Shown here: piece by piece, positions 1 to 64,000 of the stretch
Layout of the letters: each line of letters opens with the position of its first letter
How positions within the stretch are numbered: position 1 is the stretch's first letter
Source: Escherichia phage N2
Length of the DNA: 64,000 bases
Strand: one strand, 5' to 3'
Sequence record: ON645936.1
Program-made: the position numbers and the translations under genes
Notes under the pieces: generated by a model
What the model was told of the DNA's origin: nothing
Databases searched by the model: none
What the model saw: only the letters and a program-made list of their open reading frames with translations

Positions 1-2
1 CT

Positions 3-350
3 TGTCCACATTGCGGTAAGTCTGGATTAAGCGGGAATATGAATCGATGGCATTTTGATAACTGCCCAAATCACCCCAATCCTAAAGTTAGACCGCCAAT
101 GTCTAAAGAACACAGAAATAATATCTCAAACGGGCTTAAAGCAATCGTTCTTGAAGAAACATCCTGCGAATTCTGCGGAATGATAGGCAAGAAATGCGTT
201 ATCGCAGCGCATAGAAATTTCTGCAAGAAAAATCCAAATGGACGCAAGAAAACTGAAAAGACTGGTACTTGCGTCCATTGTGGTAAAGTTACCACTTTCG
301 GAAATTTATCAAGATGGCATAATGATAATTGTAAATATAAACCTAGCTAA
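3..350 (+). CDS. HNH-family homing endonuclease, C-terminal part (5' end lies outside the window)
   Basis: Frame 3 is open from base 3; repeated Cys/His modules (CPHCG...RWHFDNC, CEFCG, CVHCG...RWHNDNC) resemble the C-terminus of the HNH ORF at 62159-62971; opposite strand to flanking gene 46. Confidence 0.5.
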   Translation, partial: CPHCGKSGLSGNMNRWHFDNCPNHPNPKVRPPMSKEHRNNISNGLKAIVLEETSCEFCGMIGKKCVIAAHRNFCKKNPNGRKKTEKTGTCVHCGKVTTFGNLSRWHNDNCKYKPS

Positions 351-2031
351 TCTTAGCTAAACTAAATCTACCAACTTTTTCCATTTGAATGTGCTGACCA
401 TATTCCTGTGGGTCATGGTCTTTATGCGAAATTATGAAGAAGTTGGTATCCTTCAAACCATCTAAAATTTTAGCCACATTTTTAATACCTTCAGCATCAA
501 ATGCACCGTCATACACTTCATCAAGAAATAAACAACTTATTTTAACACCTGAAACTTTTTCAGCAATATCACGCCAAGTAAATAAAAGAGCAATATCAAT
601 TCGTGCTTTTTCACCTTGACTAAATGAAGCATAACTAAAATCTTCACGACCACGGGATTTAATTGTCTCATTAAATTCTTCATCTAATGTAAACACATAA
701 TCCGCTTCCATTATTTTAAGATAATGGTTAATCTGCTTATTAAATAATGGAATGTACTTTTTAATAATAGCGCCTTTAATACCAGAATCTTTGAGCATAT
801 CAGTCAAAATTCCTCTATGGTATTTTTCCATTACTAAATTAGTTTTTGTCTTAACAATTTTATCAAGTTCTTCTTGAAGCAGTGCTATTTCATCAGCATG
901 GTCAATAAACTCAGATGATGCTTTTTCTATAGCCGCTTTAACTTTTTTAGCTTTATCTACCGTCGTGATTAGAGATTGCTTTTTATTGCGAATATCATTC
1001 GCCAACGTCTGCTGGGTTTTAATATTATCTCGGTATTCGTCAACAAGAACTTTTAAATTATCACGATGTGTTGAAAGCTGTTCAAATGAATGCGTACATT
1101 CAGAAACTTTATCTTTAATTTTAGAAACAACTTTATCACCAGAACTTAATTGTGACAAACAGGTTGGACATAATCCACCTTCGTGATACATATTAATGAC
1201 TTTATTATACGAGTCAATTTTTGATTTAATTAAAAATGCTTCTTGACCGATTTTATTAAATGCATCAGTCGGGTCTTCATCCAAAACAATATTAACTAAT
1301 CTTTCATTAGCTTCTTCTATTTCCGATTTTAACGTTCTAGCTTCTTTCGCCAAATCATCATACATATTCTGCAGACGAGTAAGGTTATCACCAGTTAATT
1401 TTTTCTGGCGTTCAACGTTATCATTATATATTTTAATTTGTTGGATAATACTATCTTTTTTAACATCAAGCACTTGGTTTTGTGAATTTAATTCACGTAT
1501 TAGTGCTTTATTAAGCTTATCCATTTCAGCTAATGTTCCTACCTCAAGCAGGTCTTCCACAAGCTTTCTTCGCGCAGGGGTCGACAAACCCATGAAAGGG
1601 GTATACCCTGCTGTACCAAGGACAACAATCTGCTTGAAACTGGCATATGACATTCCGATAAGCTGTTCAAATTCTGCTTGGAAATCTTTACTGCTGGCAG
1701 ATTCATTAAGACGTGTACCGTTAACGGTGATTTCGAAAACGTTTGGTTTTTGTCCTCTTTTGATATAGTACTTTTTCTCATCATATTCCATCCACAGTTC
1801 AACTAAAAGTTCTTTCTTATTTGTGCTGTTTATTAATTGACCTTTCTTTACATCACGGAATGGCTTGCCAAAAAGCCCAAATGTGATGGCTTCTAACATA
1901 GTAGACTTACCACCGCCATTTCGTCCAGTAATAAGAGTTTTTTGAACCTTATCTAATTGAATGTCAACTCCATTTTGACCAACTGACATTATATTTTTAT
2001 ATTTTACTCTATTAAGTTTAAATGATTTCAT
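343..2031 (-). CDS. 46: recombination endonuclease subunit gp46 (Rad50/SbcC-like ATPase)
   Basis: 562 aa; Walker A GRNGGGKST; long coiled-coil; size and position match T4 gp46. Confidence 0.9.
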   Translation of the reverse strand: MKSFKLNRVKYKNIMSVGQNGVDIQLDKVQKTLITGRNGGGKSTMLEAITFGLFGKPFRDVKKGQLINSTNKKELLVELWMEYDEKKYYIKRGQKPNVFEITVNGTRLNESASSKDFQAEFEQLIGMSYASFKQIVVLGTAGYTPFMGLSTPARRKLVEDLLEVGTLAEMDKLNKALIRELNSQNQVLDVKKDSIIQQIKIYNDNVERQKKLTGDNLTRLQNMYDDLAKEARTLKSEIEEANERLVNIVLDEDPTDAFNKIGQEAFLIKSKIDSYNKVINMYHEGGLCPTCLSQLSSGDKVVSKIKDKVSECTHSFEQLSTHRDNLKVLVDEYRDNIKTQQTLANDIRNKKQSLITTVDKAKKVKAAIEKASSEFIDHADEIALLQEELDKIVKTKTNLVMEKYHRGILTDMLKDSGIKGAIIKKYIPLFNKQINHYLKIMEADYVFTLDEEFNETIKSRGREDFSYASFSQGEKARIDIALLFTWRDIAEKVSGVKISCLFLDEVYDGAFDAEGIKNVAKILDGLKDTNFFIISHKDHDPQEYGQHIQMEKVGRFSLAKIS

Positions 2032-2046
2032 TTTGTATCCAATTGT

Positions 2047-2901
2047 TCACAATGAAGAAAATTCTTTAACTAAAGCCTGTAATGAAGCCTCTATTGGATA
2101 TCCATTCTTAACTAACATTTTCCTAAACATCACATGTTTAGGACGATTATATGATATCCACAATTCATACAATTTATCTTTATTATCCCAATGATAGCCT
2201 TTTCGTCGAGATGCTATATGAGCTTTTCTAATCTCCGGATTTTTCCAACTAGCAGCTACTGAATTTGATATAGCTATTTTATATTCAGGTTTTGATAAAG
2301 CAGCGCGAACAGCCCTTTGGTGTTTAATTTTATTTTCTTCGTTATTAAACCATTCCCTTGAAGCCATTGAAATTTTTTGTTTTGTTTTAAAATTATTTAA
2401 TCTTTCTTTGTTATCTTTTCTATTTTTTGCTACTGAAAAATATTTTAATGCCCTTTCTCTAGCAGCATTTCTATTTTGCGGATTTGAATAATACTGTTGA
2501 AGCCTTTTTGATATTGTGTCACTTACATCTTGTTTTATAAAACTATATTCAGCAGCTATTAAATCAACTTCGGCTAAAGATAAATTTTTATATGTTTTTC
2601 CTGACATCATTCTATTTAAAGCATTTAGCATTTTTCCATTTTTACCTTTTGCTAATAAGAAATGTGCTTTGAAATGATTGAAATGACTTAAATTAACTAA
2701 ATTCCATGTAGATTTTAAATATTCAGGAAATATTGATTTAGGAAGCACGTGATGTGCTTCCGTTTTACCTGGAGTTTTAACAGTTGAATTCATAGAAATA
2801 AAATTAATGTAAGACTTGGCGTCTTCTTCGCTCAACACTAATTTTTCAACTAATTCCTTTATTAAAAATTCATCATTAATATCAAGTTTAAAATTCTTCA
2901 C
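2047..2901 (-). CDS. HNH homing endonuclease (Mob-like), inserted between genes 47 and 46
   Basis: 284 aa; GTG start with AAGGA 8 nt upstream; HNH motif EAHHVLPKS...N...H; C-terminal WKNPEIR-type repeats. Confidence 0.7.
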   Translation of the reverse strand: MKNFKLDINDEFLIKELVEKLVLSEEDAKSYINFISMNSTVKTPGKTEAHHVLPKSIFPEYLKSTWNLVNLSHFNHFKAHFLLAKGKNGKMLNALNRMMSGKTYKNLSLAEVDLIAAEYSFIKQDVSDTISKRLQQYYSNPQNRNAARERALKYFSVAKNRKDNKERLNNFKTKQKISMASREWFNNEENKIKHQRAVRAALSKPEYKIAISNSVAASWKNPEIRKAHIASRRKGYHWDNKDKLYELWISYNRPKHVMFRKMLVKNGYPIEASLQALVKEFSSL

Positions 2902-3104
2902 AAAAGATTCCTTTTAATGTATCTTTTAGACCATTCTATCATATCATCATAATCTAAAAAGTATTCATCAAATTCAGCCATGCAAACAACACCTTGTGCT
3001 GCTTTTGATGTGATATAAATTATTCCAACATATCTAGAATCTTCTTCGGTGTAATCAATATTTGCTATGAATTCATCGTTAATGTCAAATGTCGAAAACT
3101 TCAC
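2898..3104 (-). CDS. hypothetical small acidic protein
   Basis: ORF 2898-3161; likely GTG start at 3104 with AAGGA Shine-Dalgarno; N-terminus VKFSTFDINDEF mirrors the HNH N-terminus. Confidence 0.35.
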   Translation of the reverse strand: MKFSTFDINDEFIANIDYTEEDSRYVGIIYITSKAAQGVVCMAEFDEYFLDYDDMIEWSKRYIKRNLL

Positions 3105-3348
3105 AGTATGCATCCTTAATACAAGATACAGCCATATCTTGTAATGATTTAGGTGTGTCATTATCTAAAATGTTGAAGTTAAAAGATACAGCCCAGTCAG
3201 TGCAGACCGTGACCTTTTTAATACAATTATCTTCAACCTCTAACGGTTCAAACCAATATTCAATAATTTCTTTATGCCCAATATCATCTTTTACTTCACA
3301 TTCAAAATGCTGACTCATCATAACATTTTTAAATTCATCAAAAGTCAT
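3085..3348 (-). CDS. hypothetical protein
   Basis: 87-aa ORF; start overlaps gp47 stop (ATGA coupling). Confidence 0.4.
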   Translation of the reverse strand: MTFDEFKNVMMSQHFECEVKDDIGHKEIIEYWFEPLEVEDNCIKKVTVCTDWAVSFNFNILDNDTPKSLQDMAVSCIKDAYCEVFDI

Positions 3349-4364
3349 TGTGTTGCCTCTACATATAACTGATTTGCATATTGAATAAGTGCTTCGCGAT
3401 CAGAATCAGTGATGTCTGGAATTGCATTAATGTATTCTTCCATCAACGTCTGAAGAGATTGAACTTCAACTTCTTCGCTATCATCTGACTCGACAGAGTT
3501 ATCAATCTTTGACACAACTCGTAATGAATGCACAACTTTTTCTAGTTCAGATTCGAACTTCGTTAGATTTTTGTCTACCTCAGTTACTATAACACGCACT
3601 GATAGATTTGTAAAATCTTTATAGTCAATTTTTCCCTTAAATGGATACTGAATTCGACGATGCCAGGTAGTGTTGTTTGGAATAAATTCCATTCGTTCTG
3701 TTTCTGTATCAAACATCCAGAACCCACGAGAGTCATTCTCGTCACCTGCAGTTAGTGTCCATGGTGTCCCAATATATCTGACGTTAGCAGCCTCAGAGAT
3801 AGTATGGAAGTGACCAGACCACACCTCTTTATAAGTCTTAAGGAAATCAGGTTCAAGACCGTGAGATTTCATTCCTTTATAAAAATAAAATCCATTCAAC
3901 TCCCAGTGACCAACACAAAAAGAAGCAGATGAAGTTTTGATGTGTTCAAGAATTTCACCAGTATTTTCTTCGCACATCCAAGGAATTAAATCAATCAAAC
4001 ATCCGTCAAAATCTACTGTAGTAGGCTTATCATATACTTTAACATTAGGATATTTAGCCAAAAGCTCAGTAGAGGCATTTGGATGCATTACATTTTTATA
4101 GTGGAGATCGTGATTTCCTACAATAGTATGTAATGTGATTCCAACGTCATCAAGCATTTGAACTATTTCGCGAGCAAACTCCATAGTTTTATGCGTGATC
4201 GCTTTTCGCACATCAAAAATATCACCATATTGAATCCATACAGTAATTCCGTTTTTCTTAGAATATTCTATCGCTTGCTTAATTCCATCAATTTGAATAC
4301 CGCGAATCCACTCATCATCAGCTTTAACGCCTAAATGCCAATCACCTAAATTTAAAATTTTCAT
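3345..4364 (-). CDS. 47: recombination endonuclease subunit gp47 (Mre11/SbcD-like phosphoesterase)
   Basis: 339 aa; metallophosphatase motifs GDWHLG, GDIFD, GNHD; matches T4 gp47. Confidence 0.9.
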   Translation of the reverse strand: MKILNLGDWHLGVKADDEWIRGIQIDGIKQAIEYSKKNGITVWIQYGDIFDVRKAITHKTMEFAREIVQMLDDVGITLHTIVGNHDLHYKNVMHPNASTELLAKYPNVKVYDKPTTVDFDGCLIDLIPWMCEENTGEILEHIKTSSASFCVGHWELNGFYFYKGMKSHGLEPDFLKTYKEVWSGHFHTISEAANVRYIGTPWTLTAGDENDSRGFWMFDTETERMEFIPNNTTWHRRIQYPFKGKIDYKDFTNLSVRVIVTEVDKNLTKFESELEKVVHSLRVVSKIDNSVESDDSEEVEVQSLQTLMEEYINAIPDITDSDREALIQYANQLYVEATQ

Positions 4365-4527
4365 ATATCAAGAACCGTCATTGAAATGCAAAATAAAATT
4401 ATTGAAATAAATCCATCTGGAGTGCTAAAGAACCCAATCCAACATGCTCTAGTGAATAGATAAAATGCAAGAAAAAGTATCACATATCCAAGAAATATCA
4501 TTATATCAAACTCCGTATAAAGCTAAA

Positions 4528-4539
4528 GGGCCGAAGCCC
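4528..4539 (-). terminator. stem-loop GGGCUUCGGCCC (UUCG tetraloop) just after a-gt stop
   Basis: perfect 4-bp GC stem with UUCG loop on the minus strand; no clean U-tract. Confidence 0.4.
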
Positions 4540-4540
4540 T

Positions 4541-5743
4541 TTATTTTGTAATAATGTCAAACTGTTCTTTAAAGCAGAAGCTTGAATCTTGATGCTGATA
4601 CAAAAATTCATAAGCTTTTTCACGTTCACGGTCATAAAGAGCTCGGTCAGATGACAGTTCTTTAATACGTTCAAATGTTGATTCCATGTCATTTTCATCA
4701 AACCAAACGATACCGCTATCGTGTGAAATTAATGGAGTATTATCAACACGGAATTTTAAATTTTCGCCAGTAGATTTCCAAAATACCGGAATTGTTCCAC
4801 ATGCACCAAGCTCGAGATGAGTATATTCTAAAGAACGTTGTAGATATTTTTTGTCCAACTTACTCAGCTGATAACCAAATCCGGATTTACTCATGCGTTC
4901 AAGCATTTCGCTATTTACATAACGGTCGAGAATTTGCGTCGGCAAATTAGGAGCAATTTTAATTTGGTCTACTTGGTGAAGACGATAATACTCGTATGGA
5001 ATTCCTTTTTCTTTAATAGGAATGAACGCTGGAGAACGTTCCAGACCTTCCATAATAGTACTTAGTCCTGCAGGTTTAAGATGTTTTTCATGAAAATCAA
5101 ACATCTGATAAAAACCTTTCCATGTAGTCGTACGACCAATCCAACGGTTGATATTCATGTTAATTTCAGAAACATCTTTCCAGTAGGTTGACCGAACCTT
5201 CGCAATATCCATAGGAGGCTGAAAGTTATATACTGCCGGTGCTTCTTCAATATCATCAAACAGAGAAACTGTTTCAGGATACCATTCTTTCATCAGAACT
5301 TTATTAAAATCACCATTATCAGAATGGCTAAAAATAACATCAGCTCGACGAACAGTTTCTTCTAATCCCAAATTTCGGCGCAAAGAAAGAGAAGAATGGT
5401 CATGTTGATAAACTACAACACGAACAGAAGGTTTAATGTTATCAATAATTTTTTTATAGTTATTAATAGTGTCTTCTTCAACCGAAGTAGCAGGAACTGA
5501 ATTGATAATTAGAATATCACAATCATTTACCAGCTTAAGTGTTTTATCGTATTCTTTTGCCAATAAAACTGGAATTGAAAATGATTTATAATCATGCGCG
5601 CAATTACGAGTAAATGATTTATCTTTAGCATAAACCAAAGTCACTTCATGACCATTTTTAATAAACCAATCACGTTGCTCGAGTGAGAATTTTGTTACAC
5701 CACAACCTTCAAGACCTCGAGCCATAAAAATACATACTTTCAT
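4541..5743 (-). CDS. agt: DNA alpha-glucosyltransferase
   Basis: 400 aa; N-terminus (M)KVCIFMARGLEGCGVTKFSLEQRDWFIKNGHEVTLVYAKDKSFTR recognised as T4 AGT. Confidence 0.9.
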   Translation of the reverse strand: MKVCIFMARGLEGCGVTKFSLEQRDWFIKNGHEVTLVYAKDKSFTRNCAHDYKSFSIPVLLAKEYDKTLKLVNDCDILIINSVPATSVEEDTINNYKKIIDNIKPSVRVVVYQHDHSSLSLRRNLGLEETVRRADVIFSHSDNGDFNKVLMKEWYPETVSLFDDIEEAPAVYNFQPPMDIAKVRSTYWKDVSEINMNINRWIGRTTTWKGFYQMFDFHEKHLKPAGLSTIMEGLERSPAFIPIKEKGIPYEYYRLHQVDQIKIAPNLPTQILDRYVNSEMLERMSKSGFGYQLSKLDKKYLQRSLEYTHLELGACGTIPVFWKSTGENLKFRVDNTPLISHDSGIVWFDENDMESTFERIKELSSDRALYDREREKAYEFLYQHQDSSFCFKEQFDIITK

Positions 5744-5796
5744 TTAATATCCTCTTTGTTTTGGTTTATTTTACCAAAAATTTATAAAGCAATATA

Positions 5797-5810
5797 GGAG
5801 CCGAAGCTCC
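5797..5810 (-). terminator. stem-loop GGAGCUUCGGCUCC (UUCG tetraloop)
   Basis: perfect 5-bp stem, intergenic upstream of a-gt. Confidence 0.4.
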
Positions 5811-5980
5811 TATCCACATAATACGTCATACAGAGGCTCATTTGAACTTTTAAATCGAATGGGCTTGTACGTAATAGTTCCTTCGGCTTTAGCTTTATCA
5901 TAAGACTCTTTAAAACGTCTCATTCTTTCTGCTTTGCCTTTACGGATTTTATCGAAATTTTCAGAAGTCTGGGTGTTCAT
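5810..5980 (-). CDS. hypothetical small basic protein (56 aa, below the ORF-track cutoff)
   Basis: ATG at 5980; translation MNTQTSENFDKIRKGKAERMRRFKESYDKAKAEGTITYKPIRFKSSNEPLYDVLCG. Confidence 0.3.
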   Translation of the reverse strand: MNTQTSENFDKIRKGKAERMRRFKESYDKAKAEGTITYKPIRFKSSNEPLYDVLCG

Positions 5981-5983
5981 CTT

Positions 5984-6190
5984 TCACAGTTGCCACCATT
6001 TTTTGACTTGATAAGAATCAACCCACACTTTCATATTAGGGTCTGCTCTTACAATAGGAGGATTAACTTCTTTAATTGAACTATCATGGTATTCTTTTTC
6101 AGAAATTTTCACACAAAGATGACCGTTCAAAGATTCAGTAAATCCTGCATTAATTTTAAGACGCTTGAATTTTACGTGTGTAAGCATCAA
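5984..6190 (-). CDS. hypothetical protein
   Basis: 68-aa ORF; overlaps upstream ORF so true start uncertain. Confidence 0.3.
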   Translation of the reverse strand: MMLTHVKFKRLKINAGFTESLNGHLCVKISEKEYHDSSIKEVNPPIVRADPNMKVWVDSYQVKKWWQL

Positions 6191-6473
6191 TCATATCCTC
6201 AATCTGCGATCTAGTAGTCTTCCAAAGAATACTAATGAGTTCATCGTTATATGGCTGTTTTAGAATATCCCGACTTTTCTTGATAGCATATTCGTATTGA
6301 GCAAAATTATTGTTTTCGGCTGCAATCTGAGCATGTTTATAAAGACGGTTCAGTTCGCGTTTATTTTTAGACAATAACTTATTTGCTTTTCTTTCTGCTT
6401 CAAAACGGTTCTTTTCTTCAATAGAAGAAATAAGCTTTTCCACTTCATCATTAATTTCGGGTTTATCAGTCAT
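6156..6473 (-). CDS. hypothetical protein
   Basis: 105-aa ORF with charged helical composition. Confidence 0.45.
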   Translation of the reverse strand: MTDKPEINDEVEKLISSIEEKNRFEAERKANKLLSKNKRELNRLYKHAQIAAENNNFAQYEYAIKKSRDILKQPYNDELISILWKTTRSQIEDMIDAYTRKIQAS

Positions 6474-6474
6474 A

Positions 6475-6693
6475 TTATTTCTCTAATATAAAATAAAAAT
6501 CATCATCTGTTAAATGATACCGATAGTTTAATTCTACACCATTAGATTTAAAAGCGGTATCATACGGATTTTCTGGATCAATATCAATGTCAAGAGCTAA
6601 AACTTCCCTGAGATACATTTTAAGTAAATAGGGAATAGCTTCAACTTCAGGTATTTCTTCCAAGAATCCGGAGAGGTTAATCGTTAGCCTCAT
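6475..6693 (-). CDS. hypothetical protein
   Basis: 72-aa ORF tightly packed after gene 55. Confidence 0.45.
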
Positions 6694-7234
6694 ATAAAAA
6701 ATCCAAACTAGGAGAATCGTCTACAACACTTTTCTTTTCAGCCCCCGGTGTTCTATAGGTTGATTCTTCGTAATGCGTCATTTTATCGTAGATGTCTTGA
6801 ATAAAAGTTTCATCTACTAACGCAACCATATCGTCGTCACGGCTGTCATAGACATTGTGAACGAAGTAACTATATTTCTTTGCAACTTCCTTACGTTCTT
6901 TTTTAATACGCTGGACGAATGCATTAAAACAAGCTTGAGTTATATACGCATGTGGGTTTTTATATTTCGTTTCATCAAAATTATGAAGCCCCTTAATAGA
7001 AGCTTCTATACCATCTGCAATCATTTCTTGTTTCCAAGACTGGGTGTATCCTGAAAAGTTGAAACGTTTAGATAAGCCTTCTGCAATAAGCATAATGGCT
7101 AATCCGATAGTATCATTCTGACGAACTACTTTATTTGGGTCTTTATTATTTGCTAATTCTGTTTTCCAATCAATAATAGCTTGTAAAAGCTCTTTATTGT
7201 TTACGTAATTATATTTAGGCTTAGTTTCTGACAT
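6677..7234 (-). CDS. 55: late-transcription sigma factor gp55
   Basis: 185 aa from [17 protein letters not shown], recognised as T4 gp55 (ORF track starts 2 codons earlier at 7240). Confidence 0.9.
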
Positions 7235-7312
7235 TTTCACCTCTTAGCTCAATTCATAGATCTATTATATCATAATATTTGAAGATCTATCTTAAAGCAT
7301 AGAGGATATCAG

Positions 7313-7582
7313 TTATCTAAGTAAACAGTATGCTTGGAACACTTTCTCCATCATCTTTTTAAATTCATGAATATCTATGTAATGATCATTAATATCAGCA
7401 CGATATAAAAAGTCTAAAAACTTTTTATGGGTGTTAGAATATTTACTTTCATTTAATTCAGAAACATGGCTTTCCCAATATCCAACACCAATCTTATTTG
7501 GGAAAAATGAAATTTTCATGTATTGGTCAACATAGAAAATACCAAAATTTTCAATAGCAATAGAAATATTAATTAATTTCAT
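7313..7582 (-). CDS. hypothetical protein
   Basis: 89-aa ORF. Confidence 0.4.
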   Translation of the reverse strand: MKLINISIAIENFGIFYVDQYMKISFFPNKIGVGYWESHVSELNESKYSNTHKKFLDFLYRADINDHYIDIHEFKKMMEKVFQAYCLLR

Positions 7583-7794
7583 GCATTCATCAACTTAGCC
7601 GCTTCAAGAGCTGCATCTAGTGAATCAAATTGGTCAACGTATTCAATCAATTCGCCGTAATTAGCGTATAACCACCATTGGCTAAATTCATACTCAAGGA
7701 TGAATCCATTTCCTTCAATTTGAGTTAAACCAATACCGTTTGTATTTACTTCATATCCGGCAAGACGCAAATCGTTAATAAGAGCTTCGTTCAT
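7579..7794 (-). CDS. hypothetical protein
   Basis: 71-aa ORF, ATGA-coupled to neighbour. Confidence 0.4.
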   Translation of the reverse strand: MNEALINDLRLAGYEVNTNGIGLTQIEGNGFILEYEFSQWWLYANYGELIEYVDQFDSLDAALEAAKLMNA

Positions 7795-7796
7795 AA

Positions 7797-8123
7797 TTAT
7801 ACCTTAGCAATTTTCAGGTCTGCAAATTTTTTCTTGCGTTGATTTTTCATGCGACGAATAGTTTTATCGGAAATTTCATGCTTTTGATAAGCTTTAGATT
7901 CTACACCAAAAGCTTTAACATCAAATTCTGACAAGATATATTGAACCAACAATTCACGGACAGTATTGCGTCCAATCTTCTGATCATTCTGTTTCATCAT
8001 TTGATGAAGCTCTTTTTCCCATTTATCCAAAATTTGAGGAGTTACAATATCGCCTTTTTCTAGCAAAGAAACTACTTTATCATATGCGTAAGAATTAATG
8101 ACGTTTTTAATTTGAATAGTCAT
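7797..8123 (-). CDS. hypothetical protein
   Basis: 108-aa ORF. Confidence 0.45.
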   Translation of the reverse strand: MTIQIKNVINSYAYDKVVSLLEKGDIVTPQILDKWEKELHQMMKQNDQKIGRNTVRELLVQYILSEFDVKAFGVESKAYQKHEISDKTIRRMKNQRKKKFADLKIAKV

Positions 8124-8163
8124 ACATTATCCTCAATTACGTTAAAATTTTATTATCCAAAAA

Positions 8164-8175
8164 GGGCCGAAGCCC
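8164..8175 (-). terminator. stem-loop GGGCUUCGGCCC
   Basis: same tetraloop hairpin as at 4528. Confidence 0.35.
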
Positions 8176-8376
8176 TTAGCTAAACCGTTTGGCACCCTTC
8201 CAGCCTTCGTACATCATTGCGGCTGATATTAATATTGCTCCTGAGCAACTTGAATATTTGTGATTCCAAAACCAGTTTAGAAAAACTTCATCATCAATAC
8301 CTTGGGCTATCATATTTTCAAAGAACTGACGACGAGCTTCGGCAATTCGTTGTGATAATTTAGATTCAGGATTCAT
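8176..8376 (-). CDS. hypothetical protein
   Basis: 66-aa ORF. Confidence 0.4.
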   Translation of the reverse strand: MNPESKLSQRIAEARRQFFENMIAQGIDDEVFLNWFWNHKYSSCSGAILISAAMMYEGWKGAKRFS

Positions 8377-8510
8377 TTAAATTTTCCAGTTACCGTTTTC
8401 ATCAATAAATTTAATCCAGTCATTTACTGACCACTTAGTTGTATCACCTTTTGGAGTAACATTTAAAGTGTATAATCCTTGTTTAAAAAGCATTCGTTTG
8501 ATATTCATAT
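8377..8510 (-). CDS. hypothetical small protein
   Basis: ORF 8377-8592; probable internal start (MNIKRM) avoids overlap. Confidence 0.3.
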
Positions 8511-8515
8511 TTTCC

Positions 8516-8809
8516 TCAGCTGTAACGATAACACTCGTTTGATTTACGCTTAGCAACTCGTTGAGAAGTATTATAATCAAAATCATCGTCAATGTAAACT
8601 GATTTTTTCAACTTTCTTACTTCACTACGTAATTGACGATTTAGCTCATCTTTAACTTCTGAATCAATGCCTTTCATTCTACGCCATTTATCAGAGCGAA
8701 AAATGTTTTCAACCATATCTTTATGACTTACACCATCAGGAGCTTTGCGCTTTCCAAAATAGTCATAATCACGTACTTTTAAATCTTTACGACGATATGT
8801 TTTACCCAT
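8516..8809 (-). CDS. hypothetical basic protein
   Basis: ORF 8516-8854; probable internal start MGKTYRRK. Confidence 0.35.
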   Translation of the reverse strand: MGKTYRRKDLKVRDYDYFGKRKAPDGVSHKDMVENIFRSDKWRRMKGIDSEVKDELNRQLRSEVRKLKKSVYIDDDFDYNTSQRVAKRKSNECYRYS

Positions 8810-8984
8810 GGAGTTTAATTTCCTTAGCAACTGAACTAAATACAGCACGATCACAAATCATCTGTTTATGTAACTTGAGTATAAGATAATAAACTTCAAA
8901 ACCGTTTACGTAAGTAACACGAACAACATTACCATTAATAAAATAATATTGTCCCTTTTTAATTTCTTTATCAACCACAACCAT
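8802..8984 (-). CDS. hypothetical protein
   Basis: 60-aa ORF directly downstream of early promoter 9015-9044. Confidence 0.4.
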   Translation of the reverse strand: MVVVDKEIKKGQYYFINGNVVRVTYVNGFEVYYLILKLHKQMICDRAVFSSVAKEIKLHG

Positions 8985-9014
8985 ATCAAATCCTCAAAGG
9001 CAATTCATATGTTA

Positions 9015-9044
9015 ATAATACCACAGTTTGAACTTGTTGTAAAC
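9015..9044 (-). promoter_or_regulatory. T4-type early promoter (-35 GTTTAC, 18-nt spacer, -10 TATTAT)
   Basis: minus strand reads GTTTAC-N18-TATTAT with A/T-rich upstream region. Confidence 0.5.
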
Positions 9045-9122
9045 AACTTTGTGAAATTATTTTAGGGAATGATAAGAAGTGAATGATAGTTAGAATGGTA
9101 ATATACAGAATGTGAGAAAGAA

Positions 9123-9135
9123 AGGCCCAGAGGGC
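9123..9135 (-). terminator. GC-rich stem-loop followed by U-rich tract, downstream of nrdH
   Basis: GGCCC...GGGCC palindrome then T-rich run on minus strand. Confidence 0.4.
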
Positions 9136-9140
9136 CCGTC

Positions 9141-9512
9141 TTAGTCTTCTATGATATCTCTATCATATCCAAGTGAAATGAGAGTTTCTTTGAAGTGTTT
9201 AATGTTCTTTTGTCTAGAATCATTAATGAAAATGACTGGATAACGAATGTTAAGAGATGTGAATCCAGCTCGTTTAGCAAGAGATACAATCAGTGGACGA
9301 TCATACTCAATCTTACCATTATTTGTAAGAACTTTATAGAAAGTAAAAGGAGCATTGAGCTCCTTTAGAAGTTTTGTAACTGATTGACATCCAGGACAAC
9401 GACCTACTTCATCTGGAATTCCATAGACTTCAATCTTATTCTTTAAGTTCGAGTTTTGTTCCACGAGAAATAATTCCTTGATAAGCCCAGTATGGCGGGT
9501 TAACAGAATCAT
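9141..9512 (-). CDS. nrdH: glutaredoxin-like protein NrdH
   Basis: CPGC redox motif in a glutaredoxin-like fold; sits next to nrdG as in T4; start uncertain (ATG 9512 or GTG 9464). Confidence 0.6.
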   Translation of the reverse strand: MILLTRHTGLIKELFLVEQNSNLKNKIEVYGIPDEVGRCPGCQSVTKLLKELNAPFTFYKVLTNNGKIEYDRPLIVSLAKRAGFTSLNIRYPVIFINDSRQKNIKHFKETLISLGYDRDIIED

Positions 9513-9747
9513 CGCCAGAATTTTCTTCAGGAAAATAAACCTGGATAACAAATCCAGATGCATCAAAGGTAAAATAAACCGTAGGCAGTTCACCTAACAA
9601 TTCAGCACGAGCATTAATTTCTTCGAGATCTCGTTCACGTCCAGCCCAAAAACTAGGATTTAGACTACATTCATAGAAATAATAGTCATTACCAAACATA
9701 TCAAACCCCTTCCAACTCTCTACCACATACTGCTCAAAACTAATCAT
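9436..9747 (-). CDS. hypothetical protein
   Basis: 103-aa ORF. Confidence 0.45.
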   Translation of the reverse strand: MISFEQYVVESWKGFDMFGNDYYFYECSLNPSFWAGRERDLEEINARAELLGELPTVYFTFDASGFVIQVYFPEENSGDDSVNPPYWAYQGIISRGTKLELKE

Positions 9748-9749
9748 AA

Positions 9750-9989
9750 TTAAGCCTTTTTATCAAGAACAGCATTAAGCTTGTTAGTAATTTTATCCAG
9801 ACGCTCATTGAACTCGCTAGAAGATAAGCCTTTTTCTGGAGAAATTAAGCTAATTACGAAAAATATAGCAATAAAAGGAATAAGAAAAATAGCACCAACT
9901 GCCATAAACAAAAAGAACGTTACAGTTGTAAGAAAATCAGCTAAACCTTTACGAAATTTATACATATTTACCCTTAATTGATTAACCAA
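9750..9989 (-). CDS. hypothetical small membrane protein
   Basis: 79 aa with one long hydrophobic segment (TVTFFLFMAVGAIFLIPFIAIFFVISLI). Confidence 0.45.
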   Translation of the reverse strand: MVNQLRVNMYKFRKGLADFLTTVTFFLFMAVGAIFLIPFIAIFFVISLISPEKGLSSSEFNERLDKITNKLNAVLDKKA

Positions 9990-10079
9990 GCATTGATAAG
10001 TACTAAACTATACTGCGAATAAAATTCTGGACCAAAATGAAAAATCATATCATTTATAGTATCAATAATATAATTCAGT

Positions 10080-10571
10080 TTAATCATGTTTCCACACCCC
10101 ATCGGTATTTGACCAAAGTCGCTGATTATCTGAACCTCGCCACAGCTTTTTGGTTGGAAGATTTTTCTCATACTTCCCATCAATAATAACATCAACATAT
10201 TTAAGCATTTCTAGTTGTTTAATATCTTCAAACTTGTACCCTGTCCACAACCAAATGCTTTTATTTGGATAAAGATTTTTTACAGTTTGAACAATGCAAT
10301 GAACATCATCTCGGTTATCAGGATAAAGAGGGTCACCTCCAGTTATAGTTAATCCTTCTATATAATCATTATTCAAACATTCAATTAATTGTTCTAGTGT
10401 TTCACCAGTAAATGGAACGCCATTTCTAGCATTCCATGTTGATTTATTATAACACCCTTCGCATTTATGCAAACAACCTGTAACGAAAAGAACTGTCCTG
10501 CATCCAGGACCATTAACAAAGCAGCACGGGTATATTCTGTCATAATTCATAATAATATCCAATTTTTCCAA
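10080..10571 (-). CDS. nrdG: anaerobic ribonucleotide reductase activating protein NrdG (radical SAM)
   Basis: CLHKCEGC radical-SAM cysteine cluster; adjacent to nrdD. Confidence 0.85.
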   Translation of the reverse strand: MEKLDIIMNYDRIYPCCFVNGPGCRTVLFVTGCLHKCEGCYNKSTWNARNGVPFTGETLEQLIECLNNDYIEGLTITGGDPLYPDNRDDVHCIVQTVKNLYPNKSIWLWTGYKFEDIKQLEMLKYVDVIIDGKYEKNLPTKKLWRGSDNQRLWSNTDGVWKHD

Positions 10572-11377
10572 GCTTCATCAGTAGAATTACAGCGTTTTAG
10601 TATAAGATGTCTAGAAACTTTTATGGCATTTGAGCACTTTTTAATTGAATCATATTTAATACCGTCAACTGAAACGGTTTTGCTAGTTGGAGAAATTTTT
10701 CCATACATTGGATTTTTTGAACCAACTTGAAGTCCTTTTAAAGCTTTTGAAAGCTTTTGTCTAGATTCCAATGACATGGGAGAATTCTTTTTACCTTCAA
10801 TAATTCGCTTGCGATGAAGTTCGCGTTCTTCTTCACTCAAAGAATTGTAATATTTTTTAACACCGTTTGATATAGATAATTTATCTTTCTCAGACCGCTC
10901 TCCAGCTAATTTACTTCTAACATCTTTTCGCTTCATAGCTATGCTTACGGCTTTATTTAAATTTGCTTGATGCTCTGGCGTACGTTTATATTTCTTTAAA
11001 GCACGTGAAATAGCTATTTTAGTTTCTTCTGTTCTCTTTTTACCTTTATTTGCTAAACTATTTTTGCGGCGATGTTCAAGTGTCTGTTCATAGGCAGTTC
11101 CACCTTTTCCACCAGGTTTAATATTATATGTATTTTCTTTTAGACAATACTCTTCGGTTACAAGTTCAGCTTCTTTATCATACATTTGTTTTTCATTATC
11201 AAAAACATGTAAAATTTCTTTATTAAAATTTTTTCTACCATATTTTAATAAAGCGGCACGAATCAATGTTCCTGACCCCATATAACCGTCATTTATGTTA
11301 TCGGTGCTATGCGCACCGATATATTCCTTTGAATTAATTATATTTGTTATTTTATAAATTATATAATACCTATGCAT
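10547..11377 (-). CDS. GIY-YIG homing endonuclease (Seg-like), free-standing between nrdD and nrdG
   Basis: 276 aa; YIIYKITN...KEYIG...GYMGSG GIY-YIG module; basic C-terminal DNA-binding region; overlaps both neighbours by a few nt. Confidence 0.7.
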   Translation of the reverse strand: MHRYYIIYKITNIINSKEYIGAHSTDNINDGYMGSGTLIRAALLKYGRKNFNKEILHVFDNEKQMYDKEAELVTEEYCLKENTYNIKPGGKGGTAYEQTLEHRRKNSLANKGKKRTEETKIAISRALKKYKRTPEHQANLNKAVSIAMKRKDVRSKLAGERSEKDKLSISNGVKKYYNSLSEEERELHRKRIIEGKKNSPMSLESRQKLSKALKGLQVGSKNPMYGKISPTSKTVSVDGIKYDSIKKCSNAIKVSRHLILKRCNSTDEAWKNWILL

Positions 11378-12714
11378 GTTTTACTCGTTTTACCATTTCT
11401 TTCATTTTACCTAAATTCCATGGAACAACGCTAGGAGTTCCAAGATATCCGCATGTTCTTCTTATTGTGTTCATCTTTTTAGGATCAGTTTCTCCACAAA
11501 TAGAACAAACAAATCCGTTTTCAGTAGGAGTCATTTCATGGGTACTTCCACATGTAAAACATTTATCTACTGGCATATTAACACCAAAATAATCTAAATG
11601 TTGTGCAGCATAATCCCATACAGCCTCAAGACCTTTTAGGTTATTTTTCATATCAGGAAGTTCAACATAAGAAATGTGACCACCTGTCGCAATGAAATGA
11701 TACGGGGCTTCGCGAGAAATCTTTTCAAACGGAGTAATATTTTCTTCTACTGAAACGTGGAAACTGTTAGTATACCAGCCTTTATCGGTAACATCTTTTA
11801 CACTTCCATATTTCTCAGTATCAAGTTTACAGAAGCGATAGCACAGGTTTTCAGCAGGAGTAGAATACAAACTAAAAGCAAATCCGGTTCTTTCAGTCCA
11901 CTGCTTAAGACGAGCATTCATTTTAGTTAAAATTTCTTGTCCAATATCACGACCGACAAGAATATTCAATTCGTGAATACCAATGTATCCTAAGGACACT
12001 GAACTTCTACCGTTTTTAAATAACTCAATTATATCGTCATCAGGTTTAAGACGAACCCCGAATGCACCTTCTTGGTAAAGAATAGGAGCAACAGTCGCTT
12101 TAACTCCTTTTAAGGAACTAATTCTACACATCAAAGCTTCAAAACATAAATCCATTCGTTCATTGAACAATTCGGCAAATTTCTGTTCATTGAACTGTGT
12201 TCCAATATAAGAATCTAACGCAATACGAGGAAGATTCAGTGTTACAACGCCAAGATTATTACGTCCATCAAGAATTTCATTACCAGTGGAATCTTTCCAT
12301 ACGCCCAAGAAACTACGACAACCCATTGGAGAAACAGGAATAGATGAACCTGTGATAGCTTTATTGTTCTTAGCTGAAATAATATCAGGATACATCCTTT
12401 TGCTTGCGCACTCTAAAGCAAGCTGCTTAATATCATAGTTCGGATCGTCTTTATAAAGATTAACACCCTCTTCAACGAACATAACAAGCTTAGGGAAAAT
12501 AGGAGTTATCCCATCACGACCGAGACCTTTAATACGATTTTTCAGAATTGCTTTCTGAATCATTCGTTCAGTCCAGTCAGTTCCCGTGCCAAACGTAATT
12601 GTTACAAAAGGCGTTTGTCCATTAGAGCTGAAAAGTGTATTTACTTCATCATTATATTCAGCATGAGTCGCAAATTCATGCCCGTTTATATGAAACAACA
12701 AAATTTGGATAGTC
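11370..12714 (-). CDS. nrdD: anaerobic ribonucleotide reductase NrdD, exon 2 (3' splice site approximate)
   Basis: 443-aa open frame ending at the same stop as class III RNR; upstream end of the frame runs into the intron. Confidence 0.8.
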
Positions 12715-13446
12715 CATAGATATGCAACGTTCTTTTATAGTGCTAGGATGAAAATTTAGCGCTTTAGCTGCTTCTATATAAGACGTATACTTAATACCGT
12801 CAACAACCACATATTCAGGAACTTTATGAATAGTAGTCTTAATACTCAAAACAAGAGGATGAGTTTCGACTTCACTTTCAGTGCAATTTAAATATTCCGC
12901 TGCTTTTTTAAAACTTCTAAAAGTTTTATTTTTAAGCTTTATCGATACTTGTTTTTTACTTTTTCGACTATTGATATTATTTTGCACATGTTCCTTAGAT
13001 CTTCCGTTTTTAGCATAATATTCAGCTACAGAAGATTTTATATTGTTTTTATGAGATTCGGATAACACTTTACCCTTATGAGCATCTCTTAATTTTTGAA
13101 TATGTTCTTCAGTATCCGGATGCTTATAAAACTTTTTACCGCCTATGGATTTATTTAAACATTTTTTGCTATAAAAATATTTACGTATGACCTCTTCTTC
13201 ATGTTTTAATGCATCTTTATAACTATCAAATGTTTTTAAAATTATCCATTTAGTAGGTGTATCAGTTTTTAAGCGTTCATTTATATACTTAGATGACGTT
13301 GTGTAAGTTTTCCAGTTTGTGGGCTTGTTTTTAATTGTTCTAAATTTTTTATAACCGATATAAATGTCGCCATTAGAAAACTTAACTAAGTATGTAAATG
13401 CGTCTTTATCTTTTATTTTAGTACAACGTCTTTTTATCCATTTCAT
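12676..13446 (-). CDS. intron-encoded homing endonuclease (I-TevII-like)
   Basis: 256-aa ORF inside the nrdD intron; GDIYIGY motif; T4 nrdD intron encodes I-TevII. Confidence 0.75.
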   Translation of the reverse strand: MKWIKRRCTKIKDKDAFTYLVKFSNGDIYIGYKKFRTIKNKPTNWKTYTTSSKYINERLKTDTPTKWIILKTFDSYKDALKHEEEVIRKYFYSKKCLNKSIGGKKFYKHPDTEEHIQKLRDAHKGKVLSESHKNNIKSSVAEYYAKNGRSKEHVQNNINSRKSKKQVSIKLKNKTFRSFKKAAEYLNCTESEVETHPLVLSIKTTIHKVPEYVVVDGIKYTSYIEAAKALNFHPSTIKERCISMDYPNFVVSYKRA

Positions 13447-13694
13447 TGTTTCACCTCGTATTCATAAGATAATCTTATTTATACAAGATGACTGCTGCAT
13501 GTCGCCATGCAGATTAGACTATATCTTCATCTTTCGATGCCGGCCGTTTCGAATAGCATTAGCTTCTATTCTACACCGCTACATTCATCACGGTTAGTCG
13601 TTAGGCATTTAGTTCAAAAGAACATTTAGCACGGGATTGTCTACTAGAGAGGTTCCCCGTTTAGACCGGTTTTACATGAGCCTGAATTAAATTA
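12715..13694 (-). other. group I self-splicing intron in nrdD (boundaries within a few nt)
   Basis: conserved core ACGGGGAACCUCUCUAGUAGACAAUCCCGUGCUAAAU on minus strand at 13621-13663; P1 pairing UAUGAGU(exon)/GCUCAUG(guide) at the exon 1 end; contains an endonuclease ORF. Confidence 0.8.
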
Positions 13695-14232
13695 ACTCAT
13701 ACGCCTGGAATGCATCGTATACGTCTTTTTCTGTTTTAGATTGGGCATAATTCAATGCATCTGCGATTTGCCATTTTTCCGCGTCCTCAATATGTTTTGC
13801 ATAGGTGCGTTTAACATAAGGAGAAAGTACTTTATCTACATTCGCAAAAGTCGTTCCACCATATTGATGGGAAGCAACCTGTGCAGTAATTTGTGCCATA
13901 ATTGCAGTAGCAACGCCAATTGATTTAGGAGTTTCAATTTGAGCATTGCCTAATTTAAATCCATTCTCAAGCATCCCCTTTAAATCGACTAAACAGCAAT
14001 TAGTAAATGGAAGAGCAGGGGAATAATCAATATCGTGCACGTGAATAATTCCGCTTTCATGCGCTTTCATAATAAAAGACGGGACCATATTTTTGGCAAT
14101 GTGCTTAGACACAATACCAGCCATAAGGTCCCGTTGAGTTGGAAAAACACGAGAATCTTTATTAGCATTCTCGTTTAAAAGGTCTTTATTAGTTTTATGA
14201 ATCAATCCTTCAATTTCTTTTTCAATTGTCAT
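13687..14232 (-). CDS. nrdD: anaerobic ribonucleotide reductase NrdD, exon 1 (in-frame stop at 13687 lies in the intron)
   Basis: 181-aa N-terminal segment followed directly by group I intron core. Confidence 0.8.
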   Translation of the reverse strand: MTIEKEIEGLIHKTNKDLLNENANKDSRVFPTQRDLMAGIVSKHIAKNMVPSFIMKAHESGIIHVHDIDYSPALPFTNCCLVDLKGMLENGFKLGNAQIETPKSIGVATAIMAQITAQVASHQYGGTTFANVDKVLSPYVKRTYAKHIEDAEKWQIADALNYAQSKTEKDVYDAFQAYELI

Positions 14233-14702
14233 TTTAAACTCTTTCTAAGCTGCTTCTTAAATGAAGCTATTAATTGTGTTTTAGTGTCAGATTCATTATA
14301 TTCAAATCCTCTTTGAAGCATCTCAGCCATCATTTCCTCTTTTCCTAAACGAGAAAATTCCTTTGATTTATCTCCAACAAAGTTAGGGTGAATATTATTT
14401 TGGGTGTAATCGGATTTTAAATAAGTAAGTAAATTTTCTAACCATTCAAGATAATCAACACCTTGTCCCTTTAAACCAGAACGATTAAATTTGTGTTTCA
14501 TTTGACCTTCTGCTGCATTGCAGAGATTACAAAGCAATCCACGTACCTTTCCTGCTTTTGGTCCATTTAATTCATGGTCATGGTCAAGGTGATTAGCTTG
14601 AACATCAGGATTTAGTTCTCGTTGGCAAATTAAGCATTTACCGTTTTGTGCATTATAAAATTTTTGTTTTTCTTCTTTGTATAATTTGCCAGTCAATAAC
14701 AT
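14229..14702 (-). CDS. 49: endonuclease VII (Holliday-junction resolvase) gp49
   Basis: 157 aa; MLLTGKLYKEEKQKF...CLICQRELNPDVQANHLDHDHELNGPKAGKVRGLLCNLCN recognised as T4 endo VII. Confidence 0.95.
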   Translation of the reverse strand: MLLTGKLYKEEKQKFYNAQNGKCLICQRELNPDVQANHLDHDHELNGPKAGKVRGLLCNLCNAAEGQMKHKFNRSGLKGQGVDYLEWLENLLTYLKSDYTQNNIHPNFVGDKSKEFSRLGKEEMMAEMLQRGFEYNESDTKTQLIASFKKQLRKSLK

Positions 14703-14751
14703 AATAAAACCCTTACCTTAAATAGATAAGGGTATTTATTATTTTCAAGTA

Positions 14752-15216
14752 TTAAAATGCTCGGTCAGAAAAAGAAATTTGAGTTTCAAGCCATTCAATA
14801 TATTCTGCCGCAGCTTGCATCAAATTTCCTTCATAACCATCGTTATTTTCTTGTGCAGCTAATTTAGCTAATGCATATGAAATACGTTCACCTTGAAAAG
14901 CGGCTTTAGGTTTATGAATAGCTTGATCAACTCGTTCTACGACTTCTTCAATTTCGCCATTTTCTACCGATTCAGTATTCCATAAGCACCAATACGTAAT
15001 TGGCTTATCGTAGATGTTAATAATCTTTCCATCAGAAAGTTCAATTTCAATAATTCCAATATCAGGTTCTATATCATCTTCACATTCTTTTACAAGTTCA
15101 CGAACTTTAAATACAGTACCTGCACTAAGTTCCGGCCAGTAATTACACAGCTCTTTATCAGCACGATTAATTCTAAACCACTTATCTACTGTAATCATGT
15201 CCCATCTCCGTATCAA
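14752..15216 (-). CDS. hypothetical protein (position corresponds to T4 pin / 49.x)
   Basis: 154-aa acidic ORF upstream of gene 49. Confidence 0.45.
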   Translation of the reverse strand: MIRRWDMITVDKWFRINRADKELCNYWPELSAGTVFKVRELVKECEDDIEPDIGIIEIELSDGKIINIYDKPITYWCLWNTESVENGEIEEVVERVDQAIHKPKAAFQGERISYALAKLAAQENNDGYEGNLMQAAAEYIEWLETQISFSDRAF

Positions 15217-15321
15217 TTAAGTCATTTATCGTTGGTTCATTATATACTGTTTCTTCATCAGTGTAAACCGGTTCTTCCGGCTCTGGCTCTACAGTTTCCC
15301 ATCTAACCGCCCACCAGGGTT

Positions 15322-15630
15322 TTATAGCGTAATCCATTCTCGTATTGTCTGAGTTACTACACGTTCACGGGGCTCGACTAATTCAACAGTCGGAACTGCA
15401 TAATACCAGTCAGAATGGTAAGAACCTGAACGGCATTCATTTACGGAAACATGTACATTATGTTTTTGGCTAAAATAAACACACTGCCGATATTGGCATT
15501 TACCATCTTGCACCCAGTCTTCTATTTCGATAGGTTTAAGATAATCCGAAAAATCGAAATCATAATTTTCAGAAAATGCATCATGGTCTTCGATTATTTC
15601 ACTCAAAACTGCATCAACATCGTAAATCAT
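15322..15630 (-). CDS. hypothetical protein
   Basis: 102-aa ORF. Confidence 0.45.
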   Translation of the reverse strand: MIYDVDAVLSEIIEDHDAFSENYDFDFSDYLKPIEIEDWVQDGKCQYRQCVYFSQKHNVHVSVNECRSGSYHSDWYYAVPTVELVEPRERVVTQTIREWITL

Positions 15631-15632
15631 AT

Positions 15633-15848
15633 TTACCCCAGTTTAACCATGCAATCGCCATATTTCCATTTAGAAATAGACTTTTCACCATTAGAATAAT
15701 AAACTTCGAGTTTAGCACGGCCATTTTTAATTTGAATAACCTTTGCTGTCATCAAAGTTCCATACCCATAATAAACTGCAACCTCATCACCCACATATAC
15801 CGCGCTTCCGCGGTAGTCATGGATATAATCAGTTCCTTCAAGCATCAT
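15633..15848 (-). CDS. hypothetical protein
   Basis: 71-aa ORF, ATGA-coupled to nrdC. Confidence 0.45.
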   Translation of the reverse strand: MMLEGTDYIHDYRGSAVYVGDEVAVYYGYGTLMTAKVIQIKNGRAKLEVYYSNGEKSISKWKYGDCMVKLG

Positions 15849-16108
15849 TTAAAGTATTCCCGCAATTGGTCAAATCCACCAATATGACTTCCATCAGGAG
15901 CAAATACTTGTGGCATCGTCAGTCCAATTTGAGTATCACGACCAAGTTTAGTCAGAAGCTCAGCGATTTTCTCATCATCAAAAACACCTTTTTCCGGCAT
16001 AATGTTGATAAATTCAAACGGCTGTTTCTTCACAGTCAAAAGACGTTTTGCATTATCACAATATACACATTTATGGATGTTGCTATCATAACCATATACT
16101 TTAAACAT
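15845..16108 (-). CDS. nrdC: thioredoxin NrdC
   Basis: 87 aa; MFKVYGYDSNIHKCVYCDNAKRLL with CVYC active site, recognised as T4 thioredoxin. Confidence 0.95.
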   Translation of the reverse strand: MFKVYGYDSNIHKCVYCDNAKRLLTVKKQPFEFINIMPEKGVFDDEKIAELLTKLGRDTQIGLTMPQVFAPDGSHIGGFDQLREYFK

Positions 16109-16109
16109 A

Positions 16110-16331
16110 TTATTCCTTAATTCCTAGTACTTGTTTAAAAGTCTCGTCGTAATCAAGACTTTGGCCCGTTTGTTCTTTATGTTTGTATATAATATCACTT
16201 ACTTCTGATAGCATATTTTTATATGAACGAGTTAAAGCAGATTTAAGAACGCTATATCTATCAGGAAATTTACCGTGTTCATTATAATAAGCTATTGCTA
16301 ATTCACGGACTGCTTTTTCAGCAATCTCCAT
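16110..16331 (-). CDS. hypothetical protein
   Basis: ORF 16110-16400; internal start chosen to avoid overlap. Confidence 0.35.
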
Positions 16332-16338
16332 ATATTCT

Positions 16339-16656
16339 TTACGCTTGGTCATTTTCTTCTCTCTCAAATCGGTGTTTGCAATGACGGCATTTATATTCAA
16401 GTTCCGGTTTACGCCAGTTAATCAATTGGACCTGTTCAGTACCGCATTTTGGGCAGTTCGGAACATTCTTAGAAGCCCTTTCGCGGCGTTCAACCATAAC
16501 CATAATGGCATCCCAAGCAGGAGGTTTAAAGTCTAGATCGTCACAACCATGAATCTTTCCACGCATTTCTAGATCGTCTTCTTCACCAGCCATAATAGTT
16601 TTAATTAGACTAGAATTACTTGAAGCTGCAATATCTTCTAATAAGCGCTTTTTCAT
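16339..16656 (-). CDS. hypothetical protein with C-terminal zinc-ribbon (CPKCG...CRHC)
   Basis: 105-aa ORF with two CxxC pairs. Confidence 0.45.
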
Positions 16657-17582
16657 TTCAATACCTCAATAGCATTACGTAAACCATTTGCTTTTGCATT
16701 AAGAGCTTTTAACAATTTAGTGTGTTCGGCAATCTGGGCTTCAACTTCAATCAAACGAGCATTGAGATATTCGCGTTCTTCGCTCAGGTTATCAACCTTT
16801 TCTACTTTAGGTTCTTTTACAACTGGCTTATATGTATTAGGATTCTTCAGTTTAATTAGAATGCGTGAACTGTATAACATTGAACCATTATCTTCGGTTT
16901 CGTCATACATTTCCACTACGTCCATCATCTCCACCATCGTGCAGAGTTTATAAGACAACGAACGAATAGTTTTGTTATGCTTATTAATTTCTCTAGCTGT
17001 CATGGTGCCGAGATTACGTGAGTAATAATAAGGAACCTGGATATTAATTAATACTGATGAACCACCTGGCTTGTGTGTTACTTCATCAGCAATAACCCAG
17101 TCCTTAACATGAACTGTATTTGTACGGTCATCGCCCGCAGTAAATAGTTTACGAGCATGCTTAAAAAGCATATTCACTTGGTCATTGAATTGACAAGCAA
17201 ATTTATCAGCAAATTTAGTTTCAGGAATGGTAGATAACCAATCAGCTAAATGGGTCTTTTTAACATCGTTAACAATAGTAAATTCAACCAAATCGGTTAT
17301 AGATGTCGCAGATTTAATGAAGCTCGGCTTCATAAAGTTTTTAATGTTATCACTAGCTACAGTAGAAGATAACAGACGAGAACGTTTAAACCATTGAAGC
17401 AAATTGCCTAACGAATGAGAATAAGCGTTTTGAGTATCTTTACAGATATGATTTTCCTGGCCAACATATTGAAAGAAATCACGAAGAATATTATTGATTA
17501 CTGCTCTGTGCCCAATCTGATAATTACGGTGTTTAGTAATAAGACTATCAAAATAATCAATATAATGTTTACGAGTTTTCAT
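16653..17582 (-). CDS. hypothetical protein with C-terminal coiled-coil
   Basis: 309-aa ORF. Confidence 0.5.
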   Translation of the reverse strand: MKTRKHYIDYFDSLITKHRNYQIGHRAVINNILRDFFQYVGQENHICKDTQNAYSHSLGNLLQWFKRSRLLSSTVASDNIKNFMKPSFIKSATSITDLVEFTIVNDVKKTHLADWLSTIPETKFADKFACQFNDQVNMLFKHARKLFTAGDDRTNTVHVKDWVIADEVTHKPGGSSVLINIQVPYYYSRNLGTMTAREINKHNKTIRSLSYKLCTMVEMMDVVEMYDETEDNGSMLYSSRILIKLKNPNTYKPVVKEPKVEKVDNLSEEREYLNARLIEVEAQIAEHTKLLKALNAKANGLRNAIEVLK

Positions 17583-17590
17583 GGTGTTCC

Positions 17591-18479
17591 TTAAGATTTA
17601 AGTAAATCAACAATTTTAATTAACTTTTCACGCTCAGATTTAGCTTTACTACTCAATCCAGATAGTCTGAAAATTTCATCATCATATTGTTGAATAGAAA
17701 TATTCAGCTCTTCAATTTGCTTATTAAAATAATCAATTTGTTCAGAATGTTTTTCATTACTATGAACCGGTACAGGTTTTGTAGGCAATTTAGTTGAACT
17801 GGATTCATCCGGGCGATAAATTAAAATACAACTTGAACCAATCGGACATTTAGCACCAGACACATATTCTAATGTTCCGGCTTCTTTTAAAATTTCAAAA
17901 GCTAAACAGAGATGATGCCCCATATTAACATAATCTGTAGAGCGAGCTCTGACGTAATAATCATCTCCATGAGTACTAAATTTAAAGCATTTAAGGTCTT
18001 CTGTATTATTAGTTTTAAAAATCATTTGTTTATCTAGACCTTTAGCTAATCGAGCGCCCAATGCTAATAATCGTCGTTGATTTTCCCACAAATCTGCGAT
18101 CATTTGGTCAAATGATAATTTCGGCATTAGTCGACCATAAAGGTCATATCCTTTATTATAATTGCGAAGAATTTCACTCGCGTTAATGCGAGACAACGCT
18201 CCAATTTTATTAAGGGCTTTCATGATGCGATTAGATAAAAGCATTCCAGACCCGTTTGTTCGTTGTAAATGTTTTTCTAATCCAAATCCAATATCAACTT
18301 TAAACTTATCTAAAATTTCGGCGTGAACATCTTTATCAATAACATTTAAATTTAGTACTGGGTTAAATTTATGAAAAAATTTATCTGACTCGTCGTGTTG
18401 AAGTACAGTCCATTCATTTGATTTTTTTATTAACTAAAGATTTAATTACTGCATTGACATTATTAATTGCTACTGACAT
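17591..18479 (-). pseudogene. hypothetical gene interrupted by a +1 frameshift in an A7 run (or sequencing error)
   Basis: ATG at 18479 sits 8 nt after the upstream stop and reads 21 codons to a stop; the 78 codons upstream of the 217-aa ORF are open and protein-like with no start; the frames join if the A7 tract (18422-18428) loses one A. Confidence 0.45.
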
Positions 18480-18486
18480 ATTTTCC

Positions 18487-18894
18487 TCACTCAATTTCAA
18501 TTTTACTAAATACACAGAATATGATTGAACAGACTACATAAGCACCGCACACAGATTGAACTAATACCATCCCAAAGAACCAAACAATATTATCAAACAG
18601 TGTCTGTTTTACGTCGAAAGGACGTAAACTTACAGTAATATTATCACCTTTTTCTATTGAAGAATACATCTCTGGGGAAATATATTCACTAAATCTATAA
18701 CCGTCTTTGAGTTCATATACAGCAATAAACGATAAACTAGACCCTTTTCCTTGTGTTCCTGTGATAGTATTAACTACAGTAACATCATAATCTTTATAAT
18801 GCATATAATCATTAATTGCGTAATAACCGTATGCAATTGCTATACATAAACAACATATCAATAAATTCAATCTTTTAATTATCAACTGTTTCAT
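18487..18894 (-). CDS. hypothetical membrane protein
   Basis: 135 aa; hydrophobic segments at both N- and C-terminus. Confidence 0.5.
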   Translation of the reverse strand: MKQLIIKRLNLLICCLCIAIAYGYYAINDYMHYKDYDVTVVNTITGTQGKGSSLSFIAVYELKDGYRFSEYISPEMYSSIEKGDNITVSLRPFDVKQTLFDNIVWFFGMVLVQSVCGAYVVCSIIFCVFSKIEIE

Positions 18895-18949
18895 AATAAT
18901 CTCAATTAAAAGGGCTTAGAACCATTATACCATCCTTGGTATAAAGCAG

Positions 18950-19477
18950 TTATGCGAGTACCGTCTTTAACCGTTCTTCAAACTTCCGAAGAGTATTTTG
19001 GCGTTCAGCTCTTTGCTTTTTGTAAGTTTCAATACGCTCTGAAATGAGAGTGTATCGTTCATTTACTGATTCTTTCATAAAATCAGGAATTTCACGAGAA
19101 GCTTTAATCTCATCAAATTTATCAATAACAGCTTGCTCTTCAGCAATTAAATTATCATACATTAAAATATCTTTCTTGATGAACTCAATATCTTCTTGAG
19201 TTACACGAGACATTTTAGATGCTTTATCCTTTTTGTAATGTTCGTTAGTATCACGAGACCAGTGTAATGTACGATTTTTATTCGTATTTTTGTAAATTTC
19301 TACAATACCAATCTCATCGATAATAACGATCCAATTCCAACGGGATTTGTAAATTTGTCCTCCATCAACCGTGATTTCACCTCCGATTGAGATGTCGTTA
19401 AAGAACTTGCTTTGTGCTTCAGATTTAAATTTACCATCGTTGTAATTTACCAAGTTGAAAATATCTTTAGCGTTCAT
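18950..19477 (-). CDS. hypothetical protein
   Basis: 175-aa ORF with GGAGG Shine-Dalgarno, downstream of early promoter 19505-19535. Confidence 0.5.
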   Translation of the reverse strand: MNAKDIFNLVNYNDGKFKSEAQSKFFNDISIGGEITVDGGQIYKSRWNWIVIIDEIGIVEIYKNTNKNRTLHWSRDTNEHYKKDKASKMSRVTQEDIEFIKKDILMYDNLIAEEQAVIDKFDEIKASREIPDFMKESVNERYTLISERIETYKKQRAERQNTLRKFEERLKTVLA

Positions 19478-19504
19478 TTTCTGTTCCTCCGTAGTTGATA
19501 GTTG

Positions 19505-19535
19505 TATAGTACCACAGAGGAACAGTCTTGTAAAC
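19505..19535 (-). promoter_or_regulatory. T4-type early promoter (GTTTAC-N18-TACTATA)
   Basis: minus strand GTTTAC...TGGTACTATACAACTATCAAC motif shared with several other sites. Confidence 0.5.
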
Positions 19536-19537
19536 CA

Positions 19538-19852
19538 CTAAAAGAAACTTCTTTCACAATTTTTTCCACTGAACCATGCGCTCACTGCTTTCTTAGTCTC
19601 AGGAGCAGTGTTATCCATAAACCATTCAAAGGCAGCCTTTTTATGATTCTGGAGGGCTTCTCGGGCTTTAATCTGCTCACGGTCTATTAACACTAACATA
19701 TGAGCCTTTCTTGTCACCATGGGCTTCTTATGATTTTTTGAATACTCCCAGTCATTTGTCCATCGCATTGTCGTTGCGAATTGAAATACAGCTTCTTTAA
19801 TCTTAGTTTCGTAAATTTCACGAGCCTTTGAGTATAACATCACTACCTCCAT
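19538..19852 (-). CDS. hypothetical protein
   Basis: 104-aa ORF. Confidence 0.45.
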   Translation of the reverse strand: MEVVMLYSKAREIYETKIKEAVFQFATTMRWTNDWEYSKNHKKPMVTRKAHMLVLIDREQIKAREALQNHKKAAFEWFMDNTAPETKKAVSAWFSGKNCERSFF

Positions 19853-19921
19853 TCACCAGTTTAATTCTAGTCATCTTTTTGATGGCAGTCCATATAATCT
19901 ATTTCTGAACTGCCTTTTGTC

Positions 19922-20641
19922 TTAGGATTCTTCTAAATGTCTTTTCTGAAAAGTTGATACCATACTACGATACGGTTCATTTGGATATCCGTGTTTTATA
20001 GCTTCCTTTGTAAATTTTCTCCATCCATATTTAGTTTCTTTCCAAAGCTCGAATAATTCATCTTCATACTGCCATATAGTTAAATGAGAACGCTTTGCAG
20101 CTTTAATTCCATTAATATGCTTTTCTTTTACTGCAGGATTGCTTAGTTTCTTTTTAATAATATTACTAACTTTTCTAACAAAAACTGGGTCCTTATATCG
20201 TTGCGAAGTTTTTATTGAAGTGTTTAATTTAGCTTCCGGCGTGGATGTAACCTCTTTCATCTTTTTCTTCATATGCTGTATATGATTAGGATTTTTCCAT
20301 AAATTTATAGAATGCTTTTTGCATTTTATCCTAGTTTCATCTGCAACCTTTCCTCCTTCACCCCCGTATGACAGGTTAACACAGTTTTTTCCATATTTCA
20401 ATTTACCTGCCATGATATATAATATTTCAGCTTGTACCATTTTATCATAATTATCAAAAACTTCTAAAACCGTTTTTGATAATATGTGGTCATTTGACAC
20501 TTTTACACGTTCTATATAATTTCCACTACCAACATACGAATCATTGATGTTATTAGTTATATGTCGACCATAATAGTATTTCTTAATACCTGTCTTTAAA
20601 TTTAATATTTCAGTTTTATAGATAGTAAAATATTTTTTCAT
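19922..20641 (-). CDS. GIY-YIG homing endonuclease (Seg-like)
   Basis: 239 aa; YFTIYKTEIL...YYGRH...YVGSG GIY-YIG-like N-terminus and basic C-terminus; 4-nt overlap with the upstream ATPase. Confidence 0.6.
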   Translation of the reverse strand: MKKYFTIYKTEILNLKTGIKKYYYGRHITNNINDSYVGSGNYIERVKVSNDHILSKTVLEVFDNYDKMVQAEILYIMAGKLKYGKNCVNLSYGGEGGKVADETRIKCKKHSINLWKNPNHIQHMKKKMKEVTSTPEAKLNTSIKTSQRYKDPVFVRKVSNIIKKKLSNPAVKEKHINGIKAAKRSHLTIWQYEDELFELWKETKYGWRKFTKEAIKHGYPNEPYRSMVSTFQKRHLEES

Positions 20642-21618
20642 TTTAATAATACCGTTTCAGCAATTTCTTCCCAATGATTTTTGTCGGTCATAATAAAGTC
20701 AGCAAGATAAAGAGCAGTACGCAGTGAAACATTGCGTAAACGATTAACATTGACTTTCATCCATGATAATGCTTTATAAGTTTCTTCATCAGAAAGACCG
20801 CGCTTTTGCATCATGTCGGTTGAAAGAATAACATCTTCAACCCTGACCATAATTTCTTCATTAGTGTGAACACCCAAATCCAAATAAACTGAGCGGGACA
20901 CTAATGCCTGTAAATGTGGAGCAAGTTTAGTACCACGGTCTAATTCGCGGTCAATGTCAACGTTTGTGATAAAAACAATCGTTCCTTTAAATTCAAACTC
21001 ACGCTCAATGCCTTTTTCTTCTAAGTAAGAAGATGCAGTGCTCCAGCAGACTTTACGGGTTTCTCCGGTGTCCAGAGCGGCTTTTAGAAGATTAAGAATG
21101 TCCATATCAGAGAAAACATCCACATCATCAATCAAAAGGACAGAATTCTCTTCACGATTATTCCAAAGCTGTTCATAAAGACCAATACCAGAGATTTTAC
21201 CATTAATGCTTTTATATTCAATGTATCCAATATCATTTGCTTTATTTAAAGCTTTATCTAAAGAATACGTTTTACCAATACCTGCTGCGCCAGAGATAAT
21301 TAATGAACGAATATTTCCATTAATAATACCGTTCGTCATCATTCCCATAACATTAAATCTTTTATTAATGCGGGTTTTCATATCTTCATATGATTCTTTA
21401 ACTTCTTCAACTTTTACACCATCATATGAAATATCTGATTTGTAAACCCAAACACCGCGACGTTTACCGTCAATTTCAACAAAAACTTTACCATCTCCTT
21501 GTGCATCTACCGGAGCATTATCTGGGAACCATTCGCCTAAGAGCTCAAAAGTTCCAGAGATTTCTTTACCAAAGTAGATACCCTTATTGATAGTTACAGT
21601 TTTCATTTTATTCTCCAA
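20638..21618 (-). CDS. AAA+/P-loop ATPase
   Basis: 326 aa; Walker A GAAGIGKT, Walker B VLLIDDVD, sensor-like TIVFITN. Confidence 0.6.
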   Translation of the reverse strand: MENKMKTVTINKGIYFGKEISGTFELLGEWFPDNAPVDAQGDGKVFVEIDGKRRGVWVYKSDISYDGVKVEEVKESYEDMKTRINKRFNVMGMMTNGIINGNIRSLIISGAAGIGKTYSLDKALNKANDIGYIEYKSINGKISGIGLYEQLWNNREENSVLLIDDVDVFSDMDILNLLKAALDTGETRKVCWSTASSYLEEKGIEREFEFKGTIVFITNVDIDRELDRGTKLAPHLQALVSRSVYLDLGVHTNEEIMVRVEDVILSTDMMQKRGLSDEETYKALSWMKVNVNRLRNVSLRTALYLADFIMTDKNHWEEIAETVLLK

Positions 21619-21642
21619 ATCTGTATCAGTAGTTGATAGTTG

Positions 21643-21673
21643 TATAGTACCATAAAGCTTTATGCTTGTAAAC
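21643..21673 (-). promoter_or_regulatory. T4-type early promoter
   Basis: GTTTAC-N18-TACTATA on minus strand, upstream of ATPase gene. Confidence 0.5.
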
Positions 21674-21702
21674 TGTTTTGTGAAAAAATTTTTGAAATAA
21701 AA

Positions 21703-21724
21703 AGGGGACCTTTAGGGCCCCTTT
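21703..21724 (-). terminator. GC stem-loop followed by U-tract
   Basis: GGGG...CCCC hairpin then T-run on minus strand after the 21733 gene. Confidence 0.4.
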
Positions 21725-21732
21725 GTGTTGAT

Positions 21733-22218
21733 TTATTCCATTTCTACTATATGCATGTTCTTTTTGCTATCAAAATATATGTTTTTAACTATTAACTCAG
21801 AATTAATTGGCAGTAAAAACTCTCTTTCATAATCTACCATACAAAGATTATCATAAAGCTTGTTAAGCTTATCATCGTCAGTTTGGCCAGATTCTTCAAT
21901 TGCGATTAAATTTTCTAAAATGTCAATCATGGCAGTCGAATAGTCGAAAACGTTTGCATTTTTTAACACTACTAAAACATTAGTCATATAGCGTTCTGCC
22001 GCAAACGTTTCAGCTATATGAGACTCACTGCTAAAGGAAGTTATTCTTTTAAATTTGATTCTCCTATTAACTTCAAACTTATAAGATAGCACTTCCTCTA
22101 TTGTAAGTCCTCTAAAAAGTATGTCTTTAATCTCAAGTTTGTCTTTAATGTAATCATTAACACGCTTATGATTAAAATCATTAATTTTGTTGCCAAGGCA
22201 TTGCATTAAAATATGCAT
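21733..22218 (-). CDS. candidate ADP-ribosyltransferase (R-S-E class)
   Basis: 161 aa; ordered motifs F-R-G (res ~35), S-F-S-S (~61), E-R-E-F-L-L-P (~131) match the ART signature aromatic-R / S-T-S / ExE-hydrophobic-LLP. Confidence 0.45.
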   Translation of the reverse strand: MHILMQCLGNKINDFNHKRVNDYIKDKLEIKDILFRGLTIEEVLSYKFEVNRRIKFKRITSFSSESHIAETFAAERYMTNVLVVLKNANVFDYSTAMIDILENLIAIEESGQTDDDKLNKLYDNLCMVDYEREFLLPINSELIVKNIYFDSKKNMHIVEME

Positions 22219-22264
22219 TGTATTCTCCTCAATTTTTAAAGAGCAATTAATTAACTACACATAT

Positions 22265-22294
22265 ATTATAATATGCTTTGTGATAGAAGTAAAC
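22265..22294 (-). promoter_or_regulatory. T4-type early promoter (GTTTAC-N18-TATAAT)
   Basis: canonical -35/-10 on minus strand upstream of 21733-22218. Confidence 0.55.
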
Positions 22295-22323
22295 AACTTT
22301 GTGACGTCATTTTAAACAAAAAA

Positions 22324-22341
22324 AGGGAGCCCGAAGGCTCC
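22324..22341 (-). terminator. rho-independent terminator (GGGAGCC-UUCG-GGCUCCC + U-tract)
   Basis: 7-bp GC stem, UUCG loop, followed by Ts on minus strand; directly after the 22345 stop. Confidence 0.6.
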
Positions 22342-22344
22342 CTA

Positions 22345-23358
22345 TCATTTATAATAACTTCGGTAGTTTTCAAGATAAACCCTCTCAAGGAAGTCATCCC
22401 AAAAACCCATGTCTACTTTTTGCTGCATACCGTTCTTAGAAGCTTCAATGGATGCTGCTTCTACTTGATCGACCACATCTTCCAAAAACTCTTGAACAGT
22501 TTTAAATGGGTGTTTACCCAGCTTCACGTCGAGAATAAATGGAGCGTCTTGAAGTGGATAAACCAAGTCACCAGTTTTGTAAATTTCCAATAGTTGGAGT
22601 CCACCACGACAAGCATGACTTAGAGCTTTCCAGTCAATGCCCTCATTCGCTTCAGCCTTACGAGCACGTTCGCCATATTCAGCATCAAGTTTATTCAAAG
22701 ACTGCTTAAGCTCAATAAGAGAAAGTGTTGTCTGATATTTACGACCCAACACGGTATAGAACATTTGCGGGCCTGTTTTCTCATGGTTATGGAATACCCA
22801 TTCACAGAACTCGTTTTCAGGGAGTCTGTGTTTGATATCTTCTACCTTAGTACGACGAAGTCTATCAGGGATTCCTTCTTGATAGTCGACCCACTGGTCA
22901 GGGATTTGATTAACTACTTTCAATACATCACGTAATGCGGCCAAACGAGAACCCTTGACACCGTATTTAGAAGCTTGCTTGCGGACATATCCTAAATAGG
23001 ATTTCATGTTAGTTGTATAAAACCGTGAACGATTGTCTTGGATAAATTTCCATACATCAGGCAAATCAGATTTAACCACTAGTTCAGGCGGAGTGTGAAG
23101 CATATCCAATGCTACAGTTTCACCATCTGCTGCTAATTTAAAGAAATACTTAAGACTGTACAGTTCATGGTCAATATCATCTTTGGTGTTTTTAGATGAT
23201 GTGTTGTTAGTGTTTTTACTCATATGCTCTTTAACATTTCCGATAAGAATATCGCGAGCAGGAGGAACAAAGATTTCTTTAAAATCTACATCAGATTCTG
23301 GAGTAGAAGTTCCATAAAGATGACTACCAAAATAGCTTTTCATTACTGTTTTCATCAT
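22345..23358 (-). CDS. Pol-beta superfamily nucleotidyltransferase (Cid1/PAP/OAS/CD-NTase-like motif)
   Basis: 337 aa; N-terminal FGSHLYGTSTPESDVDF fits hG[GS]-x10-DhD; downstream LDMLH could supply the third acidic residue. Confidence 0.55.
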   Translation of the reverse strand: MMKTVMKSYFGSHLYGTSTPESDVDFKEIFVPPARDILIGNVKEHMSKNTNNTSSKNTKDDIDHELYSLKYFFKLAADGETVALDMLHTPPELVVKSDLPDVWKFIQDNRSRFYTTNMKSYLGYVRKQASKYGVKGSRLAALRDVLKVVNQIPDQWVDYQEGIPDRLRRTKVEDIKHRLPENEFCEWVFHNHEKTGPQMFYTVLGRKYQTTLSLIELKQSLNKLDAEYGERARKAEANEGIDWKALSHACRGGLQLLEIYKTGDLVYPLQDAPFILDVKLGKHPFKTVQEFLEDVVDQVEAASIEASKNGMQQKVDMGFWDDFLERVYLENYRSYYK

Positions 23359-23816
23359 TCAGCCTTATATTCAATAACAGGACATACTTTAGCTTTACGC
23401 GCTTTTAAAAATTCGACGATAATAGATTTCTTGGGTTGAATAGGAGGTAAACCTTTATACGCCCTATCAATATTTTCTACATGTAAAGCATAATCCTTTT
23501 TCCATTTATAATCTTTATATTTTTCATGCAATTGTGCAGGAATAACAAATGAACCGATAATAAGTAAAACAAGCAAAATGGCAAGTATAAATGCTGCTGG
23601 AATAAGAGTCCATAAACTACCAAAAATAAGCCATTTCTGTATGATTTCTGCACAGATGATAGTTAGACCTGCGAGTATAGTACATCCGAAAAAAGAAACG
23701 AAAAATGTAGGAATAACAATAGACCAAAAATACGCGCATAGTGTCTTAGGTCGTTTCCATTCATCATTAAACATTTTGAATAATTTATAGTGCCAAGAGC
23801 TTTCATTAATAATCAT
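23355..23816 (-). CDS. small 2-TM membrane protein, translationally coupled to the nucleotidyltransferase
   Basis: 153 aa; two long hydrophobic helices (res ~27-48, ~57-90); stop overlaps NTase start (ATGA). Confidence 0.5.
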   Translation of the reverse strand: MIINESSWHYKLFKMFNDEWKRPKTLCAYFWSIVIPTFFVSFFGCTILAGLTIICAEIIQKWLIFGSLWTLIPAAFILAILLVLLIIGSFVIPAQLHEKYKDYKWKKDYALHVENIDRAYKGLPPIQPKKSIIVEFLKARKAKVCPVIEYKAE

Positions 23817-23818
23817 AA

Positions 23819-24340
23819 TTATCCTTTCATTGAAGGTGTAACAGTTGTTAAATACTTAATCATAGCTTCAGCTTCTGATTTTGATAATGAAATTTCTCCA
23901 TTGTTTTGACGAATAGAAATAAAATCCGGATGACGGTCACCACCAGCTTTCAAAACACACATATAAGTATCAGTTTCATCTTCAATATTTGAAATGATTG
24001 AAGCAGTTCCACATGAATGTGGTTTTTGATAAATCAATGCAGCTTTTCTTCCACCGTTTGACTGTTCATAAACTTTTAACACATCAAACAAATCACTTCT
24101 TTTATCAATAGCTAAGATGTTGTTTTCATCTTCAATGTTAAATCCTTCGGATACTTCATAAAGTGTCACCCATAAATCGCCTATATCGATAGTAGCATTT
24201 CCTTTTCCACAACTTTCAAGAGCATGACAAATTTTCTTGATTTCGTCATAACTCATTTTAATAATATCATCTCCTTGAATAAGGAAGATGTCATTTTTAA
24301 ATTCAACATGAATTAAACCACTTTCACTTGAAATAAACAT
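23819..24340 (-). CDS. hypothetical protein, paralog of 24347-24904
   Basis: 173 aa; C-terminus SKSEAEAMIKYLTTVTPSM aligns with DEAIALKTYLDSVIPTM of the neighbour. Confidence 0.5.
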   Translation of the reverse strand: MFISSESGLIHVEFKNDIFLIQGDDIIKMSYDEIKKICHALESCGKGNATIDIGDLWVTLYEVSEGFNIEDENNILAIDKRSDLFDVLKVYEQSNGGRKAALIYQKPHSCGTASIISNIEDETDTYMCVLKAGGDRHPDFISIRQNNGEISLSKSEAEAMIKYLTTVTPSMKG

Positions 24341-24346
24341 ATTTCC

Positions 24347-24904
24347 TCACTTTGAAATCATAGTTGGAATGACAGAATCAAGATAAGTCTTTAGCGCAAT
24401 AGCTTCGTCTTTGGTAAATGTGACAATATGTGATCGAAAATCATCAATTTGACGAATAGTTAAGACATCTCCCTCTTCATAACATTTTGATACATTTAAA
24501 AGAGTTTCATCATTCTGATTGCAATCGTTAGTAATAATAGCATTGCAATTTTTGAGCCATTTTAAACTATGTTTTCTTTCATTAGAATAATAAAAATATT
24601 TAATCTTATCTATAAAACTATCCCAATGAATAACTGATAAACACATTGACTCACTTTTAATATTAAATCCTGGGCATGAAGAATAAAAATGAATTTTGTG
24701 CTCATCATTGATGCTTACTATTTTATCAGTATAAGGATATTCAATTTGGATTAAATGAATGATTTCACTAGGCGTAAAATATAGCATATCGTCTTCTTGC
24801 GTCAAACGATACATATTATTTACTTTTTCTATAGCCAATTCACCAAAAAGCGGACTAACTTCTAATACTAATCGTTTCATATTGATTCTCTTCGACTCAC
24901 TCAC
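24347..24904 (-). CDS. hypothetical protein, paralog of 23819-24340
   Basis: 185 aa; GTG start with AAAGGAG upstream. Confidence 0.5.
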   Translation of the reverse strand: MSESKRINMKRLVLEVSPLFGELAIEKVNNMYRLTQEDDMLYFTPSEIIHLIQIEYPYTDKIVSINDEHKIHFYSSCPGFNIKSESMCLSVIHWDSFIDKIKYFYYSNERKHSLKWLKNCNAIITNDCNQNDETLLNVSKCYEEGDVLTIRQIDDFRSHIVTFTKDEAIALKTYLDSVIPTMISK

Positions 24905-25234
24905 AATTACATACTCCTTTGAATAATATCAATAATGTTGTTCACTAGATTATAAGTAAACATTGGGTAATTATATTGAATCATCACATACACAGCAAAC
25001 AAAACTTTCATTCTCTTCTCCTTGGCAGTTGGCAAGATTACTATACCATAACCTTGCCAACTTGTAAACCATTAAATGACGTTTTCAATAAAATTCTGGA
25101 GTTTTGTGTGAGCATCAACCATGATTTTCATTTCTTCCTTTGCGAAAGCTATGCCTCTTTCCCGAGAAGAACACTCATAGTCAGAAACTGCATTAGCATA
25201 TTCTTCAATTAGCTTCATTAAAAACATCTGCTTT

Positions 25235-25429
25235 TCAGTTTTCATTATTCCACCTAATCATTTCAAGATATTGAACTAACTTAGCTTTAGATTTATCCAA
25301 ATCCTTTTTAGCTGCTGCTATACCTTCGTATGAATATCCTTCACAGTGCTCAACTGCTAATTGATATGAATCTATTTCAATATCACGTGCTAATTTAATG
25401 ATTTTTTCAAACTGTTCACGTGTCAGCAT
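25235..25429 (-). CDS. hypothetical protein
   Basis: 64-aa ORF. Confidence 0.4.
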   Translation of the reverse strand: MLTREQFEKIIKLARDIEIDSYQLAVEHCEGYSYEGIAAAKKDLDKSKAKLVQYLEMIRWNNEN

Positions 25430-25431
25430 AC

Positions 25432-25614
25432 TTAAACTCTCGTATTATGATCGATAATTTCATCAAGAAACATATCTAAAGCTTCTAAAGCATTATCAAC
25501 TTTAGCTTCAAATTCTTCAATACTTGATAAGGCAAAGTTAATGCGTTCCTCATCTGCTTTGCGAATTAAAGCTACCAATTCTTTAATTTTATCTGCTTGT
25601 TCGATACTAATCAT
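25432..25614 (-). CDS. hypothetical protein
   Basis: ORF 25432-25650; probable start MISIEQ at 25614. Confidence 0.35.
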   Translation of the reverse strand: MISIEQADKIKELVALIRKADEERINFALSSIEEFEAKVDNALEALDMFLDEIIDHNTRV

Positions 25615-25802
25615 TATTCCACCACATATGAAAGAGAGAACATTGCACACGCCATATGAGTTGCAGCTTCATCACACATATCATAACGTTTCTTAAGAAG
25701 TTCTACAAGTTCTTCACTAGTAACTTCATCCATGTCGACGAAAAAATCACCATTAATGATAACGTAGATATTTCCTTCTTGATTAAGTGCTTCAATTTTC
25801 AT
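25614..25802 (-). CDS. hypothetical protein
   Basis: ORF 25614-25847; GAGGAG Shine-Dalgarno precedes ATG at 25802; longer ORF would overlap the promoter. Confidence 0.4.
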
Positions 25803-25829
25803 GATGTTCTCCTCTTTATCCGATAGTTG

Positions 25830-25860
25830 TATAGTACCACGGCTCAAACGAAAAGTAAAC
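25830..25860 (-). promoter_or_regulatory. T4-type early promoter
   Basis: GTTTAC-N18-TACTATA on minus strand. Confidence 0.5.
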
Positions 25861-25875
25861 CGGTAAAATGAAAAA

Positions 25876-25893
25876 AGTCTCCCGAAGGAGACT
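25876..25893 (-). terminator. rho-independent terminator (GUCUCC-UUCG-GGAGAC + U-tract)
   Basis: perfect stem, UUCG loop, TTTTTT downstream on minus strand. Confidence 0.55.
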
Positions 25894-25897
25894 AATG

Positions 25898-26284
25898 TTA
25901 TTCGAGGGAAAGAAGATATTTACTCTGGTAAAACATTCCAGTAATATCATCTATCGTGCTTTGGATGGCTGGAGGCATTTCTTTATAAATGCTGTTAGAT
26001 TGGTCTAGTATGCGATCAATCATTTTAATTGTGTCGGTAGGAAGTTTACTGGCATCTGGAATTGAAGGCGTGTATTTTCTACCAGAATACCCCAAATACT
26101 GCTCACCAAATTTATCAATCAAATCTGGCAACTCAGAGAAAATAAAATCGTATGCTTTGTGTCTAGCATAACTTTTAGTTTCAAAATGTGCAGAATGAAA
26201 ATAAGCTTGTGCAGCCATTAATAAACCTAAGTATTCATCTGCCTTTGAAGGTTTTCCACTTTGTGAAAAGTCGCTGAATTTCAT
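25898..26284 (-). CDS. hypothetical protein (rI.-1 position)
   Basis: 128-aa ORF immediately downstream of rI. Confidence 0.5.
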
Positions 26285-26574
26285 TCAGTCTCCAATTTAA
26301 TGTTCATAATTCTAGCGTATGATTGTGCCATCTCCGCGCCTCGCTCTATACATTCAAAATCGGAAGAGCACGGGTCATTTTTATAAGTCGTTCGCATAAA
26401 ACTATAGAACTGTTCAGATGATTCTACGCTTTTATTTTCAAAAAGCATATAAACATGTCTAATACCAGATTCCATAAATTTATCAAAATGAGGATCGACA
26501 TTTGCTTCAATTGGTGGAGATAAAGCAAACGCTAATCCTAGCATGGCAAATAGTGCCGTTGCTTTTAAGGCCAT
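26281..26574 (-). CDS. rI: lysis-inhibition regulator RI (secreted/periplasmic)
   Basis: 97 aa; signal peptide MALKATALFAMLGLAFALSPPIEA; recognised as T4 RI. Confidence 0.85.
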   Translation of the reverse strand: MALKATALFAMLGLAFALSPPIEANVDPHFDKFMESGIRHVYMLFENKSVESSEQFYSFMRTTYKNDPCSSDFECIERGAEMAQSYARIMNIKLETE

Positions 26575-26586
26575 AAAGGCCTCCTA

Positions 26587-26799
26587 TCATTTTTGTCCTG
26601 TATTTACTTTATGCCGGTGCACGGCCTTAACTTTATCAAGGTATTTTTCAAAATTTCGCAATCTAGTATAGTCTGCCGGAGATTGGTTGAGTGATACTTC
26701 TCGACGCAAAGCTGAAATGATATTTCCAACTTCCCTACGAATTTCATCTAATTGAAGAACAGTAAGATTGCGAAGTTGCTTTTCAGTTAATTGTAGCAT
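26587..26799 (-). CDS. hypothetical protein (rI.1 position)
   Basis: 70-aa ORF. Confidence 0.45.
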
Positions 26800-26841
26800 A
26801 TATACCCCTTTAGTTAGATAAACCTATTTATAACTTTTACA

Positions 26842-27423
26842 CTAACCGAGCTTTTTAGTTAATTCATTCCAGTGTTTTCTACACAAAGAAACATAAATTT
26901 CATCACCAATACAGATTTGATTACCTTCTTTAACTGGTGTTCCATCTTCCATTAATCGAGCTGTCATAATAGCTTTTTTACCACAATGACAAACTGCTTT
27001 TAGTTCAATAAGTTTATCTGCAATCGCCAAAAGTTCTTTAGAACCTTCAAATAATTTTCCAGCGAAATCAGTCCTTAGACCATAAGCCATAACAGGAACA
27101 TTATATGTATCAACAATTCGGCTTAATTGATGCACCTGTTCAGTTTTTAAAAACTGGGCTTCATCTACAAATACACAATGAATATCTTTTTGTGCTTCAG
27201 CCCATTTATAGAACTCAAAAATATCCATATCATCCGTAATAATATTCGCTTCCTGTTTAATTCCAATGCGAGAAACGACTTCACAGACAGAATCGCGAGT
27301 ATCAATAGCAGGCTTAAGAACTAATACACCCATTCCGCGTTCTTTATAATTATGCGCAGCAGTCAAAAGAGAAGCAGATTTTCCAGCATTCATTGCTGCA
27401 TACGTAAAAATTAAACTCGCCAT
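26842..27423 (-). CDS. tk: thymidine kinase
   Basis: 193 aa; P-loop AAMNAGKS and C-terminal Cys zinc site; matches T4 Tk. Confidence 0.9.
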   Translation of the reverse strand: MASLIFTYAAMNAGKSASLLTAAHNYKERGMGVLVLKPAIDTRDSVCEVVSRIGIKQEANIITDDMDIFEFYKWAEAQKDIHCVFVDEAQFLKTEQVHQLSRIVDTYNVPVMAYGLRTDFAGKLFEGSKELLAIADKLIELKAVCHCGKKAIMTARLMEDGTPVKEGNQICIGDEIYVSLCRKHWNELTKKLG

Positions 27424-27432
27424 ATCACCTTC

Positions 27433-27639
27433 TTAAAGCGTATTCACATAAGCTATTAATTCATTTTCTTTCTTATCAAACCGATCAGCAAATTCTTCCT
27501 GTTGTTCGGGAGATAGCGGGCCGTATTCATCATAAAAGGTGTTTGCTTCTGTATGCTCATCTAGAAGTTCATGGATAAGCTCAAACAATTTATCTTTTTG
27601 TTCTTTACTCAGACTCATAACCATTGCACCTTTAAGCAA
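27433..27639 (-). CDS. hypothetical protein
   Basis: 68-aa acidic ORF. Confidence 0.4.
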   Translation of the reverse strand: MLKGAMVMSLSKEQKDKLFELIHELLDEHTEANTFYDEYGPLSPEQQEEFADRFDKKENELIAYVNTL

Positions 27640-27827
27640 TATTCTTCTACATGCTGTTTACGTTTATTTTTATCTATAAAAGTATATTCAACATATTCAC
27701 CGATATACCATTTATCAGTGTTGTGTTGACTTTTTATAGGACATTTGGTTACTCGAGTTTCGGTCCAGCGTCGAATAATTTCCGCTTTGTTTTTAGGGTC
27801 AAACGGATGCGGGTAATGTGCTTTCAT
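27615..27827 (-). CDS. hypothetical protein
   Basis: 70-aa ORF. Confidence 0.4.
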   Translation of the reverse strand: MKAHYPHPFDPKNKAEIIRRWTETRVTKCPIKSQHNTDKWYIGEYVEYTFIDKNKRKQHVEEYCLKVQWL

Positions 27828-28278
27828 AATCCACCACTATTAAATCAATATCAGGAGTAAACATGTCGATTAATTTAGAAACCTTATCCCAATCGCCGCC
27901 AGCAATACCACAACCTATGCGTGGAATATAAATTACTGGTTTAAACAAAAGGGTCTCTGCCTGTAGATTTAATTCTATCATGCAGTTTACTAAAGCACCA
28001 TAATCAAGATTAGGACCTGGTTCGTATTGCGTATACAGGTTATAGCATATACCAAATCCTGTAGGATTATGTTTAAAAACAATAGACATATCGCCTAATT
28101 TATCACGAGAACCGTACTCAGTAGTGGTTTTATCTATTTCTAAAATTTTAGGATAGGCCCTTGCTAATTGACCTGCTACACCTGAACCCATAGTATGAAA
28201 ACAATTGCACCCGTGCGCAATAATATTACCTTGAAGAAATAGGGCGACAATATCGCCCTTGATATATTTTACAATCAT
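27799..28278 (-). CDS. macro-domain protein (ADP-ribose binding / hydrolase fold)
   Basis: 159 aa; GDIVAL, NIIAHGCNC, MGSGVAGQL and IPRIGCGIAGGDW match macro-domain signature regions. Confidence 0.65.
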   Translation of the reverse strand: MIVKYIKGDIVALFLQGNIIAHGCNCFHTMGSGVAGQLARAYPKILEIDKTTTEYGSRDKLGDMSIVFKHNPTGFGICYNLYTQYEPGPNLDYGALVNCMIELNLQAETLLFKPVIYIPRIGCGIAGGDWDKVSKLIDMFTPDIDLIVVDYESTLPASV

Positions 28279-28616
28279 CTAGTACTCAATCCTCGATTAT
28301 AAGAATCTACCAAACGGTCAACCATTGAATGACAAGCGGCTTTATCTTTCTCCTCCGCAACTGAACATTCTAAGGTATTCCACTTTTTAGCATATCGTTT
28401 TAATAAAGTATCATTTTTGTATCTGCTTGATTTATCTCTTTCTCCGTCTTTATATGCATATATTAATTTCTGCGCAAATTCAGCTTGGCATGCTTTATTT
28501 TTCCCACAATAATCCGCGGCAGTACGGTTTACATACTCTCTAATTTCAGTGTATGATGTATTTGCTAACACAGAAAATGAAATTAATCCTACACATAAAA
28601 CCAAAATTTTAGTCAT
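28275..28616 (-). CDS. secreted hypothetical protein (vs position)
   Basis: 113 aa with N-terminal signal peptide and several Cys. Confidence 0.45.
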   Translation of the reverse strand: MTKILVLCVGLISFSVLANTSYTEIREYVNRTAADYCGKNKACQAEFAQKLIYAYKDGERDKSSRYKNDTLLKRYAKKWNTLECSVAEEKDKAACHSMVDRLVDSYNRGLSTR

Positions 28617-29154
28617 TTACTATTTCCAACAGTTTATTATTTTTAAGGTAGTTAGCCTTTTCTAGGACTTCAGAAGCATATTTAGAACCTGCTTTAACAT
28701 TCCATCCCGAATTATAAGAGGATATTGCCTTTCTTATATCGCCCTTATGTATATTTAACCAATAAGAAAGTTCAATGTACGCCCAGGAAGCTGAATTGGA
28801 CCGTTTATTCAACATTCTTTTTATTTCGGCATCGGTCATATTATAACCAAGTTCCTTAACTCTTGCTCGCATAGTTGGCAAATAATTTTGGAACATTCCG
28901 TAGGCATGATGCTTTGGTTTAGATTTTAAATTAACTCCGGCAGAGCTTTCTTGCCACAAAATAGCAGCCATTATATGACCCAATCCGCTCTTGTGGATGT
29001 TTTTGTGTGTTTTATATTTTCCATCCTTAGAAAATTGTTCCCCGAATTGATATGCGTAGCGCATGTTATCGAGTTGGACATTACTGAAAGTATGCTCGGA
29101 GCTATGTGCCATCATTGAAATGGCCAATAGACCAGCGAGTAGTGCTTTTCTCAT
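28609..29154 (-). CDS. secreted lytic-transglycosylase-like protein
   Basis: 181 aa; signal peptide; WQESSAG...AYGMFQ resembles the SLT catalytic ES...GLMQ motif. Confidence 0.5.
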   Translation of the reverse strand: MRKALLAGLLAISMMAHSSEHTFSNVQLDNMRYAYQFGEQFSKDGKYKTHKNIHKSGLGHIMAAILWQESSAGVNLKSKPKHHAYGMFQNYLPTMRARVKELGYNMTDAEIKRMLNKRSNSASWAYIELSYWLNIHKGDIRKAISSYNSGWNVKAGSKYASEVLEKANYLKNNKLLEIVND

Positions 29155-29161
29155 GCTTACC

Positions 29162-29623
29162 TCATTGAGTTTTAATTACTGCTTTAGAAGCCTTTCCTGG
29201 TAAACGACGACTGTTGATAATTGCCATCCTACATTGAAGCGACGGGTCTTTGAACTTCGCATTAGGTTTACAAACTGTGAATCCAAGCCAAAGATTTCCA
29301 TCTGTGATTTCTAAACGTCCAGGGCGATATTCAACCCCATCAATAAAATCCTCGTCAATGTCAGGACGCGGAGGCATACTCAGGAATTCATTAACTTCTA
29401 AAACATGGTCTTTTATTTTGTGGAATAATTCAAAAACATATGTCTCATCAATCTCCCGTTGAATTGCACGATCAAGAAGATGCTGAGAATATTTTAGATG
29501 AAACGATGAGACCCCTGCTGCTTTTGATGCCTCACGAATCTCATTGTTAATTTGACGAAACTCCGACTCAAAGTGACGACGAAGCTTATTTCGACGGATA
29601 AAAACTTCTGTGTTGATAGTCAT
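29162..29623 (-). CDS. regB: endoribonuclease RegB
   Basis: 153 aa; MTINTEVFIRRNKLRRHFESEFRQINNEIREASKAAG recognised as T4 RegB. Confidence 0.95.
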   Translation of the reverse strand: MTINTEVFIRRNKLRRHFESEFRQINNEIREASKAAGVSSFHLKYSQHLLDRAIQREIDETYVFELFHKIKDHVLEVNEFLSMPPRPDIDEDFIDGVEYRPGRLEITDGNLWLGFTVCKPNAKFKDPSLQCRMAIINSRRLPGKASKAVIKTQ

Positions 29624-29650
29624 GTTATTCTCCTCTTAACTGATAGAAAA

Positions 29651-29680
29651 ATTATACCACAGTCAAGAGGAAAAGTAAAC
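29651..29680 (-). promoter_or_regulatory. T4-type early promoter (GTTTAC-N18-TATAAT) upstream of regB
   Basis: canonical hexamers with 18-nt spacer on minus strand. Confidence 0.55.
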
Positions 29681-29682
29681 AG

Positions 29683-30003
29683 TTATTCTTTAAATCTAAT
29701 CAATTTATTCATAGACTTTGAAACTTCTGCACGAACCTCATGTAGGTTTTTAAGCTGTTCAAGACGTTGCTCATAGTAAGCAATTTCATCTTCTTCGAGA
29801 CAGTCCTGTGAATCTTCTTTAAGATAACGTGCGTAGTCCTGGAAAGCTTTACGGACTACTTCTTGGAAGTCATCAAGACTTTGAATTTTCTTAGGAGCAA
29901 CAGATACACGACGAGGGGCAGTATAATACTCATAACCAAACCCTGCGCTTAATTGAGCCATTAATATTTTTCCTCTGGTTGGAACACTGCGCGACAAGCC
30001 CAC
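29683..30003 (-). CDS. hypothetical protein (vs.3 position)
   Basis: 106-aa ORF; real start may be internal (MAQLS). Confidence 0.4.
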
Positions 30004-30227
30004 ATACTGGCTTCTTTGAGTTTCGTTTTAGCAATAGTTAACTGATCGAGGCTTTCGGCGTAATTCTTCGCAAGTTCATCATCTTCACAGCTATCAAATG
30101 CTTCCCAAAATTCATCGTATAAAGCATCAAAGATAAGTCCTAAACGAACTTCAGCGTCTTTGATGGCATTCACTTTACCGATTTTCTTTTCAGTATGTGG
30201 CTTATAACCCTTAATATCTTCAATCAT
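29961..30227 (-). CDS. hypothetical protein at the vs.4 position (candidate Acb2-like cyclic-nucleotide sponge)
   Basis: 88-aa ORF, second gene upstream of regB; assignment is positional and by size only. Confidence 0.35.
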
Positions 30228-30441
30228 ATTTTACTTCCTCGCCAGTACCCAAATCATATTCAACTAAACGAATAGGTTCATGAATGCCATATCCCTGAAC
30301 AGAAATTTCTGTCGTAGGATAAATTCCATCAATATCACCCATATTCCATGCTTCATTAAATTGCTGTTCGCCTGAATTACTAAACCACTCGGCGAAAGCA
30401 TTTAGCACATCTTCAGAACCTTCAATAATTATCTTTGCCAT
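30220..30441 (-). CDS. hypothetical protein
   Basis: 73-aa ORF. Confidence 0.4.
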   Translation of the reverse strand: MAKIIIEGSEDVLNAFAEWFSNSGEQQFNEAWNMGDIDGIYPTTEISVQGYGIHEPIRLVEYDLGTGEEVKYD

Positions 30442-30803
30442 TACAGACTCTCAGTAAAGGTACGAGCGATAACGTCGCGCTGCTGTTCCGGAGTCAGAGA
30501 GTTAAAGCGAACTGCATAACCGGATACACGGATGGTCAGCTGCGGATATTTTTCCGGATGCTTAACTGCATCTTCCAGAGTTTCACGACGCAGAACGTTA
30601 ACGTTCAGGTGTTGACCACCTTCAATTTTAACTGTAGGCTGTTGCTCAATTTCAATTTCACGGGCATGCAAACCGTAGAAAATTTCTGGGTCTACAAAAG
30701 AGTCCTCTTTAAAGGTTTTAGAAACAATAATTCGTGCTTGAATACCATCTTCAAAATAAATAGTACCTTTATGTGTGCCTTCAAGAATTTGATATGCTTT
30801 CAT
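30441..30803 (-). CDS. autonomous glycyl-radical cofactor (GrcA/YfiD-like)
   Basis: 120 aa; C-terminal [13 protein letters not shown] glycyl-radical signature. Confidence 0.7.
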
Positions 30804-30809
30804 ATAACC

Positions 30810-31190
30810 TCAATTAGAAAATAAATTTATCCAAGATTGTTCTTTAATTAAAAATGGCTCAGAATCATATGCCATTAAACTTTGGGTGATTAGTCCTTTA
30901 AAAGGCCCATCAATAAATTCCATGGTAAAATATGGAATTTTATTCATTAACTTTGCATTAGGAGCAGTGCACAAAACTCTGCATCCTTTGAATACACCTT
31001 TTTGTAATTTGTATTGCTTAGGATAAAATTCGCTCAAGACGTTGTTATTTGCCAAAATTTCAAAATGATTCACCAATTTATTTTTAATAGTTTTTGGCGA
31101 AAAATAAAGATATTCGAAAAGTTGCGTATCTGTCATCATTGCATTCCAATTACGAAAAACTGCGGACGAGTAATACCACCAATGCAGCAT
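30810..31190 (-). CDS. hypothetical protein
   Basis: 126-aa ORF; start probably internal near 31139. Confidence 0.4.
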   Translation of the reverse strand: MLHWWYYSSAVFRNWNAMMTDTQLFEYLYFSPKTIKNKLVNHFEILANNNVLSEFYPKQYKLQKGVFKGCRVLCTAPNAKLMNKIPYFTMEFIDGPFKGLITQSLMAYDSEPFLIKEQSWINLFSN

Positions 31191-31726
31191 TTACTATTGC
31201 AGCAGTGTTGCACAGTTTCAATATGAATATCGTAAATTTTATCCATATCAGGAGATTTAACAGGCTCATCGATTATATACAAAATTCGAGAAAGCGATAA
31301 ACCTCTGAACTTGCTACCTCTATTACCAACAAAACTACGGACAGAATCAGTAAATAAACGGAATCGAATATCATCGCTAGAATAACGAGAAAATTCTTTT
31401 TTAATGCGGCCCGCAGAAATTTTAGCGTAAGCTGAAGTATTAGAAAGAACAATAACTGTTCCACCGTCATACAACCAATTAGCGGCAAAATTAGTTACTG
31501 CAGTTGATTTACCAGATTGTCTGCCACCATCTAAACGAAGTGTACAATATTCTTTAAATAAATGCGACGAATCAGGTACATAAAATCCACTATTACAAAT
31601 TTCTTCTACTCTAGCATCAGAATGGTGTGTAAAAGCATTCATCAGGGATAGATAAGGACCAGTTAAAAATGTTCTCATTTTATTCTCTCTAAATTTGGGC
31701 CATTCCATGGCGCATGAATTGTCCAT
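31136..31726 (-). CDS. small P-loop NTPase
   Basis: 196-aa ORF; Walker A GGRQSGKST, Walker B ILYIIDEP. Confidence 0.5.
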   Translation of the reverse strand: MDNSCAMEWPKFRENKMRTFLTGPYLSLMNAFTHHSDARVEEICNSGFYVPDSSHLFKEYCTLRLDGGRQSGKSTAVTNFAANWLYDGGTVIVLSNTSAYAKISAGRIKKEFSRYSSDDIRFRLFTDSVRSFVGNRGSKFRGLSLSRILYIIDEPVKSPDMDKIYDIHIETVQHCCNSKCCIGGITRPQFFVIGMQ

Positions 31727-31821
31727 TTCTGTATTTACCCATTACCGCACTTGGGCTCGACCTTATTACAGGTTGGCGGGAATCCCTCATAGAATCATGA
31801 GGTCCAGGTTGTTCCCATGTT

Positions 31822-31892
31822 ATTTGAATGTAAATATTTTTGCCTTAATACTTATACCAGTGTGGCTTCATTAAAATTTTTTCATCGAGTCA
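31822..31892 (-). pseudogene. denV remnant (start codon fused to a diverged copy of the last ~70 nt of denV)
   Basis: minus strand ATGACTCGATGAAAAAATTTTAATGAAGCCACACTGGTATAAG... aligns with the denV start plus the denV 3' end at 32263-32335; reads M-T-R-stop. Confidence 0.5.
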
Positions 31893-31918
31893 TTTTACCT
31901 CTCTAAGTAATTATGAAT

Positions 31919-31948
31919 ATACTATCACAATTTTAGGAGAAAGTAAAC
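31919..31948 (-). promoter_or_regulatory. T4-type early promoter (GTTTAC-N18-TAGTAT); near-identical copy of the denV promoter
   Basis: sequence at 31913-31948 is ~90% identical to 32701-32737. Confidence 0.5.
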
Positions 31949-31950
31949 TG

Positions 31951-32253
31951 TTATTTACCTTTAATTACTTTAGCTGCTTCGATAGCCGCTTGCTGAAGGT
32001 CATCCATAGACATACCGAATTTAGAAGCAAAGTTATCAATTTTCTTTTCGACAGCATTCAAAGGCTTGGCCTGTTTACCTTCATTAGCACCAGGAAGAGC
32101 GAGAATACGCTCTTTGTCAATATAAAGGCTTACAAGTTTCTTACGGTCTTTATCGGACAAATCGTGAAATGAATGGGCCTTTTTATTTATAGCGGCTTCT
32201 AATTTACCTGCACTCACTCGCGCTTCAGTAATAAATTCTTGATATGTTTTCAT
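31951..32253 (-). CDS. ipII: internal protein II (packaged head protein with capsid-targeting sequence)
   Basis: 100 aa; N-terminus MKTYQEFITEA is the T4 IP capsid-targeting sequence with an IxE prohead-protease site. Confidence 0.8.
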   Translation of the reverse strand: MKTYQEFITEARVSAGKLEAAINKKAHSFHDLSDKDRKKLVSLYIDKERILALPGANEGKQAKPLNAVEKKIDNFASKFGMSMDDLQQAAIEAAKVIKGK

Positions 32254-32262
32254 ATGTTTCCT

Positions 32263-32679
32263 TTAAATGTAAATATTTTTACCGTAGTATTTATACCAGT
32301 ATGGTTTCATTAAAATTTTTTCGTTGAGTCGCTGTTGACTCAATTTAATAGCTGATTTGCATGGATTATAATCATTTTTCCATTCTGTTGGAATATCGCT
32401 TATGTCAGGAACTTCAGTGTCTTTTATACTGAACCCGCGTTTTAAGCATTCCATTATAATGTCTGATTGACGCTTTCGCAAAAATTCTAACTTGTCGTAA
32501 AAGAACGTAACATGACCAGAACCTAAAATAAACTCGGAAGATATTTTAAAATCTTTAACCCGCTTGCCATTTGCCACGTGTTTACGAACTATACCAAAAA
32601 CACGTGGCAATTCACGGTATTCTGCAATTAAATGTTGATCAGCAAGTTCAGATACTAAAGTCAAATTAATACGAGTCAT
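32263..32679 (-). CDS. denV: endonuclease V (pyrimidine-dimer glycosylase)
   Basis: 138 aa; [17 protein letters not shown]...WYKYYGK recognised as T4 DenV. Confidence 0.95.
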
Positions 32680-32704
32680 TTTATCCCTCCAAGTAACTGT
32701 GAAT

Positions 32705-32734
32705 ATACTATCACAGTTCTAGGAGAAAGTAAAC
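32705..32734 (-). promoter_or_regulatory. T4-type early promoter upstream of denV
   Basis: GTTTAC-N18-TAGTAT on minus strand. Confidence 0.5.
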
Positions 32735-32738
32735 AACT

Positions 32739-33269
<531 letters not shown>

Positions 33270-33725
33270 TTAAAAGAGGCTGTTCATTATTCGGTAAAGT
33301 GAAGGACCCATCACATATTGCCACTGAGTACGAGGAATAAGAGCAAAAGCATCCATCTCTGGAATCATAACACCATCTTTATTTTCAAAATAAGACTCGC
33401 AATGGCAATTTCTAAACATCTCATGCTCTACTGGAATCGTATAATAAAATAACTGTAAGTCTTTATTACTAGAATATTTAAATACACCTAGGTCTTCTAG
33501 AAGGTCTGGATTATAATTGCTAAAACCAGTCTCTTCTAAACATTCTCTTCGTGCTGCATCTAGTGCGCTTAAATCAGAACTTTCTACACGACCCTTTGGA
33601 ATATCCCAGCGATGGGCCATCATTCCAGGCTTACGAGAACCGGTAACCCGACCCATAAATAAATCTTTATCTTCTGTCATAAAGATAATACCAGCTGATA
33701 ATGTTTTCATTTTAATTTCCTGCAT
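33270..33725 (-). CDS. nudE: Nudix hydrolase NudE
   Basis: 151 aa; Nudix box GRVESSDLSALDAARRECLEETGF. Confidence 0.85.
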   Translation of the reverse strand: MQEIKMKTLSAGIIFMTEDKDLFMGRVTGSRKPGMMAHRWDIPKGRVESSDLSALDAARRECLEETGFSNYNPDLLEDLGVFKYSSNKDLQLFYYTIPVEHEMFRNCHCESYFENKDGVMIPEMDAFALIPRTQWQYVMGPSLYRIMNSLF

Positions 33726-33898
33726 TCAGTAATAAAGTTATTTAAATTTTGAGTATATTTCTTTTCATCAAAAATCTTTTGTTGTCTGCGTAGCCGCCAT
33801 GGCATTTCAATGAACGTGTACCATATCCCAGATAATATTGCTGCTGTAAAAATATTAACAAGTATGGTTAAAAGAATCCAATCTCCTATTCTGTCCAT
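33707..33898 (-). CDS. hypothetical small membrane protein
   Basis: 63 aa with one hydrophobic helix. Confidence 0.4.
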   Translation of the reverse strand: MDRIGDWILLTILVNIFTAAILSGIWYTFIEMPWRLRRQQKIFDEKKYTQNLNNFITECRKLK

Positions 33899-34196
33899 TG
33901 GATTTTTTATAAAAAAAGTAAAATACGAATGATGTCACAGGAAGACTAATAATATACCACAGAATCATAATTTTATCTGTGAACCAATCAGCGTTCGTTA
34001 ACTTAGCGCGACCATTATGAATACACACGAATTTATCATCTGTTGCAGTAGATGGCTTAACTGGTTGATATCCCATTCTAAACTCCCTAATCAGCAAATT
34101 TTTCATATCTTCGGAACAGCCATTCCAGTCAACTCTATCAACTGGAATGCCATCATCCCCATCATCTAAATCATACCAGCGAGTTTTTAAAATCAT
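33855..34196 (-). CDS. hypothetical protein
   Basis: 113-aa ORF. Confidence 0.4.
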   Translation of the reverse strand: MILKTRWYDLDDGDDGIPVDRVDWNGCSEDMKNLLIREFRMGYQPVKPSTATDDKFVCIHNGRAKLTNADWFTDKIMILWYIISLPVTSFVFYFFYKKSNGQNRRLDSFNHTC

Positions 34197-34567
34197 CTGA
34201 TTTTCCTACAATCACTCACAAACTCTTTCATTGATTCATTTTCAATATAAGACATGTAGTTATTATATTCTTTTAATTGTATTTTGTAATCCTTTTTTCT
34301 TTGCCAATTTATTTTAAAATTATCATAATGAAAATATAAAATAATACCAAAGAATGAAAATAATGAAATCGCTATAGTATAATGAAGTTCACTCCAAACT
34401 TCTATTATATCTACTATACCAGTGACGTTACTATTGATGTTTAAAATAAAACAATCAATTAACAGTCCAATAAGACTACCCGCAAGAGCTGCAAATACTG
34501 ATACGGCAAGAATTAATAGTGCCTCAGGAAACGAATATTTGACTTTATTTAGTTTTGGCTTTTGCAT
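34193..34567 (-). CDS. hypothetical membrane protein
   Basis: 124 aa, two hydrophobic segments. Confidence 0.45.
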   Translation of the reverse strand: MQKPKLNKVKYSFPEALLILAVSVFAALAGSLIGLLIDCFILNINSNVTGIVDIIEVWSELHYTIAISLFSFFGIILYFHYDNFKINWQRKKDYKIQLKEYNNYMSYIENESMKEFVSDCRKIR

Positions 34568-34962
34568 CGTGATTCCTTAACAAATTTCATAATTTCGTTA
34601 AATTCATACGCAGCGAGTTTAAGCTGGTGTTCCTTTTTAATCTTTTTACACTGAGCTTTCCATTCACGTACGCGTTTACGATAATGTCTTCCTTGATACC
34701 AGTATCCTACCCAATTTACAGGTACTAATAAAAGCGGAATTATTAATGGAAGAATTAGCGTTGCTCCAAATATTACACCGGATTCAATATCAGTCATAAC
34801 GTCTATAACCATTCCAGCAATCAGCAGAATCACAAATGATACAGCTACCACAGGACCCATTAATACATCAGTAGAAATTATCTGGCGCTTTAGTTCATAC
34901 TTCAAAGGTTTACTTGGAAGGTATAGTGATGGCTTTGACATATTCTCTACATTCCTTAACAA
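34549..34962 (-). CDS. hypothetical membrane protein
   Basis: 137 aa, two hydrophobic segments. Confidence 0.45.
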   Translation of the reverse strand: MLRNVENMSKPSLYLPSKPLKYELKRQIISTDVLMGPVVAVSFVILLIAGMVIDVMTDIESGVIFGATLILPLIIPLLLVPVNWVGYWYQGRHYRKRVREWKAQCKKIKKEHQLKLAAYEFNEIMKFVKESRCKSQN

Positions 34963-35518
34963 ATTTTTCTAATAATAAATCGCTTTCAAAATTAGGATTT
35001 TCTACGAATTTATCAAAAAGATCATCAACAATAGTAAAGATATTCTTTTTACTAAGAATACGCTTATTTTCATATTTTGTTTCAGAGTCAACTATAAGAG
35101 TAAAGAAATATTTCTTTCCCTGAAATTTTACTGTAGTATCAATATAAAATAAATTTGACTTTTGTAAATTACGTCTAAACCCCGCGTCACTTAAACTATA
35201 AACGCCAAGATAATCATAATCGTCGTTTAAATAACAAACTGTCCATTCAGGAGAAATGAAATCAGTAAATTCAACATCAAAATCACATGTCAATGAATGA
35301 ATTGATTCAATACTGTTAATAAGTATTCCAGGACGTATTAAAGACTTTTTACCTCTAGAAAATCTTCCAGAAAGGCTTTCATCAGTTTCATACGAAGACC
35401 CCCAATAGTAATTACGTCCTTCTGCCATACGTTTAAGAGCATTTAGTAATTGGTCTGGAACATCAACCTGTCTTTGGAACTCTTCAAACATTGAATTGAA
35501 ATCATTTTGCATTTTCAT
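34910..35518 (-). CDS. hypothetical protein
   Basis: 202-aa ORF. Confidence 0.45.
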   Translation of the reverse strand: MKMQNDFNSMFEEFQRQVDVPDQLLNALKRMAEGRNYYWGSSYETDESLSGRFSRGKKSLIRPGILINSIESIHSLTCDFDVEFTDFISPEWTVCYLNDDYDYLGVYSLSDAGFRRNLQKSNLFYIDTTVKFQGKKYFFTLIVDSETKYENKRILSKKNIFTIVDDLFDKFVENPNFESDLLLEKFVKECREYVKAITIPSK

Positions 35519-35539
35519 TCCTATTTACTCCAAGTAATA

Positions 35540-35553
35540 GGGGCCGAAGCCCC
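35540..35553 (-). terminator. stem-loop GGGGCUUCGGCCCC between genes
   Basis: perfect 5-bp GC stem with UUCG loop just upstream of the 35518 start. Confidence 0.4.
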
Positions 35554-35559
35554 TTATCA

Positions 35560-36153
35560 TTATTTCAGAGAATTAATATATTCCTGAATATCGGCAGAGG
35601 TGGTTTCAACCCCAGAAATATTACCGTTAAAGGTTTCAACTCGAGCAAGAGTATCTTCAATATCAACCTTAGTTAGCGCTGCGATTTCAACTACATCATC
35701 AGCAGTACTAATTCCAAGGGCATTTGCCGCACGAGTTTCACGGATATATTCCAATTTAACTGCAAGTTCTTGGCGAGCATCATCTAACTCAACTACTTTC
35801 TTGGCGATTTCAATTCGCATTTCAGCATAACCATCAGCTTTAGTAGTCAACTGCTCAGCTGTTCGACGATATAGCAAACCGAGTTTAGCGTGCATTGTTA
35901 CATCTTGACCTTCGGAAAGAAGTTTACGAATTTCACGCTCTTTTGATTCAGCCTGTCTATTCTTTTCGACAATAAGTTCACGAATACGTTTTTCTTCATT
36001 AATAGATTTAACAGAAGCAGTTTTTAAGTCTTTAATTTTATCAAGTAGTTTTGCTGCTGCAGCAGTATACTGTTCTTCAACAGATAGATTTTTAGCCATA
36101 GCAGAACCAAGTTTAGTGCGAATAAACTCAACAATTTTCTTCAGTGTGTTCAT
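35560..36153 (-). CDS. hypothetical coiled-coil protein (possibly PspA/IM30-like)
   Basis: 197 aa, strongly helical charged repeats; family assignment is a guess. Confidence 0.4.
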
Positions 36154-36195
36154 AGTATTTCCTTAGGTTGATTAAAAATTAAAATCTGTGGAAGA

Positions 36196-36225
36196 ATTAT
36201 ATCATGCTATTTAAGAGATGTAAAC
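36196..36225 (-). promoter_or_regulatory. T4-type early promoter (GTTTAC-N18-TATAAT)
   Basis: canonical hexamers on minus strand. Confidence 0.55.
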
Positions 36226-36727
36226 TATTTTTAATTTTACAAATTCGTTCAGCTTCTTCAACAGCGGCGGCGATAATGCTTTTAGCTATAGGAGTACTAA
36301 TACTAGTAGCTTTTACACTTAACACGATTTCTTTATCTTTACCAGGCCAACCCCACGATTTTTCACCGTGAGTGCCTTTAATTACAGCAGACACCTCAAG
36401 TGAGCATCCATTATCATATGTTTTTACATTAACAACCCAAGGGTCACTTTTCTCAATCGGTTTCTCAATCGGTTTATCCCAGTAAATATTAAGAATACGT
36501 GGGATATCAAATTTGGCAGGACAAATCTTAACCGTAAGACCTTCGCTTTCTAGCCAATTAATAAGAGGGCGTTCATACAGACGACGATGTGGGCTTGGGA
36601 TTCGACAAGCCTTATGTCCGTTGCTTGCGGCTTCACTAAGCTGTTCTAATACCTGCTTTTGCATTATTGATAAGATACTATCAAAAGATTTTTCGGAAGT
36701 TTCATTCAGTTCGGTATAAAGAGACAT
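36197..36727 (-). CDS. hypothetical protein
   Basis: 176-aa ORF. Confidence 0.45.
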   Translation of the reverse strand: MSLYTELNETSEKSFDSILSIMQKQVLEQLSEAASNGHKACRIPSPHRRLYERPLINWLESEGLTVKICPAKFDIPRILNIYWDKPIEKPIEKSDPWVVNVKTYDNGCSLEVSAVIKGTHGEKSWGWPGKDKEIVLSVKATSISTPIAKSIIAAAVEEAERICKIKNSLHLLNSMI

Positions 36728-36782
36728 AACAGTTTCCTCAAATTATAGGCTCATAATATCTCAATCATGAGCCTATGTAAAC

Positions 36783-37058
36783 TTATTTCATATTATTGAA
36801 ATATTCTTCTGCGATTTCGTCGTTATCATGGTAAACTTTAGAAGACAGTTTAACATAACCTTCTGCTGTGAACATGTTAATCACAACTTTTACAGTATAC
36901 CATTGACCATCTTCATTACCCATTACTGCGTAAGTTTCAAACATCGGATGGTCAGGACCGATGACTTTAATATCATTCACTGTACGACCGAAATCTTCTG
37001 AAACGCATTTCATAAAGAAGTTGAACAGTTCGCCGTAATTATCCATTTTATTCTCCAA
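36783..37058 (-). CDS. hypothetical protein
   Basis: 91-aa ORF downstream of promoter 37089-37119. Confidence 0.45.
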   Translation of the reverse strand: MENKMDNYGELFNFFMKCVSEDFGRTVNDIKVIGPDHPMFETYAVMGNEDGQWYTVKVVINMFTAEGYVKLSSKVYHDNDEIAEEYFNNMK

Positions 37059-37088
37059 GTTGTTTTCTGTATCAGTAGTTGATATTGA

Positions 37089-37119
37089 TATAGTACCATG
37101 GAAGAACAGGGATGTAAAC
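37089..37119 (-). promoter_or_regulatory. T4-type early promoter
   Basis: GTTTAC-N18-TACTATA on minus strand. Confidence 0.5.
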
Positions 37120-37258
37120 CATTTTGTGAAAAAATTTTTTTAAAAGTTTTAGGGAATTCTAGGGCAGGGAGGGGCAATTAAAGGATAGGATAATATATTA
37201 TAAAGGGTAGAAACTAAATGATGCCTAGAGAGGTCCAAAAAGGCCTAGATACTAAAAA

Positions 37259-37280
37259 GCCCCAACCTTTCGGCTGGGGC
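37259..37280 (-). terminator. rho-independent terminator at the end of the tRNA/small-RNA region
   Basis: 9-bp stem GCCCCAGCC...GGUUGGGGC with GAAA loop then UUUUU on minus strand. Confidence 0.55.
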
Positions 37281-37332
37281 TAAGCCTTGCGGCAACCTTG
37301 TCGGGGTTCCACCTGCTAAGGCAAGTGTTTGT

Positions 37333-37423
37333 ACGAAACGCCGGGATTCGAACCCGGTTATTGAGCAGTTGACGCTACTCAATATTTTAAAAGGCCATAT
37401 CTCGACCATATCCGAACGTTCCG
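37333..37423 (-). ncRNA. tRNA-like structured small RNA (possible rnaC/rnaD-type stable RNA)
   Basis: canonical T-arm CCGGG-UUCGAAU-CCCGG with a 7-bp acceptor-like stem (CGGAACG/CGUUUCG) but ~91 nt and no clean anticodon arm. Confidence 0.3.
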
Positions 37424-37596
37424 TCAAAAACGCTACTCGGTTTACGGCAAAGATATTTCCTCGAATCGATAATTCGGTGCGCCGTTTCTGCTGTGATGTA
37501 AGGGGGCATTAACCGATCGTAAAGATTTGTTAACACAATTCCTTACCCAGGGAACATCAGTCCGACGACTTACCGGTAGCGACCCGGTTTCTCATT

Positions 37597-37673
37597 TGGT
37601 CGAGGCAGAAGGATTCTAACCTTCAACCAACGGATTAGAAATCCGTTGCTCTATACAATTGAGCTATGCCCCG
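37597..37673 (-). tRNA. tRNA-Arg (anticodon UCU), CCA encoded
   Basis: manual fold: acceptor CGGGGCA/UGCCUCG, anticodon stem ACGGA/UCCGU, loop UUUCUAA, T-arm GAAGG-UUAGAAU-CCUUC. Confidence 0.75.
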
Positions 37674-37676
37674 TAA

Positions 37677-38342
37677 TTAAAATTTCATTTTTCGACCTTT
37701 AAACCATCCTTCTGGAATTGGGTCAGTTTTCTTAATACGTTTAGAAACTTTTTCATCTAATGAATGAATCCACATCATACCGAATTGGGAATTCTTTTCA
37801 CCTTGTTGGTGTTTATTTCTGGCGTGAGATTCTTTCATTTTATTAATAGTTTCAGGAGTATGATGCTTATTTAAAAATCTGCTATTATTTAAAAATTTTT
37901 CCCTGTATTCAGGAGTTGACCACAAGCGTTTAAATACATTTGAACCATGTTTACGATATTTTTCTTGAAGTAAAATATCATTTTTAAAACGTGACTTAAA
38001 CGATTTAGCTCCTTTTAAACTAGCGTCTTTCTTCTGATTTAGCATCTCAGGAATATTTAAATGGTCCCATCCACCTTCACCGCCAAGTTTTAAATTATAC
38101 ACATCTGGTCTATTTAAAAACTCTTCTGTGACAATATTTTTCTCGGCTTCAAGCATAGATTCTTTATCATCAAAATACTCTAATATTTCTTTAGAGAAAT
38201 TTTCTATACCATACTTGTCTTGGGCTCTTTTTAATAATTTACCAGAACCCATATATCCATCATCTAAATTTTCGGTAGAATGCACGCCAATATAAATTTT
38301 ATTATTAATTTTATTTGTTATTTTATAAGTGTAATGGAACAT
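37677..38342 (-). CDS. segB: GIY-YIG homing endonuclease SegB
   Basis: 221 aa; YTYKITNKINNKIYIGVH...GYMGSG; located inside the tRNA cluster as T4 segB. Confidence 0.85.
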   Translation of the reverse strand: MFHYTYKITNKINNKIYIGVHSTENLDDGYMGSGKLLKRAQDKYGIENFSKEILEYFDDKESMLEAEKNIVTEEFLNRPDVYNLKLGGEGGWDHLNIPEMLNQKKDASLKGAKSFKSRFKNDILLQEKYRKHGSNVFKRLWSTPEYREKFLNNSRFLNKHHTPETINKMKESHARNKHQQGEKNSQFGMMWIHSLDEKVSKRIKKTDPIPEGWFKGRKMKF

Positions 38343-38383
38343 AAATATCTCCTATTTCTAAGAGTATTTATGTTCCCAAAATA

Positions 38384-38455
38384 TGGCCCTGGGTGGAATT
38401 GAACCACCATCTGGCGATTATGAGTCGCTTGCTTGAACCTTCCAGCTACAGGGCC
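38384..38455 (-). tRNA. tRNA with CAU anticodon (Ile2/Met-type)
   Basis: manual fold: acceptor GGCCCUG/CAGGGCC, anticodon loop CUCAUAA, T-arm GGUGG-UUCAAUU-CCACC. Confidence 0.75.
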
Positions 38456-38456
38456 T

Positions 38457-38532
38457 TGGTGCTGATTGACGGAATCGAACCGCCGACCTTCTCATTACAA
38501 GTGAGTTGCTCTACCTACTGAGCTAAATCAGC
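38457..38532 (-). tRNA. tRNA-Thr (UGU), CCA encoded
   Basis: acceptor GCUGAUU/AAUCAGC, anticodon loop CUUGUAA, T-arm GGCGG-UUCGAUU-CCGUC. Confidence 0.8.
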
Positions 38533-38539
38533 GAAATTA

Positions 38540-38626
38540 CGGAGGCGATAGGATTCGAACCTATGAGTCGCCGGAGCGACTGCCGGTTTTCAAGACCGGT
38601 GCATTAAACCACTCTGCCACGCCTCC
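38540..38626 (-). tRNA. tRNA-Ser (UGA), long variable arm
   Basis: acceptor GGAGGCG/CGCCUCC, anticodon stem-loop CCGGU-CUUGAAA-ACCGG, 87 nt. Confidence 0.8.
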
Positions 38627-38628
38627 AG

Positions 38629-38702
38629 TCTCCATACAAGGATTTGAACCTTGGACCTCCTGATCCCAAATCAGGCGCTCTACCAAACTGAGCTACACGG
38701 AG
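38629..38702 (-). tRNA. tRNA-Pro (UGG)
   Basis: acceptor CUCCGUG/UAUGGAG (two G-U pairs), anticodon loop UUUGGGA, T-arm CAAGG-UUCAAAU-CCUUG. Confidence 0.75.
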
Positions 38703-38712
38703 TAAATTAAAT

Positions 38713-38786
<74 letters not shown>

Positions 38787-38791
38787 AAATT

Positions 38792-38878
38792 TGGTGCGAG
38801 AAGTGGGACTCGAACCCACAAGGAAATCATTCCGCAGCATTTTAAGTGCTGTGCCTTTACCAATTTGACCATTCTCGC
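38792..38878 (-). tRNA. tRNA-Leu (UAA), long variable arm, CCA encoded
   Basis: acceptor GCGAGAA/UUCUCGC, anticodon stem-loop CAGCA-CUUAAAA-UGCUG, 87 nt. Confidence 0.8.
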
Positions 38879-38879
38879 G

Positions 38880-38952
38880 CTGGGAATAAAGGACTCGAAC
38901 CTTTGCATCCTGGAATCAAAATCCAGTGCCTTACCAACTTGGCTAATTCCCA
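38880..38952 (-). tRNA. tRNA-Gln (UUG)
   Basis: acceptor UGGGAAU/AUUCCCA, anticodon stem-loop CUGGA-UUUUGAU-UCCAG. Confidence 0.8.
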
Positions 38953-39038
38953 ATTATTAACAAAGGCTCTCAGGCAAGAACCCTTGATGATAGAGGGTAT
39001 TAATCAATGCGATATGAGTTAATAATAACAAATAATTC

Positions 39039-39554
39039 TTAAAGCAAATCAACCATTTTAACAGTCGGCAAAACAATTTCTTCTTCGATATAAGCAAATT
39101 CTACATGTTCAACTACACGCAAGAAATCATATTCATAGTATTCAGAAGCATGACCAAGAATATCAATGAGGCCTTCAGATATCTTATTACCATTCACAAA
39201 GAATAAGTCAAATACACGTTCTTCATCTTCTTCAGATTTATTACCAAGGTCAACTTCTATATCAAAGACCTTTTTAATGAATTCTGGATAAAGTTGGTCT
39301 GAGAACAGTCCTTCAACCAAATATTCATATATAAAAAGCTCTTGCTCGCTGAACAAACCATTACCACAATAACGGTCAGCTTTAGTGCTAGAATGACGAC
39401 TCTTAAATTTCTTTAAAAGATATTTAAATTGTTGGAGCTCATGCTCTTCTACGCCAAACAGTGTTTTGGTTTTATAGTTGTCACCATCATTTTCGCAGGT
39501 AGTGACATCAATTACGTAGCCCTTAGGAATTGTGCTGCCTAAACGAATATACAT
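39039..39554 (-). CDS. hypothetical acidic protein
   Basis: 171-aa ORF. Confidence 0.45.
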   Translation of the reverse strand: MYIRLGSTIPKGYVIDVTTCENDGDNYKTKTLFGVEEHELQQFKYLLKKFKSRHSSTKADRYCGNGLFSEQELFIYEYLVEGLFSDQLYPEFIKKVFDIEVDLGNKSEEDEERVFDLFFVNGNKISEGLIDILGHASEYYEYDFLRVVEHVEFAYIEEEIVLPTVKMVDLL

Positions 39555-39844
39555 TTGCTCACCATGTTAATGTAAGTATATTTAATACATTCAAGACCCA
39601 AAGGATTCTTGAAAATATCATATTCAAGAGGACCTTTTTCTGTTTCAATAAAAAAATCAAAATTTACTGTGTTAAATTTACGGTCTTCCTTAACTAATTT
39701 AACCTGAGAAGATGAACGGTCAATGTAAACCTTTTCAACTTCAAAACATGATAAAATGCCATAATCATCAATCAAGGCTTTAGCCGCGTCTTGATCATAT
39801 TTATATCCATTTTCAATGGACGATACTTTCGCATAAAGAATCAT
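39539..39844 (-). CDS. hypothetical protein
   Basis: 101-aa ORF. Confidence 0.45.
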   Translation of the reverse strand: MILYAKVSSIENGYKYDQDAAKALIDDYGILSCFEVEKVYIDRSSSQVKLVKEDRKFNTVNFDFFIETEKGPLEYDIFKNPLGLECIKYTYINMVSKCIFV

Positions 39845-39846
39845 TA

Positions 39847-40257
39847 TTAACCTCTATCAACGATAGCATGAGTATGAGCATTTACAATTTGCCACCAGTC
39901 GAAACGATTGGAACCATAATCTGGTTTATTTTCATTTTCTTTAATGATATCACGTAGTTTATCTTCTGTTTCAGCATACGCAATTAAATCATCATATCCA
40001 CCGCAAGGATAATAATTATCACCTGCGAATAAAAGAAAATTTACCTTAGATGGATTTACGTAATAACAGTCTTTAGGATATTTAGTTCCTCTCCAATCAG
40101 TTACTTCAACATAACGGTAAGAAAATCCATTTTTGCTTTCAATCCAACTCCACGCTTCAAAAGGAGTATTAAAAACTTTATCAGGTATTAAATTACCTTC
40201 AAAATGAGAAGGATTTGCATAATCCCCAGCATAAACATAATATTCGTTAATACTCAT
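39847..40257 (-). CDS. hypothetical protein
   Basis: 136-aa ORF. Confidence 0.45.
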   Translation of the reverse strand: MSINEYYVYAGDYANPSHFEGNLIPDKVFNTPFEAWSWIESKNGFSYRYVEVTDWRGTKYPKDCYYVNPSKVNFLLFAGDNYYPCGGYDDLIAYAETEDKLRDIIKENENKPDYGSNRFDWWQIVNAHTHAIVDRG

Positions 40258-40482
40258 TTATTCACCTTTAGAAATTTTATCCATAACAATAGCGATTAAA
40301 CCAATTAAAAATGCTACTACAAGTGAAAACACATTTTCTGCTGTAGTCAATAATCCGCATATAAATCCAACAAACATTGAAAAACTAAATGCAGAAGCAG
40401 AAATTGCAATAGCAACATTTCGAATTAATTCACAGCGTTTCATTTTTATTCTCCTCAGTAGTTGATAGGGTAATAATATCAC
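40258..40482 (-). CDS. hypothetical small membrane protein
   Basis: 74 aa with two hydrophobic segments; downstream of promoter 40473-40502. Confidence 0.45.
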   Translation of the reverse strand: MILLPYQLLRRIKMKRCELIRNVAIAISASAFSFSMFVGFICGLLTTAENVFSLVVAFLIGLIAIVMDKISKGE

Positions 40483-40502
40483 TACCCCATCTAAAAGTAA
40501 AC
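40473..40502 (-). promoter_or_regulatory. T4-type early promoter (GTTTAC-N18-TATTAT)
   Basis: minus-strand hexamers with 18-nt spacer. Confidence 0.5.
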
Positions 40503-40514
40503 TGTTTTTATAAA

Positions 40515-40823
40515 CTATTTTATTCCGCGTGATGCAATTGTATTCTGTCGTTTAGCACCAGTTTGTTTAAAGTCATGATTGTCGATTTGATCGGTACGAG
40601 CAACTCCGAATGATGATTTAATCTTAGCTTTAGATCCTTTAGTTATAGAAATAAACATCTCGGAAGCCCCTTTCTTAAAGTCCGAAGCAATTACTTCAAC
40701 ACCGTTCTTAGCAAGTGACTTCAGAATTGCCTCCGCGTACTCATCATCAAGACTCGCTTGAGTATTAATAACGAATGTCTTTGGCGCAGCCGCTTCATTG
40801 ATAAATTCTTTAAATGTTTTCAT
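40515..40823 (-). CDS. internal-protein-like packaged protein (IPI-type) with capsid-targeting sequence
   Basis: 102 aa; N-terminus MKTFKEFINEA (CTS with I-N-E cleavage motif); basic. Confidence 0.6.
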   Translation of the reverse strand: MKTFKEFINEAAAPKTFVINTQASLDDEYAEAILKSLAKNGVEVIASDFKKGASEMFISITKGSKAKIKSSFGVARTDQIDNHDFKQTGAKRQNTIASRGIK

Positions 40824-40853
40824 TTTATTTTCCTAATTAATTTTGATGAGATA

Positions 40854-40883
40854 ATAGTACCACAACCCTATTTAAAAGTAAAC
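40854..40883 (-). promoter_or_regulatory. T4-type early promoter
   Basis: GTTTAC-N18-TACTAT on minus strand. Confidence 0.5.
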
Positions 40884-41156
40884 TCATTTTAAATAAATTG
40901 CGTATTTTTTATAACCCGCTGACTCATGACGAAGACCCTTATCATTAGCAAAACGCTCAATGTTGTTAATTTGATTCTGGTCAAGTTCAGAGATGTCAAA
41001 CACGAAAAAGTTACGTTTGTTACCAACTGTTACATAGTCAGTTAAATCAATATCATATAGGTAATTGATGTCAGCAATCAAAGTCTTGACAGCTTTGCTA
41101 ATTTTTACTTTTTCGTTAAAAGTAGCTTCATTGATAAATTCTTTAAATGTTTTCAT
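40884..41156 (-). CDS. second internal-protein-like packaged protein with capsid-targeting sequence
   Basis: ORF 40884-41168; start taken at MKTFKEFINEA to match the CTS. Confidence 0.55.
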   Translation of the reverse strand: MKTFKEFINEATFNEKVKISKAVKTLIADINYLYDIDLTDYVTVGNKRNFFVFDISELDQNQINNIERFANDKGLRHESAGYKKYAIYLK

Positions 41157-41192
41157 TTTATTCTCCAATCACCCATTTATTTTGATAGGGTA

Positions 41193-41222
41193 ATAGTATC
41201 ACAACTAAAACCCCGTGTAAAT
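41193..41222 (-). promoter_or_regulatory. T4-type early promoter (ATTTAC variant)
   Basis: ATTTAC-N18-TACTAT on minus strand. Confidence 0.4.
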
Positions 41223-41234
41223 AACTTTGTGAAA

Positions 41235-41931
<697 letters not shown>

Positions 41932-41932
<1 letters not shown>

Positions 41933-42657
41933 TATAGTACCTTTAGTGTATTTTTAATTTTAGAAAAAAGTTCTTCAAGAGAACCATCGTTTGTAATTAC
42001 TAAATCGCCATCACGAATTGGCAATCCAGCTTCTGTAATATGAGTATCATTGGATTTTTGACCAGGACGAACTACATGAATTACTGTAGCACCCATCGCC
42101 CTAGCCGCATCCATTTCATGATCTTGACGAGTATCAGGAACGATATAATAATCATAACCTGAGTTAAATTTATCAAGATAATCTAAAGCAAATAATTTTA
42201 CCCAATACATGCGGTCGAAGTTATTAACAATCAAATCCGTACCTAGGGCTTGCATCAGACGACGGACTGACCATTGATCTTCAATATTATTTATAACGTC
42301 AGCAATCTTGTTAAATGCTACGAAAGTAACTGATTCTTTTCCTTCGTCATCAAAAACAAGCACACCTTTAATTGGGCTTTTACTATTAAGATAGCAAAAT
42401 GCTTGTTCCATAATCGTAATTACTTCTAATTTAGTCAGATTTAAATTAGTTTCACGATCATAGTCAATTCCTTCAAACTCTTTACGAGTTAAACAAGGAT
42501 AGTCGGTGTTTGCTGCAAATACACCCCATGCATATGCCAATGCATCCTTAATAGGACCAGCAAGTTGATATTTAACTGCAGAATAATTTTCCATGATAAA
42601 ATCTGCAGTAGTATCTTTTCCACTGCGCTTTACACCACTTAAAAAGATTAGTTTCAT
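41932..42657 (-). CDS. 1: deoxynucleoside monophosphate kinase gp1
   Basis: 241 aa; P-loop GVKRSGKDT; matches T4 gp1. Confidence 0.9.
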
Positions 42658-42706
42658 ATGTTTCTCCTCAAATTTAGTTAAGATTATAACACATGAAACT
42701 GAAGCA

Positions 42707-43237
42707 TTAAACTTCTGCTATAATTTTGCCATCTTTTTCTACTTGAAAATACGTATAAGGAATCGTTGCTGTGCATACTAAAGCTGGGTCTGAATCTTCC
42801 GTGTAGCTAAATTCTACTTCAGACAGGTCAGAAACCCAAGGCTTATAAAAATTTATTGACATCACGATTTCAGTTTTACTGTTATCTAAAATGTAAAGCG
42901 TAATGTATTCAGGACCTGTTTTTTGGGCAGTATTTTCGCCTGTAAGATAGTTACTAGTTCCTAGCATCCATTCATACATTCCTATCCACGACTTAAGCTC
43001 TTCATCAACTATAAATCTCACGATGAGTGGATCGTACTCAAATGTAACTCCTGGACGCTGTGCTCGGCCTAGTCCAAACGGCCCAGTCACGGTATCGGTA
43101 ACAGGTATTCTAATTCCTGGAATAGGAACTGACTGAGCATTTAAAGTAAAAGCAGATGTAGTATTACTATGCGGTATTGATACTACAAAGTTAGTTGTAT
43201 TTGCTTGGTTAAAAATTTGTTGCAGAGCTTGTGACAT
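42707..43237 (-). CDS. 3: tail completion / sheath stabiliser gp3
   Basis: ORF 42707-43318; start at MSQALQQIF gives 176 aa as in T4 gp3. Confidence 0.8.
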   Translation of the reverse strand: MSQALQQIFNQANTTNFVVSIPHSNTTSAFTLNAQSVPIPGIRIPVTDTVTGPFGLGRAQRPGVTFEYDPLIVRFIVDEELKSWIGMYEWMLGTSNYLTGENTAQKTGPEYITLYILDNSKTEIVMSINFYKPWVSDLSEVEFSYTEDSDPALVCTATIPYTYFQVEKDGKIIAEV

Positions 43238-43343
43238 ATATTCCTCATAATGCTTTATAAATGTTGGTGGTATAATGGGTCTAAGTCCCTTCCATTCAAT
43301 TCCAATTAGAACAAACAATAGAAAAGAATGGAAGATAATAGAA

Positions 43344-44168
43344 TTAGATATTTGACCAGACTTTGTTTGCAGAGAAACGTTTTCCTTTTGAAACGAACTG
43401 CTGAAGTGGCATTAACACAACGTTCGCCCAGTCTTTCGGGGCGATTTCAACTAGGCTACCCATAATATTACCAGGTATATATGCCTTAATCATTTGGTCT
43501 GCACCCCTAAATCCTTTCACTTGACTCCAATCAATTTTTAATTTCGTTTTATTAGTAATAGTAGGTGTATTCGAATATTGCTTTAAAAGCTCTTCTAGAA
43601 ATTGCTGACGAGCTTTAGGTGGAATATAGTGCAAGTTCAATCCGTACATTAAATTGTGTTTACCTAAACCGAGGTAAATTATCAAAGGAAATTTATCCCA
43701 ATAAGGAAGAGTTTCTTTGTGTTTAGCATCGTAAGCAAAAGCATATATTCGTCCCGGCTGCGGGCGAACAACTTTATGTCCTTTTACTTGCTTAATAGTT
43801 TCAGCAAACCACTTTCTGGTTTTATTATTAATTGCTGCACCTTCATTACGAATTTTATCACGCAATGTTTGTCTGAATGAATTTATCATAAGCAGTTGTC
43901 TTTCTTGCTTATTGAGTTTATTCATTGGTTTTGATTCAAGCTTTTGAATCTTTTCAGCCGTTTTAATTCCTGAAGCATATTTTGACATTGCCGAAGTAAA
44001 CGTAGAATATTTAATTCCTCTTTCTTCAGCAAATTGCTTTCCTGTCATTCCTTTTGCTTTGGCCTTTTTGTATTCAAGACCTATCTGAATCCATTTCTTT
44101 TCGTTTAATGATTGCTTAACCTTTGGAACTTGGGGAGTGCTTTCATTAATTATTTGAAAAATAGCCAT
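43344..44168 (-). CDS. 2: DNA end-protector protein gp2
   Basis: 274 aa; size and position match T4 gp2. Confidence 0.85.
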
Positions 44169-44620
44169 TATGCCCCCTTAAAGCCAAGAGCTCTTAATCC
44201 ATCTTCTGTTAGAATTCTAAATTTTATTCCACGCTTTTCAGCTAAAGCTTGCGCTGCTTTCCATTTGTCAGTATTAACGGAATATGTATAAATTTCATTC
44301 ATAAATCTTTTCTTCGCTGCAGTTGTTAGATGTGCTGGTTTAACCGGCGGTTGTGTTTCTTTTTTAGGTTTTATTTCAATAAAAAATTCTTGTCCAGAAG
44401 AATCTTTCATCCAAATATCCATGAAGTATCTACGTTTTTTCCCTTCTGCATTACAAAAATAAGGAATTACTGCTGTTTCACTACCCCATGCAATAATTTC
44501 TGGATTTTTATCTAACCATTCAAAAAAGAATTTTTCCCAATTTGATCTATACGTAATTTTTTTAGGGTCACCTCTATATTTTGATATATTTTTAGGAACC
44601 CATTTTCCAGAATATGCCAT
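44168..44620 (-). CDS. 4: head completion protein gp4
   Basis: 150 aa; size and position match T4 gp4. Confidence 0.85.
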
Positions 44621-44631
44621 TGGATTCTCCT

Positions 44632-44639
44632 TATAAATA
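44632..44639 (+). promoter_or_regulatory. late promoter TATAAATA for gene 53
   Basis: exact TATAAATA 29 nt upstream of the 53 start, followed by AGGAGGG Shine-Dalgarno. Confidence 0.6.
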
Positions 44640-44646
44640 GATAATA

Positions 44647-44654
44647 TATTTATA
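44647..44654 (-). promoter_or_regulatory. divergent late promoter TATAAATA for genes 4-2-3
   Basis: exact TATAAATA on minus strand in the 4/53 intergenic region. Confidence 0.55.
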
Positions 44655-44667
44655 AACAGGAGGGCCC

Positions 44668-45258
44668 ATGCTCTTTACATTTTTTGATCCGATTGAATAT
44701 GCGGCCAAAACGGTGAATAAAAACGCGCCGACTATTCCTATGACAGATATTTTTAGAAACTATAAAGACTATTTCAAACGTGCTCTTGCGGGATACCGTT
44801 TACGCACTTATTATATTAAAGGTTCACCACGCCCGGAAGAATTAGCAAATGCTATATATGGAAATCCGCAGTTGTATTGGGTTTTATTGATGTGTAATGA
44901 TAATTATGATCCGTATTATGGATGGATTACTTCGCAAGAAGCTGCTTATCAAGCATCTATACAAAAATACAAAAACGTAGGTGGAGACCAAATAGTATAT
45001 CATGTGAATGAGAATGGTGAAAAATTTTATAATTTAATATCATACGATGATAATCCGTATGTTTGGTATGACAAAGGCGATAAAGCCAGAAAATATCCTC
45101 AATATGAAGGAGCACTTGCTGCGGTCGATACGTATGAAGCTGCTGTTCTTGAAAATGAAAAACTTCGTCAAATAAAAATAATAGCAAAATCAGACATTAA
45201 TTCATTTATGAACGACCTTATACGTATAATGGAGAAATCTTATGGAAATGATAAGTAA
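44668..45258 (+). CDS. 53: baseplate wedge subunit gp53
   Basis: 196 aa; size and order match T4. Confidence 0.9.
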   Translation: MLFTFFDPIEYAAKTVNKNAPTIPMTDIFRNYKDYFKRALAGYRLRTYYIKGSPRPEELANAIYGNPQLYWVLLMCNDNYDPYYGWITSQEAAYQASIQKYKNVGGDQIVYHVNENGEKFYNLISYDDNPYVWYDKGDKARKYPQYEGALAAVDTYEAAVLENEKLRQIKIIAKSDINSFMNDLIRIMEKSYGNDK

Positions 45259-46972
45259 TAACCTCAACTGGTTTGTTGGTGTTGTTGAAGATAGAATGGA
45301 CCCATTAAAATTAGGTCGTGTTCGTGTTCGTGTGGTTGGTCTGCATCCACCCCAAAGAGCGCAAGGCGATGTAATGGGTATTCCAACCGATAAATTGCCA
45401 TGGATGTCAGTTATTCAACCGATAACTTCTGCAGCAATGTCTGGAATTGGAGGTTCTGTTACAGGACCAGTAGAAGGAACTAGAGTTTATGGTCATTTTT
45501 TAGACAAATGGAAAACTAACGGAATTGTCCTTGGCACGTATGGTGGGATAGTTCGCGAAAAACCTAATAGACTTGAAGGATTTTCTGACCCAACTGGGCA
45601 GTATCCTAGACGTCTAGGAAATGATACTAACGTATTAAACCAAGGCGGAGAAGTAGGATATGATTCGTCTTCTAACATTATCCAAGATAGCAATCTAGAC
45701 ACTGCGATAAATCCTGATGATAGACCGCTATCAGAGATTCCAACTGATGATAATCCAAATATGTCAATGGCTGAAATGCTTCGCCGTGATGAAGGATTAA
45801 GACTAAAAGTTTATTGGGATACAGAAGGATATCCGACAATTGGTATTGGTCATCTTATCATGAAGCAGCCAGTTCGTGATATGGCCCAAATTAATAAAGT
45901 TTTATCAAAACAAGTTGGTCGTGAAATTACCGGAAATCCAGGTTCTATTACAATGGAAGAAGCGGTAACTTTATTTGAACGTGATTTGGCTGATATGCAA
46001 CGTGACATTAAATTACATTCTAAAGTTGGCCCAGTTTGGCAGGCAGTTAATCGTTCTCGTCAAATGGCATTAGAAAATATGGCATTTCAGATGGGCGTCG
46101 GCGGTGTAGCTAAATTTAACACAATGTTAACTGCTATGTTAGCCGGAGATTGGGAAAAAGCATACAAAGCCGGTCGTGATTCATTATGGTATCAACAAAC
46201 AAAAGGCCGTGCATCCCGTGTTACCATGATTATTCTTACAGGGAATTTGGAATCATACGGTATTGAAGTGAAAACTCCAGCTAGGTCTTTATCAGCAATG
46301 GCTGCTACTGTAGCAAAGTCTTCTGACCCGGCTGACCCTCCTATTCCGAATGATTCGAGAATTTTATTCAAAGAACCTGTTTCTTCATATAAAGGTGAAT
46401 ATCCGTATGTTCACACAATGGAAACTGAAAGCGGTCATATTCAGGAATTTGATGATACCCCTGGGCAAGAACGATACAGATTAGTTCATCCGACTGGAAC
46501 GTATGAGGAAGTATCACCATCAGGAAGAAGAACAAGAAAAACTGTTGATAATTTGTATGATATAACAAATGCTGATGGTAATTTTTTAGTAGCCGGCGAT
46601 AAAAAGACTAACGTCGGTGGATCAGAAATTTATTACAACATGGATAATCGTCTTCACCAAATAGATGGAAGCAACACAATATTTGTGCGTGGCGATGAAA
46701 CTAAGACAGTTGAAGGTAATGGAACTATCCTAGTCAAAGGTAATGTTACTATTGTAGTTGAAGGTAATGCTGACATTACAGTTAAAGGAGATGCTACTAC
46801 TTTAGTTGAAGGAAATCAGACTAATACAGTAAATGGAAATCTTTCTTGGAAAGTTGCTGGGACAGTTGATTGGGACGTTGGTGGCGATTGGACAGAAAAA
46901 ATGGCATCTATGAGTTCTATTTCATCTGGTCAATACACAATTGATGGTAGCCGTATAGACGTAGGTTTATAA
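45242..46972 (+). CDS. 5: baseplate hub / tail lysozyme gp5
   Basis: 576 aa; internal lysozyme domain EGLRLKVYWDTEGYPTIGIGHL; C-terminal beta-helix VxGxxxxx repeats. Confidence 0.95.
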   Translation: MEMISNNLNWFVGVVEDRMDPLKLGRVRVRVVGLHPPQRAQGDVMGIPTDKLPWMSVIQPITSAAMSGIGGSVTGPVEGTRVYGHFLDKWKTNGIVLGTYGGIVREKPNRLEGFSDPTGQYPRRLGNDTNVLNQGGEVGYDSSSNIIQDSNLDTAINPDDRPLSEIPTDDNPNMSMAEMLRRDEGLRLKVYWDTEGYPTIGIGHLIMKQPVRDMAQINKVLSKQVGREITGNPGSITMEEAVTLFERDLADMQRDIKLHSKVGPVWQAVNRSRQMALENMAFQMGVGGVAKFNTMLTAMLAGDWEKAYKAGRDSLWYQQTKGRASRVTMIILTGNLESYGIEVKTPARSLSAMAATVAKSSDPADPPIPNDSRILFKEPVSSYKGEYPYVHTMETESGHIQEFDDTPGQERYRLVHPTGTYEEVSPSGRRTRKTVDNLYDITNADGNFLVAGDKKTNVGGSEIYYNMDNRLHQIDGSNTIFVRGDETKTVEGNGTILVKGNVTIVVEGNADITVKGDATTLVEGNQTNTVNGNLSWKVAGTVDWDVGGDWTEKMASMSSISSGQYTIDGSRIDVGL

Positions 46973-46975
46973 ATA
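46968..46975 (+). promoter_or_regulatory. late promoter TATAAATA overlapping the gene 5 stop
   Basis: exact TATAAATA 16 nt upstream of the Seg-like ORF. Confidence 0.5.
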
Positions 46976-46990
46976 ATTCAGAGGTGAATT

Positions 46991-47857
46991 ATGAAAAAAT
47001 CTAACACTGTTCAATTTAGATACATATATAAAACAACCGTTACTAATCCGAAAGGATTAGTACGTGTTTATATTGGTAAACATGAATCTAGATATTTTGA
47101 TTTAGAAAATGACAAGTATATAGGTTCCGGTGATTATATTAAAAAGATACGCAATAAACCTGGTTATAAAATAGATTTTGAAATAATTGAATTTGTTTCT
47201 ACTTATGAAATTCTTAATTTAAGAGAAAGGTATTGGATTTCGAAATATAAATCATCTGACATTCTATGTACCAATATAAAATCCGGCGGTGATGGTTTTT
47301 CATCCGAAGATTTGAAGAGAATGTGGTCTAATCCTGAATATAGGAAAGCTCAATTGAAGGCATTAGCTAAATCAACGTCAACTAAAGAATTTTCAGAGAA
47401 AATATCTAAAATAAACAAAGAAAGATGCGCATCACCAGAATATCGAAAGAAAATGAGTAATGCGATGAAAACTGCTTTTGAAAATGACCCAACATTAAAA
47501 ATTCGTATTTCTAATACCGTTAAATCTTTATGGAAATCCGATGAATACAGAAATAAATTAATCAATCATCCAGGAAAAATAGAAGGAACGAAACAATCAT
47601 GGAATGATCCTTTGATAAGAAAATCGAGATTAGATGCTAGAAATAAAAAACTAAGATCAGTTGAACCTTGGATTAGTATAGAAAAAGTCAAAAAACTTTG
47701 GGAGGATTTGGGAAAACCACATCCACAGAAATACAAATGGTTTAGAGAAAAAGCAATTGAACATGACCTCCCGGATGTAAGTTATAACGCAATTTTAAAA
47801 GCTTTGAAAAAATGTGATTATAAATTTACATCATTAGAGAATTCAACAATTGGCTAA
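46991..47857 (+). CDS. GIY-YIG homing endonuclease (Seg-like) inserted after gene 5
   Basis: 288 aa; YIYKTTVTN...VRVYIGKH...YIGSG; three WxNPEYR-type DNA-binding repeats. Confidence 0.75.
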   Translation: MKKSNTVQFRYIYKTTVTNPKGLVRVYIGKHESRYFDLENDKYIGSGDYIKKIRNKPGYKIDFEIIEFVSTYEILNLRERYWISKYKSSDILCTNIKSGGDGFSSEDLKRMWSNPEYRKAQLKALAKSTSTKEFSEKISKINKERCASPEYRKKMSNAMKTAFENDPTLKIRISNTVKSLWKSDEYRNKLINHPGKIEGTKQSWNDPLIRKSRLDARNKKLRSVEPWISIEKVKKLWEDLGKPHPQKYKWFREKAIEHDLPDVSYNAILKALKKCDYKFTSLENSTIG

Positions 47858-48386
47858 TATACTTCCAATGAGCGCTGATTTAGGAGAATCCATGGAAGGT
47901 TCTTCTATCGACGTCACCTTTACCGCTCAATTAGAAACGGGTGAAACGTTAGTATCTATAAATATAACTAGTTACGAAGAAACTCCTGGGGTTTTAGTAG
48001 AAGAAAATCGTTTATATGGAACGTATGAATCTGTATTTGGATTTGGAAATGATGCGCTGAAATATCGTTTAGATAATGAATTTAAAACTGCTTCTTCATG
48101 GGAAGACCTTCCAACTGATTCTAATACTCAGTTATATTTATGGAAAGCTCCTCAAAACCTCCAGAAGACATTCACTTACGAAGTAACATTAATATATGAC
48201 TACCAAGAACAAGGTGAATCTGGAGGTTCTAGCAGTAATTCTAGGTCATCTTCTGATACTACTGAACCAACGAATCCTCCAGCTCCAATAAGAAAAACCC
48301 TTGTTAAAAATTATACAAAAACTATAGTTGGAAATTGGAGTCGTTGGGCTAATAAATTGAGAAGCTACGTGTATGAGAGGCCATAA
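47850..48386 (+). CDS. hypothetical protein (5.1 position)
   Basis: 178-aa ORF between the Seg-like gene and 5.4. Confidence 0.5.
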
Positions 48387-48680
48387 ATGTCAGGATTAAG
48401 TTATGATAAGTGTGTTACTGCTGGCCATGAAGCATGGCCTCCAACAGTTGTGAATGCTACACAAAGTAAAGTATTCACTGGAGGAATTGCTGTTCTCGTA
48501 GCAGGTGATCCAATTACAGAACATACAGAAATTAAAAAGCCATATGAAACACATGGCGGAGTGACACAACCTAGAACTTCTAAGGTATATGTCACTGGAA
48601 AGAAAGCTGTTCAAATGGCTGATCCAATATCATGCGGTGATACTGTGGCTCAGGCATCATCTAAAGTATTCATTAAATAG
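48387..48680 (+). CDS. 5.4: baseplate spike tip PAAR-like protein gp5.4
   Basis: 97 aa; size and position match T4 gp5.4. Confidence 0.8.
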
Positions 48681-48688
48681 GATTCAAA

Positions 48689-50671
48689 ATGGCAAATACC
48701 CCTGTAAATTATCAATTAACAAGAACAGCAAATGCTATTCCCGAGATATTCGTCGGGGGTACATTTGCTGAAATAAAACAAAACCTCATTGAATGGCTTA
48801 ATGGTCAAAATGAATTTTTGGATTATGATTTTGAAGGATCAAGATTAAACGTTCTGTGTGACCTTTTAGCTTATAATACATTATACATTCAGCAGTTTGG
48901 TAATGCTGCCGTATATGAAAGCTTTATGCGTACTGCTAACTTACGTAGTTCAGTAGTTCAAGCTGCACAAGATAATGGATATTTACCTACTTCAAAATCA
49001 GCTGCTCAAACTGAAATTATGCTAACTTGTACAGACGCATTGAATAGAAATTACATTACTATTCCTCGTGGTACTCGCTTTTTAGCATATGCAAAGGATA
49101 CTTCTGTTAATCCTTATAACTTTGTCTCTACCGAAGATGTTATTGCTATTCGCGATAAAAATAACCAATATTTTCCGCGTTTAAAATTGGCCCAGGGACG
49201 TATAGTAAGAACTGAAATCATTTATGATAAATTAACACCTATTATCATTTATGACAAAAATATAGATAGAAACCAAGTTAAGCTGTATGTTGATGGAGCA
49301 GAATGGATTAACTGGACAAGAAAGTCAATGGTTCATGCTGGTTCTACATCAACAATTTACTACATGCGTGAAACTATTGATGGAAATACTGAATTTTATT
49401 TTGGTGAAGGTGAGATTTCCGTTAATGCGGCAGAAGGAGCATTGACTGCTAATTATATTGGAGGTCTTAAACCTACTCAGAACTCTACGATTGTTATTGA
49501 GTATATCAGTACTAACGGTGCAGATGCGAATGGTGCAGTCGGATTTTCATACGCAGATACATTAACAAATATAACTGTCATCAATATTAACGAAAATCCA
49601 AATGATGACCCAGATTTTGTTGGGGCAGATGGCGGCGGCGATCCAGAAGATATTGAGCGTATTCGCGAATTGGGTACTATTAAACGCGAAACCCAGCAAC
49701 GCTGCGTAACTGCAACCGACTATGATACATTCGTCTCAGAAAGATTCGGTTCTATTATTCAAGCGGTTCAGACTTTCACTGATTCTACTAAACCTGGTTA
49801 TGCATTTATTGCTGCTAAACCTAAATCAGGACTATATTTAACTACTGTACAACGCGAAGATATTAAAAATTATCTCAAAGATTATAATTTAGCTCCTATT
49901 ACACCATCAATTATTTCTCCTAATTATCTTTTTGTTAAGACTAATTTAAAAGTCACATATGCTTTAAATAAGCTGCAAGAATCAGAACAGTGGCTAGAAG
50001 GTCAAATAATTGATAAAATTGATCGTTATTATACCGAAGACGTAGAAATTTTTAATTCATCTTTCGCTAAATCTAAGATGTTGACATATGTAGATGATGC
50101 AGATCATTCTATCATTGGCTCATCAGCGACAATTCAGATGGTACGTGAAGTACAAAACTTCTATAAAACGCCTGAAGCAGGTATTAAATACAATAATCAA
50201 ATAAAAGATCGTTCTATGGAATCTAATACGTTTTCATTTAATTCTGGACGAAAGGTTGTAAATCCTGATACTGGCTTAGAAGAAGATGTATTATATGACG
50301 TTCGTATAGTATCAACAGACCGAGATTCTAAAGGAATTGGTAAAGTTATTATTGGTCCATTTGCTTCGGGTGATGTTACAGAAAATGAAAACATTCAGCC
50401 ATATACAGGCAATGATTTTAATAAATTAGCAAGTTCCGATGGACGTGACAAATACTATGTTATCGGTGAAATAAATTATCCAGCTGATGTGATTTATTGG
50501 AATATCGCTAAAATTAATTTAACATCTGAAAAATTTGAAGTTCAGACTATTGAATTATATTCTGACCCAACCGATGATGTTATCTTTACTCGCGATGGTT
50601 CACTGATTGTATTTGAAAATGACTTACGTCCACAATACTTAACTATCGATTTGGAGCCTATATCACAATGA
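48689..50671 (+). CDS. 6: baseplate wedge subunit gp6
   Basis: 660 aa, as T4 gp6. Confidence 0.9.
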   Translation: MANTPVNYQLTRTANAIPEIFVGGTFAEIKQNLIEWLNGQNEFLDYDFEGSRLNVLCDLLAYNTLYIQQFGNAAVYESFMRTANLRSSVVQAAQDNGYLPTSKSAAQTEIMLTCTDALNRNYITIPRGTRFLAYAKDTSVNPYNFVSTEDVIAIRDKNNQYFPRLKLAQGRIVRTEIIYDKLTPIIIYDKNIDRNQVKLYVDGAEWINWTRKSMVHAGSTSTIYYMRETIDGNTEFYFGEGEISVNAAEGALTANYIGGLKPTQNSTIVIEYISTNGADANGAVGFSYADTLTNITVININENPNDDPDFVGADGGGDPEDIERIRELGTIKRETQQRCVTATDYDTFVSERFGSIIQAVQTFTDSTKPGYAFIAAKPKSGLYLTTVQREDIKNYLKDYNLAPITPSIISPNYLFVKTNLKVTYALNKLQESEQWLEGQIIDKIDRYYTEDVEIFNSSFAKSKMLTYVDDADHSIIGSSATIQMVREVQNFYKTPEAGIKYNNQIKDRSMESNTFSFNSGRKVVNPDTGLEEDVLYDVRIVSTDRDSKGIGKVIIGPFASGDVTENENIQPYTGNDFNKLASSDGRDKYYVIGEINYPADVIYWNIAKINLTSEKFEVQTIELYSDPTDDVIFTRDGSLIVFENDLRPQYLTIDLEPISQ

Positions 50672-53600
50672 CAGTAAAAGCACCTTCAGTCACTAGTCTC
50701 AGAATTTCCAAGTTATCCGCAAATCAGGTGCAAGTACGCTGGGATGACGTTGGTGCTAATTTCTACTATTTTGTAGAAATCGCTGAGACAAAAACAGACT
50801 CGGGGGAAAATCTCCCGAGTAATCAATACAAATGGATTAACTTAGGATATACTGCAAATAACAGCTTCTTTTTTGATGATGCTGATCCGTTAACATCATA
50901 CATTATTAGAGTAGCTACAGCTGCACAAGATTTTGAGCAGTCTGATTGGATTTATACCGAAGAGTTTGAAACTTTTGCTACAAACGCTTATACATTTCAA
51001 AACATGATTGAAATGCAATTAGCTAATAAATTCATTCAGGAAAAATTTACTCTTAATAATTCTGACTATGTCAATTTTAACAATGACACTATAATGGCTG
51101 CATTGATGAATGAATCGTTTCAATTCAGCCCATCATATGTTGATGTTTCATCAATAAGTAATTTTATTATTGGTGAAAATGAGTATCATGAAATACAAGG
51201 TTCTATTCAGCAAGTATGTAAGGATATTAATCGAGTTTATTTGATGGAATCAGAAGGGATTCTATATCTTTTTGAGCGCTATCAGCCTGTAGTTAAAGTA
51301 TCCAATGATAAAGGACAAACCTGGAAAGCTGTAAAGCTCTTCAATGACCGTGTAGGATATCCTTTATCTAAGACAGTATATTACCAATCTGCAAACACAA
51401 CATACGTTCTAGGATACGACAAGATTTTCTATGGCCGCAAATCTACTGATGTTAGATGGTCAGCTGATGATGTCAGATTTAGTTCGCAGGATATAACATT
51501 CGCTAAACTCGGTGACCAATTACATCTAGGATTTGATGTAGAAATTTTTGCCACTTACGCGACTTTACCAGCTAATGTATACCGTATTGCAGAAGCTATT
51601 ACTTGCACCGATGATTACATTTACGTTGTCGCCAGAGACAAAGTTAGATACATAAAAACGAGTAATGCACCTATAGATTCTGATCCATTATCTCCGACAT
51701 ATTCGGAAAGACTTTTTGAACCTGATACAATGACTATAACCGGAAATCCTAAAGCAGTATGCTATAAAATGGATTCTGTCGGTGATAAAGTTTTTGCTCT
51801 TATTATTGGTGAAGTTGAAACATTAAATGCTAATCCTAGAACATCAAAAATAATTGATTCTGTTGATAAAGGAATATATGTTTTAAATCATGACACAAAA
51901 ACGTGGAAAAGAGTTTTTGGCAACACTGAAGAAGAAAGAAGACGTATTCAACCAGGGTATGCGAATATGTCAACTGATGGTAAATTAGTTTCTTTATCAT
52001 CGAGTAATTTTAAATTTTTAAGTGATAACGTTGTTAATGACCCTGAAACTGTGGTGAAATATCAGTTAATCGGTGCTGTTAAATATGAATTTCCTCGTGA
52101 ATGGCTAGCTGATAAGCATTATCATATGATGGCATTTATAGCAGATGAAAAGTCTGATTGGGAAACTTTTACTCCTCAGCCGATGAAATACTACGCTGAA
52201 CCATTCTTTAACTGGTCTAAAAAATCTAACACACGTTGTTGGATAAACAACTCTGATAGGGTTGTAGTAGTTTATGCTGATTTAAAATATACTAAAGTTA
52301 TAGAAAACATTCCTGAAACATCACCAGATAGATTAGTTCATGAATACTGGGATGATGGCGATTGTACGATAGTAATGCCAAATGTTAAATTCACGGGATT
52401 TAAAAAATACGCATCTGGGATGCTTTTTTATAAGTCTTCTGGTGAAATAATTTCTTACTATGATTTTAACTATCGAGTGAGAGACACGGTTGAAATAATT
52501 TGGAAGCCAACTGAAATATTTTTAAAAGCATTTTTACAAAACCAAGAGCGTGAAACTCCTTGGTCCCCGGAAGAAGAGCATGGATTAGCTGATCCTGATT
52601 TAAGACCATTGATTGGCACAATGATGCCTGATTCTTATTTGCTACAGGATTCGAATTTTGAGGCATTTTGCGAAGCATATATTCAGTATCTTTCTGATGG
52701 ATATGGAACTCAGTATAACAATTTACGAAATTTAATTCGTAACAAATATCCACGAGAAGAGCATGCATGGGAATATTTGTGGTCAGAGATATATAAAAGA
52801 AACATTTATTTAAATGCTGACAAACGCGATGCTGTTGCAAGATTTTTCGAATCACGTAGCTATGATTTTTATTCTACTAAAGGAATTGAAGCATCATACA
52901 AATTTCTTTTTAAAGTTCTTTATAATGAAGAGGTTGAAATTGAAATTGAGTCTGGGGCTGGTACTGAATATGATATAATCGTTCAATCTGATTCTTTGAC
53001 TGAAGATTTAGTAGGACAAACGATTTATACAGCTACAGGAAGATGTAATGTTACTTATATAGAAAGAAGCTATTCCAATGGCAAATTGCAATGGACCGTA
53101 ACTATTCATAATCTTTTGGGAAGATTAATTGCCGGTCAAGAAGTTAAAGCAGAAAGACTCCCTAGTTTCGAAGGTGAAATTATTCGCGGGGTTAAAGGAA
53201 AGGATTTGCTTCAAAATAATATAGACTATATTAATAGAAGTAGATCATATTATGTAATGAAAATTAAATCCAATTTACCTTCTTCCCGCTGGAAATCTGA
53301 CGTTATTCGTTTTGTTCATCCAGTAGGATTTGGATTTATAGCAATTACCCTTTTAACAATGTTTATTAATGTTGGTTTAACTCTTAAACACACAGAGACT
53401 ATAATTAATAAATACAAAAACTATAAATGGGATTCTGGATTGCCTACTGAATATGCTGATAGAGTAGCCAAATTGACTCCAACCGGTGAAATTGAGCATG
53501 ATTCAGTAACAGGCGAAGCAATTTATGAACCTGGCCCAATGGCTGGTGTAGAATATCCTCTTCCTGATGACTATAATGCTGAAAATAATAATTCAATATT

Positions 53601-53766
53601 TCAAGGTCAATTGCCATCTGAACGACGTAAATTAATGAGTCCTCTATTTGATGCATCTGGAACAACATTTGCACAATTTAGGGATTTAGTTAATAAACGC
53701 CTAAAAGATAATATAGGAAATCCAAGAGACCCTGAAAATCCAACACAGGTTAAAATAGATGAATGA
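50668..53766 (+). CDS. 7: baseplate wedge subunit gp7
   Basis: 1032 aa, as T4 gp7. Confidence 0.9.
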   Translation: MTVKAPSVTSLRISKLSANQVQVRWDDVGANFYYFVEIAETKTDSGENLPSNQYKWINLGYTANNSFFFDDADPLTSYIIRVATAAQDFEQSDWIYTEEFETFATNAYTFQNMIEMQLANKFIQEKFTLNNSDYVNFNNDTIMAALMNESFQFSPSYVDVSSISNFIIGENEYHEIQGSIQQVCKDINRVYLMESEGILYLFERYQPVVKVSNDKGQTWKAVKLFNDRVGYPLSKTVYYQSANTTYVLGYDKIFYGRKSTDVRWSADDVRFSSQDITFAKLGDQLHLGFDVEIFATYATLPANVYRIAEAITCTDDYIYVVARDKVRYIKTSNAPIDSDPLSPTYSERLFEPDTMTITGNPKAVCYKMDSVGDKVFALIIGEVETLNANPRTSKIIDSVDKGIYVLNHDTKTWKRVFGNTEEERRRIQPGYANMSTDGKLVSLSSSNFKFLSDNVVNDPETVVKYQLIGAVKYEFPREWLADKHYHMMAFIADEKSDWETFTPQPMKYYAEPFFNWSKKSNTRCWINNSDRVVVVYADLKYTKVIENIPETSPDRLVHEYWDDGDCTIVMPNVKFTGFKKYASGMLFYKSSGEIISYYDFNYRVRDTVEIIWKPTEIFLKAFLQNQERETPWSPEEEHGLADPDLRPLIGTMMPDSYLLQDSNFEAFCEAYIQYLSDGYGTQYNNLRNLIRNKYPREEHAWEYLWSEIYKRNIYLNADKRDAVARFFESRSYDFYSTKGIEASYKFLFKVLYNEEVEIEIESGAGTEYDIIVQSDSLTEDLVGQTIYTATGRCNVTYIERSYSNGKLQWTVTIHNLLGRLIAGQEVKAERLPSFEGEIIRGVKGKDLLQNNIDYINRSRSYYVMKIKSNLPSSRWKSDVIRFVHPVGFGFIAITLLTMFINVGLTLKHTETIINKYKNYKWDSGLPTEYADRVAKLTPTGEIEHDSVTGEAIYEPGPMAGVEYPLPDDYNAENNNSIFQGQLPSERRKLMSPLFDASGTTFAQFRDLVNKRLKDNIGNPRDPENPTQVKIDE

Positions 53767-54763
53767 TTCAAGTGTTATCTATCGTGCGATAGTTACTTCA
53801 AAATTTAGAACAGAAAAAATGTTGAATTTTTATAATTCAATTGGAAGTGGTCCGGATAAAAACACTATCTTTATTACATTTGGAAGATCAGAACCGTGGT
53901 CATCAAACGAAAATGAGGTGGGATTTGCCCCACCTTATCCCACCGATTCTGTGTTAGGTGTAACTGACATGTGGACTCATATGATGGGAACCGTGAAGGT
54001 TCTTCCATCTATGCTTGATGCAGTTATTCCTCGTCGAGATTGGGGAGATACTAGATATCCGGATCCATACACATTTAGAATTAACGATATTGTAGTGTGT
54101 AACTCAGCTCCTTACAACGCTACCGAATCAGGCGCAGGCTGGTTAGTATATCGTTGTTTAGATGTTCCTGATACTGGAATGTGCTCAATTGAGTCTTTAA
54201 CTAATAAGGATGAATGCCTTAAGCTAGGTGGAAAATGGACTCCTTCTGTTAGGTCAATGACTCCTCCTGAAGGTCGAGGAGACGCGGAAGGAACAATCGA
54301 ACCTGGAGACGGGTATGTATGGGAATATCTTTTTGAGATTCCGCCTGATGTATCTATAAACAGATGCACGAATGAATATATCGTGGTTCCTTGGCCTGAG
54401 GAATTAAAAGAAGATCCGACTAGATGGGGGTATGAAGATAACCTCACTTGGCAGCAAGATGATTTTGGATTAATTTACCGGGTTAAGGCAAATACTATTC
54501 GTTTTAAAGCATACTTAGATTCAGTTTATTTTCCTGAAGCTGCATTGCCAGGAAATAAAGGATTTAGACAAATATCGATAATCACAAATCCTCTTGAAGC
54601 TAAAGTTCATCCAAATGACCCAAACGTTAAAGCTGAAAAGGATTACTATGATCCGGAAGATTTAATGAGGCATTCGGGCGAAATGATTTATATGGAAAAT
54701 AGGCCACCTATTATTATGGCAATGGATCAAACAGAAGAAATCAATATTCTGTTTACATTTTAA
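53759..54763 (+). CDS. 8: baseplate wedge subunit gp8
   Basis: 334 aa, as T4 gp8. Confidence 0.9.
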   Translation: MNDSSVIYRAIVTSKFRTEKMLNFYNSIGSGPDKNTIFITFGRSEPWSSNENEVGFAPPYPTDSVLGVTDMWTHMMGTVKVLPSMLDAVIPRRDWGDTRYPDPYTFRINDIVVCNSAPYNATESGAGWLVYRCLDVPDTGMCSIESLTNKDECLKLGGKWTPSVRSMTPPEGRGDAEGTIEPGDGYVWEYLFEIPPDVSINRCTNEYIVVPWPEELKEDPTRWGYEDNLTWQQDDFGLIYRVKANTIRFKAYLDSVYFPEAALPGNKGFRQISIITNPLEAKVHPNDPNVKAEKDYYDPEDLMRHSGEMIYMENRPPIIMAMDQTEEINILFTF

Positions 54764-54768
54764 ATTAA

Positions 54769-54786
54769 GGGAGCCCATGGGCTCCC
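54769..54786 (+). terminator. rho-independent terminator after gene 8
   Basis: GGGAGCCC-AU-GGGCUCCC hairpin followed by UUUUU. Confidence 0.6.
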
Positions 54787-54794
54787 TTTTTCTT

Positions 54795-54802
54795 TATAAA
54801 TA
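54795..54802 (+). promoter_or_regulatory. late promoter TATAAATA for gene 9
   Basis: exact TATAAATA 25 nt upstream of the gene 9 start. Confidence 0.6.
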
Positions 54803-54826
54803 CTATAAACTCATAAGGAAACCGCT

Positions 54827-55693
54827 ATGTTCATTCAAGAACCAAAGAAATTGATTGATACCGGCGAAATTGGTAACGCTTCTACTGGTGATATCTTATT
54901 CGACGGTGGTAATAAAATTAATAGTGATTTTAACGCAATTTATAACGCGTTTGGTGATCAGCGTAAAATGGCAGTAGCAAATGGCACTGGCGCTGACGGC
55001 CAAATTATCCATGCTACTGGATATTATCAAAAGCATTCTATCACAGAGTACGCAACTCCGGTGAAAGTTGGTACTAGACATGATATTGATACCTCTACTG
55101 TTGGTGTTAAAGTTATCATTGAAAGAGGCGAACTTGGTGACTGCGTTGAATTTATTAACTCAAATGGATCAATATCAGTTACTAATCCTTTAACAATTCA
55201 AGCCATTGATTCAATTAAAGGTGTTTCAGGTAATTTAGTAGTAACTAGCCCATATAGTAAAGTAACTTTACGTTGTATTTCATCTGATAATTCTACATCG
55301 GTGTGGAATTATTCTATTGAAAGTATGTTTGGTCAAAAGGAATCACCAGCTGAAGGTACATGGAATATTTCTACATCCGGATCAGTTGATATTCCACTAT
55401 TTCATCGTACTGAATATAACATGGCTAAGTTGTTAGTTACATGCCAATCAGTAGATGGAAGAAAAATTAAAACGGCAGAAATAAATATTCTTGTGGATAC
55501 TGTTAATTCAGAGGTCATTTCTTCTGAATATGCTGTCATGCGAGTTGGGAATGAAACCGAAGAAGACGAAATCGCTAATATTGCATTTAGTATTAAAGAA
55601 AATTATGTAACGGCGACTATAAGTTCTTCAACTGTCGGTATGAGAGCAGCAGTTAAAGTTATCGCTACGCAGAAAATCGGGGTGGCTCAATAA
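54827..55693 (+). CDS. 9: baseplate wedge / long tail fibre socket gp9
   Basis: 288 aa, as T4 gp9. Confidence 0.9.
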   Translation: MFIQEPKKLIDTGEIGNASTGDILFDGGNKINSDFNAIYNAFGDQRKMAVANGTGADGQIIHATGYYQKHSITEYATPVKVGTRHDIDTSTVGVKVIIERGELGDCVEFINSNGSISVTNPLTIQAIDSIKGVSGNLVVTSPYSKVTLRCISSDNSTSVWNYSIESMFGQKESPAEGTWNISTSGSVDIPLFHRTEYNMAKLLVTCQSVDGRKIKTAEINILVDTVNSEVISSEYAVMRVGNETEEDEIANIAFSIKENYVTATISSSTVGMRAAVKVIATQKIGVAQ

Positions 55694-57501
55694 TGAAACA
55701 AAATATTAATATCGGTAATGTTGTTGATGATGGTACCGGTGACTACCTGCGTAAAGGTGGTATAAAAATAAATGAAAACTTTGATGAGCTTTATTATGAG
55801 CTCGGTGATGGAGATGTTCCATATTCAGCCGGTGCCTGGAAAACTTATGATGCTTCATCTGGCCAAACACTAAAAGCCGAATGGGGAAAATCATACGCTA
55901 TTAATACCTCTTCTGGAAGAGTAACTATAAATCTTCCAAAAGGAACTGTCAATGATTACAACAAGGTAATTAGAGCTAGAGACGTATTTGCTACATGGAA
56001 CGTCAACCCAGTTACACTAGTAGCTGCTTCCGGCGATACGATTAAAGGGTCTGCAGTACCAGTTGAAATTAATGTTCAATTCAGCGATTTAGAATTAGTG
56101 TATTGCGCCCCAGGACGTTGGGAATATGTCAAAAATAAGCAAATTGACAAAATTACCAGTTCAGACATTAGTAATGTAGCTCGTAAAGAATTTTTAGTCG
56201 AAGTCCAAGGACAAACAGACTTTTTAGATGTTTTCCGTGGAACTAGTTATAATGTAAATAACATCCGAGTAAAACATCGTGGTAACGAATTGTATTACGG
56301 CGATGTATTTAGTGAAAACAGCGATTTTGGCTCTCCGGGAGAAAATGAAGGTGAATTAGTTCCTCTTGATGGATTTAATATTCGATTAAGACAGCCTTGT
56401 AATATTGGTGACACTGTTCAAATTGAAACATTTATGGATGGTGTATCACAATGGAGAAGTTCATATACAAGACGCCAAATTAGACTGTTAGATTCAAAAT
56501 TAACGTCAAAGACTTCTTTAGAAGGAAGCATTTACGTTACTGATTTATCAACAATGAAATCAATTCCGTTTTCAGCTTTTGGATTAATTCCAGGTGAACC
56601 TATTAATCCTAATTCTCTTGAGGTCCGTTTTAATGGAATTTTACAAGAATTGGCTGGAACAGTTGGAATGCCATTATTTCATTGTGTTGGTGCCGATTCA
56701 GACGATGAAGTAGAATGCTCTGTTTTAGGTGGAACTTGGGAACAGTCTCATACAGACTATTCAGTTGAAACTGATGAAAACGGCATACCAGAAATTTTAC
56801 ATTTCGATAGAGTATTTGAGCATGGCGACATTATCAATATCACCTGGTTTAATAATGATTTAGGCACATTATTAACAAAAGATGAGATTATTGATGAAAC
56901 TGATAATCTCTATGTATCGCAAGGACCAGGAGTAGATATTTCCGGTGATGTAAATTTAACAGACTTCGATAAAATTGGTTGGCCAAATGTAGAAGCAGTT
57001 CAATCTTATCAACGTGAATTTAATGCTGTTTCAAATATCTTTGATACGATTTATCCTATTGGAACTATATATGAAAACGCTGTTAATCCAAATAACCCTG
57101 TTACATATATGGGATTCGGCTCATGGAAATTATTTGGGCAAGGAAAAGTTTTAGTTGGATGGAATGAAGATATTTCGGACCCTAACTTTGCTCTAAATAA
57201 CAACGATTTAGATTCGGGTGGAAATCCTTCACATACTGCGGGCGGAACAGGTGGTTCTACTTCTGTTACATTGGAAAATGCTAATCTTCCTGCAACCGAA
57301 ACAGATGAAGAAGTTCTAATAGTTGATGAAAATGGATCAGTCATTGTTGGTGGATGTCAATACGATCCAGATGAATCCGGTCCAGTTTACACGAAATACC
57401 GTGAAGCTAAAGCATCTACTAACTCTACTCACACTCCGCCAACATCAATAACTAACATTCAACCATATATTACAGTTTATCGTTGGATAAGGATTGCATA
57501 A
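55693..57501 (+). CDS. 10: baseplate wedge / tail pin gp10
   Basis: 602 aa, as T4 gp10. Confidence 0.9.
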
Positions 57502-58160
57502 TGAGTTTACTTAATAATAAAGCGGGAGTTATTTCCCGCTTAGCCGATTTTCTTGGTTTTAGACCTAAAACTGGCGACATCGATGTAATGAATCGTCAAT
57601 CAGTTGGGTCAGTGACAATTTCTCAACTAGCGAAAGGATTTTATGAACCAAACGTAGAATCAGCTATTAATGATGTTCATAATTTTTCTATAAAAGACGT
57701 TGGTACAATTATTACTAATAAAACTGGTGTTTCTCCTGAGGGTGTTTCTCAAACTGATTATTGGGCGTTTTCGGGAACTGTAACAGATGATTCGCTTCCT
57801 CCTGGTTCTCCTGTTACTGTATTAGTATTCGGTCTTCCAGTTTCAGCAACAACCGGAATGACAGCTATTGAGTTTGTCGCCAAAGTTCGTGTTGCTCTAC
57901 AAGAAGCTATTGCGTCATTTACTGCTATCAATTCATATAAAGACCATCCAACCGATGGTAGTAAATTAGAAGTTACTTATTTAGATAATCAGAAACATGT
58001 ATTAAGCACATATTCCACATATGGAATAACTATTTCCCAAGAAATTATTTCAGAATCTAAGCCTGGATATGGCACATGGAATTTGCTTGGTGCACAAACT
58101 GTAACTTTAGATAATCAGCAAACTCCAATAGTACTTTATCATTTTGAGAGAACAGCATGA
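57501..58160 (+). CDS. 11: baseplate wedge / short tail fibre connector gp11
   Basis: start at [20 protein letters not shown] (219 aa); ATG overlaps gp10 stop. Confidence 0.9.
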
Positions 58161-59740
58161 GTAATAATACATATCAACACGTTTCTAATGAATCTCGCTA
58201 TGTAAAATTTGATCCAACTGGTACAAATTTTCCGGCAGAGATTACTGATGTTCAGGCTGCTATAGCAGCCATTTCTCCTGCTGGTGTAAATGGAGTTCCT
58301 GATGCATCATCAACAACAAAAGGAATTTTATTTCTTGCCACTGAACAGGAAGTTATCGACGGAACTGATAATACCAAAGCAGTTACACCAGCAACGTTGG
58401 CAACAAGATTATCTTATCCAAACGCAACTGAAACTGTTTATGGATTAACAAGATATTCAACCAATGATGAAGCAATTGCCGGAGTTAATAATGAATCTTC
58501 TATAACTCCCGCTAAATTTACTGTTGCCCTTAATAATGCCTTTGAAACACGAGTTTCAACTGAATCATCAAATGGAGTTATTAAAATTTCATCTCTACCG
58601 CAAGCATTAGCTGGCGCAGATGATACTACTGCGATGACTCCGTTAAAAACGCAGCAGTTAGCTATTAAACTAATTGCGCAAATCGCTCCTTCTGAAACCA
58701 CAGCTACCGAATCGGACCAAGGTGTTGTTCAATTAGCGACAGTAGCTCAAGTTCGTCAAGGAACCTTAAGAGAAGGCTATGCAATTTCTCCTTATACGTT
58801 CATGAATTCTACTGCTACTGAAGAATATAAAGGCGTAATTAAATTAGGAACACAATCAGAAGTTAACTCGAATAATGCTTCTGTTGCGGTTACTGGTGCA
58901 ACTCTTAATGGTCGTGGTTCTACAACGTCAATGAGAGGCGTAGTTAAATTAACTACAACTGCCGGCTCACAGAGTGGAGGCGATGCTTCATCAGCATTAG
59001 CTTGGAATGCTGATGTTATCCACCAAAGAGGTGGTCAAACGATTAATGGAACACTTCGCATTAATAATACGCTCACAATAGCTTCAGGCGGAGCAAATAT
59101 TACCGGAACAGTTAACATGACCGGTGGTTATATTCAGGGTAAGCGTGTTGTAACGCAGAATGAAATAGATAGAACTATTCCTGTCGGAGCTATTATGATG
59201 TGGGCGGCTGATAGTCTTCCTAGTGATGCTTGGCGTTTTTGTCACGGTGGAACTGTTTCAGCGTCAGATTGTCCATTATATGCTTCTAGAATTGGAACAA
59301 GATACGGCGGAAGCTCATCAAATCCTGGATTACCTGATATGCGTGGTCTTTTTGTTCGTGGCTCTGGTCGTGGCTCTCACTTAACAAATCCAAATGTTAA
59401 TGGTAATGACCAATTCGGTAAACCTAGATTAGGTGTAGGTTGTACCGGTGGATATGTTGGTGAAGTACAAAAACAACAGATGTCTTATCATAAACACGCT
59501 GGCGGATTTGGTGAGCATGATGATTCTGGAGCATTCGGTAATACCCGTAGATCAAATTTTGTTGGTACACGTAAAGGACTTGACTGGGATAACCGTTCAT
59601 ACTTCACCAATGATGGATATGAAATTGACCCAGCATCACAACGAAATTCCAAATATACATTAAATCGTCCTGAATTAATTGGAAATGAAACACGTCCATG
59701 GAACATTTCTTTAAACTACATAATTAAGGTAAAAGAATGA
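58157..59740 (+). CDS. 12: short tail fibre gp12
   Basis: 527 aa, as T4 gp12. Confidence 0.9.
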
Positions 59741-61200
59741 CAGATATTGTACTGAATGACTTACCATTCGTTGACGGCCCTCCTGCAGAGGGCCAGAGCC
59801 GCATTTCCTGGATTAAAAACGGCGAAGAAATATTAGGAGCTGACACACAGTATGGAAGCGAAGGTTCAATGAATAGACCTACAGTTTCTGTACTAAGAAA
59901 TGTTGAAGTTCTTGATAAAAACATTGGAATACTTAAAACATCTTTAGAAACCGCAAATAGTGATATTAAAACAATTCAGGGCATCTTAGATGTATCTGGT
60001 GATATTGAAGCTTTGGCCCAAATAAGTATCAATAAAAAGGATATTTCTGACCTTAAAACGCTAACCAGTGAACATACAGAAATATTAAATGGGACTAATA
60101 GTACGGTTGACAGCATTCTTGCTGATATTGGTCCATTTAACTCCGAGGCCAACTCTGTATACAGAACGATCAGAAATGATTTACTGTGGATAAAGCGTGA
60201 ACTTGGACAATACACGGGTCAAGATATTAATGGTCTTCCTGTTGTAGGAAATCCTAGCACAGGAATGAAGCATCGCATTATTAATAATACTGATGTCATC
60301 ACTTCACAGGGAATACGTTTAAGCGAATTAGAAACAAAATTTATTGAATCTGATGTAGGTTCTTTAACTATTGAAGTTGGTAATCTTCGCGAAGAGCTTG
60401 GACCTAAACCACCGTCATTTTCACAAAACATCTACAGTCGTTTAAATGAAATTGACACTAAACAGACAACAGTTGAGTCTGACATTAGTGCTATTAAGAC
60501 CTCAATAGGATATCCAGGAAATAATTCGATTATCACGAGTGTTAATACAAACACTGATAATATTGCATCTATTAATTTAGAGCTAAATCAAAGTGGAGGT
60601 ATTAAACAACGTTTAACCGTTATTGAAACTTCTATTGGTTCAGATGATATTCCTTCGAGTATTAAAGGTCAAATCAAAGATAATACGACTTCAATTGAAG
60701 CTCTAAATGGAATCGTCGGTGAAAACACTTCATCCGGTTTAAGAGCGAATGTTTCGTGGTTAAACCAAATTGTTGGAACTGATTCTAGCGGTGGACAACC
60801 TTCTCCTCCTGGGTCTCTTTTAAACCGAGTTTCTACAATTGAAACTTCTGTTTCAAGCTTGAACAACGATGTTCAGAACCTACAAGTAGAGATTGGTAAT
60901 AACAGCACAGGAATTAAAGGGCAAGTTGTAGCGTTAAATACTTTAGTAAATGGAACTAATCCAAACGGTTCAACTGTCGAAGAACGTGGATTAACCAATT
61001 CAATAAAAGCTAACGAAACCAACATTGCATCAGTTACACAAGAAGTGAATACAGCCAAAGGTAGTATATCTTCTCTGCAAGGTGATGTTCAAGCTCTACA
61101 AGAAGCAGGTTATATTCCTGAAGCTCCAAAAGATGGTCAAGCTTACGTTCGTAAAGACGGCGAATGGGTATTACTTTCTACCTTTTTATCACCAGCATAA
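59737..61200 (+). CDS. wac: fibritin (whisker) Wac
   Basis: 487 aa; coiled-coil heptads; C-terminal foldon [27 protein letters not shown]. Confidence 0.95.
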
Positions 61201-61203
61201 CAT

Positions 61204-61219
61204 GGGGCCGCAAGGCCCC
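61204..61219 (+). terminator. stem-loop GGGGCC-GCAA-GGCCCC after wac
   Basis: 6-bp GC stem with GNRA loop; weak U-tract. Confidence 0.45.
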
Positions 61220-61232
61220 AAAGGATTTTTAA

Positions 61233-63743
<2,511 letters not shown>

Positions 63744-63784
63744 TAAATATTATAAACTAATTAAAGCCCAGATTAGGAGAAATC

Positions 63785-64000
63785 ATGTTTGGTTATTTTT
63801 ATAATTCGTCTTTTAGACGATATGCTACCTTGATGGGCGATTTGTTTTCAAATATCCAAATCAAACGTCAGTTAGAATCTGGTGATAAGTTTATACGTGT
63901 TCCTATTACGTATGCATCAAAGGAACACTTCATGATGAAATTAAATAAATGGACGTCGATAAATTCACAAGAAGATGTAGCTAAAGTTGAAACTATTCTA
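63785..64000 (+). CDS. 15: tail sheath stabiliser / tail terminator gp15 (3' end outside the window)
   Basis: N-terminus MFGYFYNSSFRRYATLMGDLFSNIQIKRQ; open to the window end. Confidence 0.85.
   Translation, partial: MFGYFYNSSFRRYATLMGDLFSNIQIKRQLESGDKFIRVPITYASKEHFMMKLNKWTSINSQEDVAKVETIL

What the first reader, a model, noticed from the sequence alone, without database searches (positions are those of the whole stretch)
21733..22218. Candidate ADP-ribosyltransferase with its own early promoter and terminator
The 161-aa protein has, in the right order and spacing, the three R-S-E class ART signatures: F-R-G (~res 35), S-F-S-S (~61) and E-R-E-F-L-L-P (~131), the last resembling the ExE-V-L-L-P ARTT motif of C3/iota-like toxins. 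T4 ARTs (Alt, ModA, ModB) map elsewhere, so an ART in the nrdC-rI block would be an extra host-takeover or anti-defence effector. A macro-domain protein is encoded 5.6 kb away (27799-28278).
Basis: inference. Interest (0 to 1): 0.6.

Follow-up and report, generated by a model that had tools for sequence, protein, structure and literature searches.

The report
Extra ModB-like ADP-ribosyltransferase gene cassette
This is a real but ordinary gene: a short relative of the phage T4 ModA/ModB ADP-ribosyltransferases, carried on a small self-contained promoter-gene-terminator cassette that some T4-like phages (including T2) have and T4 lacks, and that public databases already label as an ADP-ribosylase although nobody has tested what it modifies.

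Summary
Window 21733-22218 (- strand) encodes a 161-aa protein with F35-R36-G37, S61-F-S-S64 and E131-R-E133-F-L-L-P. It has its own Shine-Dalgarno site, a T4-early-type promoter and a terminator.

It is not new. Identical or 93-99% identical genes sit at the same site in about 43 phage records, including T2, HY01, EP01 and ACG-C40. Many are already annotated as ADP-ribosylase. Close homologues carry Pfam PF26816 (Mod_ADP_RT).

It is an additional ART: HY01, EP01 and ACG-C40 also have intact modA and modB. It forms a separate short clade that lacks the ~36 N-terminal residues of ModA/ModB.

T4 has a single terminator/promoter unit where this cassette sits. The cassette is 95-100% identical in DNA between T2 and Moonvirus CF1, while the flanks are only 45-82% identical. 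This indicates recent lateral exchange.

The macro-domain gene is the Tk.4 orthologue and is not linked to the ART. The target is unknown.

The parts
22324..22343 (-). Intrinsic terminator after nrdC.11 (stem-loop of the upstream terminator/promoter unit, PeSL). It is the same stem-loop that T4 has at this site.
   Evidence: 8-bp stem, 6 GC pairs, TTCG loop, T7 tail; identical to the T4 stem-loop
22265..22293 (-). Sigma-70 / T4-early-type promoter TTTACT - 17 nt - TATAAT, preceded by GTTG and an A/T-rich stretch. No MotA-box-like TGCTT was seen by eye.
   Evidence: 10/12 match, best in region; sequence; conserved in T2
22225..22230 (-). Shine-Dalgarno GAGGAG, 6 nt upstream of the ATG
   Evidence: read /
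21733..22218 (-). 161-aa short Mod-family (ModA/ModB-like) ADP-ribosyltransferase. Catalytic R36(-G37), S61-x-S63 and E131-x-E133.
21705..21721 (-). Intrinsic terminator of the ART gene (stem-loop of the downstream PeSL)
   Evidence: aligned with the T4 and upstream stem-loops
21644..21672 (-). Early-type promoter of the next gene, nrdC.10 (TTTACA-17-TACTAT with TG). It forms the promoter half of the downstream PeSL and is shared with T4.
21636..22291 (-). Approximate extent of the laterally exchanged cassette (promoter + ART + terminator/next promoter). This segment is 95-100% nt identical between T2 and Moonvirus CF1. Its flanks are 45-82% identical.
   Evidence: positions -73 to +582 relative to the ATG, converted to window coordinates; indel relative to T4

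Best explanation
The ORF encodes a soluble, catalytically competent, arginine-specific mono-ADP-ribosyltransferase of the phage Mod (ModA/ModB) family.

Expression (inferred from sequence signals): it is transcribed within the first minutes of infection by unmodified host sigma-70 RNA polymerase from its own T4-early-type promoter, translated from a strong SD site, and terminated at its own hairpin.

Mechanism (inferred from homology and fold): like ModA and ModB, it should bind NAD+ through R36 and the S61-x-S63 strand. It should use E133 (with E131 directing the reaction to arginine) to transfer ADP-ribose onto one or a few host proteins, most plausibly parts of the transcription/translation/RNA-binding machinery, as for its closest relative ModB.

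Genetic status (shown): the gene is an accessory, extra paralogue carried in addition to modA, modB and alt. It sits on a ~650-bp promoter-ORF-terminator module bounded by two terminator/early-promoter units (PeSLs). It has been inserted between nrdC.11 and nrdC.10 and exchanged between T4-like genera by recombination in those units.

The fold, the conserved catalytic residues, family membership, the cassette structure and the lateral transfer are shown here. Enzymatic activity, arginine specificity, early timing and the target class are inferred.
For: Homology:
- PHROG 832 'RNA polymerase ADP-ribosylase', E 1.4e-23.
- BLASTP to T4 ModB: 30% identity over 142 aa, E 4e-15. To ModA: 28%, E 5e-10. 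FRG aligns to YRG/WRG, SFS to SFT/SAS, and YEREFLLP to REQEWMIP/DEQEVMIP.
- ModB R73 (the aligned Arg) is experimentally required for activity (PMC10468400).
- R36, G37, S61, E131 and E133 are invariant in alignments of 19 and 23 family members.
- Close homologues carry Pfam PF26816 Mod_ADP_RT.

Structure:
- AlphaFold2 pLDDT 92.9, pTM 0.85.
- BFVD: ACG-C40 'ADP-ribosylase' TM 0.98, then ModB/ModA relatives.

Selection: dN/dS 0.13-0.16 against T2 and CF1.

Expression signals.

Cassette:
- T4 has 114 bp with a single terminator/promoter unit where this window has 726 bp.
- T2-CF1 DNA identity is 95-100% across the cassette and 45-82% in the flanks.
- Flanking proteins are 67% and 77% identical, against 92.5% for the ART.
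- A 61%-identical relative sits between regA and gene 43 in another T4-like contig.
- The PeSL concept comes from PMC4122927.

Extra copy: intact modA and modB in HY01, EP01, ACG-C40 and T2 MH751506; two Alt-like genes in HY01.
Against: - There are no biochemical or genetic data for this protein. No paper on it was found.
- It lacks the ~36-38 N-terminal residues present in ModA/ModB and all longer relatives. This could alter or abolish substrate binding.
- The copy in phage BW-1 is split by a 1-nt deletion. Fragment-length homologues (65 and 96 aa) occur in other assemblies.
- Only ~43 records carry it, against 523 phage records that match any part of the 801-bp locus query (a loose denominator, since many matches are short pieces). 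It is therefore dispensable.
- The local Pfam-A and NCBIfam copies gave no hit. Even T4 ModA/ModB give none there.
- The promoter and terminators are consensus matches, not measured signals.
- Nothing here indicates the target.
Confidence: 0.75

Rival explanations
1. Counter-defence effector. The same enzyme chemistry is used, but the physiological target is a host anti-phage defence protein (as AcrIF11 ADP-ribosylates Cas8f) rather than the core transcription/translation machinery. This would explain why only some phages keep it.
For: - Patchy distribution: ~43 records carry it, against 523 that match any part of the locus.
- It lies in a hyperplastic accessory region and has its own early promoter.
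- Recent inter-genus transfer at 98% nt identity.
- It forms a distinct clade with its own ARTT-turn sequence (V-D-Y-E-x-E), apart from ModA/ModB.
- There is precedent for phage ARTs acting as anti-defence enzymes (PMC12421852, listed).
Against: There is no direct evidence. No defence-related gene is specifically linked to it. Patchiness and mobility are typical of any T4 accessory gene. The padloc library was not informative for this question and was not run.
Confidence: 0.2
2. RNAylation enzyme. Like ModB, it preferentially uses NAD-capped RNA and attaches RNA chains to host proteins.
For: Among T4 proteins its closest relative is ModB (E 4e-15, against 5e-10 for ModA). Its acidic pI (5.3) is similar to that of ModB. 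ModB RNAylates S1 and L2 (PMC10468400).
Against: In the tree it is not inside the ModB clade but in a separate short clade. It lacks the N-terminal segment of ModB. Nothing in the sequence is known to predict use of NAD-RNA.
Confidence: 0.12
3. Decaying or non-functional passenger. It would be a truncated Mod paralogue that hitch-hikes on a mobile terminator/promoter cassette and no longer has a useful activity.
For: It is N-terminally shorter than all other family members. It is frameshifted in BW-1, and fragment-length copies occur elsewhere. It is absent from most relatives.
Against: All catalytic residues are invariant. dN/dS is 0.13-0.16. The compact fold is predicted with high confidence. 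The same short length is kept in relatives only 52-61% identical (P0003 is 162 aa; the P0002 core is ~158 aa). A strong SD and promoter are retained in T2 and here.
Confidence: 0.08
4. A non-protein target or an NAD+ glycohydrolase. It would ADP-ribosylate DNA or RNA (as do pierisin/Scabin, DarT and CmdT), or simply hydrolyse NAD+.
Against: The best structural and sequence relatives are protein-arginine ARTs carrying the ExE signature. ModA/ModB are protein ARTs (PMC2988021).
Confidence: 0.05

Closest known systems
T4 ModB (NAD--protein ADP-ribosyltransferase, 207 aa; targets S1, EF-Tu, trigger factor; RNAylates S1/L2)
   Same: Significant sequence homology (30% identity, E 4e-15). Same R / S-x-S(T) / E-x-E residues in aligned columns. 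Same predicted fold family. It is an early phage gene, and both proteins are acidic and small.
   Different: It is 46 aa shorter and lacks the first ~38 residues of ModB. It belongs to a different clade. It sits at a different locus (between nrdC.11 and nrdC.10, not the srd-modA-modB-modA.2 block). It is a monocistronic cassette with its own terminator. Its target is unknown.
T4 ModA (RNA polymerase alpha Arg265 ADP-ribosyltransferase, 200 aa)
   Same: Homologous (28% identity, E 5e-10), with the same catalytic motif positions.
   Different: It is more distant than ModB. Nothing indicates that RNA polymerase alpha is the target, so the database label 'RNA polymerase ADP-ribosylase' is a transferred name, not a tested function.
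Orthologues already in databases: T2 T2_097 / YP_010073745, ACG-C40 K4FJU3 'ADP-ribosylase', EP01 'NAD--protein ADP-ribosyltransferase', HY01, UFV-AREG1 'modB_2', Citrobacter phages Moon/CF1, Salmonella phage STML-198
   Same: 92.5-100% amino-acid identity, the same 161-aa length, and the same position between nrdC.11 and nrdC.10.
   Different: None of substance. This window's copy is one more allele. CF1 and STML-198 have additional small ORFs on both sides.
R-S-E class bacterial mono-ART toxins (Tre1, C3bot/C3stau, VIP2, iota/CPILE-a, HopU1, Vis, Certhrax)
   Different: Only 9-17% identity. There is no significant sequence match to any PDB chain. There is no secretion, translocation or immunity partner. 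A helical hairpin (residues 93-131) precedes the ExE strand, and the protein is smaller.
PeSL (promoter-early stem-loop) modular cassettes of T4-like phages (Arbiol 2010, PMC2839356; Comeau 2014, PMC4122927)
   Same: The ORF is bracketed by two similar terminator-stem-loop + early-promoter units. It is a clean indel relative to T4, which has one hybrid unit. The identity breakpoints lie in those units.
   Different: This particular insertion was not found in those papers. Only the abstract and outline of PMC4122927 were read, and PMC2839356 was seen only in the search listing.

Membership tests
Mod family ADP-ribosyltransferases (T4 ModA/ModB; Pfam PF26816 Mod_ADP_RT; PHROG 832) | Significant sequence similarity to family members or the family profile | tested here: met
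   PHROG 832, E 1.4e-23. ModB E 4e-15 and ModA E 5e-10. PF26816 is precomputed on the 93%-identical P0001 and on P0002/P0003. The local Pfam copy lacks this model.
Mod family ADP-ribosyltransferases (T4 ModA/ModB; Pfam PF26816 Mod_ADP_RT; PHROG 832) | R-S-ExE catalytic residues in the aligned positions (ModB R73; STS-like strand; E-x-E) | tested here: met
   R36, G37, S61, E131 and E133 are invariant in A2 (19 sequences) and A3 (23 sequences). ModB R73A is inactive (PMC10468400).
Mod family ADP-ribosyltransferases (T4 ModA/ModB; Pfam PF26816 Mod_ADP_RT; PHROG 832) | ART fold | tested here: met
Mod family ADP-ribosyltransferases (T4 ModA/ModB; Pfam PF26816 Mod_ADP_RT; PHROG 832) | Full-length architecture of ~200-230 aa with the N-terminal ~38-residue segment | tested here: not met
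   The protein is 161 aa, and alignments start at ModB residue 39 and ModA residue 38. An upstream in-frame stop excludes a longer product. This is a subfamily difference, not a catalytic feature.
Mod family ADP-ribosyltransferases (T4 ModA/ModB; Pfam PF26816 Mod_ADP_RT; PHROG 832) | NAD+-dependent ADP-ribosyl transfer to protein arginine; defined target (RNAP alpha R265 for ModA; S1/EF-Tu/TF for ModB) | not testable with these tools
   Needs enzyme assays and mass spectrometry.
Mod family ADP-ribosyltransferases (T4 ModA/ModB; Pfam PF26816 Mod_ADP_RT; PHROG 832) | Early (pre-replicative) expression | tested here: inconclusive
   A consensus early-type promoter (10/12, 17-nt spacer) lies directly upstream, and no MotA box was seen. 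No transcript data were examined.
C3 / iota / VIP2-type R-S-E exotoxins | Detectable sequence membership, plus secretion or binary-toxin context | tested here: not met
   No PDB chain matches by sequence (phmmer none at E<=10; profile best E 0.07, XopAI ExE strand only). The context is a phage early gene. The similarity is limited to the shared fold.
PeSL-bounded modular cassette of T4-like phages | ORF flanked by composite terminator stem-loop + early promoter units, and present or absent between close relatives with breakpoints in those units | tested here: met
   Definition taken from the abstract of PMC4122927.
ART-macrodomain writer/eraser pair | Co-occurrence or operonic linkage of the ART with the macro-domain gene | tested here: not met
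   The macro ORF is the Tk.4 orthologue (57% identity to T4 Tk.4). T4 has Tk.4 but not the ART. The two genes are 5.6 kb apart with many genes between them.

The most novel reading that the evidence does not exclude
The short Mod clade (161-162 aa, with its own V-D-Y-E-x-E ARTT turn and no N-terminal segment) has a substrate different from RNAP alpha and from the ModB targets. One possibility is a host defence or stress-response protein. Under this reading it spreads between T4-like genera as a plug-in early-gene cassette because it widens host range. This would make it a fourth functional class of T-even ART, present in the classical phage T2.
Probability: 0.25. Interest if true: 0.55.

Novelty: already known. 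Interest (0 to 1): 0.25.

Why it matters
T-even phage ARTs (Alt, ModA, ModB) are textbook host-takeover enzymes, and ModB recently revealed protein RNAylation. A further, uncharacterised paralogue is present in T2 and about 40 other sequenced phages. It is a cheap and well-defined experimental target of 161 aa with clear catalytic residues to mutate, and natural presence/absence and frameshift variants already exist. The locus is also a very clean example of how T4-like phages swap single early genes between genera through terminator/promoter units. As a genome-scan finding, however, it adds nothing that annotation pipelines do not already report.

Tried and rejected
1. The idea that the extra ART compensates for a broken modB. 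T2 RefSeq/LC348380 and AP018813 have a 2-bp deletion that splits modB. But HY01, EP01, ACG-C40 and an independent T2 record (MH751506) carry the ART together with intact modA and modB. Rejected.

2. A functional link to the macro-domain gene. Rejected, because that gene is T4 Tk.4's orthologue and T4 lacks the ART.

3. A second hidden Mod-like gene in the window. A weak tblastn hit of ModB at 40276-40542 (E 0.021) lies in the frame of a small hydrophobic ORF and is noise.

4. Searches that returned nothing:
- Local Pfam-A and NCBIfam gave no hit, even for T4 ModA/ModB.
- The PDB sequence searches found no solved Mod-family structure.
- IMG/VR returned only Moon, CF1 and STML-198.
- Literature searches for this gene, for nrdC.10/nrdC.11, T2_097 and PF26816 found no study of it.
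- Tiemann 2004 (PMC523198) is not held.

5. The T2-CF1 comparison gives dN/dS of about 2, but on only 10 substitutions. That is too few to claim positive selection.

Full report
**What is at the coordinates**

The window is from a Tequatrovirus (T4/T2-like coliphage). A 20-kb stretch around the finding is 96-97% identical to phages HY01, PEC04, SH-2 and others, with no exact match in the collection. At 21733..22218 on the - strand there is a single 161-aa ORF with an ATG start.

The ATG is preceded by GAGGAG (22225-22230) at a 6-nt spacing. An in-frame TAG lies 13 codons upstream with no alternative start in between. The short length is therefore real and not a mis-called start.

**Expression signals and cassette structure**

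The consensus scan finds the following on the - strand:
- TTTACT-17-TATAAT at 22293-22265. At 10/12 it is the best promoter match in the region.
- A strong terminator at 22343-22324 (8-bp stem, TTCG loop, T7).
- A second terminator at 21721-21705.
- The promoter of the next gene (TTTACA-17-TACTAT with TG) at 21672-21644.

Three terminator-like sites were found, against 0.5 expected from shuffles.

The neighbours are nrdC.11 upstream (22345-23358; RlaP-type nucleotidyltransferase, Pfam E 3e-11) and nrdC.10 downstream (20638-21618; AAA/STAND-like NTPase).

In T4 these two genes are separated by 114 bp holding one terminator followed by one early promoter. Here and in T2 the spacer is ~726 bp. 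The three-way alignment shows a clean indel:
- T4's terminator is the one upstream of the ART gene.
- T4's promoter is the one downstream of it.
- The insert supplies one more promoter, the ORF and one more terminator.

This is the architecture described as PeSL (promoter-early stem-loop) cassettes in T4-like phages (PMC4122927; PMC2839356, listed). No transcript data were examined.

**What the protein is**

- PHROG 832 'RNA polymerase ADP-ribosylase' matches over residues 2-153 with E 1.4e-23.
- BLASTP gives 30% identity to T4 ModB (E 4e-15) and 28% to T4 ModA (E 5e-10). F-R-G falls on Y/W-R-G, S-F-S on S-F-T/S-A-S, and Y-E-R-E-F-L-L-P on R-E-Q-E-W-M-I-P/D-E-Q-E-V-M-I-P.
- An exhaustive HMMER search of 1.84 billion representatives finds only 15 clusters at E<=1e-3, each aligning to the query at 28-34% identity apart from its own cluster and a fragment, with lengths and alignment positions matching those of the Mod-family proteins of T4-like phages found; that library itself holds no names or genomic context.
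- A profile search adds 24 proteins, every one carrying precomputed Pfam PF26816, whose name is Mod_ADP_RT.
- In alignments of 19 and 23 members, R36, G37, S61, E131 and E133 are invariant.
- ModB R73, the residue aligned with R36, is required for both ADP-ribosylation and RNAylation (PMC10468400).

- Vis, C3stau2, Certhrax, XopAI, ExoS, SpvB and others

Foldseek against viral models gives the ACG-C40 orthologue (TM 0.98), then ModB/ModA relatives. No Mod-family structure is solved, and no PDB chain matches by sequence.

**How it differs from ModA/ModB**

The protein lacks the first ~36-38 residues that ModA, ModB and every longer relative possess. In a neighbour-joining tree it groups with P0001-P0003 (161-162 aa; the 181-aa P0002 looks like an over-extended start call) and with P0005-P0009 (175-189 aa). 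This 'short' clade is separate from the ModB-like and ModA-like proteins. The residues just before ExE (V-D-Y) are conserved within the close subgroup and differ from ModA/ModB. This is the ARTT region that governs substrate choice in C3-like enzymes (my knowledge, not tested). dN/dS against T2 and CF1 is 0.13-0.16, which indicates purifying selection, although only 23-27 substitutions are involved.

**Distribution, and whether it is 'extra'**

tblastn finds 43 phage records with >=90% identity. EP01 is 100% identical. Others include HY01, W143, UFV-AREG1, ACG-C40 and T2 (94%), plus Citrobacter phages CF1/Moon (Moonvirus) and Salmonella phage STML-198 (Gelderlandvirus), both at 92.5%. By comparison, 523 records match some part of the 801-bp locus query, many of them only by short pieces, but only 37 span it. 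T4 lacks the gene.

Many records already call it 'ADP-ribosylase', 'RNA polymerase ADP-ribosylase', 'modA_1', 'modB_2' or 'NAD--protein ADP-ribosyltransferase'. The identification is therefore already public. The name 'RNA polymerase ADP-ribosylase' is a transferred label, not a tested function.

HY01, EP01 and ACG-C40 also have full-length modA and modB at the canonical locus. HY01 has two Alt-like genes as well.

**Mobility**

Between T2 and Moonvirus CF1, DNA identity is 95-100% from about -73 (the promoter) to about +582 (through the terminator and into the next promoter). It falls to 45-82% on both sides. The flanking proteins nrdC.11 and nrdC.10 are 67% and 77% identical between this window and CF1, against 92.5% for the ART. 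The cassette has therefore moved between genera recently, with endpoints in the PeSL units.

A 52%-identical relative also lies downstream of an RlaP/nrdC.11 gene. A 61%-identical one lies between regA and the DNA polymerase gene in another T4-like contig. The module can thus occupy different hyperplastic sites.

It is also dispensable. BW-1 has a 1-nt deletion that splits the gene, and 65-aa and 96-aa fragments appear in other assemblies.

**The macro-domain gene**

ORF 27799-28278 (-) is a genuine macro domain (Pfam E 5.8e-8). It is the orthologue of T4 Tk.4 (57% identity, E 9e-70) in the conserved tk-vs block. T4 has Tk.4 without the ART, so the proximity carries no information.

**A side idea that was tested and dropped**

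T2 RefSeq shows modB split by a 2-bp deletion. This suggested that the extra ART might substitute for ModB. The lesion is present in two Japanese T2 records (LC348380/NC_054931 and AP018813) but not in MH751506. All other ART-positive phages checked have intact modB. There is no such correlation.

**Most likely mechanism**

The protein is most likely an early-expressed, cytoplasmic, arginine-specific mono-ADP-ribosyltransferase. It would use NAD+ (possibly also NAD-capped RNA) to modify one or a few host proteins. The ExE signature and the nearest relatives point to arginine as the acceptor and to transcription/translation or RNA-binding proteins as the default target class.

Shown here:
- family membership
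- the ART fold
- conserved catalytic residues
- purifying selection
- the expression-signal consensus
- the cassette structure and lateral transfer
- coexistence with modA and modB

Inferred:
- enzymatic activity
- acceptor residue
- expression timing
- target

The main alternative, a counter-defence ART with a host-strain-specific target, fits the patchy and mobile distribution but has no direct support.

**Verdict**

The observation and the interpretation are both correct, but the gene is an already annotated member of a known family. It is of modest interest as an uncharacterised fourth or fifth ART of T2-type phages and as a tidy PeSL cassette. No publication on it was found in the searchable library.

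Noticed in passing
window 19922-20641 (- strand): A 239-aa ORF matches PHROG 314 'homing endonuclease' (E 1.4e-30; N-terminus looks GIY-YIG-like by eye; no Pfam hit). It lies immediately downstream of nrdC.10 and overlaps its stop by 4 nt. In T4 and T2, nrdC.10 is followed by an intergenic gap and then nrdC.9. It is probably a free-standing seg/mob-type homing endonuclease insertion.
   Followed up: partly
L004:2145-2780 (T2 NC_054931.1 11151-11772); L019 (AP018813.1); L018 (MH751506.1): modB of two T2 genome records carries a 2-bp deletion relative to T4. It splits the gene into 142-aa and 42-aa ORFs and removes the ExE motif from the first product. A third T2 record has an intact 624-nt modB. 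This is a stock-specific lesion or an assembly error.
   Followed up: yes
L015:732-1216 (phage BW-1, OR125554.1): The orthologue of the ART gene is split into 96-aa and 65-aa ORFs by a 1-nt deletion around nucleotide 255 of the gene. Similar 96-aa and 65-aa fragments (P0035, P0036, P0004) exist in other assemblies. This could be natural pseudogenisation or a sequencing error; the sequence context was not inspected.
   Followed up: partly
L017:1-3969 (HY01 NC_027349.1 118814-122968): HY01 carries two tandem 'Alt-like RNA polymerase ADP-ribosyltransferase' genes. With modA, modB and the nrdC-block gene, that makes five ART-family genes in one phage.
   Followed up: no
window 27799-28278 (- strand): The macro-domain protein (Tk.4 orthologue) is only 57% identical to T4 Tk.4. 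This is lower than the 67-77% seen for the two flanking nrdC proteins compared across genera with Moonvirus CF1, and this 20-kb region is at best 96-97% identical in DNA to its closest phage records, which are other Tequatroviruses rather than T4. A divergent allele or an allele replacement at this locus is possible. The function of Tk.4 is itself uncharacterised, to my knowledge.
   Followed up: partly
window 20638-21618 and 22345-23358 (- strand): The conserved genes flanking the cassette are an AAA/STAND-like NTPase (nrdC.10; weak Pfam AAA_14/nSTAND3 hits below the cut-offs) and an RlaP-family nucleotidyltransferase ('RNA repair pathway DNA polymerase beta family', nrdC.11). Both are conserved across Tequatrovirus, Moonvirus and Gelderlandvirus, and both are of unknown role.
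   Followed up: no
L010:5001-5546 (Logan ERR12726568 contig, 101 kb): A 61%-identical short Mod ART sits between regA and DNA polymerase gene 43 in an uncultured T4-like phage, a different hyperplastic site. Its called 181-aa product probably starts too far upstream, since M-H-I-L-M begins at residue 25.
   Followed up: partly

Follow-up and report, generated by a model that had tools for sequence, protein, structure and literature searches.

The gene for a predicted nucleotidyltransferase (NTase) in Escherichia phage N2 overlaps the gene for a small membrane protein, and this arrangement raises the question of whether the two products act together in an immune module or whether the genes are neighbours for other reasons. 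In the original prediction, four genes within the window (the whole stretch of 64,000 nucleotides analysed here, from sequence record ON645936.1) were read as a cassette in which a signal-generating NTase is paired with a membrane effector as in CBASS, with an anti-defence enzyme or an RNA-tailing enzyme as other options for the NTase. The gene calls themselves hold. All four minus-strand ORFs, encoding proteins of 337, 153, 173 and 185 aa, are found where they had been placed (Table 1), and their siting in the hyperplastic nrdC-rI block was also right. At positions 23355-23358 the plus strand reads TCAT, that is ATGA on the coding strand, and therefore the stop of the 153-aa ORF and the start of the 337-aa ORF overlap. 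The window belongs to a Tequatrovirus; its closest genomes are those of Tequatroviruses, and it is 98.9% identical to phage HY01.

Table 1. Features of the nrdC.11 region of phage N2, listed in the direction of the minus strand (positions are those of the window).
Feature	Position	Strand	Basis
Early-type promoter-like site (TTTACA, 17-nt spacer, TATAGT, with TG)	25040..25068	-	Consensus scan, 10/12 matches
34-aa MobD.2 ortholog, small hydrophobic peptide, first ORF of the unit	24907..25011	-	Translation near-identical to that of T4
MobD.1 ortholog, y05I family, 185 aa from GTG	24347..24904	-	86% aa identity to T4 MobD.1; Pfam
173-aa MobD.1 paralog	23819..24340	-	Pfam T4_y05I_N and T4_y05I_C
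153-aa membrane protein, PHROG 944	23355..23816	-	Hydropathy; PHROG match
NrdC.11 ortholog, RlaP-family (PF10127) Pol-beta nucleotidyltransferase, 337 aa	22345..23358	-	95.5% aa identity to T4 NrdC.11; PF10127
C(UUCG)G stem-loop intrinsic terminator	22324..22343	-	Folding energy; same element in T4
Promoter-like site straight after the terminator	22265..22293	-	Consensus scan; T4 alignment

All four genes belong to the ordinary, conserved early gene set of T4-like phages, and their family assignments are already public. The locus thus re-identifies known T4-type genes: the orthologs of nrdC.11 were described in 2006 as conserved COG3541 nucleotidyltransferases, a 2025 preprint on RlaP places T4 NrdC.11 in the viral cluster 5 of PF10127, and MobD.1 is in the y05I family of Pfam. 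The original prediction recognised none of the four proteins as a characterised T4 product; two of them, NrdC.11 and MobD.1, are T4 products, although neither has been characterised experimentally. T4 shares gene order, strand and the terminator-promoter element with the N2 region, and the gene order is common to T4 and HY01. T4 differs in carrying the HNH homing endonuclease gene mobD where N2 has the segment 23360-24321 with the membrane gene and the 173-aa paralog, and N2 has, compared with T4, an additional 161-aa gene between nrdC.11 and nrdC.10.

The strong UUCG terminator that had been predicted is borne out by folding of the minus strand, where GGGAGCC-UUCG-GGCUCCC followed by a U-run reaches -16.7 kcal/mol (z -2.7). 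Alignment shows that this C(UUCG)G hairpin makes up one half, the stem-loop, of a composite terminator-promoter element also found in T4, and the promoter-like site following it would drive the next, separate unit, that of the 161-aa ADP-ribosyltransferase-like gene. At the other end, the promoter match suggests that the transcription unit probably starts upstream of the four genes and takes in the MobD.2 ortholog. The MobD.1 ortholog probably starts at an internal ATG (24880; 177 aa, MKRLVLE...), as do most homologs, rather than at the GTG. A Rfam scan of positions 21500-25500 gave nothing near gathering scores.

The NrdC.11 ortholog is a member of the RlaP family with an intact catalytic triad. 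It passes the PF10127 model at 43.9 bits (cut-off 23, E 3e-11) with residues 7-136, a match that spans profile positions 23-143 of 249 and thus only the N-terminal half, and PF10127 was present in all 120 NrdC.11 homologs among the matches listed; the protein also matches phrog_388 (E 9e-136). The expected Pol-beta-type motif, FGSHLYGTSTPESDVDF, is present in the 337-aa protein. Across 136 diverse homologs G11 and S12 of the Pol-beta motif do not vary and 133-135 sequences retain D23, D25 and D63; two further residues, H248 and R251, are invariant in the C-terminal helical domain. Searches of PDB sequences returned nothing relevant, whether the query was the whole of NrdC.11, its N-terminal domain or a profile of the 136 sequences.

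The AF2 model of NrdC.11 is confident (pLDDT 94.3) and predicts a two-lobed protein in which an NTase domain (residues 1 to about 115) is followed by a helical linker, a beta-rich insert (155-209) and a C-terminal helical domain ending in a long terminal helix. Full-length fold relatives occur in phages, giant viruses and as baculovirus HE65. Among solved structures, in a PDB copy without any RlaP structure, the closest fold was not that of an RNA-repair enzyme but that of HalB from Hailong, a bacterial defence locus made up of the HalB NTase and the membrane ion channel HalA, whereas NrdC.11 is encoded by a phage. HalB, with its 217 residues, aligns with the 337-aa NrdC.11 in the NTase core only (TM 0.25 and 0.36) and without sequence similarity. 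The C-terminal tyrosine of HalB reportedly primes DNA synthesis; in the NrdC.11 family a C-terminal tyrosine is not conserved, and positions 335-337 are gapped in most homologs.

Further fold neighbours of NrdC.11 were the kanamycin, lincosamide and aminoglycoside nucleotidyltransferases, MNT/HEPN-type proteins and DrrA, and the fold search found its C-terminal helical domain similar to HEPN-like substrate-binding domains. These likenesses would suit a role in anti-defence or in the modification of a substrate other than RNA, be it as a Gad2-like inhibitor of a host defence complex or as an enzyme that nucleotidylylates small molecules or proteins in the manner of KNTase, and so would the fact that nrdC.11 is an early-expressed, non-essential gene of a hyperplastic region. 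We nevertheless consider such a substrate unlikely in view of the membership of PF10127, two members of which were used in a macromolecule labelling experiment that found RNA as the sole substrate. Identity to kanamycin NTase and the MNT-HEPN types is very low (8-13%); NrdC.11 is larger than these, its Pfam family differs, and neither antibiotics nor toxin-antitoxin pairs are associated with it.

As predicted, the 153-aa ORF encodes a small membrane protein. Its hydrophobic stretch of about 70 residues (approximately 26-96) contains two long segments with Kyte-Doolittle peaks of 2.2 and 3.1, a topology that fits the two transmembrane helices originally proposed but possibly four, and its C-terminal tail is basic. 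The match to PHROG 944 has an E value of 1e-49, and an alignment of the family reveals the conserved motifs SWH, P..LC.Y and KA[RK]K.K.CP. Sequence searches with the protein found no Pfam family above cut-off, nothing in PADLOC and none of the PDB chains at E<=10; at this level there is no sign of a HalA-type ion channel, and a nucleotide-sensing domain was not detected on the protein.

If the two proteins formed a signalling module, either CBASS with a transmembrane effector or Hailong, a nucleotide or oligonucleotide product of the NTase would open or gate the membrane protein, and superinfection exclusion or abortive infection would be the outcome. The conservation of Cys/His motifs in the membrane protein and the strongly basic character of its cytoplasmic tail speak for this scheme, as does the adjacency of the genes, and the locus does resemble CBASS in having a Pol-beta-superfamily NTase next to a small membrane protein. 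However, none of the proteins had a CD-NTase/SMODS match in Pfam (E<=0.1) or any match in PADLOC, and cGAS, DncV and OAS were absent from the top structural neighbours of NrdC.11.

The distribution of the genes also bears on this. Of 89 loci, only 17 have the membrane homolog directly next to the NTase gene with an ATGA overlap, as it is here; in 36 loci it lies 0.3-2.6 kb away with unrelated genes in between, and from another 36 it is absent. The lineages in which the two genes abut are Tequatrovirus, Mosigvirus and Gaprivervirus; other genera have one to three unrelated genes or a homing endonuclease between them. T6 and HY01 carry the full gene set, while the membrane gene is missing in T4 and truncated in T2, where nrdC.11 is intact and all three upstream genes have decayed, the paralogs being fragmented. 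At one locus (L019) the membrane gene and nrdC.11 are split apart by an inserted MobD homolog. Totals over phage records are likewise unequal, with 1517 for the NTase, 830 for the membrane gene and 452 for the 173-aa paralog. Word-indexed searches with the membrane and y05I proteins recovered close relatives only. A Pfam scan of nine larger ORFs neighbouring nrdC.11 at seven divergent loci gave the unrelated functions UvrD helicase, NUDIX, nucleoside transporter, primase-helicase and NAPRTase; neither an RNA ligase or Pnkp gene nor a membrane partner that recurs was among them.

The translational coupling through ATGA that had been pointed out is generic. The start of the NTase gene overlaps whichever upstream gene is present in 41 of the 89 loci, and the minus strand of the window has 14 ATGA junctions, one of which links nrdC.10 to a homing-endonuclease-like ORF. 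The pairing of NTase and membrane gene is synteny and not a module. The co-inheritance expected of a CBASS effector is not seen for the membrane gene, T4 and T2 being counter-examples, and the genes are distributed across T4-like phages as ordinary, separate nrdC.x-type genes. Since NrdC.11 is a known RlaP-family NTase without a specific tie to the membrane gene, the locus is not a CBASS-like immune module; the signalling reading is largely refuted by the gene distribution, and we regard it as extremely improbable. A looser functional link between the two genes may exist, because in 53 of the 89 loci the membrane gene shares the strand of the NTase gene and lies no more than 5 kb upstream of it.

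We think it probable that the region is one Tequatrovirus early unit of the nrdC-rI backbone in which NrdC.11 is an RlaP-family enzyme and the other three genes are independent accessories. The unit would run from the promoter through mobD.2, mobD.1, the mobD.1 paralog, the membrane gene and nrdC.11 to the terminator, and would represent a stretch of conserved yet plastic backbone, neither mobile nor a functionally closed cassette. The membrane protein and the two y05I proteins would adjoin nrdC.11, with the ATGA overlap, because T4-type early operons are tightly packed and not because of a shared mechanism.

As to what NrdC.11 does, the RNA-tailing enzyme is the option that we favour of the three originally named. 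Besides the PF10127 match, it is backed by the Pseudomonas enzymes PfRlaP and PaRlaP, which according to the preprint add 1-2 NMP to RNA 3'-OH ends; any RNA 3'-OH can serve, mimics of tRNA breaks are preferred, and with a cleaved-tRNA mimic the 5'-half end is used more readily than the fragment on the 3' acceptor side. Like NrdC.11, they have Pol-beta catalytic carboxylates and, like the AF2 model of NrdC.11, an N-terminal NTase followed by a C-terminal helical domain; in the crystal structure of PfRlaP these domains form a cleft and the terminal helix packs onto the NTase domain. RlaP has been proposed in the preprint as an antidote to RloC-type ribotoxins that patches cut tRNAs, and the antidote prediction has also been published for phage RlaPs. 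By analogy, NrdC.11 would during infection restore the nucleotide that a tRNA anticodon loop loses to RloC-type 'cut-and-excise' anticodon nucleases, and T4-type polynucleotide kinase/phosphatase and RNA ligase could then reseal a usable tRNA. An NrdC.11 that repairs tRNA in this way would be an accessory of counter-defence and would not be needed on laboratory hosts; T4 is known to tolerate deletion of nrdC.11 to mobD.3. The tRNA-patching hypothesis lends itself to a direct test with T4 or T6, and the natural variants T4 and T2 on the one hand and T6 and HY01 on the other are ready controls for the relevance of the membrane gene.

The comparison with RlaP has its differences. The biochemistry is that of Pseudomonas enzymes from another PF10127 cluster than the viral one of NrdC.11, and the beta-rich insert is not described for PfRlaP. 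In addition, nrdC.11 does not lie beside an RNA ligase gene, unlike the expected RlaP neighbourhood, and a Pnkp gene was not found beside it in the window either. In T4-type phages, the RNA ligase and Pnkp genes sit at other places of the genome.

T4-like phages carry tRNA genes, and Rheinheimera phage Barba31A, which is not T4-like, encodes its NrdC.11 homolog one gene downstream of a CCA-adding tRNA nucleotidyltransferase. The Barba31A neighbourhood is one case from an independent context that supports the RlaP reading. Together with the activity of RlaPs on any RNA 3'-OH, these observations could also be taken to mean that NrdC.11 is a housekeeping enzyme for the 3' end (CCA region) of phage or host tRNAs and has no part in anticodon-loop repair. 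We judge this quite unlikely, as NrdC.11 did not match the CCA-adding family PF01743 in Pfam, no CCA enzyme appeared among its fold matches, the preference of RlaP for the 5'-half end points away from the acceptor side, and nrdC.11 can be dispensed with in T4.

The predicted paralogy of the two upstream genes is well founded: the 173- and 185-aa proteins share 28% identity (E 2e-8), and both are members of the T4_y05I family, passing the N- and C-terminal domain models (PF24449 and PF24448; cut-offs 24.9 and 27 bits). The 185-aa protein scores 133.6 bits (E 4e-39) with T4_y05I_N and 77 bits (E 1e-21) with T4_y05I_C, and the 173-aa protein 108 and 83.6 bits. Nearly all phage records with the 173-aa paralog have it at an identity of at least 90%, and the gene appears from these matches to be a duplication of MobD.1 confined to Tequatrovirus. 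Genes for a y05I_C-domain protein and for the membrane protein are neighbours in 41 of 55 occurrences from different genera. One could propose that y05I_C and membrane genes form a two-gene module so far undescribed in T4-like phages and that, separately, an RlaP-type NTase was recruited to the membrane protein. In the lineages where nrdC.11 and the membrane gene abut, such recruitment may have produced a Hailong-like, oligonucleotide-gated switch for superinfection exclusion, or a membrane-tethered NTase. We hold this proposal to be very improbable. The AF2 model of the 185-aa protein is poor (pLDDT 52.1), and Pfam labels the y05I family as a 'putative transcription factor'.

NrdC.11, the 337-aa protein named after its T4 ortholog (95.5% amino acid identity), is a member of the RlaP nucleotidyltransferase family with intact catalytic residues and a confident fold. 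Over residues 7-136 it scores 43.9 bits against Pfam PF10127 (RlaP), where 23 would be enough to pass, and it matches phrog_388 'nucleotidyltransferase' (E 9e-136), the family counting 3438 representatives (50% clustering, E<=1e-3). Across 136 diverse, aligned full-length homologs, G11 and S12 never vary; D23, D25 and D63 as well as the C-terminal motif D242-W-K-A-x-S-H248-A-x-R251 are nearly invariant. In the AlphaFold model (pLDDT 94.3, pTM 0.85) a helical linker follows the nucleotidyltransferase domain, residues 155-209 form a beta-rich insert, and the C-terminal domain is helical. Foldseek returned only weak matches among solved structures (E 6e-3 or worse), the neighbours being 3c18, kanamycin nucleotidyltransferase and Hailong HalB. 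Of the folds that the original prediction had proposed for comparison, cGAS, DncV and OAS are absent from the top solved-structure matches listed, as are CD-NTases and CCA-adding enzymes, and Cid1 appears at negligible probability only. Among predicted viral structures, full-length relatives occur in many phages, giant viruses and baculovirus (HE65).

Orthologs of nrdC.11 were already reported in 2006 as conserved COG3541 nucleotidyltransferases, and a December 2025 preprint assigns T4 NrdC.11 to PF10127, cluster 5. According to that preprint, two RlaP enzymes from Pseudomonas extend RNA 3′-OH ends by one or two NMPs and favour the end at the break when given a mimic of cleaved tRNA. The preprint proposes these enzymes as antidotes to RloC and other 'smart' ribotoxins that take out a nucleotide after cutting; a comparative jumbo-phage study makes the same prediction for phage RlaPs. 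NrdC.11 would accordingly assist repair by T4-type Pnkp and RNA ligase, so that tRNAs damaged by cut-and-excise anticodon nucleases would be restored. An enzyme acting on a non-RNA substrate (KNTase- or Gad2-like), which the kanamycin nucleotidyltransferase match might bring to mind, is unlikely. Rheinheimera phage Barba31A, which is unrelated, has its NrdC.11 homolog one gene away from a CCA-adding enzyme, an independent genomic context that fits an RNA 3′-end role; among the neighbours examined at other divergent loci there are no RNA-repair genes. The same context could be read as that of a housekeeping tRNA 3′-end enzyme, which for NrdC.11 we regard as decidedly unlikely; nrdC.11 to mobD.3 can be deleted in T4. 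The main value of the region is as a pointer to a readily testable candidate counter-defence function of NrdC.11.

The four ORFs were predicted exactly as they appear in the ORF list, and the plus-strand sequence TCAT at 23355-23358, ATGA on the coding strand, bears out the claimed overlap between the stop codon of the 153-aa ORF and the first ATG of its 337-aa neighbour. The UUCG-tetraloop terminator, originally placed at 22324-22341, was recovered both by folding (-16.7 kcal/mol, z -2.7) and by a terminator scan.

Features in and around the four-gene region
Feature	Position	Strand or location	Source
NrdC.11, 337 aa	22345-23358	minus	ORF list
Membrane protein, 153 aa	23355-23816	minus	ORF list
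MobD.1 paralog, 173 aa	23819-24340	minus	ORF list
MobD.1 ortholog, 185 aa, GTG start	24347-24904	minus	ORF list
Stem-loop GGGAGCC-UUCG-GGCUCCC, then U-run	22343-22324	minus	folding and terminator scan
MobD.2 ortholog, 34 aa		directly upstream of 185-aa ORF	window/T4 translations
Promoter-like site	25068-25040	before MobD.2 ortholog ORF	consensus scan
ADP-ribosylase-like gene, 161 aa	21733-22218	minus, between nrdC.11 and nrdC.10	
Stem-loop-plus-early-promoter elements	21644-21721 and 22265-22343	bracketing 161-aa gene	
Homing-endonuclease-like ORF, 239 aa	19922-20641	minus	

Over its 3.5 kb the region shares 98.9% identity with Escherichia phages HY01 and PEC04, and 92-97% with hundreds of Tequatroviruses. 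T4 and HY01 have the same gene order as the window (tk, rI.1, rI, rI.-1, mobD.5 to mobD.2, mobD.1, ..., nrdC.11, nrdC.10). None of the four proteins had been recognised as a characterised T4 product; besides NrdC.11 the 185-aa protein also has a T4 ortholog, MobD.1 (86% identity), and homolog alignment suggests that its true start is the ATG at 24880, which would give 177 aa. Since the four genes and their family assignments are public, the region counts as already known.

The proposed pairing of the nucleotidyltransferase with the membrane protein is not supported. We collected 89 loci with NrdC.11 homologs, 78 of them on IMG/VR contigs and 11 in annotated phage records, and searched their ORFs with iterated profiles of every window protein. 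The membrane homolog abuts nrdC.11, with an overlap of 4 or 1 nt, in 17 loci (Tequatrovirus, Mosigvirus, Gaprivervirus and similar loci); in 36, including Jiaodavirus, Karamvirus and Acinetobacter phages, it lies 0.3-2.6 kb upstream on the same strand, behind one to three unrelated genes, none of which encodes a membrane protein; and in the other 36, including RB16, Aeromonas phages and KVP40, it was not found within 5 kb. The alignment of T4 with the window breaks off after 23359 and resumes at 24322; in between T4 has mobD and neither the membrane gene nor the 173-aa gene. In a Tevenvirinae contig (L019) an inserted MobD homolog (E 4e-138) separates the membrane gene from nrdC.11, and in RB16 an HNH endonuclease at this spot overlaps the nrdC.11 start. 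In T2 (L092 1243-3682) nrdC.11 is intact while the three genes upstream look decayed, the membrane gene being cut to 135 aa, the 173-aa paralog split into ORFs of 63 and 57 aa and mobD.1 shortened to 97 aa. The ATGA overlap is generic: in 41 of the 89 loci the nrdC.11 start overlaps the upstream gene, whichever it is, by 4 nt, and the minus strand of the window holds 14 ATGA junctions between ORFs of at least 60 aa, one of them joining nrdC.10 to a homing-endonuclease-like ORF. From the split distribution, these individual cases and the generic overlaps we conclude that the adjacency reflects synteny and dense packing. The four genes are distributed independently; phage-collection records number 1517 for NrdC.11, 830 for the membrane protein and 452 for the 173-aa paralog. 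This distribution speaks against an obligate pair, and a CBASS-like or Hailong-like module is very unlikely: the HalB structural match, the sole result in its favour, is confined to the nucleotidyltransferase core and has no sequence support, NrdC.11 homologs have no conserved terminal tyrosine, and the membrane protein matches no PDB chain by sequence. Of the original readings, RNA tailing agrees with the evidence, but the leading one, a CBASS-like module, does not.

The membrane protein (PHROG 944) has a hydrophobic core of ~70 residues (about 26-96) with two long segments and basic residues on the flanks, and its hydropathy fits the predicted two transmembrane helices, conceivably four. It gave no match above cut-off in Pfam or NCBIfam and none in PADLOC. 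Its tighter conserved neighbour is not nrdC.11 but a y05I(_C)-domain ORF, which immediately precedes it in 41 of 55 occurrences; in most genera this is a stand-alone y05I_C-domain ORF of 65-107 aa. Short motifs at both cytoplasmic ends (N-terminal SWH and P..LC.Y, C-terminal KA[RK]K.K.CP) are kept across genera (window 23355-23816 and homologs in L004-L068); they supply two conserved Cys and one His, perhaps the ligands of a small metal site.

As predicted, the 173-aa protein is a paralog of the 185-aa protein (28% identity, E 2e-8), and both score well beyond the cut-offs of Pfam T4_y05I_N and T4_y05I_C; the y05I structure model was too poor to use. As nearly all records of the 173-aa paralog are at least 90% identical, it is a Tequatrovirus-specific duplication. 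A metagenomic protein of 179 aa (P0291) is chimeric, its N-terminal part coming from the 185-aa paralog and its C-terminal part from the 173-aa one, indicating recombination between the tandem paralogs with deletion of the sequence in between.

Homing endonucleases recur at the junction immediately before nrdC.11 (window 23355-24321; T4 L001 10430-11209; L019 4201-5004; RB16 L010 2487-3020). The MobD target was listed as unknown in a 2010 review; the nrdC.11 5′ end or this upstream junction is a candidate. The 239-aa homing-endonuclease-like ORF that an ATGA junction links to the nrdC.10 end (phrog_314, E 1e-30) is not at the same spot in T4 or HY01 and occurs in T6 at 99% identity. The 161-aa gene, where T4 has nothing, matches PHROG 832 'RNA polymerase ADP-ribosylase' (E 1e-23), and its product shares ~27-32% identity with ModB-type ADP-ribosyltransferases from other T4-like phages, with R (FRG), S (SFSS) and ExE (EREF) motifs discernible by eye. 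It is found at >=90% identity in only ~43 phage records. Two elements bracket it here and T4 has a single hybrid of them, an arrangement known from descriptions of PeSL-mediated cassette shuffling (PMC2839356, PMC4122927).

What the first reader, a model, noticed from the sequence alone, without database searches (positions are those of the whole stretch)
27799..28278. Macro-domain protein between tk and vs
The motifs GDIVAL, NIIAHGCNC, GSGVAGQL and IPRIGCGIAGGDW are a near-textbook macro domain (ADP-ribose binding/hydrolysis). In a phage this could reverse ADP-ribosylation by host defences such as DarT, or regulate the phage's own ARTs.
Basis: partly seen in the sequence, partly recalled or inferred. 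Interest (0 to 1): 0.5.

Follow-up and report, generated by a model that had tools for sequence, protein, structure and literature searches.

The report
T4-type phage macrodomain gene tk.4 (adfM)
This is the well-known macrodomain gene tk.4 of T4-like phages, whose T4 version was recently shown to protect the phage from the bacterial DarTG2 defence that ADP-ribosylates DNA, so the finding is correct but not new.

Summary
The ORF at 27799-28278 (minus strand, 159 aa) is real, and all four quoted motifs are in it. It is a macro domain: Pfam PF01661 scores 33.1 bits against a cut-off of 22. The AlphaFold model (pLDDT 94) matches TARG1, Poa1p, BT1257 and DarG macrodomains.

The window is a Tequatrovirus. 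The ORF sits where T4 tk.4 sits, directly downstream of vs and upstream of tk.3, tk.2 and tk. It is a diverged allele: 57-58% amino-acid identity to T4 Tk.4, while flanking genes are 95-100% identical. This allele is common, at 90% identity or more in 312 phage records.

One refinement: the family does not have the catalytic lysine of DarG and TARG1. It has a near-invariant glutamine there (254 of 255 relatives). That matches Streptomyces SCO6735, a macrodomain shown to remove ADP-ribose from thymidine in DNA.

The most likely function is a thymidine-ADP-ribose DNA glycohydrolase that counters DarT2. This allele has not been tested experimentally. The gene is already known; interest is low to moderate.

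The parts
27799..28278 (-). tk.4 / adfM allele: single-domain macrodomain protein of 159 aa, with the stop codon at 27799-27801
   Evidence: ORF. Pfam Macro. PHROG 335. AF2 model with pLDDT 94.2. Foldseek matches to TARG1, Poa1p, BT1257 and DarG. 58% identity to T4 Tk.4, E=1e-70.
28201..28215 (-). Codons 22-26, HGCNC. N25 aligns with DarG N22, PhiKZ AdfM N23 and SCO6735 N27. H22 matches the His in the aligned Poa1p motif HSCNC.
   Evidence: Alignments: H22 in 247 of 255 relatives, N25 in 253, C26 in 250. Active-site roles of DarG N22 and PhiKZ N23 are from PMC13309987.
28171..28188 (-). Codons 31-36, GSGVAG: Gly-rich loop 1 of the macro fold
   Evidence: G33 is conserved in 255 of 255 and A35 in 253 of 255. 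It aligns with the GKG/GAG loop of DarG, TARG1 and SCO6735.
28027..28041 (-). Codons 80-84, NLYTQ. Q84 occupies the position of the catalytic Lys of TARG1 (K84), DarG (K80) and PhiKZ AdfM (K78). It matches Q85 of SCO6735 and the Gln of BT1257.
   Evidence: Profile alignment to TARG1 and BT1257. MAFFT alignment. Q84 in 254 of 255 and N80 in 253 of 255. SCO6735 Q85A/E is inactive (PMC9411070).
27889..27924 (-). Codons 119-130, PRIGCGIAGGDW: Gly-rich loop 2. A126 sits at the position of TARG1 D125.
   Evidence: SCO6735 has PRIGCGLAGGTW and BT1257 has PRIGCGLAGGKW.
28275..28616 (-). vs (valyl-tRNA synthetase modifier), upstream neighbour. Its TGA overlaps the tk.4 ATG (ATGA at 28275-28278), which suggests co-transcription and translational coupling.
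   Evidence: PHROG 1256, E=1.1e-39. 95% aa identity to T4 Vs.
27615..27827 (-). tk.3, 70 aa, function unknown. Its start overlaps the last 29 nt of tk.4.
   Evidence: PHROG 2008. 71% aa identity to T4 Tk.3.
27433..27618 (-). tk.2, 61 aa from the ATG used in annotated relatives, function unknown
   Evidence: PHROG 653. 49% aa identity to T4 Tk.2.
27434..28210 (.). Diverged segment relative to T4 (38-88% nucleotide identity per 50 columns), covering tk.4 from about codon 23 through tk.2, with tk.1 missing. The flanks are 96-100% identical to T4.
   Evidence: Pairwise DNA alignment. Sliding-window identity and per-gene identities.
26842..27423 (-). tk, thymidine kinase; marks the conserved downstream flank
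   Evidence: 99% aa identity to T4 Tk.

Best explanation
The ORF is the tk.4 (adfM) gene of a T4-like phage (genus Tequatrovirus). It encodes a stand-alone macrodomain of the ALC1/TARG1-like class. It is probably expressed as part of the regB-vs.1-vs-tk.4 gene run (inferred). The protein most likely binds the ADP-ribose that the host toxin DarT2 attaches to thymidine in single-stranded phage DNA, and hydrolyses the base-ribose bond. That would restore replicable DNA and neutralise DarTG2 defence. Chemically it should work like Streptomyces SCO6735 rather than like DarG. A near-invariant glutamine (Q84) replaces the catalytic lysine and would position the distal ribose and a water molecule, helped by N25 and the two glycine loops. 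What is shown here: the domain identity, the fold, the synteny with T4 tk.4 and the active-site residue pattern. What is shown in the literature: the genetic requirement of the T4 allele for DarTG2 resistance, and the thymidine-ADP-ribose hydrolase activity of the Gln-type relative SCO6735. What is inferred: that this 58%-identical allele has the same activity and target.
For: Domain and fold:
- Pfam Macro hit above the gathering cut-off.
- AF2 model with pLDDT 94.2 and pTM 0.89.
- Top Foldseek matches are TARG1, Poa1p, BT1257 and DarG, all with probability 1.0 and TM 0.74-0.76.
- The best NCBIfam and PADLOC matches, for both this protein and T4 Tk.4, are to the macrodomain part of DarG.

Orthology with T4 tk.4:
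- Same position directly downstream of vs and upstream of tk.3, tk.2 and tk.
- 58% identity over the full length, E=1e-70.
- Same PHROG 335.
- All 16 invariant family positions are kept in both alleles.

Function of the T4 allele: tk.4 was the single significant HIDEN-SEQ hit on a DarTG2 host, and the knock-out became sensitive (bioRxiv 10.1101/2025.11.20.689424).

Mechanism:
- Q84 aligns with SCO6735 Q85, TARG1 K84 and DarG K80, and is conserved in 254 of 255 relatives.
- SCO6735 cleaves thymidine-linked ADP-ribose on DNA, protects against DarT, and is dead as Q85A/E (PMC9411070; PMC12879935).
Against: - No biochemistry exists for any Tk.4-family protein in the papers I found. The T4 preprint offers only genetics and a structural superposition.
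- The tested phages T2, T4 and T6 all carry the other allele, so this allele is untested.
- The protein scores far below the DarG equivalog cut-off (27.8 against 250 bits).
- It is about as close to Poa1p, an ADP-ribose-1''-phosphate phosphatase, as to SCO6735.
- SCO6735 also blocks DarT by binding when catalytically dead, so protection need not be purely enzymatic.
Confidence: 0.72

Rival explanations
1. It is a small-molecule ADP-ribose derivative hydrolase: an ADP-ribose-1''-phosphate phosphatase like yeast Poa1p, or an O-acetyl-ADP-ribose deacetylase. This is what the database label 'phosphatase' implies. It would process NAD-derived metabolites during infection rather than repair DNA.
For: PHROG 335 and the T4 RefSeq record call it 'phosphatase' or 'A1pp phosphatase motif'. 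Poa1p is among the best PDB matches by sequence (E=1.5e-9) and by fold (6lfr, E=1.4e-9). The HxCNC motif, including the His that matches the one in the aligned Poa1p motif HSCNC, is shared (the H23A mutant entry 6lfs is listed).
Against: The only phenotype reported for the T4 gene is sensitivity to DarTG2. The Poa1p sequence match covers mainly the N-terminal half (residues 3-79). The NxYTQ and PRIGCGxAGGxW motifs match SCO6735 and BT1257 instead. From general knowledge, Appr-1''-p comes from Tpt1-type tRNA splicing, and no step of T4 infection is known to need it.
Confidence: 0.1
2. It protects mainly by binding and blocking the DarT2 toxin, or by shielding ADP-ribosylated DNA, rather than by hydrolysis.
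For: Catalytically dead SCO6735 Q85A, DarG K80A and TARG1 K84A all inhibit DarT in vitro, and SCO6735 is the strongest of the three (PMC9411070). The other T-even anti-DarT factor AdfA acts by binding the toxin (PMC11825919).
Against: The putative active-site residues (H22, N25, D49, N80, Y82, Q84) are invariant or nearly so across 255 relatives from very different phages and bacteria. That pattern fits a conserved chemistry, not a co-evolving protein-protein interface. The protein also lacks the C-terminal DarT-binding domain of DarG (159 aa, single domain).
Confidence: 0.08
3. It removes ADP-ribose from proteins or RNA. The targets would be either marks made by the phage's own transferases (Alt, ModA, ModB) or marks made by other ADP-ribosylating defence toxins. 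The DarTG2 phenotype would then be only one facet, or specific to the T4 allele.
For: TARG1 and SCO6735 also act on glutamate-linked protein ADP-ribose, and reports differ on whether SCO6735 acts on phosphate-linked nucleic-acid ends. The two phage alleles differ at 42% of positions, including loop 2, so their specificities could differ.
Against: From general knowledge, T4 Alt, ModA and ModB are arginine-specific, and macrodomains do not cleave arginine-ADP-ribose. No phenotype other than DarTG2 was reported in the T4 screen.
Confidence: 0.1

Closest known systems
T4 Tk.4 = AdfM (NP_049723; HIDEN-SEQ preprint 10.1101/2025.11.20.689424)
   Same: Same locus, directly downstream of vs and upstream of tk.3. 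Same length class (155 against 159 aa). Same PHROG. All family-invariant residues, including N25 and Q84, are shared. The first 66 nucleotides are almost identical.
   Different: Only 57-58% amino-acid identity, although the flanking genes are 95-100% identical. The window allele has the family-consensus loop 2 (GCGIAGGDW). T4 has GAGIGKGNW, with a Lys that is rare in the family (4 of 255). The C-terminal tail differs after a 13-nt indel. This allele is untested experimentally.
Streptomyces coelicolor SCO6735 (PDB 5e3b) and Bacteroides BT1257 (2fg1/2afc)
   Same: ALC1/TARG1-like macrodomain with Gln instead of the catalytic Lys. Shares the H-x-C-N, N-x-x-x-Q and PRIGCGxAGGxW motifs. Stand-alone single domain. 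BT1257 is the best PDB sequence match. SCO6735 hydrolyses thymidine-ADP-ribose on DNA.
   Different: About 25-30% identity only. SCO6735 has a longer mobile loop after the Gln, with Lys89 and Lys94, which the phage protein lacks. D49, Y82 and C26 are specific to the phage-type subfamily. SCO6735 is a DNA-damage-induced chromosomal gene, not a phage gene.
DarG antitoxin macrodomain (PDB 5m3i, 5m31; NCBIfam NF048014)
   Same: Same fold class (TM 0.75-0.76). Conserved Asn (DarG N22 = N25). Presumed same substrate, which is the DarT2 product.
   Different: Catalytic Lys80 is replaced by Gln. There is no C-terminal DarT-binding domain and no adjacent darT. The score is 27.8 bits against a 250-bit cut-off.
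PhiKZ gp104 'AdfM' (Cell Rep 2026, PMC13309987)
   Same: A phage-encoded stand-alone macrodomain that counters DarTG2. It carries the same name.
   Different: Not an orthologue. BLASTP against the window protein gives only E=0.001 over 33 residues. PhiKZ gp104 is a true DarG-clade protein (E=9e-25 to Mtb DarG) with the catalytic Lys (K78).
Human TARG1/OARD1 (PDB 4j5r) and yeast Poa1p (6lfq)
   Same: Top structural matches. TARG1 also removes thymidine-linked ADP-ribose. Poa1p shares the HxCNC motif.
   Different: The TARG1 catalytic dyad K84/D125 corresponds to Q84/A126 here. Poa1p is an Appr-1''-p phosphatase, and its similarity is concentrated in the N-terminal half.

Membership tests
Macro domain (Pfam PF01661) | Profile HMM score above the curated gathering threshold | tested here: met
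   33.1 bits against a cut-off of 22, E=5.8e-8, covering profile positions 2-117 of 118.
Macro domain (Pfam PF01661) | Three-layer alpha/beta/alpha macro fold | tested here: met
   AF2 model with pLDDT 94.2. Foldseek probability 1.0 and TM 0.74-0.76 to TARG1, Poa1p and DarG.
Macro domain (Pfam PF01661) | Two glycine-rich loops lining the ADP-ribose pyrophosphate site | tested here: met
   GSGVAG (31-36) and GCGIAGG (122-128) align with the loops of the solved macrodomains and are conserved in the family.
Macro domain (Pfam PF01661) | Binds ADP-ribose | not testable with these tools
   Needs ITC, a thermal-shift assay or a co-crystal.
T4 Tk.4/AdfM orthologous group | Full-length homology and a conserved genomic position directly downstream of vs and upstream of tk.3 | tested here: met
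   58% identity, E=1e-70. Gene order is regB-vs.1-vs-tk.4-tk.3-tk.2-tk in the window, T4, T6 and G50. PHROG 335, E=1.6e-71.
T4 Tk.4/AdfM orthologous group | Needed for phage growth on a DarTG2 host | not testable with these tools
   Shown only for the T4 allele. T2, T4 and T6 carry the T4-type allele.
SCO6735-type (Gln-type) ALC1/TARG1-like macrodomains | Glutamine at the position of TARG1 K84 and DarG K80 | tested here: met
   Q84 aligns with SCO6735 Q85 and the BT1257 Gln. Conserved in 254 of 255 relatives.
SCO6735-type (Gln-type) ALC1/TARG1-like macrodomains | Hydrolyses thymidine-linked ADP-ribose on ssDNA | not testable with these tools
   Shown for SCO6735 (PMC9411070). Needs an in vitro assay for this protein.
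DarG antitoxin (NCBIfam NF048014 equivalog) | Score above the equivalog cut-off | tested here: not met
   27.8 bits against 250. Only the N-terminal 142 of 338 profile positions match. The PADLOC DarG match is likewise partial.
DarG antitoxin (NCBIfam NF048014 equivalog) | Catalytic Lys80 | tested here: not met
   Gln at that column.
DarG antitoxin (NCBIfam NF048014 equivalog) | C-terminal DarT-binding domain and an adjacent darT gene | tested here: not met
   159-aa single-domain protein. Its neighbours are vs and tk.3.
Poa1p-type ADP-ribose-1''-phosphate phosphatase | Sequence and fold similarity including the mutated active-site His (Poa1p H23) | tested here: inconclusive
   E=1.5e-9, mainly over residues 3-79. 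H22 matches the His in the aligned Poa1p motif HSCNC. Foldseek E=1.4e-9. The central and C-terminal motifs fit SCO6735/BT1257 better. Activity was not testable.
PhiKZ-type AdfM (DarG-clade phage macrodomain) | Close sequence relationship to DarG macrodomains, with the catalytic Lys | tested here: not met
   PhiKZ gp104 matches Mtb DarG at E=9.4e-25. It matches the window protein only at E=0.001 over 33 aa. It has Lys where the window protein has Gln.

The most novel reading that the evidence does not exclude
The two deeply diverged tk.4 alleles are embedded in almost identical flanks, together with the variable small genes tk.3, tk.2 and tk.1. They could be an arms-race cassette exchanged among T-even phages. 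In that case the window-type allele would have a different target range from T4 AdfM, for example other DarT2 variants, other nucleic-acid ADP-ribosyltransferases, or protein or RNA substrates. The co-varying small ORFs might then be partner or additional anti-defence factors.
Probability: 0.15. Interest if true: 0.5.

Novelty: already known. Interest (0 to 1): 0.27.

Why it matters
The result confirms that a reader working from sequence alone can correctly identify a phage counter-defence enzyme. For biology the gain is small. The macro (A1pp) domain of tk.4 has been noted since 2006 (PMC1524935), and the anti-DarTG2 role of the T4 gene was reported in 2025.

Three points may help people working on DarTG:
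- The T-even 'AdfM' family is of the glutamine type, like SCO6735. It is not a lysine-type DarG mimic like PhiKZ 'AdfM', so the two proteins that share the name are not orthologues and probably use different chemistry.
- T-even phages carry at least two very different alleles of the gene. The allele in this window is the more common one in sequenced phages, yet it is the untested one.
- The vs-tk interval is a variable cassette, and its small ORFs are plausible candidates for further anti-defence functions.

Tried and rejected
- DarG membership: I looked for evidence that the protein is a bona fide DarG-type antitoxin. This was rejected. It scores below the cut-off, has Gln instead of Lys, has no C-terminal domain and has no darT neighbour.
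- Orthology with PhiKZ AdfM: rejected.
- Plasmid search: tblastn against plasmids was meant to retrieve DarG sequences. It found only stand-alone macro-domain proteins and no DarG. I obtained the DarG and SCO6735 sequences instead from PDB alignments, using PhiKZ gp104 and a Streptomyces plasmid homologue as queries.
- Misleading pairwise alignment: single-sequence phmmer against BT1257 misplaced the NxxxQ motif. The profile alignment and MAFFT agree on the corrected register. hmmalign also misplaced the distant PhiKZ sequence by a few columns, so I rely on MAFFT for that one.
- RNA elements: I checked both strands of 25500-31000 for RNA families and found nothing meaningful. A hairpin inside the 5' end of tk.4 is not significant (z=-1.56).
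- Promoters: the promoter scan gave no more sites than shuffled sequence (14 against 13.4). Only the site upstream of regB is positionally sensible.
- Bacterial context: one bacterial family member (Pelagimonas) is a stand-alone chromosomal gene with no DarT nearby. A single example says little about where the phage gene came from.

Full report
**1. The observation**

The ORF listing returns an ATG-started ORF at exactly 27799..28278 on the minus strand (159 aa). The stop codon TGA lies at 27799-27801.

The ATG at 28276-28278 overlaps the TGA of the upstream gene in an ATGA arrangement (read). The last 29 nt overlap the start of the next ORF (27615-27827).

One correction applies. The gene touches vs, but two small genes (tk.3 and tk.2) separate it from tk.

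**2. Domain and fold**

- Pfam Macro (PF01661) matches residues 22-136 over almost the whole profile. The score is 33.1 bits against a curated cut-off of 22 (E=5.8e-8).
- PHROG 335, labelled 'phosphatase', matches at E=1.6e-71.
- An AlphaFold2 model built on a 52-sequence family alignment is confident, with mean pLDDT 94.2 and pTM 0.89. Only the last four residues are disordered.
- Foldseek against the PDB puts TARG1, Poa1p, BT1257 and the DarG macrodomains of Thermus aquaticus and M. tuberculosis on top. All have probability 1.0 and TM 0.74-0.76. These belong to the ALC1/TARG1-like class of macrodomains.
- By sequence, the best solved relatives are BT1257 (E=1.6e-10), Poa1p, SCO6735, DarG and TARG1. 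With a family profile they reach 1.7e-19 to 2.5e-10.
- In both NCBIfam and PADLOC the best match is the macrodomain part of DarG. It falls far below the equivalog cut-off (27.8 against 250 bits).

**3. Genomic identity**

The window is a T4-like phage of the genus Tequatrovirus. The gene order on the minus strand is regB, vs.1, vs, this ORF, tk.3, tk.2, tk, rI.1, rI. This is the order in T4, T6 and phage G50, where the gene is tk.4. Those records annotate it as 'phosphatase; contains A1pp phosphatase motif' or 'macro domain protein'.

The ORF is 58% identical to T4 Tk.4 over the full length (E=1e-70). That divergence is local, as the comparison with T4 shows:

| Gene | aa identity to T4 |
|---|---|
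| regB | 99% |
| vs.1 | 99% |
| vs | 95% |
| tk.4 | 57% |
| tk.3 | 71% |
| tk.2 | 49% |
| tk.1 | absent from the window |
| tk | 99% |
| rI.1 | 100% |

T6 has two extra ORFs in the same interval. So the vs-tk interval is a variable cassette.

Both alleles are common. The window type occurs at 90% identity or more in 312 phage records, 112 of them at 99% or more. The T4 type occurs at 90% or more in 224 records. T2, T4 and T6 all carry the T4 type.

The wider family is large:
- About 2,750 of 50,697 phage records carry a match.
- There are 6,146 50%-identity cluster representatives at E<=1e-3 and 1,579 at E<=1e-10.
- It includes bacterial stand-alone genes such as one in Pelagimonas with no DarT neighbour.

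**4. What is known about the gene**

The A1pp/macro domain of tk.4 orthologues was noted in 2006 (PMC1524935).

A November 2025 preprint (HIDEN-SEQ, 10.1101/2025.11.20.689424) found tk.4 as the single significant transposon hit when a T4 mutant library was grown on a DarTG2 host. A clean deletion sensitised T4 to DarTG2. The authors renamed the gene adfM and proposed that it removes ADP-ribose from DNA. That proposal rests on a structural superposition with M. tuberculosis DarG, and no biochemistry was reported.

This filled a gap left by earlier work, which showed that T2 and T4 stay resistant to DarTG2 without adfA and adfN (PMC11825919).

Independently, a 2026 paper named PhiKZ gp104 'AdfM'. 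It showed hydrolysis of thymidine-ADP-ribose oligonucleotides, with N23 and K78 as DarG-like active-site residues (PMC13309987).

**5. Active site**

I extracted the sequences of DarG (Mtb and Taq), SCO6735, BT1257 and TARG1 from the PDB alignments. I then aligned them with the window protein, T4 Tk.4, PhiKZ gp104 and 51 family members. The correspondences are:

| Window residue | Aligned residue in relatives |
|---|---|
| N25 | DarG N22, PhiKZ N23, SCO6735 N27 |
| Q84 | SCO6735 Q85 and the BT1257 Gln; TARG1 K84, DarG K80, PhiKZ K78 |
| A126 | TARG1 D125 |

In 255 relatives the following are almost invariant:

| Residue | Conserved in (of 255) |
|---|---|
| Q84 | 254 |
| Y82 | 254 |
| N25 | 253 |
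| D49 | 253 |
| N80 | 253 |
| H22 | 247 |

So the Tk.4 family is not a lysine-type enzyme like DarG. Its closest mechanistic precedent is SCO6735. In SCO6735, Q85A and Q85E abolish activity. SCO6735 cleaves thymidine-linked ADP-ribose on ssDNA and protects cells from DarT. A water-mediated mechanism positioned by the Gln has been proposed for it (PMC9411070; PMC12879935).

PhiKZ gp104, by contrast, is a true DarG-clade protein (E=9e-25 to Mtb DarG). It is barely related to the window protein (E=0.001 over 33 residues). The two 'AdfM' proteins are therefore analogues within one superfamily, not orthologues.

The window allele carries the family-consensus loop 2 (GCGIAGGDW). T4 has GAGIGKGNW, with a Lys found in only 4 of 255 relatives. 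On sequence grounds the window allele is at least as likely to be active as the tested T4 allele.

**6. Most likely mechanism**

The gene lies in a tight run of same-strand genes. These show start/stop overlaps, and a promoter-like site with an extended -10 sits just upstream of regB (29651-29679). That site is only a consensus match, so co-transcription is an inference.

The protein would bind the ADP-ribose placed by DarT2 on thymidine in single-stranded phage DNA and hydrolyse the N-glycosidic bond. This would restore a replicable template.

- Shown here: the domain, the fold, the orthology and the residue pattern.
- Shown in the literature: the T4 genetics and the SCO6735 biochemistry.
- Inferred: that this allele has the same activity.

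I put this at about 0.7.

Three rivals remain:
- A metabolite hydrolase of the Poa1p type, which is the source of the 'phosphatase' label.
- Non-catalytic blocking of DarT2, as catalytically dead SCO6735 can do.
- Action on protein or RNA ADP-ribose.

From general knowledge those enzymes modify arginine, which macrodomains do not reverse.

**7. Verdict**

The finding is correct in both observation and interpretation, but it describes a gene that is already annotated and, for the T4 allele, functionally assigned. Novelty is 'already known'.

The residual interest has three parts:
- The glutamine-type active site.
- The non-orthology of the two proteins named AdfM.
- A common, untested allele that sits inside a variable cassette.

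Interest is about 0.27.

Noticed in passing
window 27434-28210, compared with L002 (T4) and L007 (T6): The vs-tk interval is a variable cassette. Against T4, tk.4, tk.3 and tk.2 are 57%, 71% and 49% identical, while flanking genes are 95-100%. tk.1 is missing from the window, and T6 has two extra small ORFs there. tk.3 and tk.2 have no known function (PHROG 2008 and 653).
   Followed up: partly
L002:4923-5390 (T4 Tk.4), loop 2: The experimentally tested T4 and T6 allele has GAGIGKGNW instead of the consensus GCGIAGGDW. The Lys at the G127 position occurs in only 4 of 255 relatives. Whether this changes activity or specificity is unknown.
   Followed up: no
L003:22518-23006 (PhiKZ gp104) against window 27799-28278: Two different papers gave the name AdfM to proteins that are not orthologues. 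PhiKZ gp104 is a DarG-clade, Lys-type macrodomain. T4 Tk.4 is a Gln-type, SCO6735-like macrodomain.
   Followed up: yes
window 37331-37424 (-): ARAGORN calls a 94-nt tRNA-Lys (anticodon UUU) just downstream of tRNA-Arg in the phage tRNA cluster. From general knowledge it is long for a tRNA and is not among the eight classical T4 tRNAs. It may be an extra tRNA, a tRNA-like stable RNA or a false call.
   Followed up: no
window 28241-28259: A perfect 8-bp GC-rich hairpin (AGGGCGAT ATT GTCGCCCT) followed by a T-rich stretch lies inside codons 7-13 of tk.4, in the part that is identical to T4. It was flagged as terminator-like on both strands. Folding of the surrounding 76 nt is not significantly more stable than shuffles (z=-1.56).
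   Followed up: yes
window 28275-28616 (-), vs: In the same HIDEN-SEQ preprint, the neighbouring gene vs was the most strongly depleted T4 gene in minimal medium compared with LB. The window copy lacks two codons relative to T4 Vs, 113 against 115 aa.
   Followed up: no
window 28609-29154 (-), vs.1: Vs.1 (181 aa) starts with a hydrophobic, signal-like N-terminus and has weak matches to lytic tail-protein PHROGs. This fits the weak SLT transglycosylase match reported in 2006. Its function is still unassigned.
   Followed up: no
window 29651-29679 (-): A promoter-like site (TTTACT, 17-nt spacer, TG-TATAAT) lies about 30 nt upstream of the regB start codon. It could drive the regB-vs.1-vs-tk.4 run. 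Overall the region has no more promoter-like sites than shuffled sequence.
   Followed up: no

Follow-up and report, generated by a model that had tools for sequence, protein, structure and literature searches.

A denV remnant and a repeated promoter cassette at a probably mosaic internal-protein locus of Escherichia phage N2

The segment between e and vs.8 in Escherichia phage N2 is most likely a recombinational mosaic of the hypervariable ipII/ipIII locus, carrying a dead second copy of denV (probability about 0.8). It was studied within a window of 64,000 nucleotides (64 kb) from sequence record ON645936.1, the whole stretch of DNA that was analysed. The arrangement is a new one at a known hypervariable locus, and represents a real gene-shuffling scar, instructive but ordinary.

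Gene order and direct repeats

On the minus strand, the order of elements is e, promoter, denV, ipII, promoter copy, denV remnant and vs.8, with the following features:

31136-31726, minus strand: vs.8 main ORF, 196 aa, downstream of the denV remnant
31689-31790, minus strand: 33-aa ORF corresponding to the N-terminal 32 residues of T4 Vs.8
31824-31893, minus strand: denV remnant (pseudogene), ATGACTCG joined to the 3'-terminal ~62 nt of denV
31894-31950, minus strand: cassette copy P_rem, between the ipII stop codon and the remnant ATG
31951-32253, minus strand: ipII (internal protein II), 100 aa
32254-32262, minus strand: spacer AGGAAACAT, 9 nt, directly 3' of the denV stop codon
32263-32679, minus strand: intact denV (endonuclease V), 138 aa
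32680-32738, minus strand: cassette P_denV, between e and denV
32739-33233, minus strand: e (T4 lysozyme), 164 aa, bounding the variable locus upstream

The initial annotation had proposed the order vs.x-remnant-ipII-denV-e and contrasted it with T4. The ORFs are in place, each element lying at the position given there or within a few bases of it, and the T4 order was verified as vs.8-denV-ipII-ipIII-e on NC_000866 and T4T. Alignment with T4 and other T-even phages confirmed that the remnant segment is homologous to the 3' end of denV and that the arrangement is not that of T4. The ipIII gene, also reported as missing, is absent across the 64-kb window, where only the shared N-terminal targeting motif was matched. 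All ORFs around the remnant are intact.

The intact denV is a full-length ORF, and its product shares 77% amino acid identity with T4 DenV (residues 1-137) and 96-98% with the annotated endonuclease V of phages HY01, SH-2 and Killian; the nucleotide identity is 95-96% to the denV genes of these three phages versus 75% to the T4 allele. The ipII product is 93% identical to T4 IPII over 100 aa. Its N-terminus, MKTYQEFITEA, contains the capsid-targeting motif MKTYQEFI by which T-even internal protein genes are recognized. At the nucleotide level, ipII is 99-99.7% identical in all related loci, Mosigvirus included, while vs.8 in Mosigvirus is 84-87% identical. The spacer AGGAAACAT is the ribosome-binding region of ipII, and HY01-type phages have this leader after denV as well. 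Downstream of the remnant, the vs.8 main ORF shares 82-86% amino acid identity with T4 Vs.8 and is separated from the 33-aa ORF by an 8-nt indel in the alignment with that protein. The stretch 31727-31821 is 97-100% conserved across phages because it encodes N-terminal Vs.8 residues. These 95 conserved nt, which separate the remnant from vs.8, were considered as an RNA element, a reading that was rejected since they code for the N-terminal 32 residues of T4 Vs.8.

A self-repeat search of the window yielded two pairs of direct repeats. The first, D1 (31823-31891 vs 32262-32330), spans 69 nt with 87% identity and pairs the remnant with the 3' end of the intact denV. The second, D2 (31886-31948 vs 32672-32734), spans 63 nt with 89% identity and corresponds to the promoter block, for which a duplication with ~90% identity had been noted. 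The BLAST E-values of 1e-18 (D1) and 1e-14 (D2) are far beyond chance, and ipII is bracketed by both pairs, as had been described. The fusion of a denV 3'-end copy to the denV start, leaving a 3-codon ORF, was likewise borne out: positions 31882-31893 read ATG ACT CGA TGA, followed by ~62 nt of denV 3'-end homology. This segment is 95.7-97.1% identical to the denV 3' ends of Killian, VIPECOOM01 and CM8, and a tblastn search with residues 118-137 of T4 DenV matched it with 70% identity over 20 aa (E=6e-5). The remnant lacks 347 nt and its reading frame is shifted, so it contains no full-length ORF of ~138 aa with the catalytic N-terminal region. As read from this sequence, 31824-31893 is a pseudogene remnant and not a gene. 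In other records it is mostly unannotated or mis-called as small hypothetical ORFs, and spotting it avoids spurious gene calls in annotation.

The promoter/stem-loop cassettes

[quoted passage not shown] Their predicted promoter boxes are:

31943-31948, minus strand: -35 box of P_rem, GTTTAC
31919-31924, minus strand: -10 box of P_rem, TAGTAT
32729-32734, minus strand: -35 box of P_denV, GTTTAC
32705-32710, minus strand: -10 box of P_denV, TAGTAT

P_rem shares 89% identity with P_denV and 96.5% with the stretch between ipII and denV in VIPECOOM01. In each, GTTTAC and TAGTAT are separated by 18 nt, matching the pattern of T4 early-promoter geometry, of which the window contains 23 instances versus 3.6 expected, 19 of the 23 being on the minus strand. 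A generic sigma-70 promoter/terminator scan flagged neither cassette and detected no terminator in the locus. Homology to the whole cassette is limited to these two copies in the window, only the -35 word being common elsewhere. The same architecture, in non-homologous form, was seen at 29680, 36782 and 40502.

RNA folding of P_denV gave -26.4 kcal/mol (z -5.4), in a hairpin whose loop contains the -10 box and whose 3' arm contains the Shine-Dalgarno GGAG. P_rem folds at -14.6 kcal/mol (z -2.2), as compared with -20.7 kcal/mol for the cassette in an intact-gene context. Across the aligned sequences, 87.5% of cells were paired (slid controls: ~50%) and 3 pairs were compensatory; covariation gives modest support, and one of these sequences had itself supplied the structure that was tested. 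In layout, the repeated "promoter", denV's own cassette, is a predicted PeSL-like early-promoter/stem-loop element, of a kind already described at T-even internal-protein loci, where shuffling between such elements has also been reported (PMC2839356, PMC4122927). Like PeSLs (Arbiol et al. 2010, PMC2839356; Comeau et al. 2014, PMC4122927), the window cassettes combine -35 and -10 boxes with a stem-loop that overlaps the latter, a Shine-Dalgarno sequence and an ATG, and are repeated around variable ORFs, where such repeats can mediate deletion, insertion and replacement. Arbiol et al. regarded the elements associated with T-even internal-protein genes as analogs, not homologs, of the PeSLs of phages RB49 and phi1, based on T4 early promoters and with AT-rich stems (PMC2839356). 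Unlike in PeSLs, the window stem also encloses the Shine-Dalgarno sequence.

From the predicted fold we infer that read-through transcripts would mask the putative ribosome-binding site, while transcripts starting inside the hairpin would expose it. A comparable arrangement is reportedly found at T4 gene e, whose ribosome-binding site is said to be masked by a hairpin with an internal promoter (attributed to McPheeters et al. 1986). In both, a stable hairpin holds the Shine-Dalgarno sequence in its 3' arm and contains a promoter -10 box, and the ribosome-binding site would be exposed only on transcripts that begin within the hairpin. They differ in promoter class, as the internal promoter of gene e is late and the window cassette has the predicted geometry of an early promoter.

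With its -35 and -10 boxes intact, P_rem probably still drives vs.8 and the downstream genes. A stronger version of this, partly compatible with the mosaic origin, holds that the whole remnant region is kept for function, the cassette driving vs.8-regB and the mini-ORF with its 62-nt tail serving as a leader. The -35 and -10 hexamers do not vary in any remnant copy, unlike the hairpin arms and the Shine-Dalgarno region; T4-type phages have the same promoter ahead of denV-vs.8, and the remnant has diverged no more than its flanks. Against these observations, the weakened P_rem hairpin in the window (-14.6 vs -20.7 kcal/mol) suggests relaxed constraint, the high identity may reflect recent spread only, and phage JS09 keeps a different remnant, indicating that no particular remnant sequence is required. 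Retention for function is thus possible, but on the doubtful side.

Deletion of a vs.8-adjacent denV allele

The remnant has precisely the structure expected if 347 nt were lost between GACTCG motifs at denV nt 3-8 and 350-355. The same short repeat lies at both endpoints and a single copy is kept, at 31886-31891, which marks the deletion junction, consistent with a microhomology-mediated event; only 0.3% of random deletions in denV show microhomology of at least 6 nt. GACTCG is present at nt 3 and 350 in 6 of the 7 intact denV alleles examined, while in the window's own intact denV the second site reads GACTCA. Deletion products predicted from vs.8-adjacent alleles match the remnant at 68/70 (CM8) and 67/70 (VIPECOOM01) positions, whereas the window's own intact denV would give a product matching at only 61/70. 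The remnant together with its promoter copy is 96-98% identical to vs.8-adjacent alleles elsewhere, versus only 87% to the window's own copies. By these alignments, the parent of the remnant was a vs.8-adjacent allele and not the adjoining intact copy.

In phage JS09, the vs.8-proximal denV copy was truncated in a separate event, with GGCAAA repeats at nt 105 and 397 as endpoints; it matches the predicted GGCAAA deletion product at 114-116 of 125 positions. The spare denV has been removed at 6-nt repeats at least twice independently. The JS09 annotation of the truncated denV and of ip10 cites 1994 entries for phage 'Pol'.

Deletions and amplifications at 6-10 bp microhomologies are known from T4 (PMC9391042). 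As in evolved T4 (Srikant, Guegler & Laub 2022, PMC9391042), the endpoints in the window lie at short direct repeats of which one copy is retained, the repeat size being 6 nt here versus 6-10 bp there, and dispensable accessory genes are lost in both. Unlike in evolved T4, the window deletion is natural and of sufficient age to be common to at least 13 phages, and removed a redundant copy, not a unique accessory gene.

Assembly and proposed spread of the locus

Nearly every 80-nt tile of the block that spans the remnant and ipII is identical to phage SP1 (80/80 positions), the flanks of this block find their best matches in phages other than SP1, and the e-promoter-denV part matches HY01/SH-2-type phages. 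The intact denV of SP1 is a different allele, with 73% nucleotide identity. The fit of the remnant to vs.8-adjacent alleles, together with the SP1 tiles, therefore indicates that inter-phage recombination, and not duplication in this genome, brought the repeats together.

A junction-specific query recovered the identical deletion junction in 14 database records, representing 13 phages of Tequatrovirus and Mosigvirus, and two further phages, TH58 and SF, span the remnant in one piece. The rearrangement is therefore not private to this genome. In every remnant-bearing locus fetched (13 plus the window), a second denV lies upstream of ipII, full-length except in ECCR664; the ECCR664 record is poorly assembled. 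In the other 13 remnant phages, what lies upstream of ipII is not the 3' end of denV; other internal-protein genes or another promoter take that place. Among 713 denV-bearing records, denV at two places is rare (5 records) and no phage with two intact denV genes was identified, the extra place in one of them being the truncated JS09 copy; because no such genome was identified, the intermediate with two intact copies is one that we infer. The window's arrangement (31100-33800) found no match in one piece among the best 40 phage records, nor did the direct join of intact denV to ipII (32130-32420) find a full single-piece match in 50,697 phage records. Exact-pattern scans of IMG/VR found neither the denV-ipII junction nor the remnant junction, which makes that collection uninformative.

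A mosaic origin would have proceeded as follows. The deleted denV parent adjoined vs.8, downstream of ipII and of its own promoter cassette, as in T4-type phages. An ancestor may have gained both e-proximal and vs.8-proximal promoter-denV units by homologous recombination between co-infecting phages, and one redundant denV copy would then have been lost by microhomology-mediated deletion. The resulting block (ipII, promoter, dead denV and the vs.8 5' region) could have spread by ordinary homologous recombination, with putative crossover sites in the ~32-nt capsid-targeting-sequence codons and leader on one side and in the conserved vs.8 5' region on the other. In the window, the block would have been joined to an HY01-like e-promoter-denV unit, creating the direct denV-ipII junction and placing ipII between direct repeats.

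PeSL mini-circles have been demonstrated in RB49 and phi1 (PMC2839356), and provide a precedent for a different route. The ipII-cassette-dead denV block could be a self-contained shuffling cassette, whose denV-derived arms, the 69-nt 3' end and the 63-nt promoter/start, would serve as portable homology for mini-circle loop-out and re-insertion beside any denV. If so, this would explain the 96-100% identity of the block across Tequatrovirus and Mosigvirus, and in the window a simple e-denV-vs.8 locus would have received a fresh Campbell-type insertion; we consider such a cassette unlikely. The specific proposal is that a mini-circle (denV 3' arm, ipII, promoter cassette and ATGACTCG) excised via the 69-nt repeats re-inserts Campbell-style at any denV 3' end, making the 'remnant' a duplicated homology arm of the inserted cassette and not a gene decayed in place. 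The structure of the window is indeed the exact product of an insertion into a CM8-type locus (e-promoter-denV-vs.8), and D1 x D1 recombination would regenerate the CM8 type. The other 13 phages, however, lack the denV 3' end upstream of ipII and so are not Campbell products, double crossover in the conserved flanks accounts for all cases, and an earlier deletion or illegitimate event would still be needed for the GACTCG junction, which makes excision and re-insertion quite unlikely.

The initial annotation had instead favoured duplication of a promoter-denV unit followed by internal deletion of one copy. The succession of two promoter-denV units and a deletion remains the best account of the remnant, while the descent of the two copies as local sisters does not (61/70 vs 68/70). 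The bracketing of ipII by two repeat pairs, and the former presence of two denV units in some genome, would suit a tandem duplication within the phage's own lineage and internal deletion of one sister copy. Such an origin is improbable given the better fit of the remnant to other phages' vs.8-adjacent alleles, the missing second GACTCG in the adjoining denV, the SP1 match of the remnant-ipII block alongside a different SP1 denV allele, and the sharing of the junction by two genera. An assembly or sequencing artefact at the chimeric junction, for which nothing specific speaks beyond the capacity of repeats to mislead assemblers, is hardly credible given the identical junction in 14 independently sequenced records and the intact adjoining ORFs.

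The hypervariable internal-protein locus of T-even phages was described in 1994 (Repoila, Tetart, Bouet & Krisch, EMBO J 13:4181, as cited in PMC2839356 and PMC4122927). As at those loci, the variable region in the window lies between e and vs.8/denV and differs in the number, order and identity of internal-protein genes; all internal-protein genes share conserved N-terminal targeting-sequence codons, and early-promoter/stem-loop elements flank the ORFs. It departs from known T-even loci in that its order, e-promoter-denV-ipII (9-nt spacer)-promoter-dead denV-vs.8, matched no record in one piece. A search of the denV/ipII/ipIII literature, with Repoila 1994 itself outside its scope, found no explicit description of the remnant, and the locus is not treated in Petrov et al. 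2010. The locus occurs in at least eight arrangements. The T4 order given in the initial annotation agrees with the verified one; as a reference it is not the standard arrangement but one derived state among many. T4 itself retains a vestige, 19 nt of the denV 3' end, upstream of ipII. On a weaker reading, the T4 order may have arisen by reciprocal loss from the same two-denV ancestor, and the window would keep the ancestral denV-ipII junction.

The locus offers an unusually clean, base-resolved record of T-even gene reshuffling, in which recombination at short conserved cassettes would join modules, create transient redundancy and be followed by loss of the spare copy. Current understanding is unchanged because the locus and the class of mechanism were already known.

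Internal proteins enter the host together with the injected DNA. Some of them neutralise host defences, IPI inhibiting GmrSD, and IPIII is required for T4 infection of E. coli ECOR17 (PMC9391042); because of such neutralisation, the set of ip genes bears on host range. In this phage, ipII is kept and ipIII is missing.

Layout of the e–vs.8 locus and loss of a second denV

The minus strand carries every gene between the lysozyme gene e and vs.8 in the window. In coding order, the features are:

32739-33233 (-): e (lysozyme)
32680-32738 (-): 59-nt intergenic block between e and denV
32263-32679 (-): denV (endonuclease V), intact
32254-32262 (-): 9-nt spacer between denV and ipII
31951-32253 (-): ipII (internal-protein gene)
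31894-31950 (-): 57-nt intergenic block between ipII and the remnant
31824-31893 (-): denV remnant, ATG ACT CGA TGA and then ~62 nt
31689-31790 and 31136-31726 (-): vs.8, two-part ORF

The initial annotation had described ipII bracketed by direct repeats, namely a denV 3'-end remnant and a duplicated promoter block, with no ipIII-like ORF and an order unlike that of T4; this was confirmed in every particular. The remnant repeats the end of the intact denV (31823-31891 and 32262-32330, 69 nt, 87%; BLAST E=1e-18) and is detected with T4 DenV protein as query (E=6e-5), while the promoter blocks form a second direct pair (31886-31948 and 32672-32734, 63 nt, 89%; BLAST E=1e-14). A protein-level search revealed no ipIII anywhere in the 64-kb window, and the T4 order, vs.8-denV-ipII-ipIII-e, was checked on two T4 records. 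T4 requires ipIII for infection of E. coli ECOR17 (PMC9391042), so phage N2 is predicted to differ in host range.

The remnant region was aligned with phages VIPECOOM01, Killian and CM8, in which denV is intact and adjoins vs.8. The ipII stop codon, the promoter block and everything up to ATGACTCG are collinear with all three, as is the stretch from GACTCGATGAAAAAATT to vs.8. The intact vs.8-adjacent denV of these phages contains GACTCG twice (nt 3-8 and 350-355), and a 347-nt deletion between the repeats, keeping one, predicts a 70-nt product that the remnant matches at 67-68 positions; a random deletion within denV would show microhomology of at least 6 nt in only 0.3% of cases. Phage JS09 carries another truncation of the vs.8-proximal denV, retaining its first ~104 nt and, beyond a junction at GGCAAA repeats (nt 105 and 397), its last ~21 nt; the predicted product matches at 114-116/125. 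On at least two independent occasions, then, deletion at short direct repeats has inactivated the vs.8-proximal denV, a process documented experimentally in T4 (PMC9391042). In Killian, the denV stop codon TAA is changed to CAA, and the annotated DenV (183 aa) extends into the vs.8 5' region; the same CAA in the remnant hints at a Killian-like parental allele.

Two further sequence features were observed. The first 32 residues of T4 Vs.8 (219 aa) correspond to a separate 33-aa ORF in the window (31689-31790, minus strand), and the remaining 196 aa, displaced by an 8-nt indel near 31700, are read in a different frame from their own ATG; the split is shared by Killian, VIPECOOM01, SP1, HX01 and ZQ3, whereas vs.8 is fused in the T4 record T4T and in JS09. 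The denV coding sequence contains a perfect inverted repeat of 13 nt, TTGCCACGTGTTT / AAACACGTGGCAA (32571-32583 / 32598-32610).

Distribution and ancestry of the two denV copies

A 60-nt query centred on the remnant junction matched 14 records, representing 13 phages: SP1, W143, SH-2 and BYEP01 (Tequatrovirus); HX01, PHB12, ZQ3, RPN187, AV112, AV113 and AV117 (Mosigvirus); and NHEP29 and ECCR664. In TH58 and SF, a single aligned piece covers the remnant too. The remnant thus occurs in ~2% of roughly 700-860 related records. A second denV lies upstream of ipII in 13/13 fetched remnant loci, as in the window, and is full-length in all but ECCR664, where it is apparently frameshifted. In that 134-kb record many genes are unannotated and vs.8 also looks frameshifted, so assembly quality, not biology, is probably responsible. 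Any second denV match was present in only 5 of 713 denV-bearing records, and no genome with two intact copies was found among the 713. These figures are consistent with redundancy in which one denV copy is rapidly lost and the other is maintained by selection.

The two copies differ in their closest relatives. The 3' piece of the remnant is 96-97% identical to vs.8-adjacent denV alleles elsewhere, compared with 87% to the window's intact denV, 440 nt away. Likewise, the promoter copy ahead of the remnant shares 96.5% identity with the VIPECOOM01 ipII-denV intergenic region and only 87-89% with the block upstream of the intact denV. The intact denV has GACTCA at the second site, and predicts the remnant at only 61/70 positions. 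Tiling of 31780-32250 (remnant, promoter copy and ipII) against SP1 gave 80/80 in nearly every 80-nt tile, and the intact denV of SP1 itself is a different, T4-like allele. The best tile matches for the e-promoter-denV part are HY01, SH-2 and VIPECOOM01; for part of vs.8, the only matches are SH-2, VIPECOOM01 and Killian. All the compared phages share ipII at 99-99.7% identity, among them Mosigvirus members with vs.8 only 84-87% identical. Because of these allele identities, tile matches and ipII conservation, the locus appears to be a mosaic built through recombination between phages, not by duplication inside this genome. The initial annotation had proposed duplication of a promoter-denV unit followed by internal deletion; loss of one of two such units as the source of the remnant stands, while a local, private duplication does not, the copies not being sisters and the junction recurring in at least 13 other phages.

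Recombination between the 69-nt repeats would remove ipII and regenerate a CM8-type locus, and between the 63-nt repeats would remove denV and ipII; either could release a small circle. Small circles of PeSLs (promoter-early stem-loops) have been shown in RB49 and phi1 (PMC2839356). It is nevertheless improbable that the remnant represents a homology arm brought in with such a circle: this reading fits the window but not the other 13 phages, where ipII lacks a preceding denV end.

Gene orders and the denV-ipII junction

The order of T4, with which the initial annotation compared the window, is not the standard but one of at least eight between e and vs.8 among 20 fetched loci.

Table. Gene orders from e to vs.8
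T4 type: ipIII, ipII, denV
Killian type: ipII, denV
CM8 type: denV only
HY01 type: denV, ipX
T2 type: ipIV only, denV absent
SH-2 / BYEP01 type: denV, orf105, ipII, remnant
SP1 / W143 and Mosigvirus group: ip93, denV, further ip genes, ipII, remnant
Window type: denV, ipII, remnant

T2 is classically more UV-sensitive than T4, consistent with its lack of denV at this locus, where ipIV stands alone.

The denV stop codon of HY01-type phages precedes a 9-nt leader and ~32 nt of targeting-sequence codons, the same as those with which ipII begins, and in SP1-type phages ipII is preceded by the same leader and a 13-nt vestige of the denV end. An HY01-like e-promoter-denV unit and an SP1-like ipII-promoter-remnant block would be joined, giving exactly the window's structure, by one crossover inside this shared ~55-nt stretch and another in the conserved vs.8 5' region. 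No single-piece match for intact denV joined directly to the ipII body was found among 515 matching records, and an exact-pattern scan of IMG/VR matched neither this junction nor that of the remnant, which makes this collection uninformative on the point.

In T4, the ipII leader is immediately preceded by 19 nt, AAAAATATTTACATTTAA (KNIYI*), that exactly match the 3' end of the window-type denV. The C-termini of T4 DenV (GKAIYA*) and Mosigvirus DenV (GKSIY*) are homologous to KNIYI*, showing that this piece is native to denV. On this sequence evidence, ipII would once have been directly downstream of a window-type denV, the T4 order itself being derived. The window's junction may be either this ancestral junction preserved or one re-created.

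Arbiol et al. 2010 (PMC2839356) and Comeau et al. 2014 (PMC4122927) attribute to Repoila et al. 1994 the description of two highly variable internal-protein loci in T-even phages, report PeSL-like elements there (T4 early promoters with AT-rich stem-loops), and relate a proposal that their shuffling alters host range. The JS09 annotation of truncated DenV and Ip10 cites 1994 GenBank entries from phage 'Pol'. The hypervariable locus and the class of mechanism are already known; the window's arrangement, with its well-resolved deletion scar, is new. Two more internal-protein-like ORFs with the motif MKTFKEFINEA (40515-40823 and 40884-41156, minus strand; 102 and 90 aa), preceded by GTTTAC...TGGTAnnAT promoter-like cassettes (40473-40502 and 40854-40883), presumably represent the second such locus, the ipI region.

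The promoter/stem-loop cassette

Both copies of the cassette, upstream of the intact denV and of the remnant, contain GTTTAC, 18 nt and TAGTAT, preceded by TG. The window has 23 instances of the geometry GTTTAC-N16-19-TAnnnT versus 3.6 expected, 19 of them on the minus strand, and a generic sigma-70 scan flagged neither copy. Judged by the T4 early-promoter consensus and PMC2839356, the geometry is consistent with T4 early promoters. An element homologous to the cassette precedes denV in every genomic context examined, and promoter and denV thus behave as one unit.

The cassette upstream of the intact denV is predicted to form a hairpin (-26.4 kcal/mol, z -5.4) whose loop holds the -10 box and whose 3' arm holds the Shine-Dalgarno GGAG; RNA folding of the T4 allele gave the same architecture from a different stem sequence. 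Across 18 distinct alleles, pairing was retained in 87.5% of cells versus ~50% in slid controls, with 3 compensatory pairs, a modest covariation support since the structure came from one member of the alignment. Such folding may mask the ribosome-binding site in read-through transcripts and expose it in those begun inside the hairpin, resembling the control of T4 gene e. In the copy upstream of the remnant, the -35 and -10 boxes are preserved but the hairpin is weaker, at -14.6 kcal/mol versus -20.7 in VIPECOOM01, which would fit a promoter still useful for vs.8 and a translational mask no longer needed.

Hairpins around the -10 box and/or Shine-Dalgarno, as in the denV cassette, also occur at geometry sites 29680, 36782 and 40502. 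Beside its 19-nt denV end, T4 has a promoter cassette that is a perfect palindrome, CCTAGAATTGTGA / TCACAATTCTAGG, between ipIII and ipII (T4T 3427-3497; same region of NC_000866). In phages that lack denV directly after e (T4, T2, Killian and VIPECOOM01), e still precedes the initial 43-49 nt of the denV cassette, succeeded by the shared leader ACTAATTAAAATATTTAAAGGAAACAyATG and whichever ip gene is present; the leader is similar to a denV end from which 6 nt, ACATTT, have been deleted.
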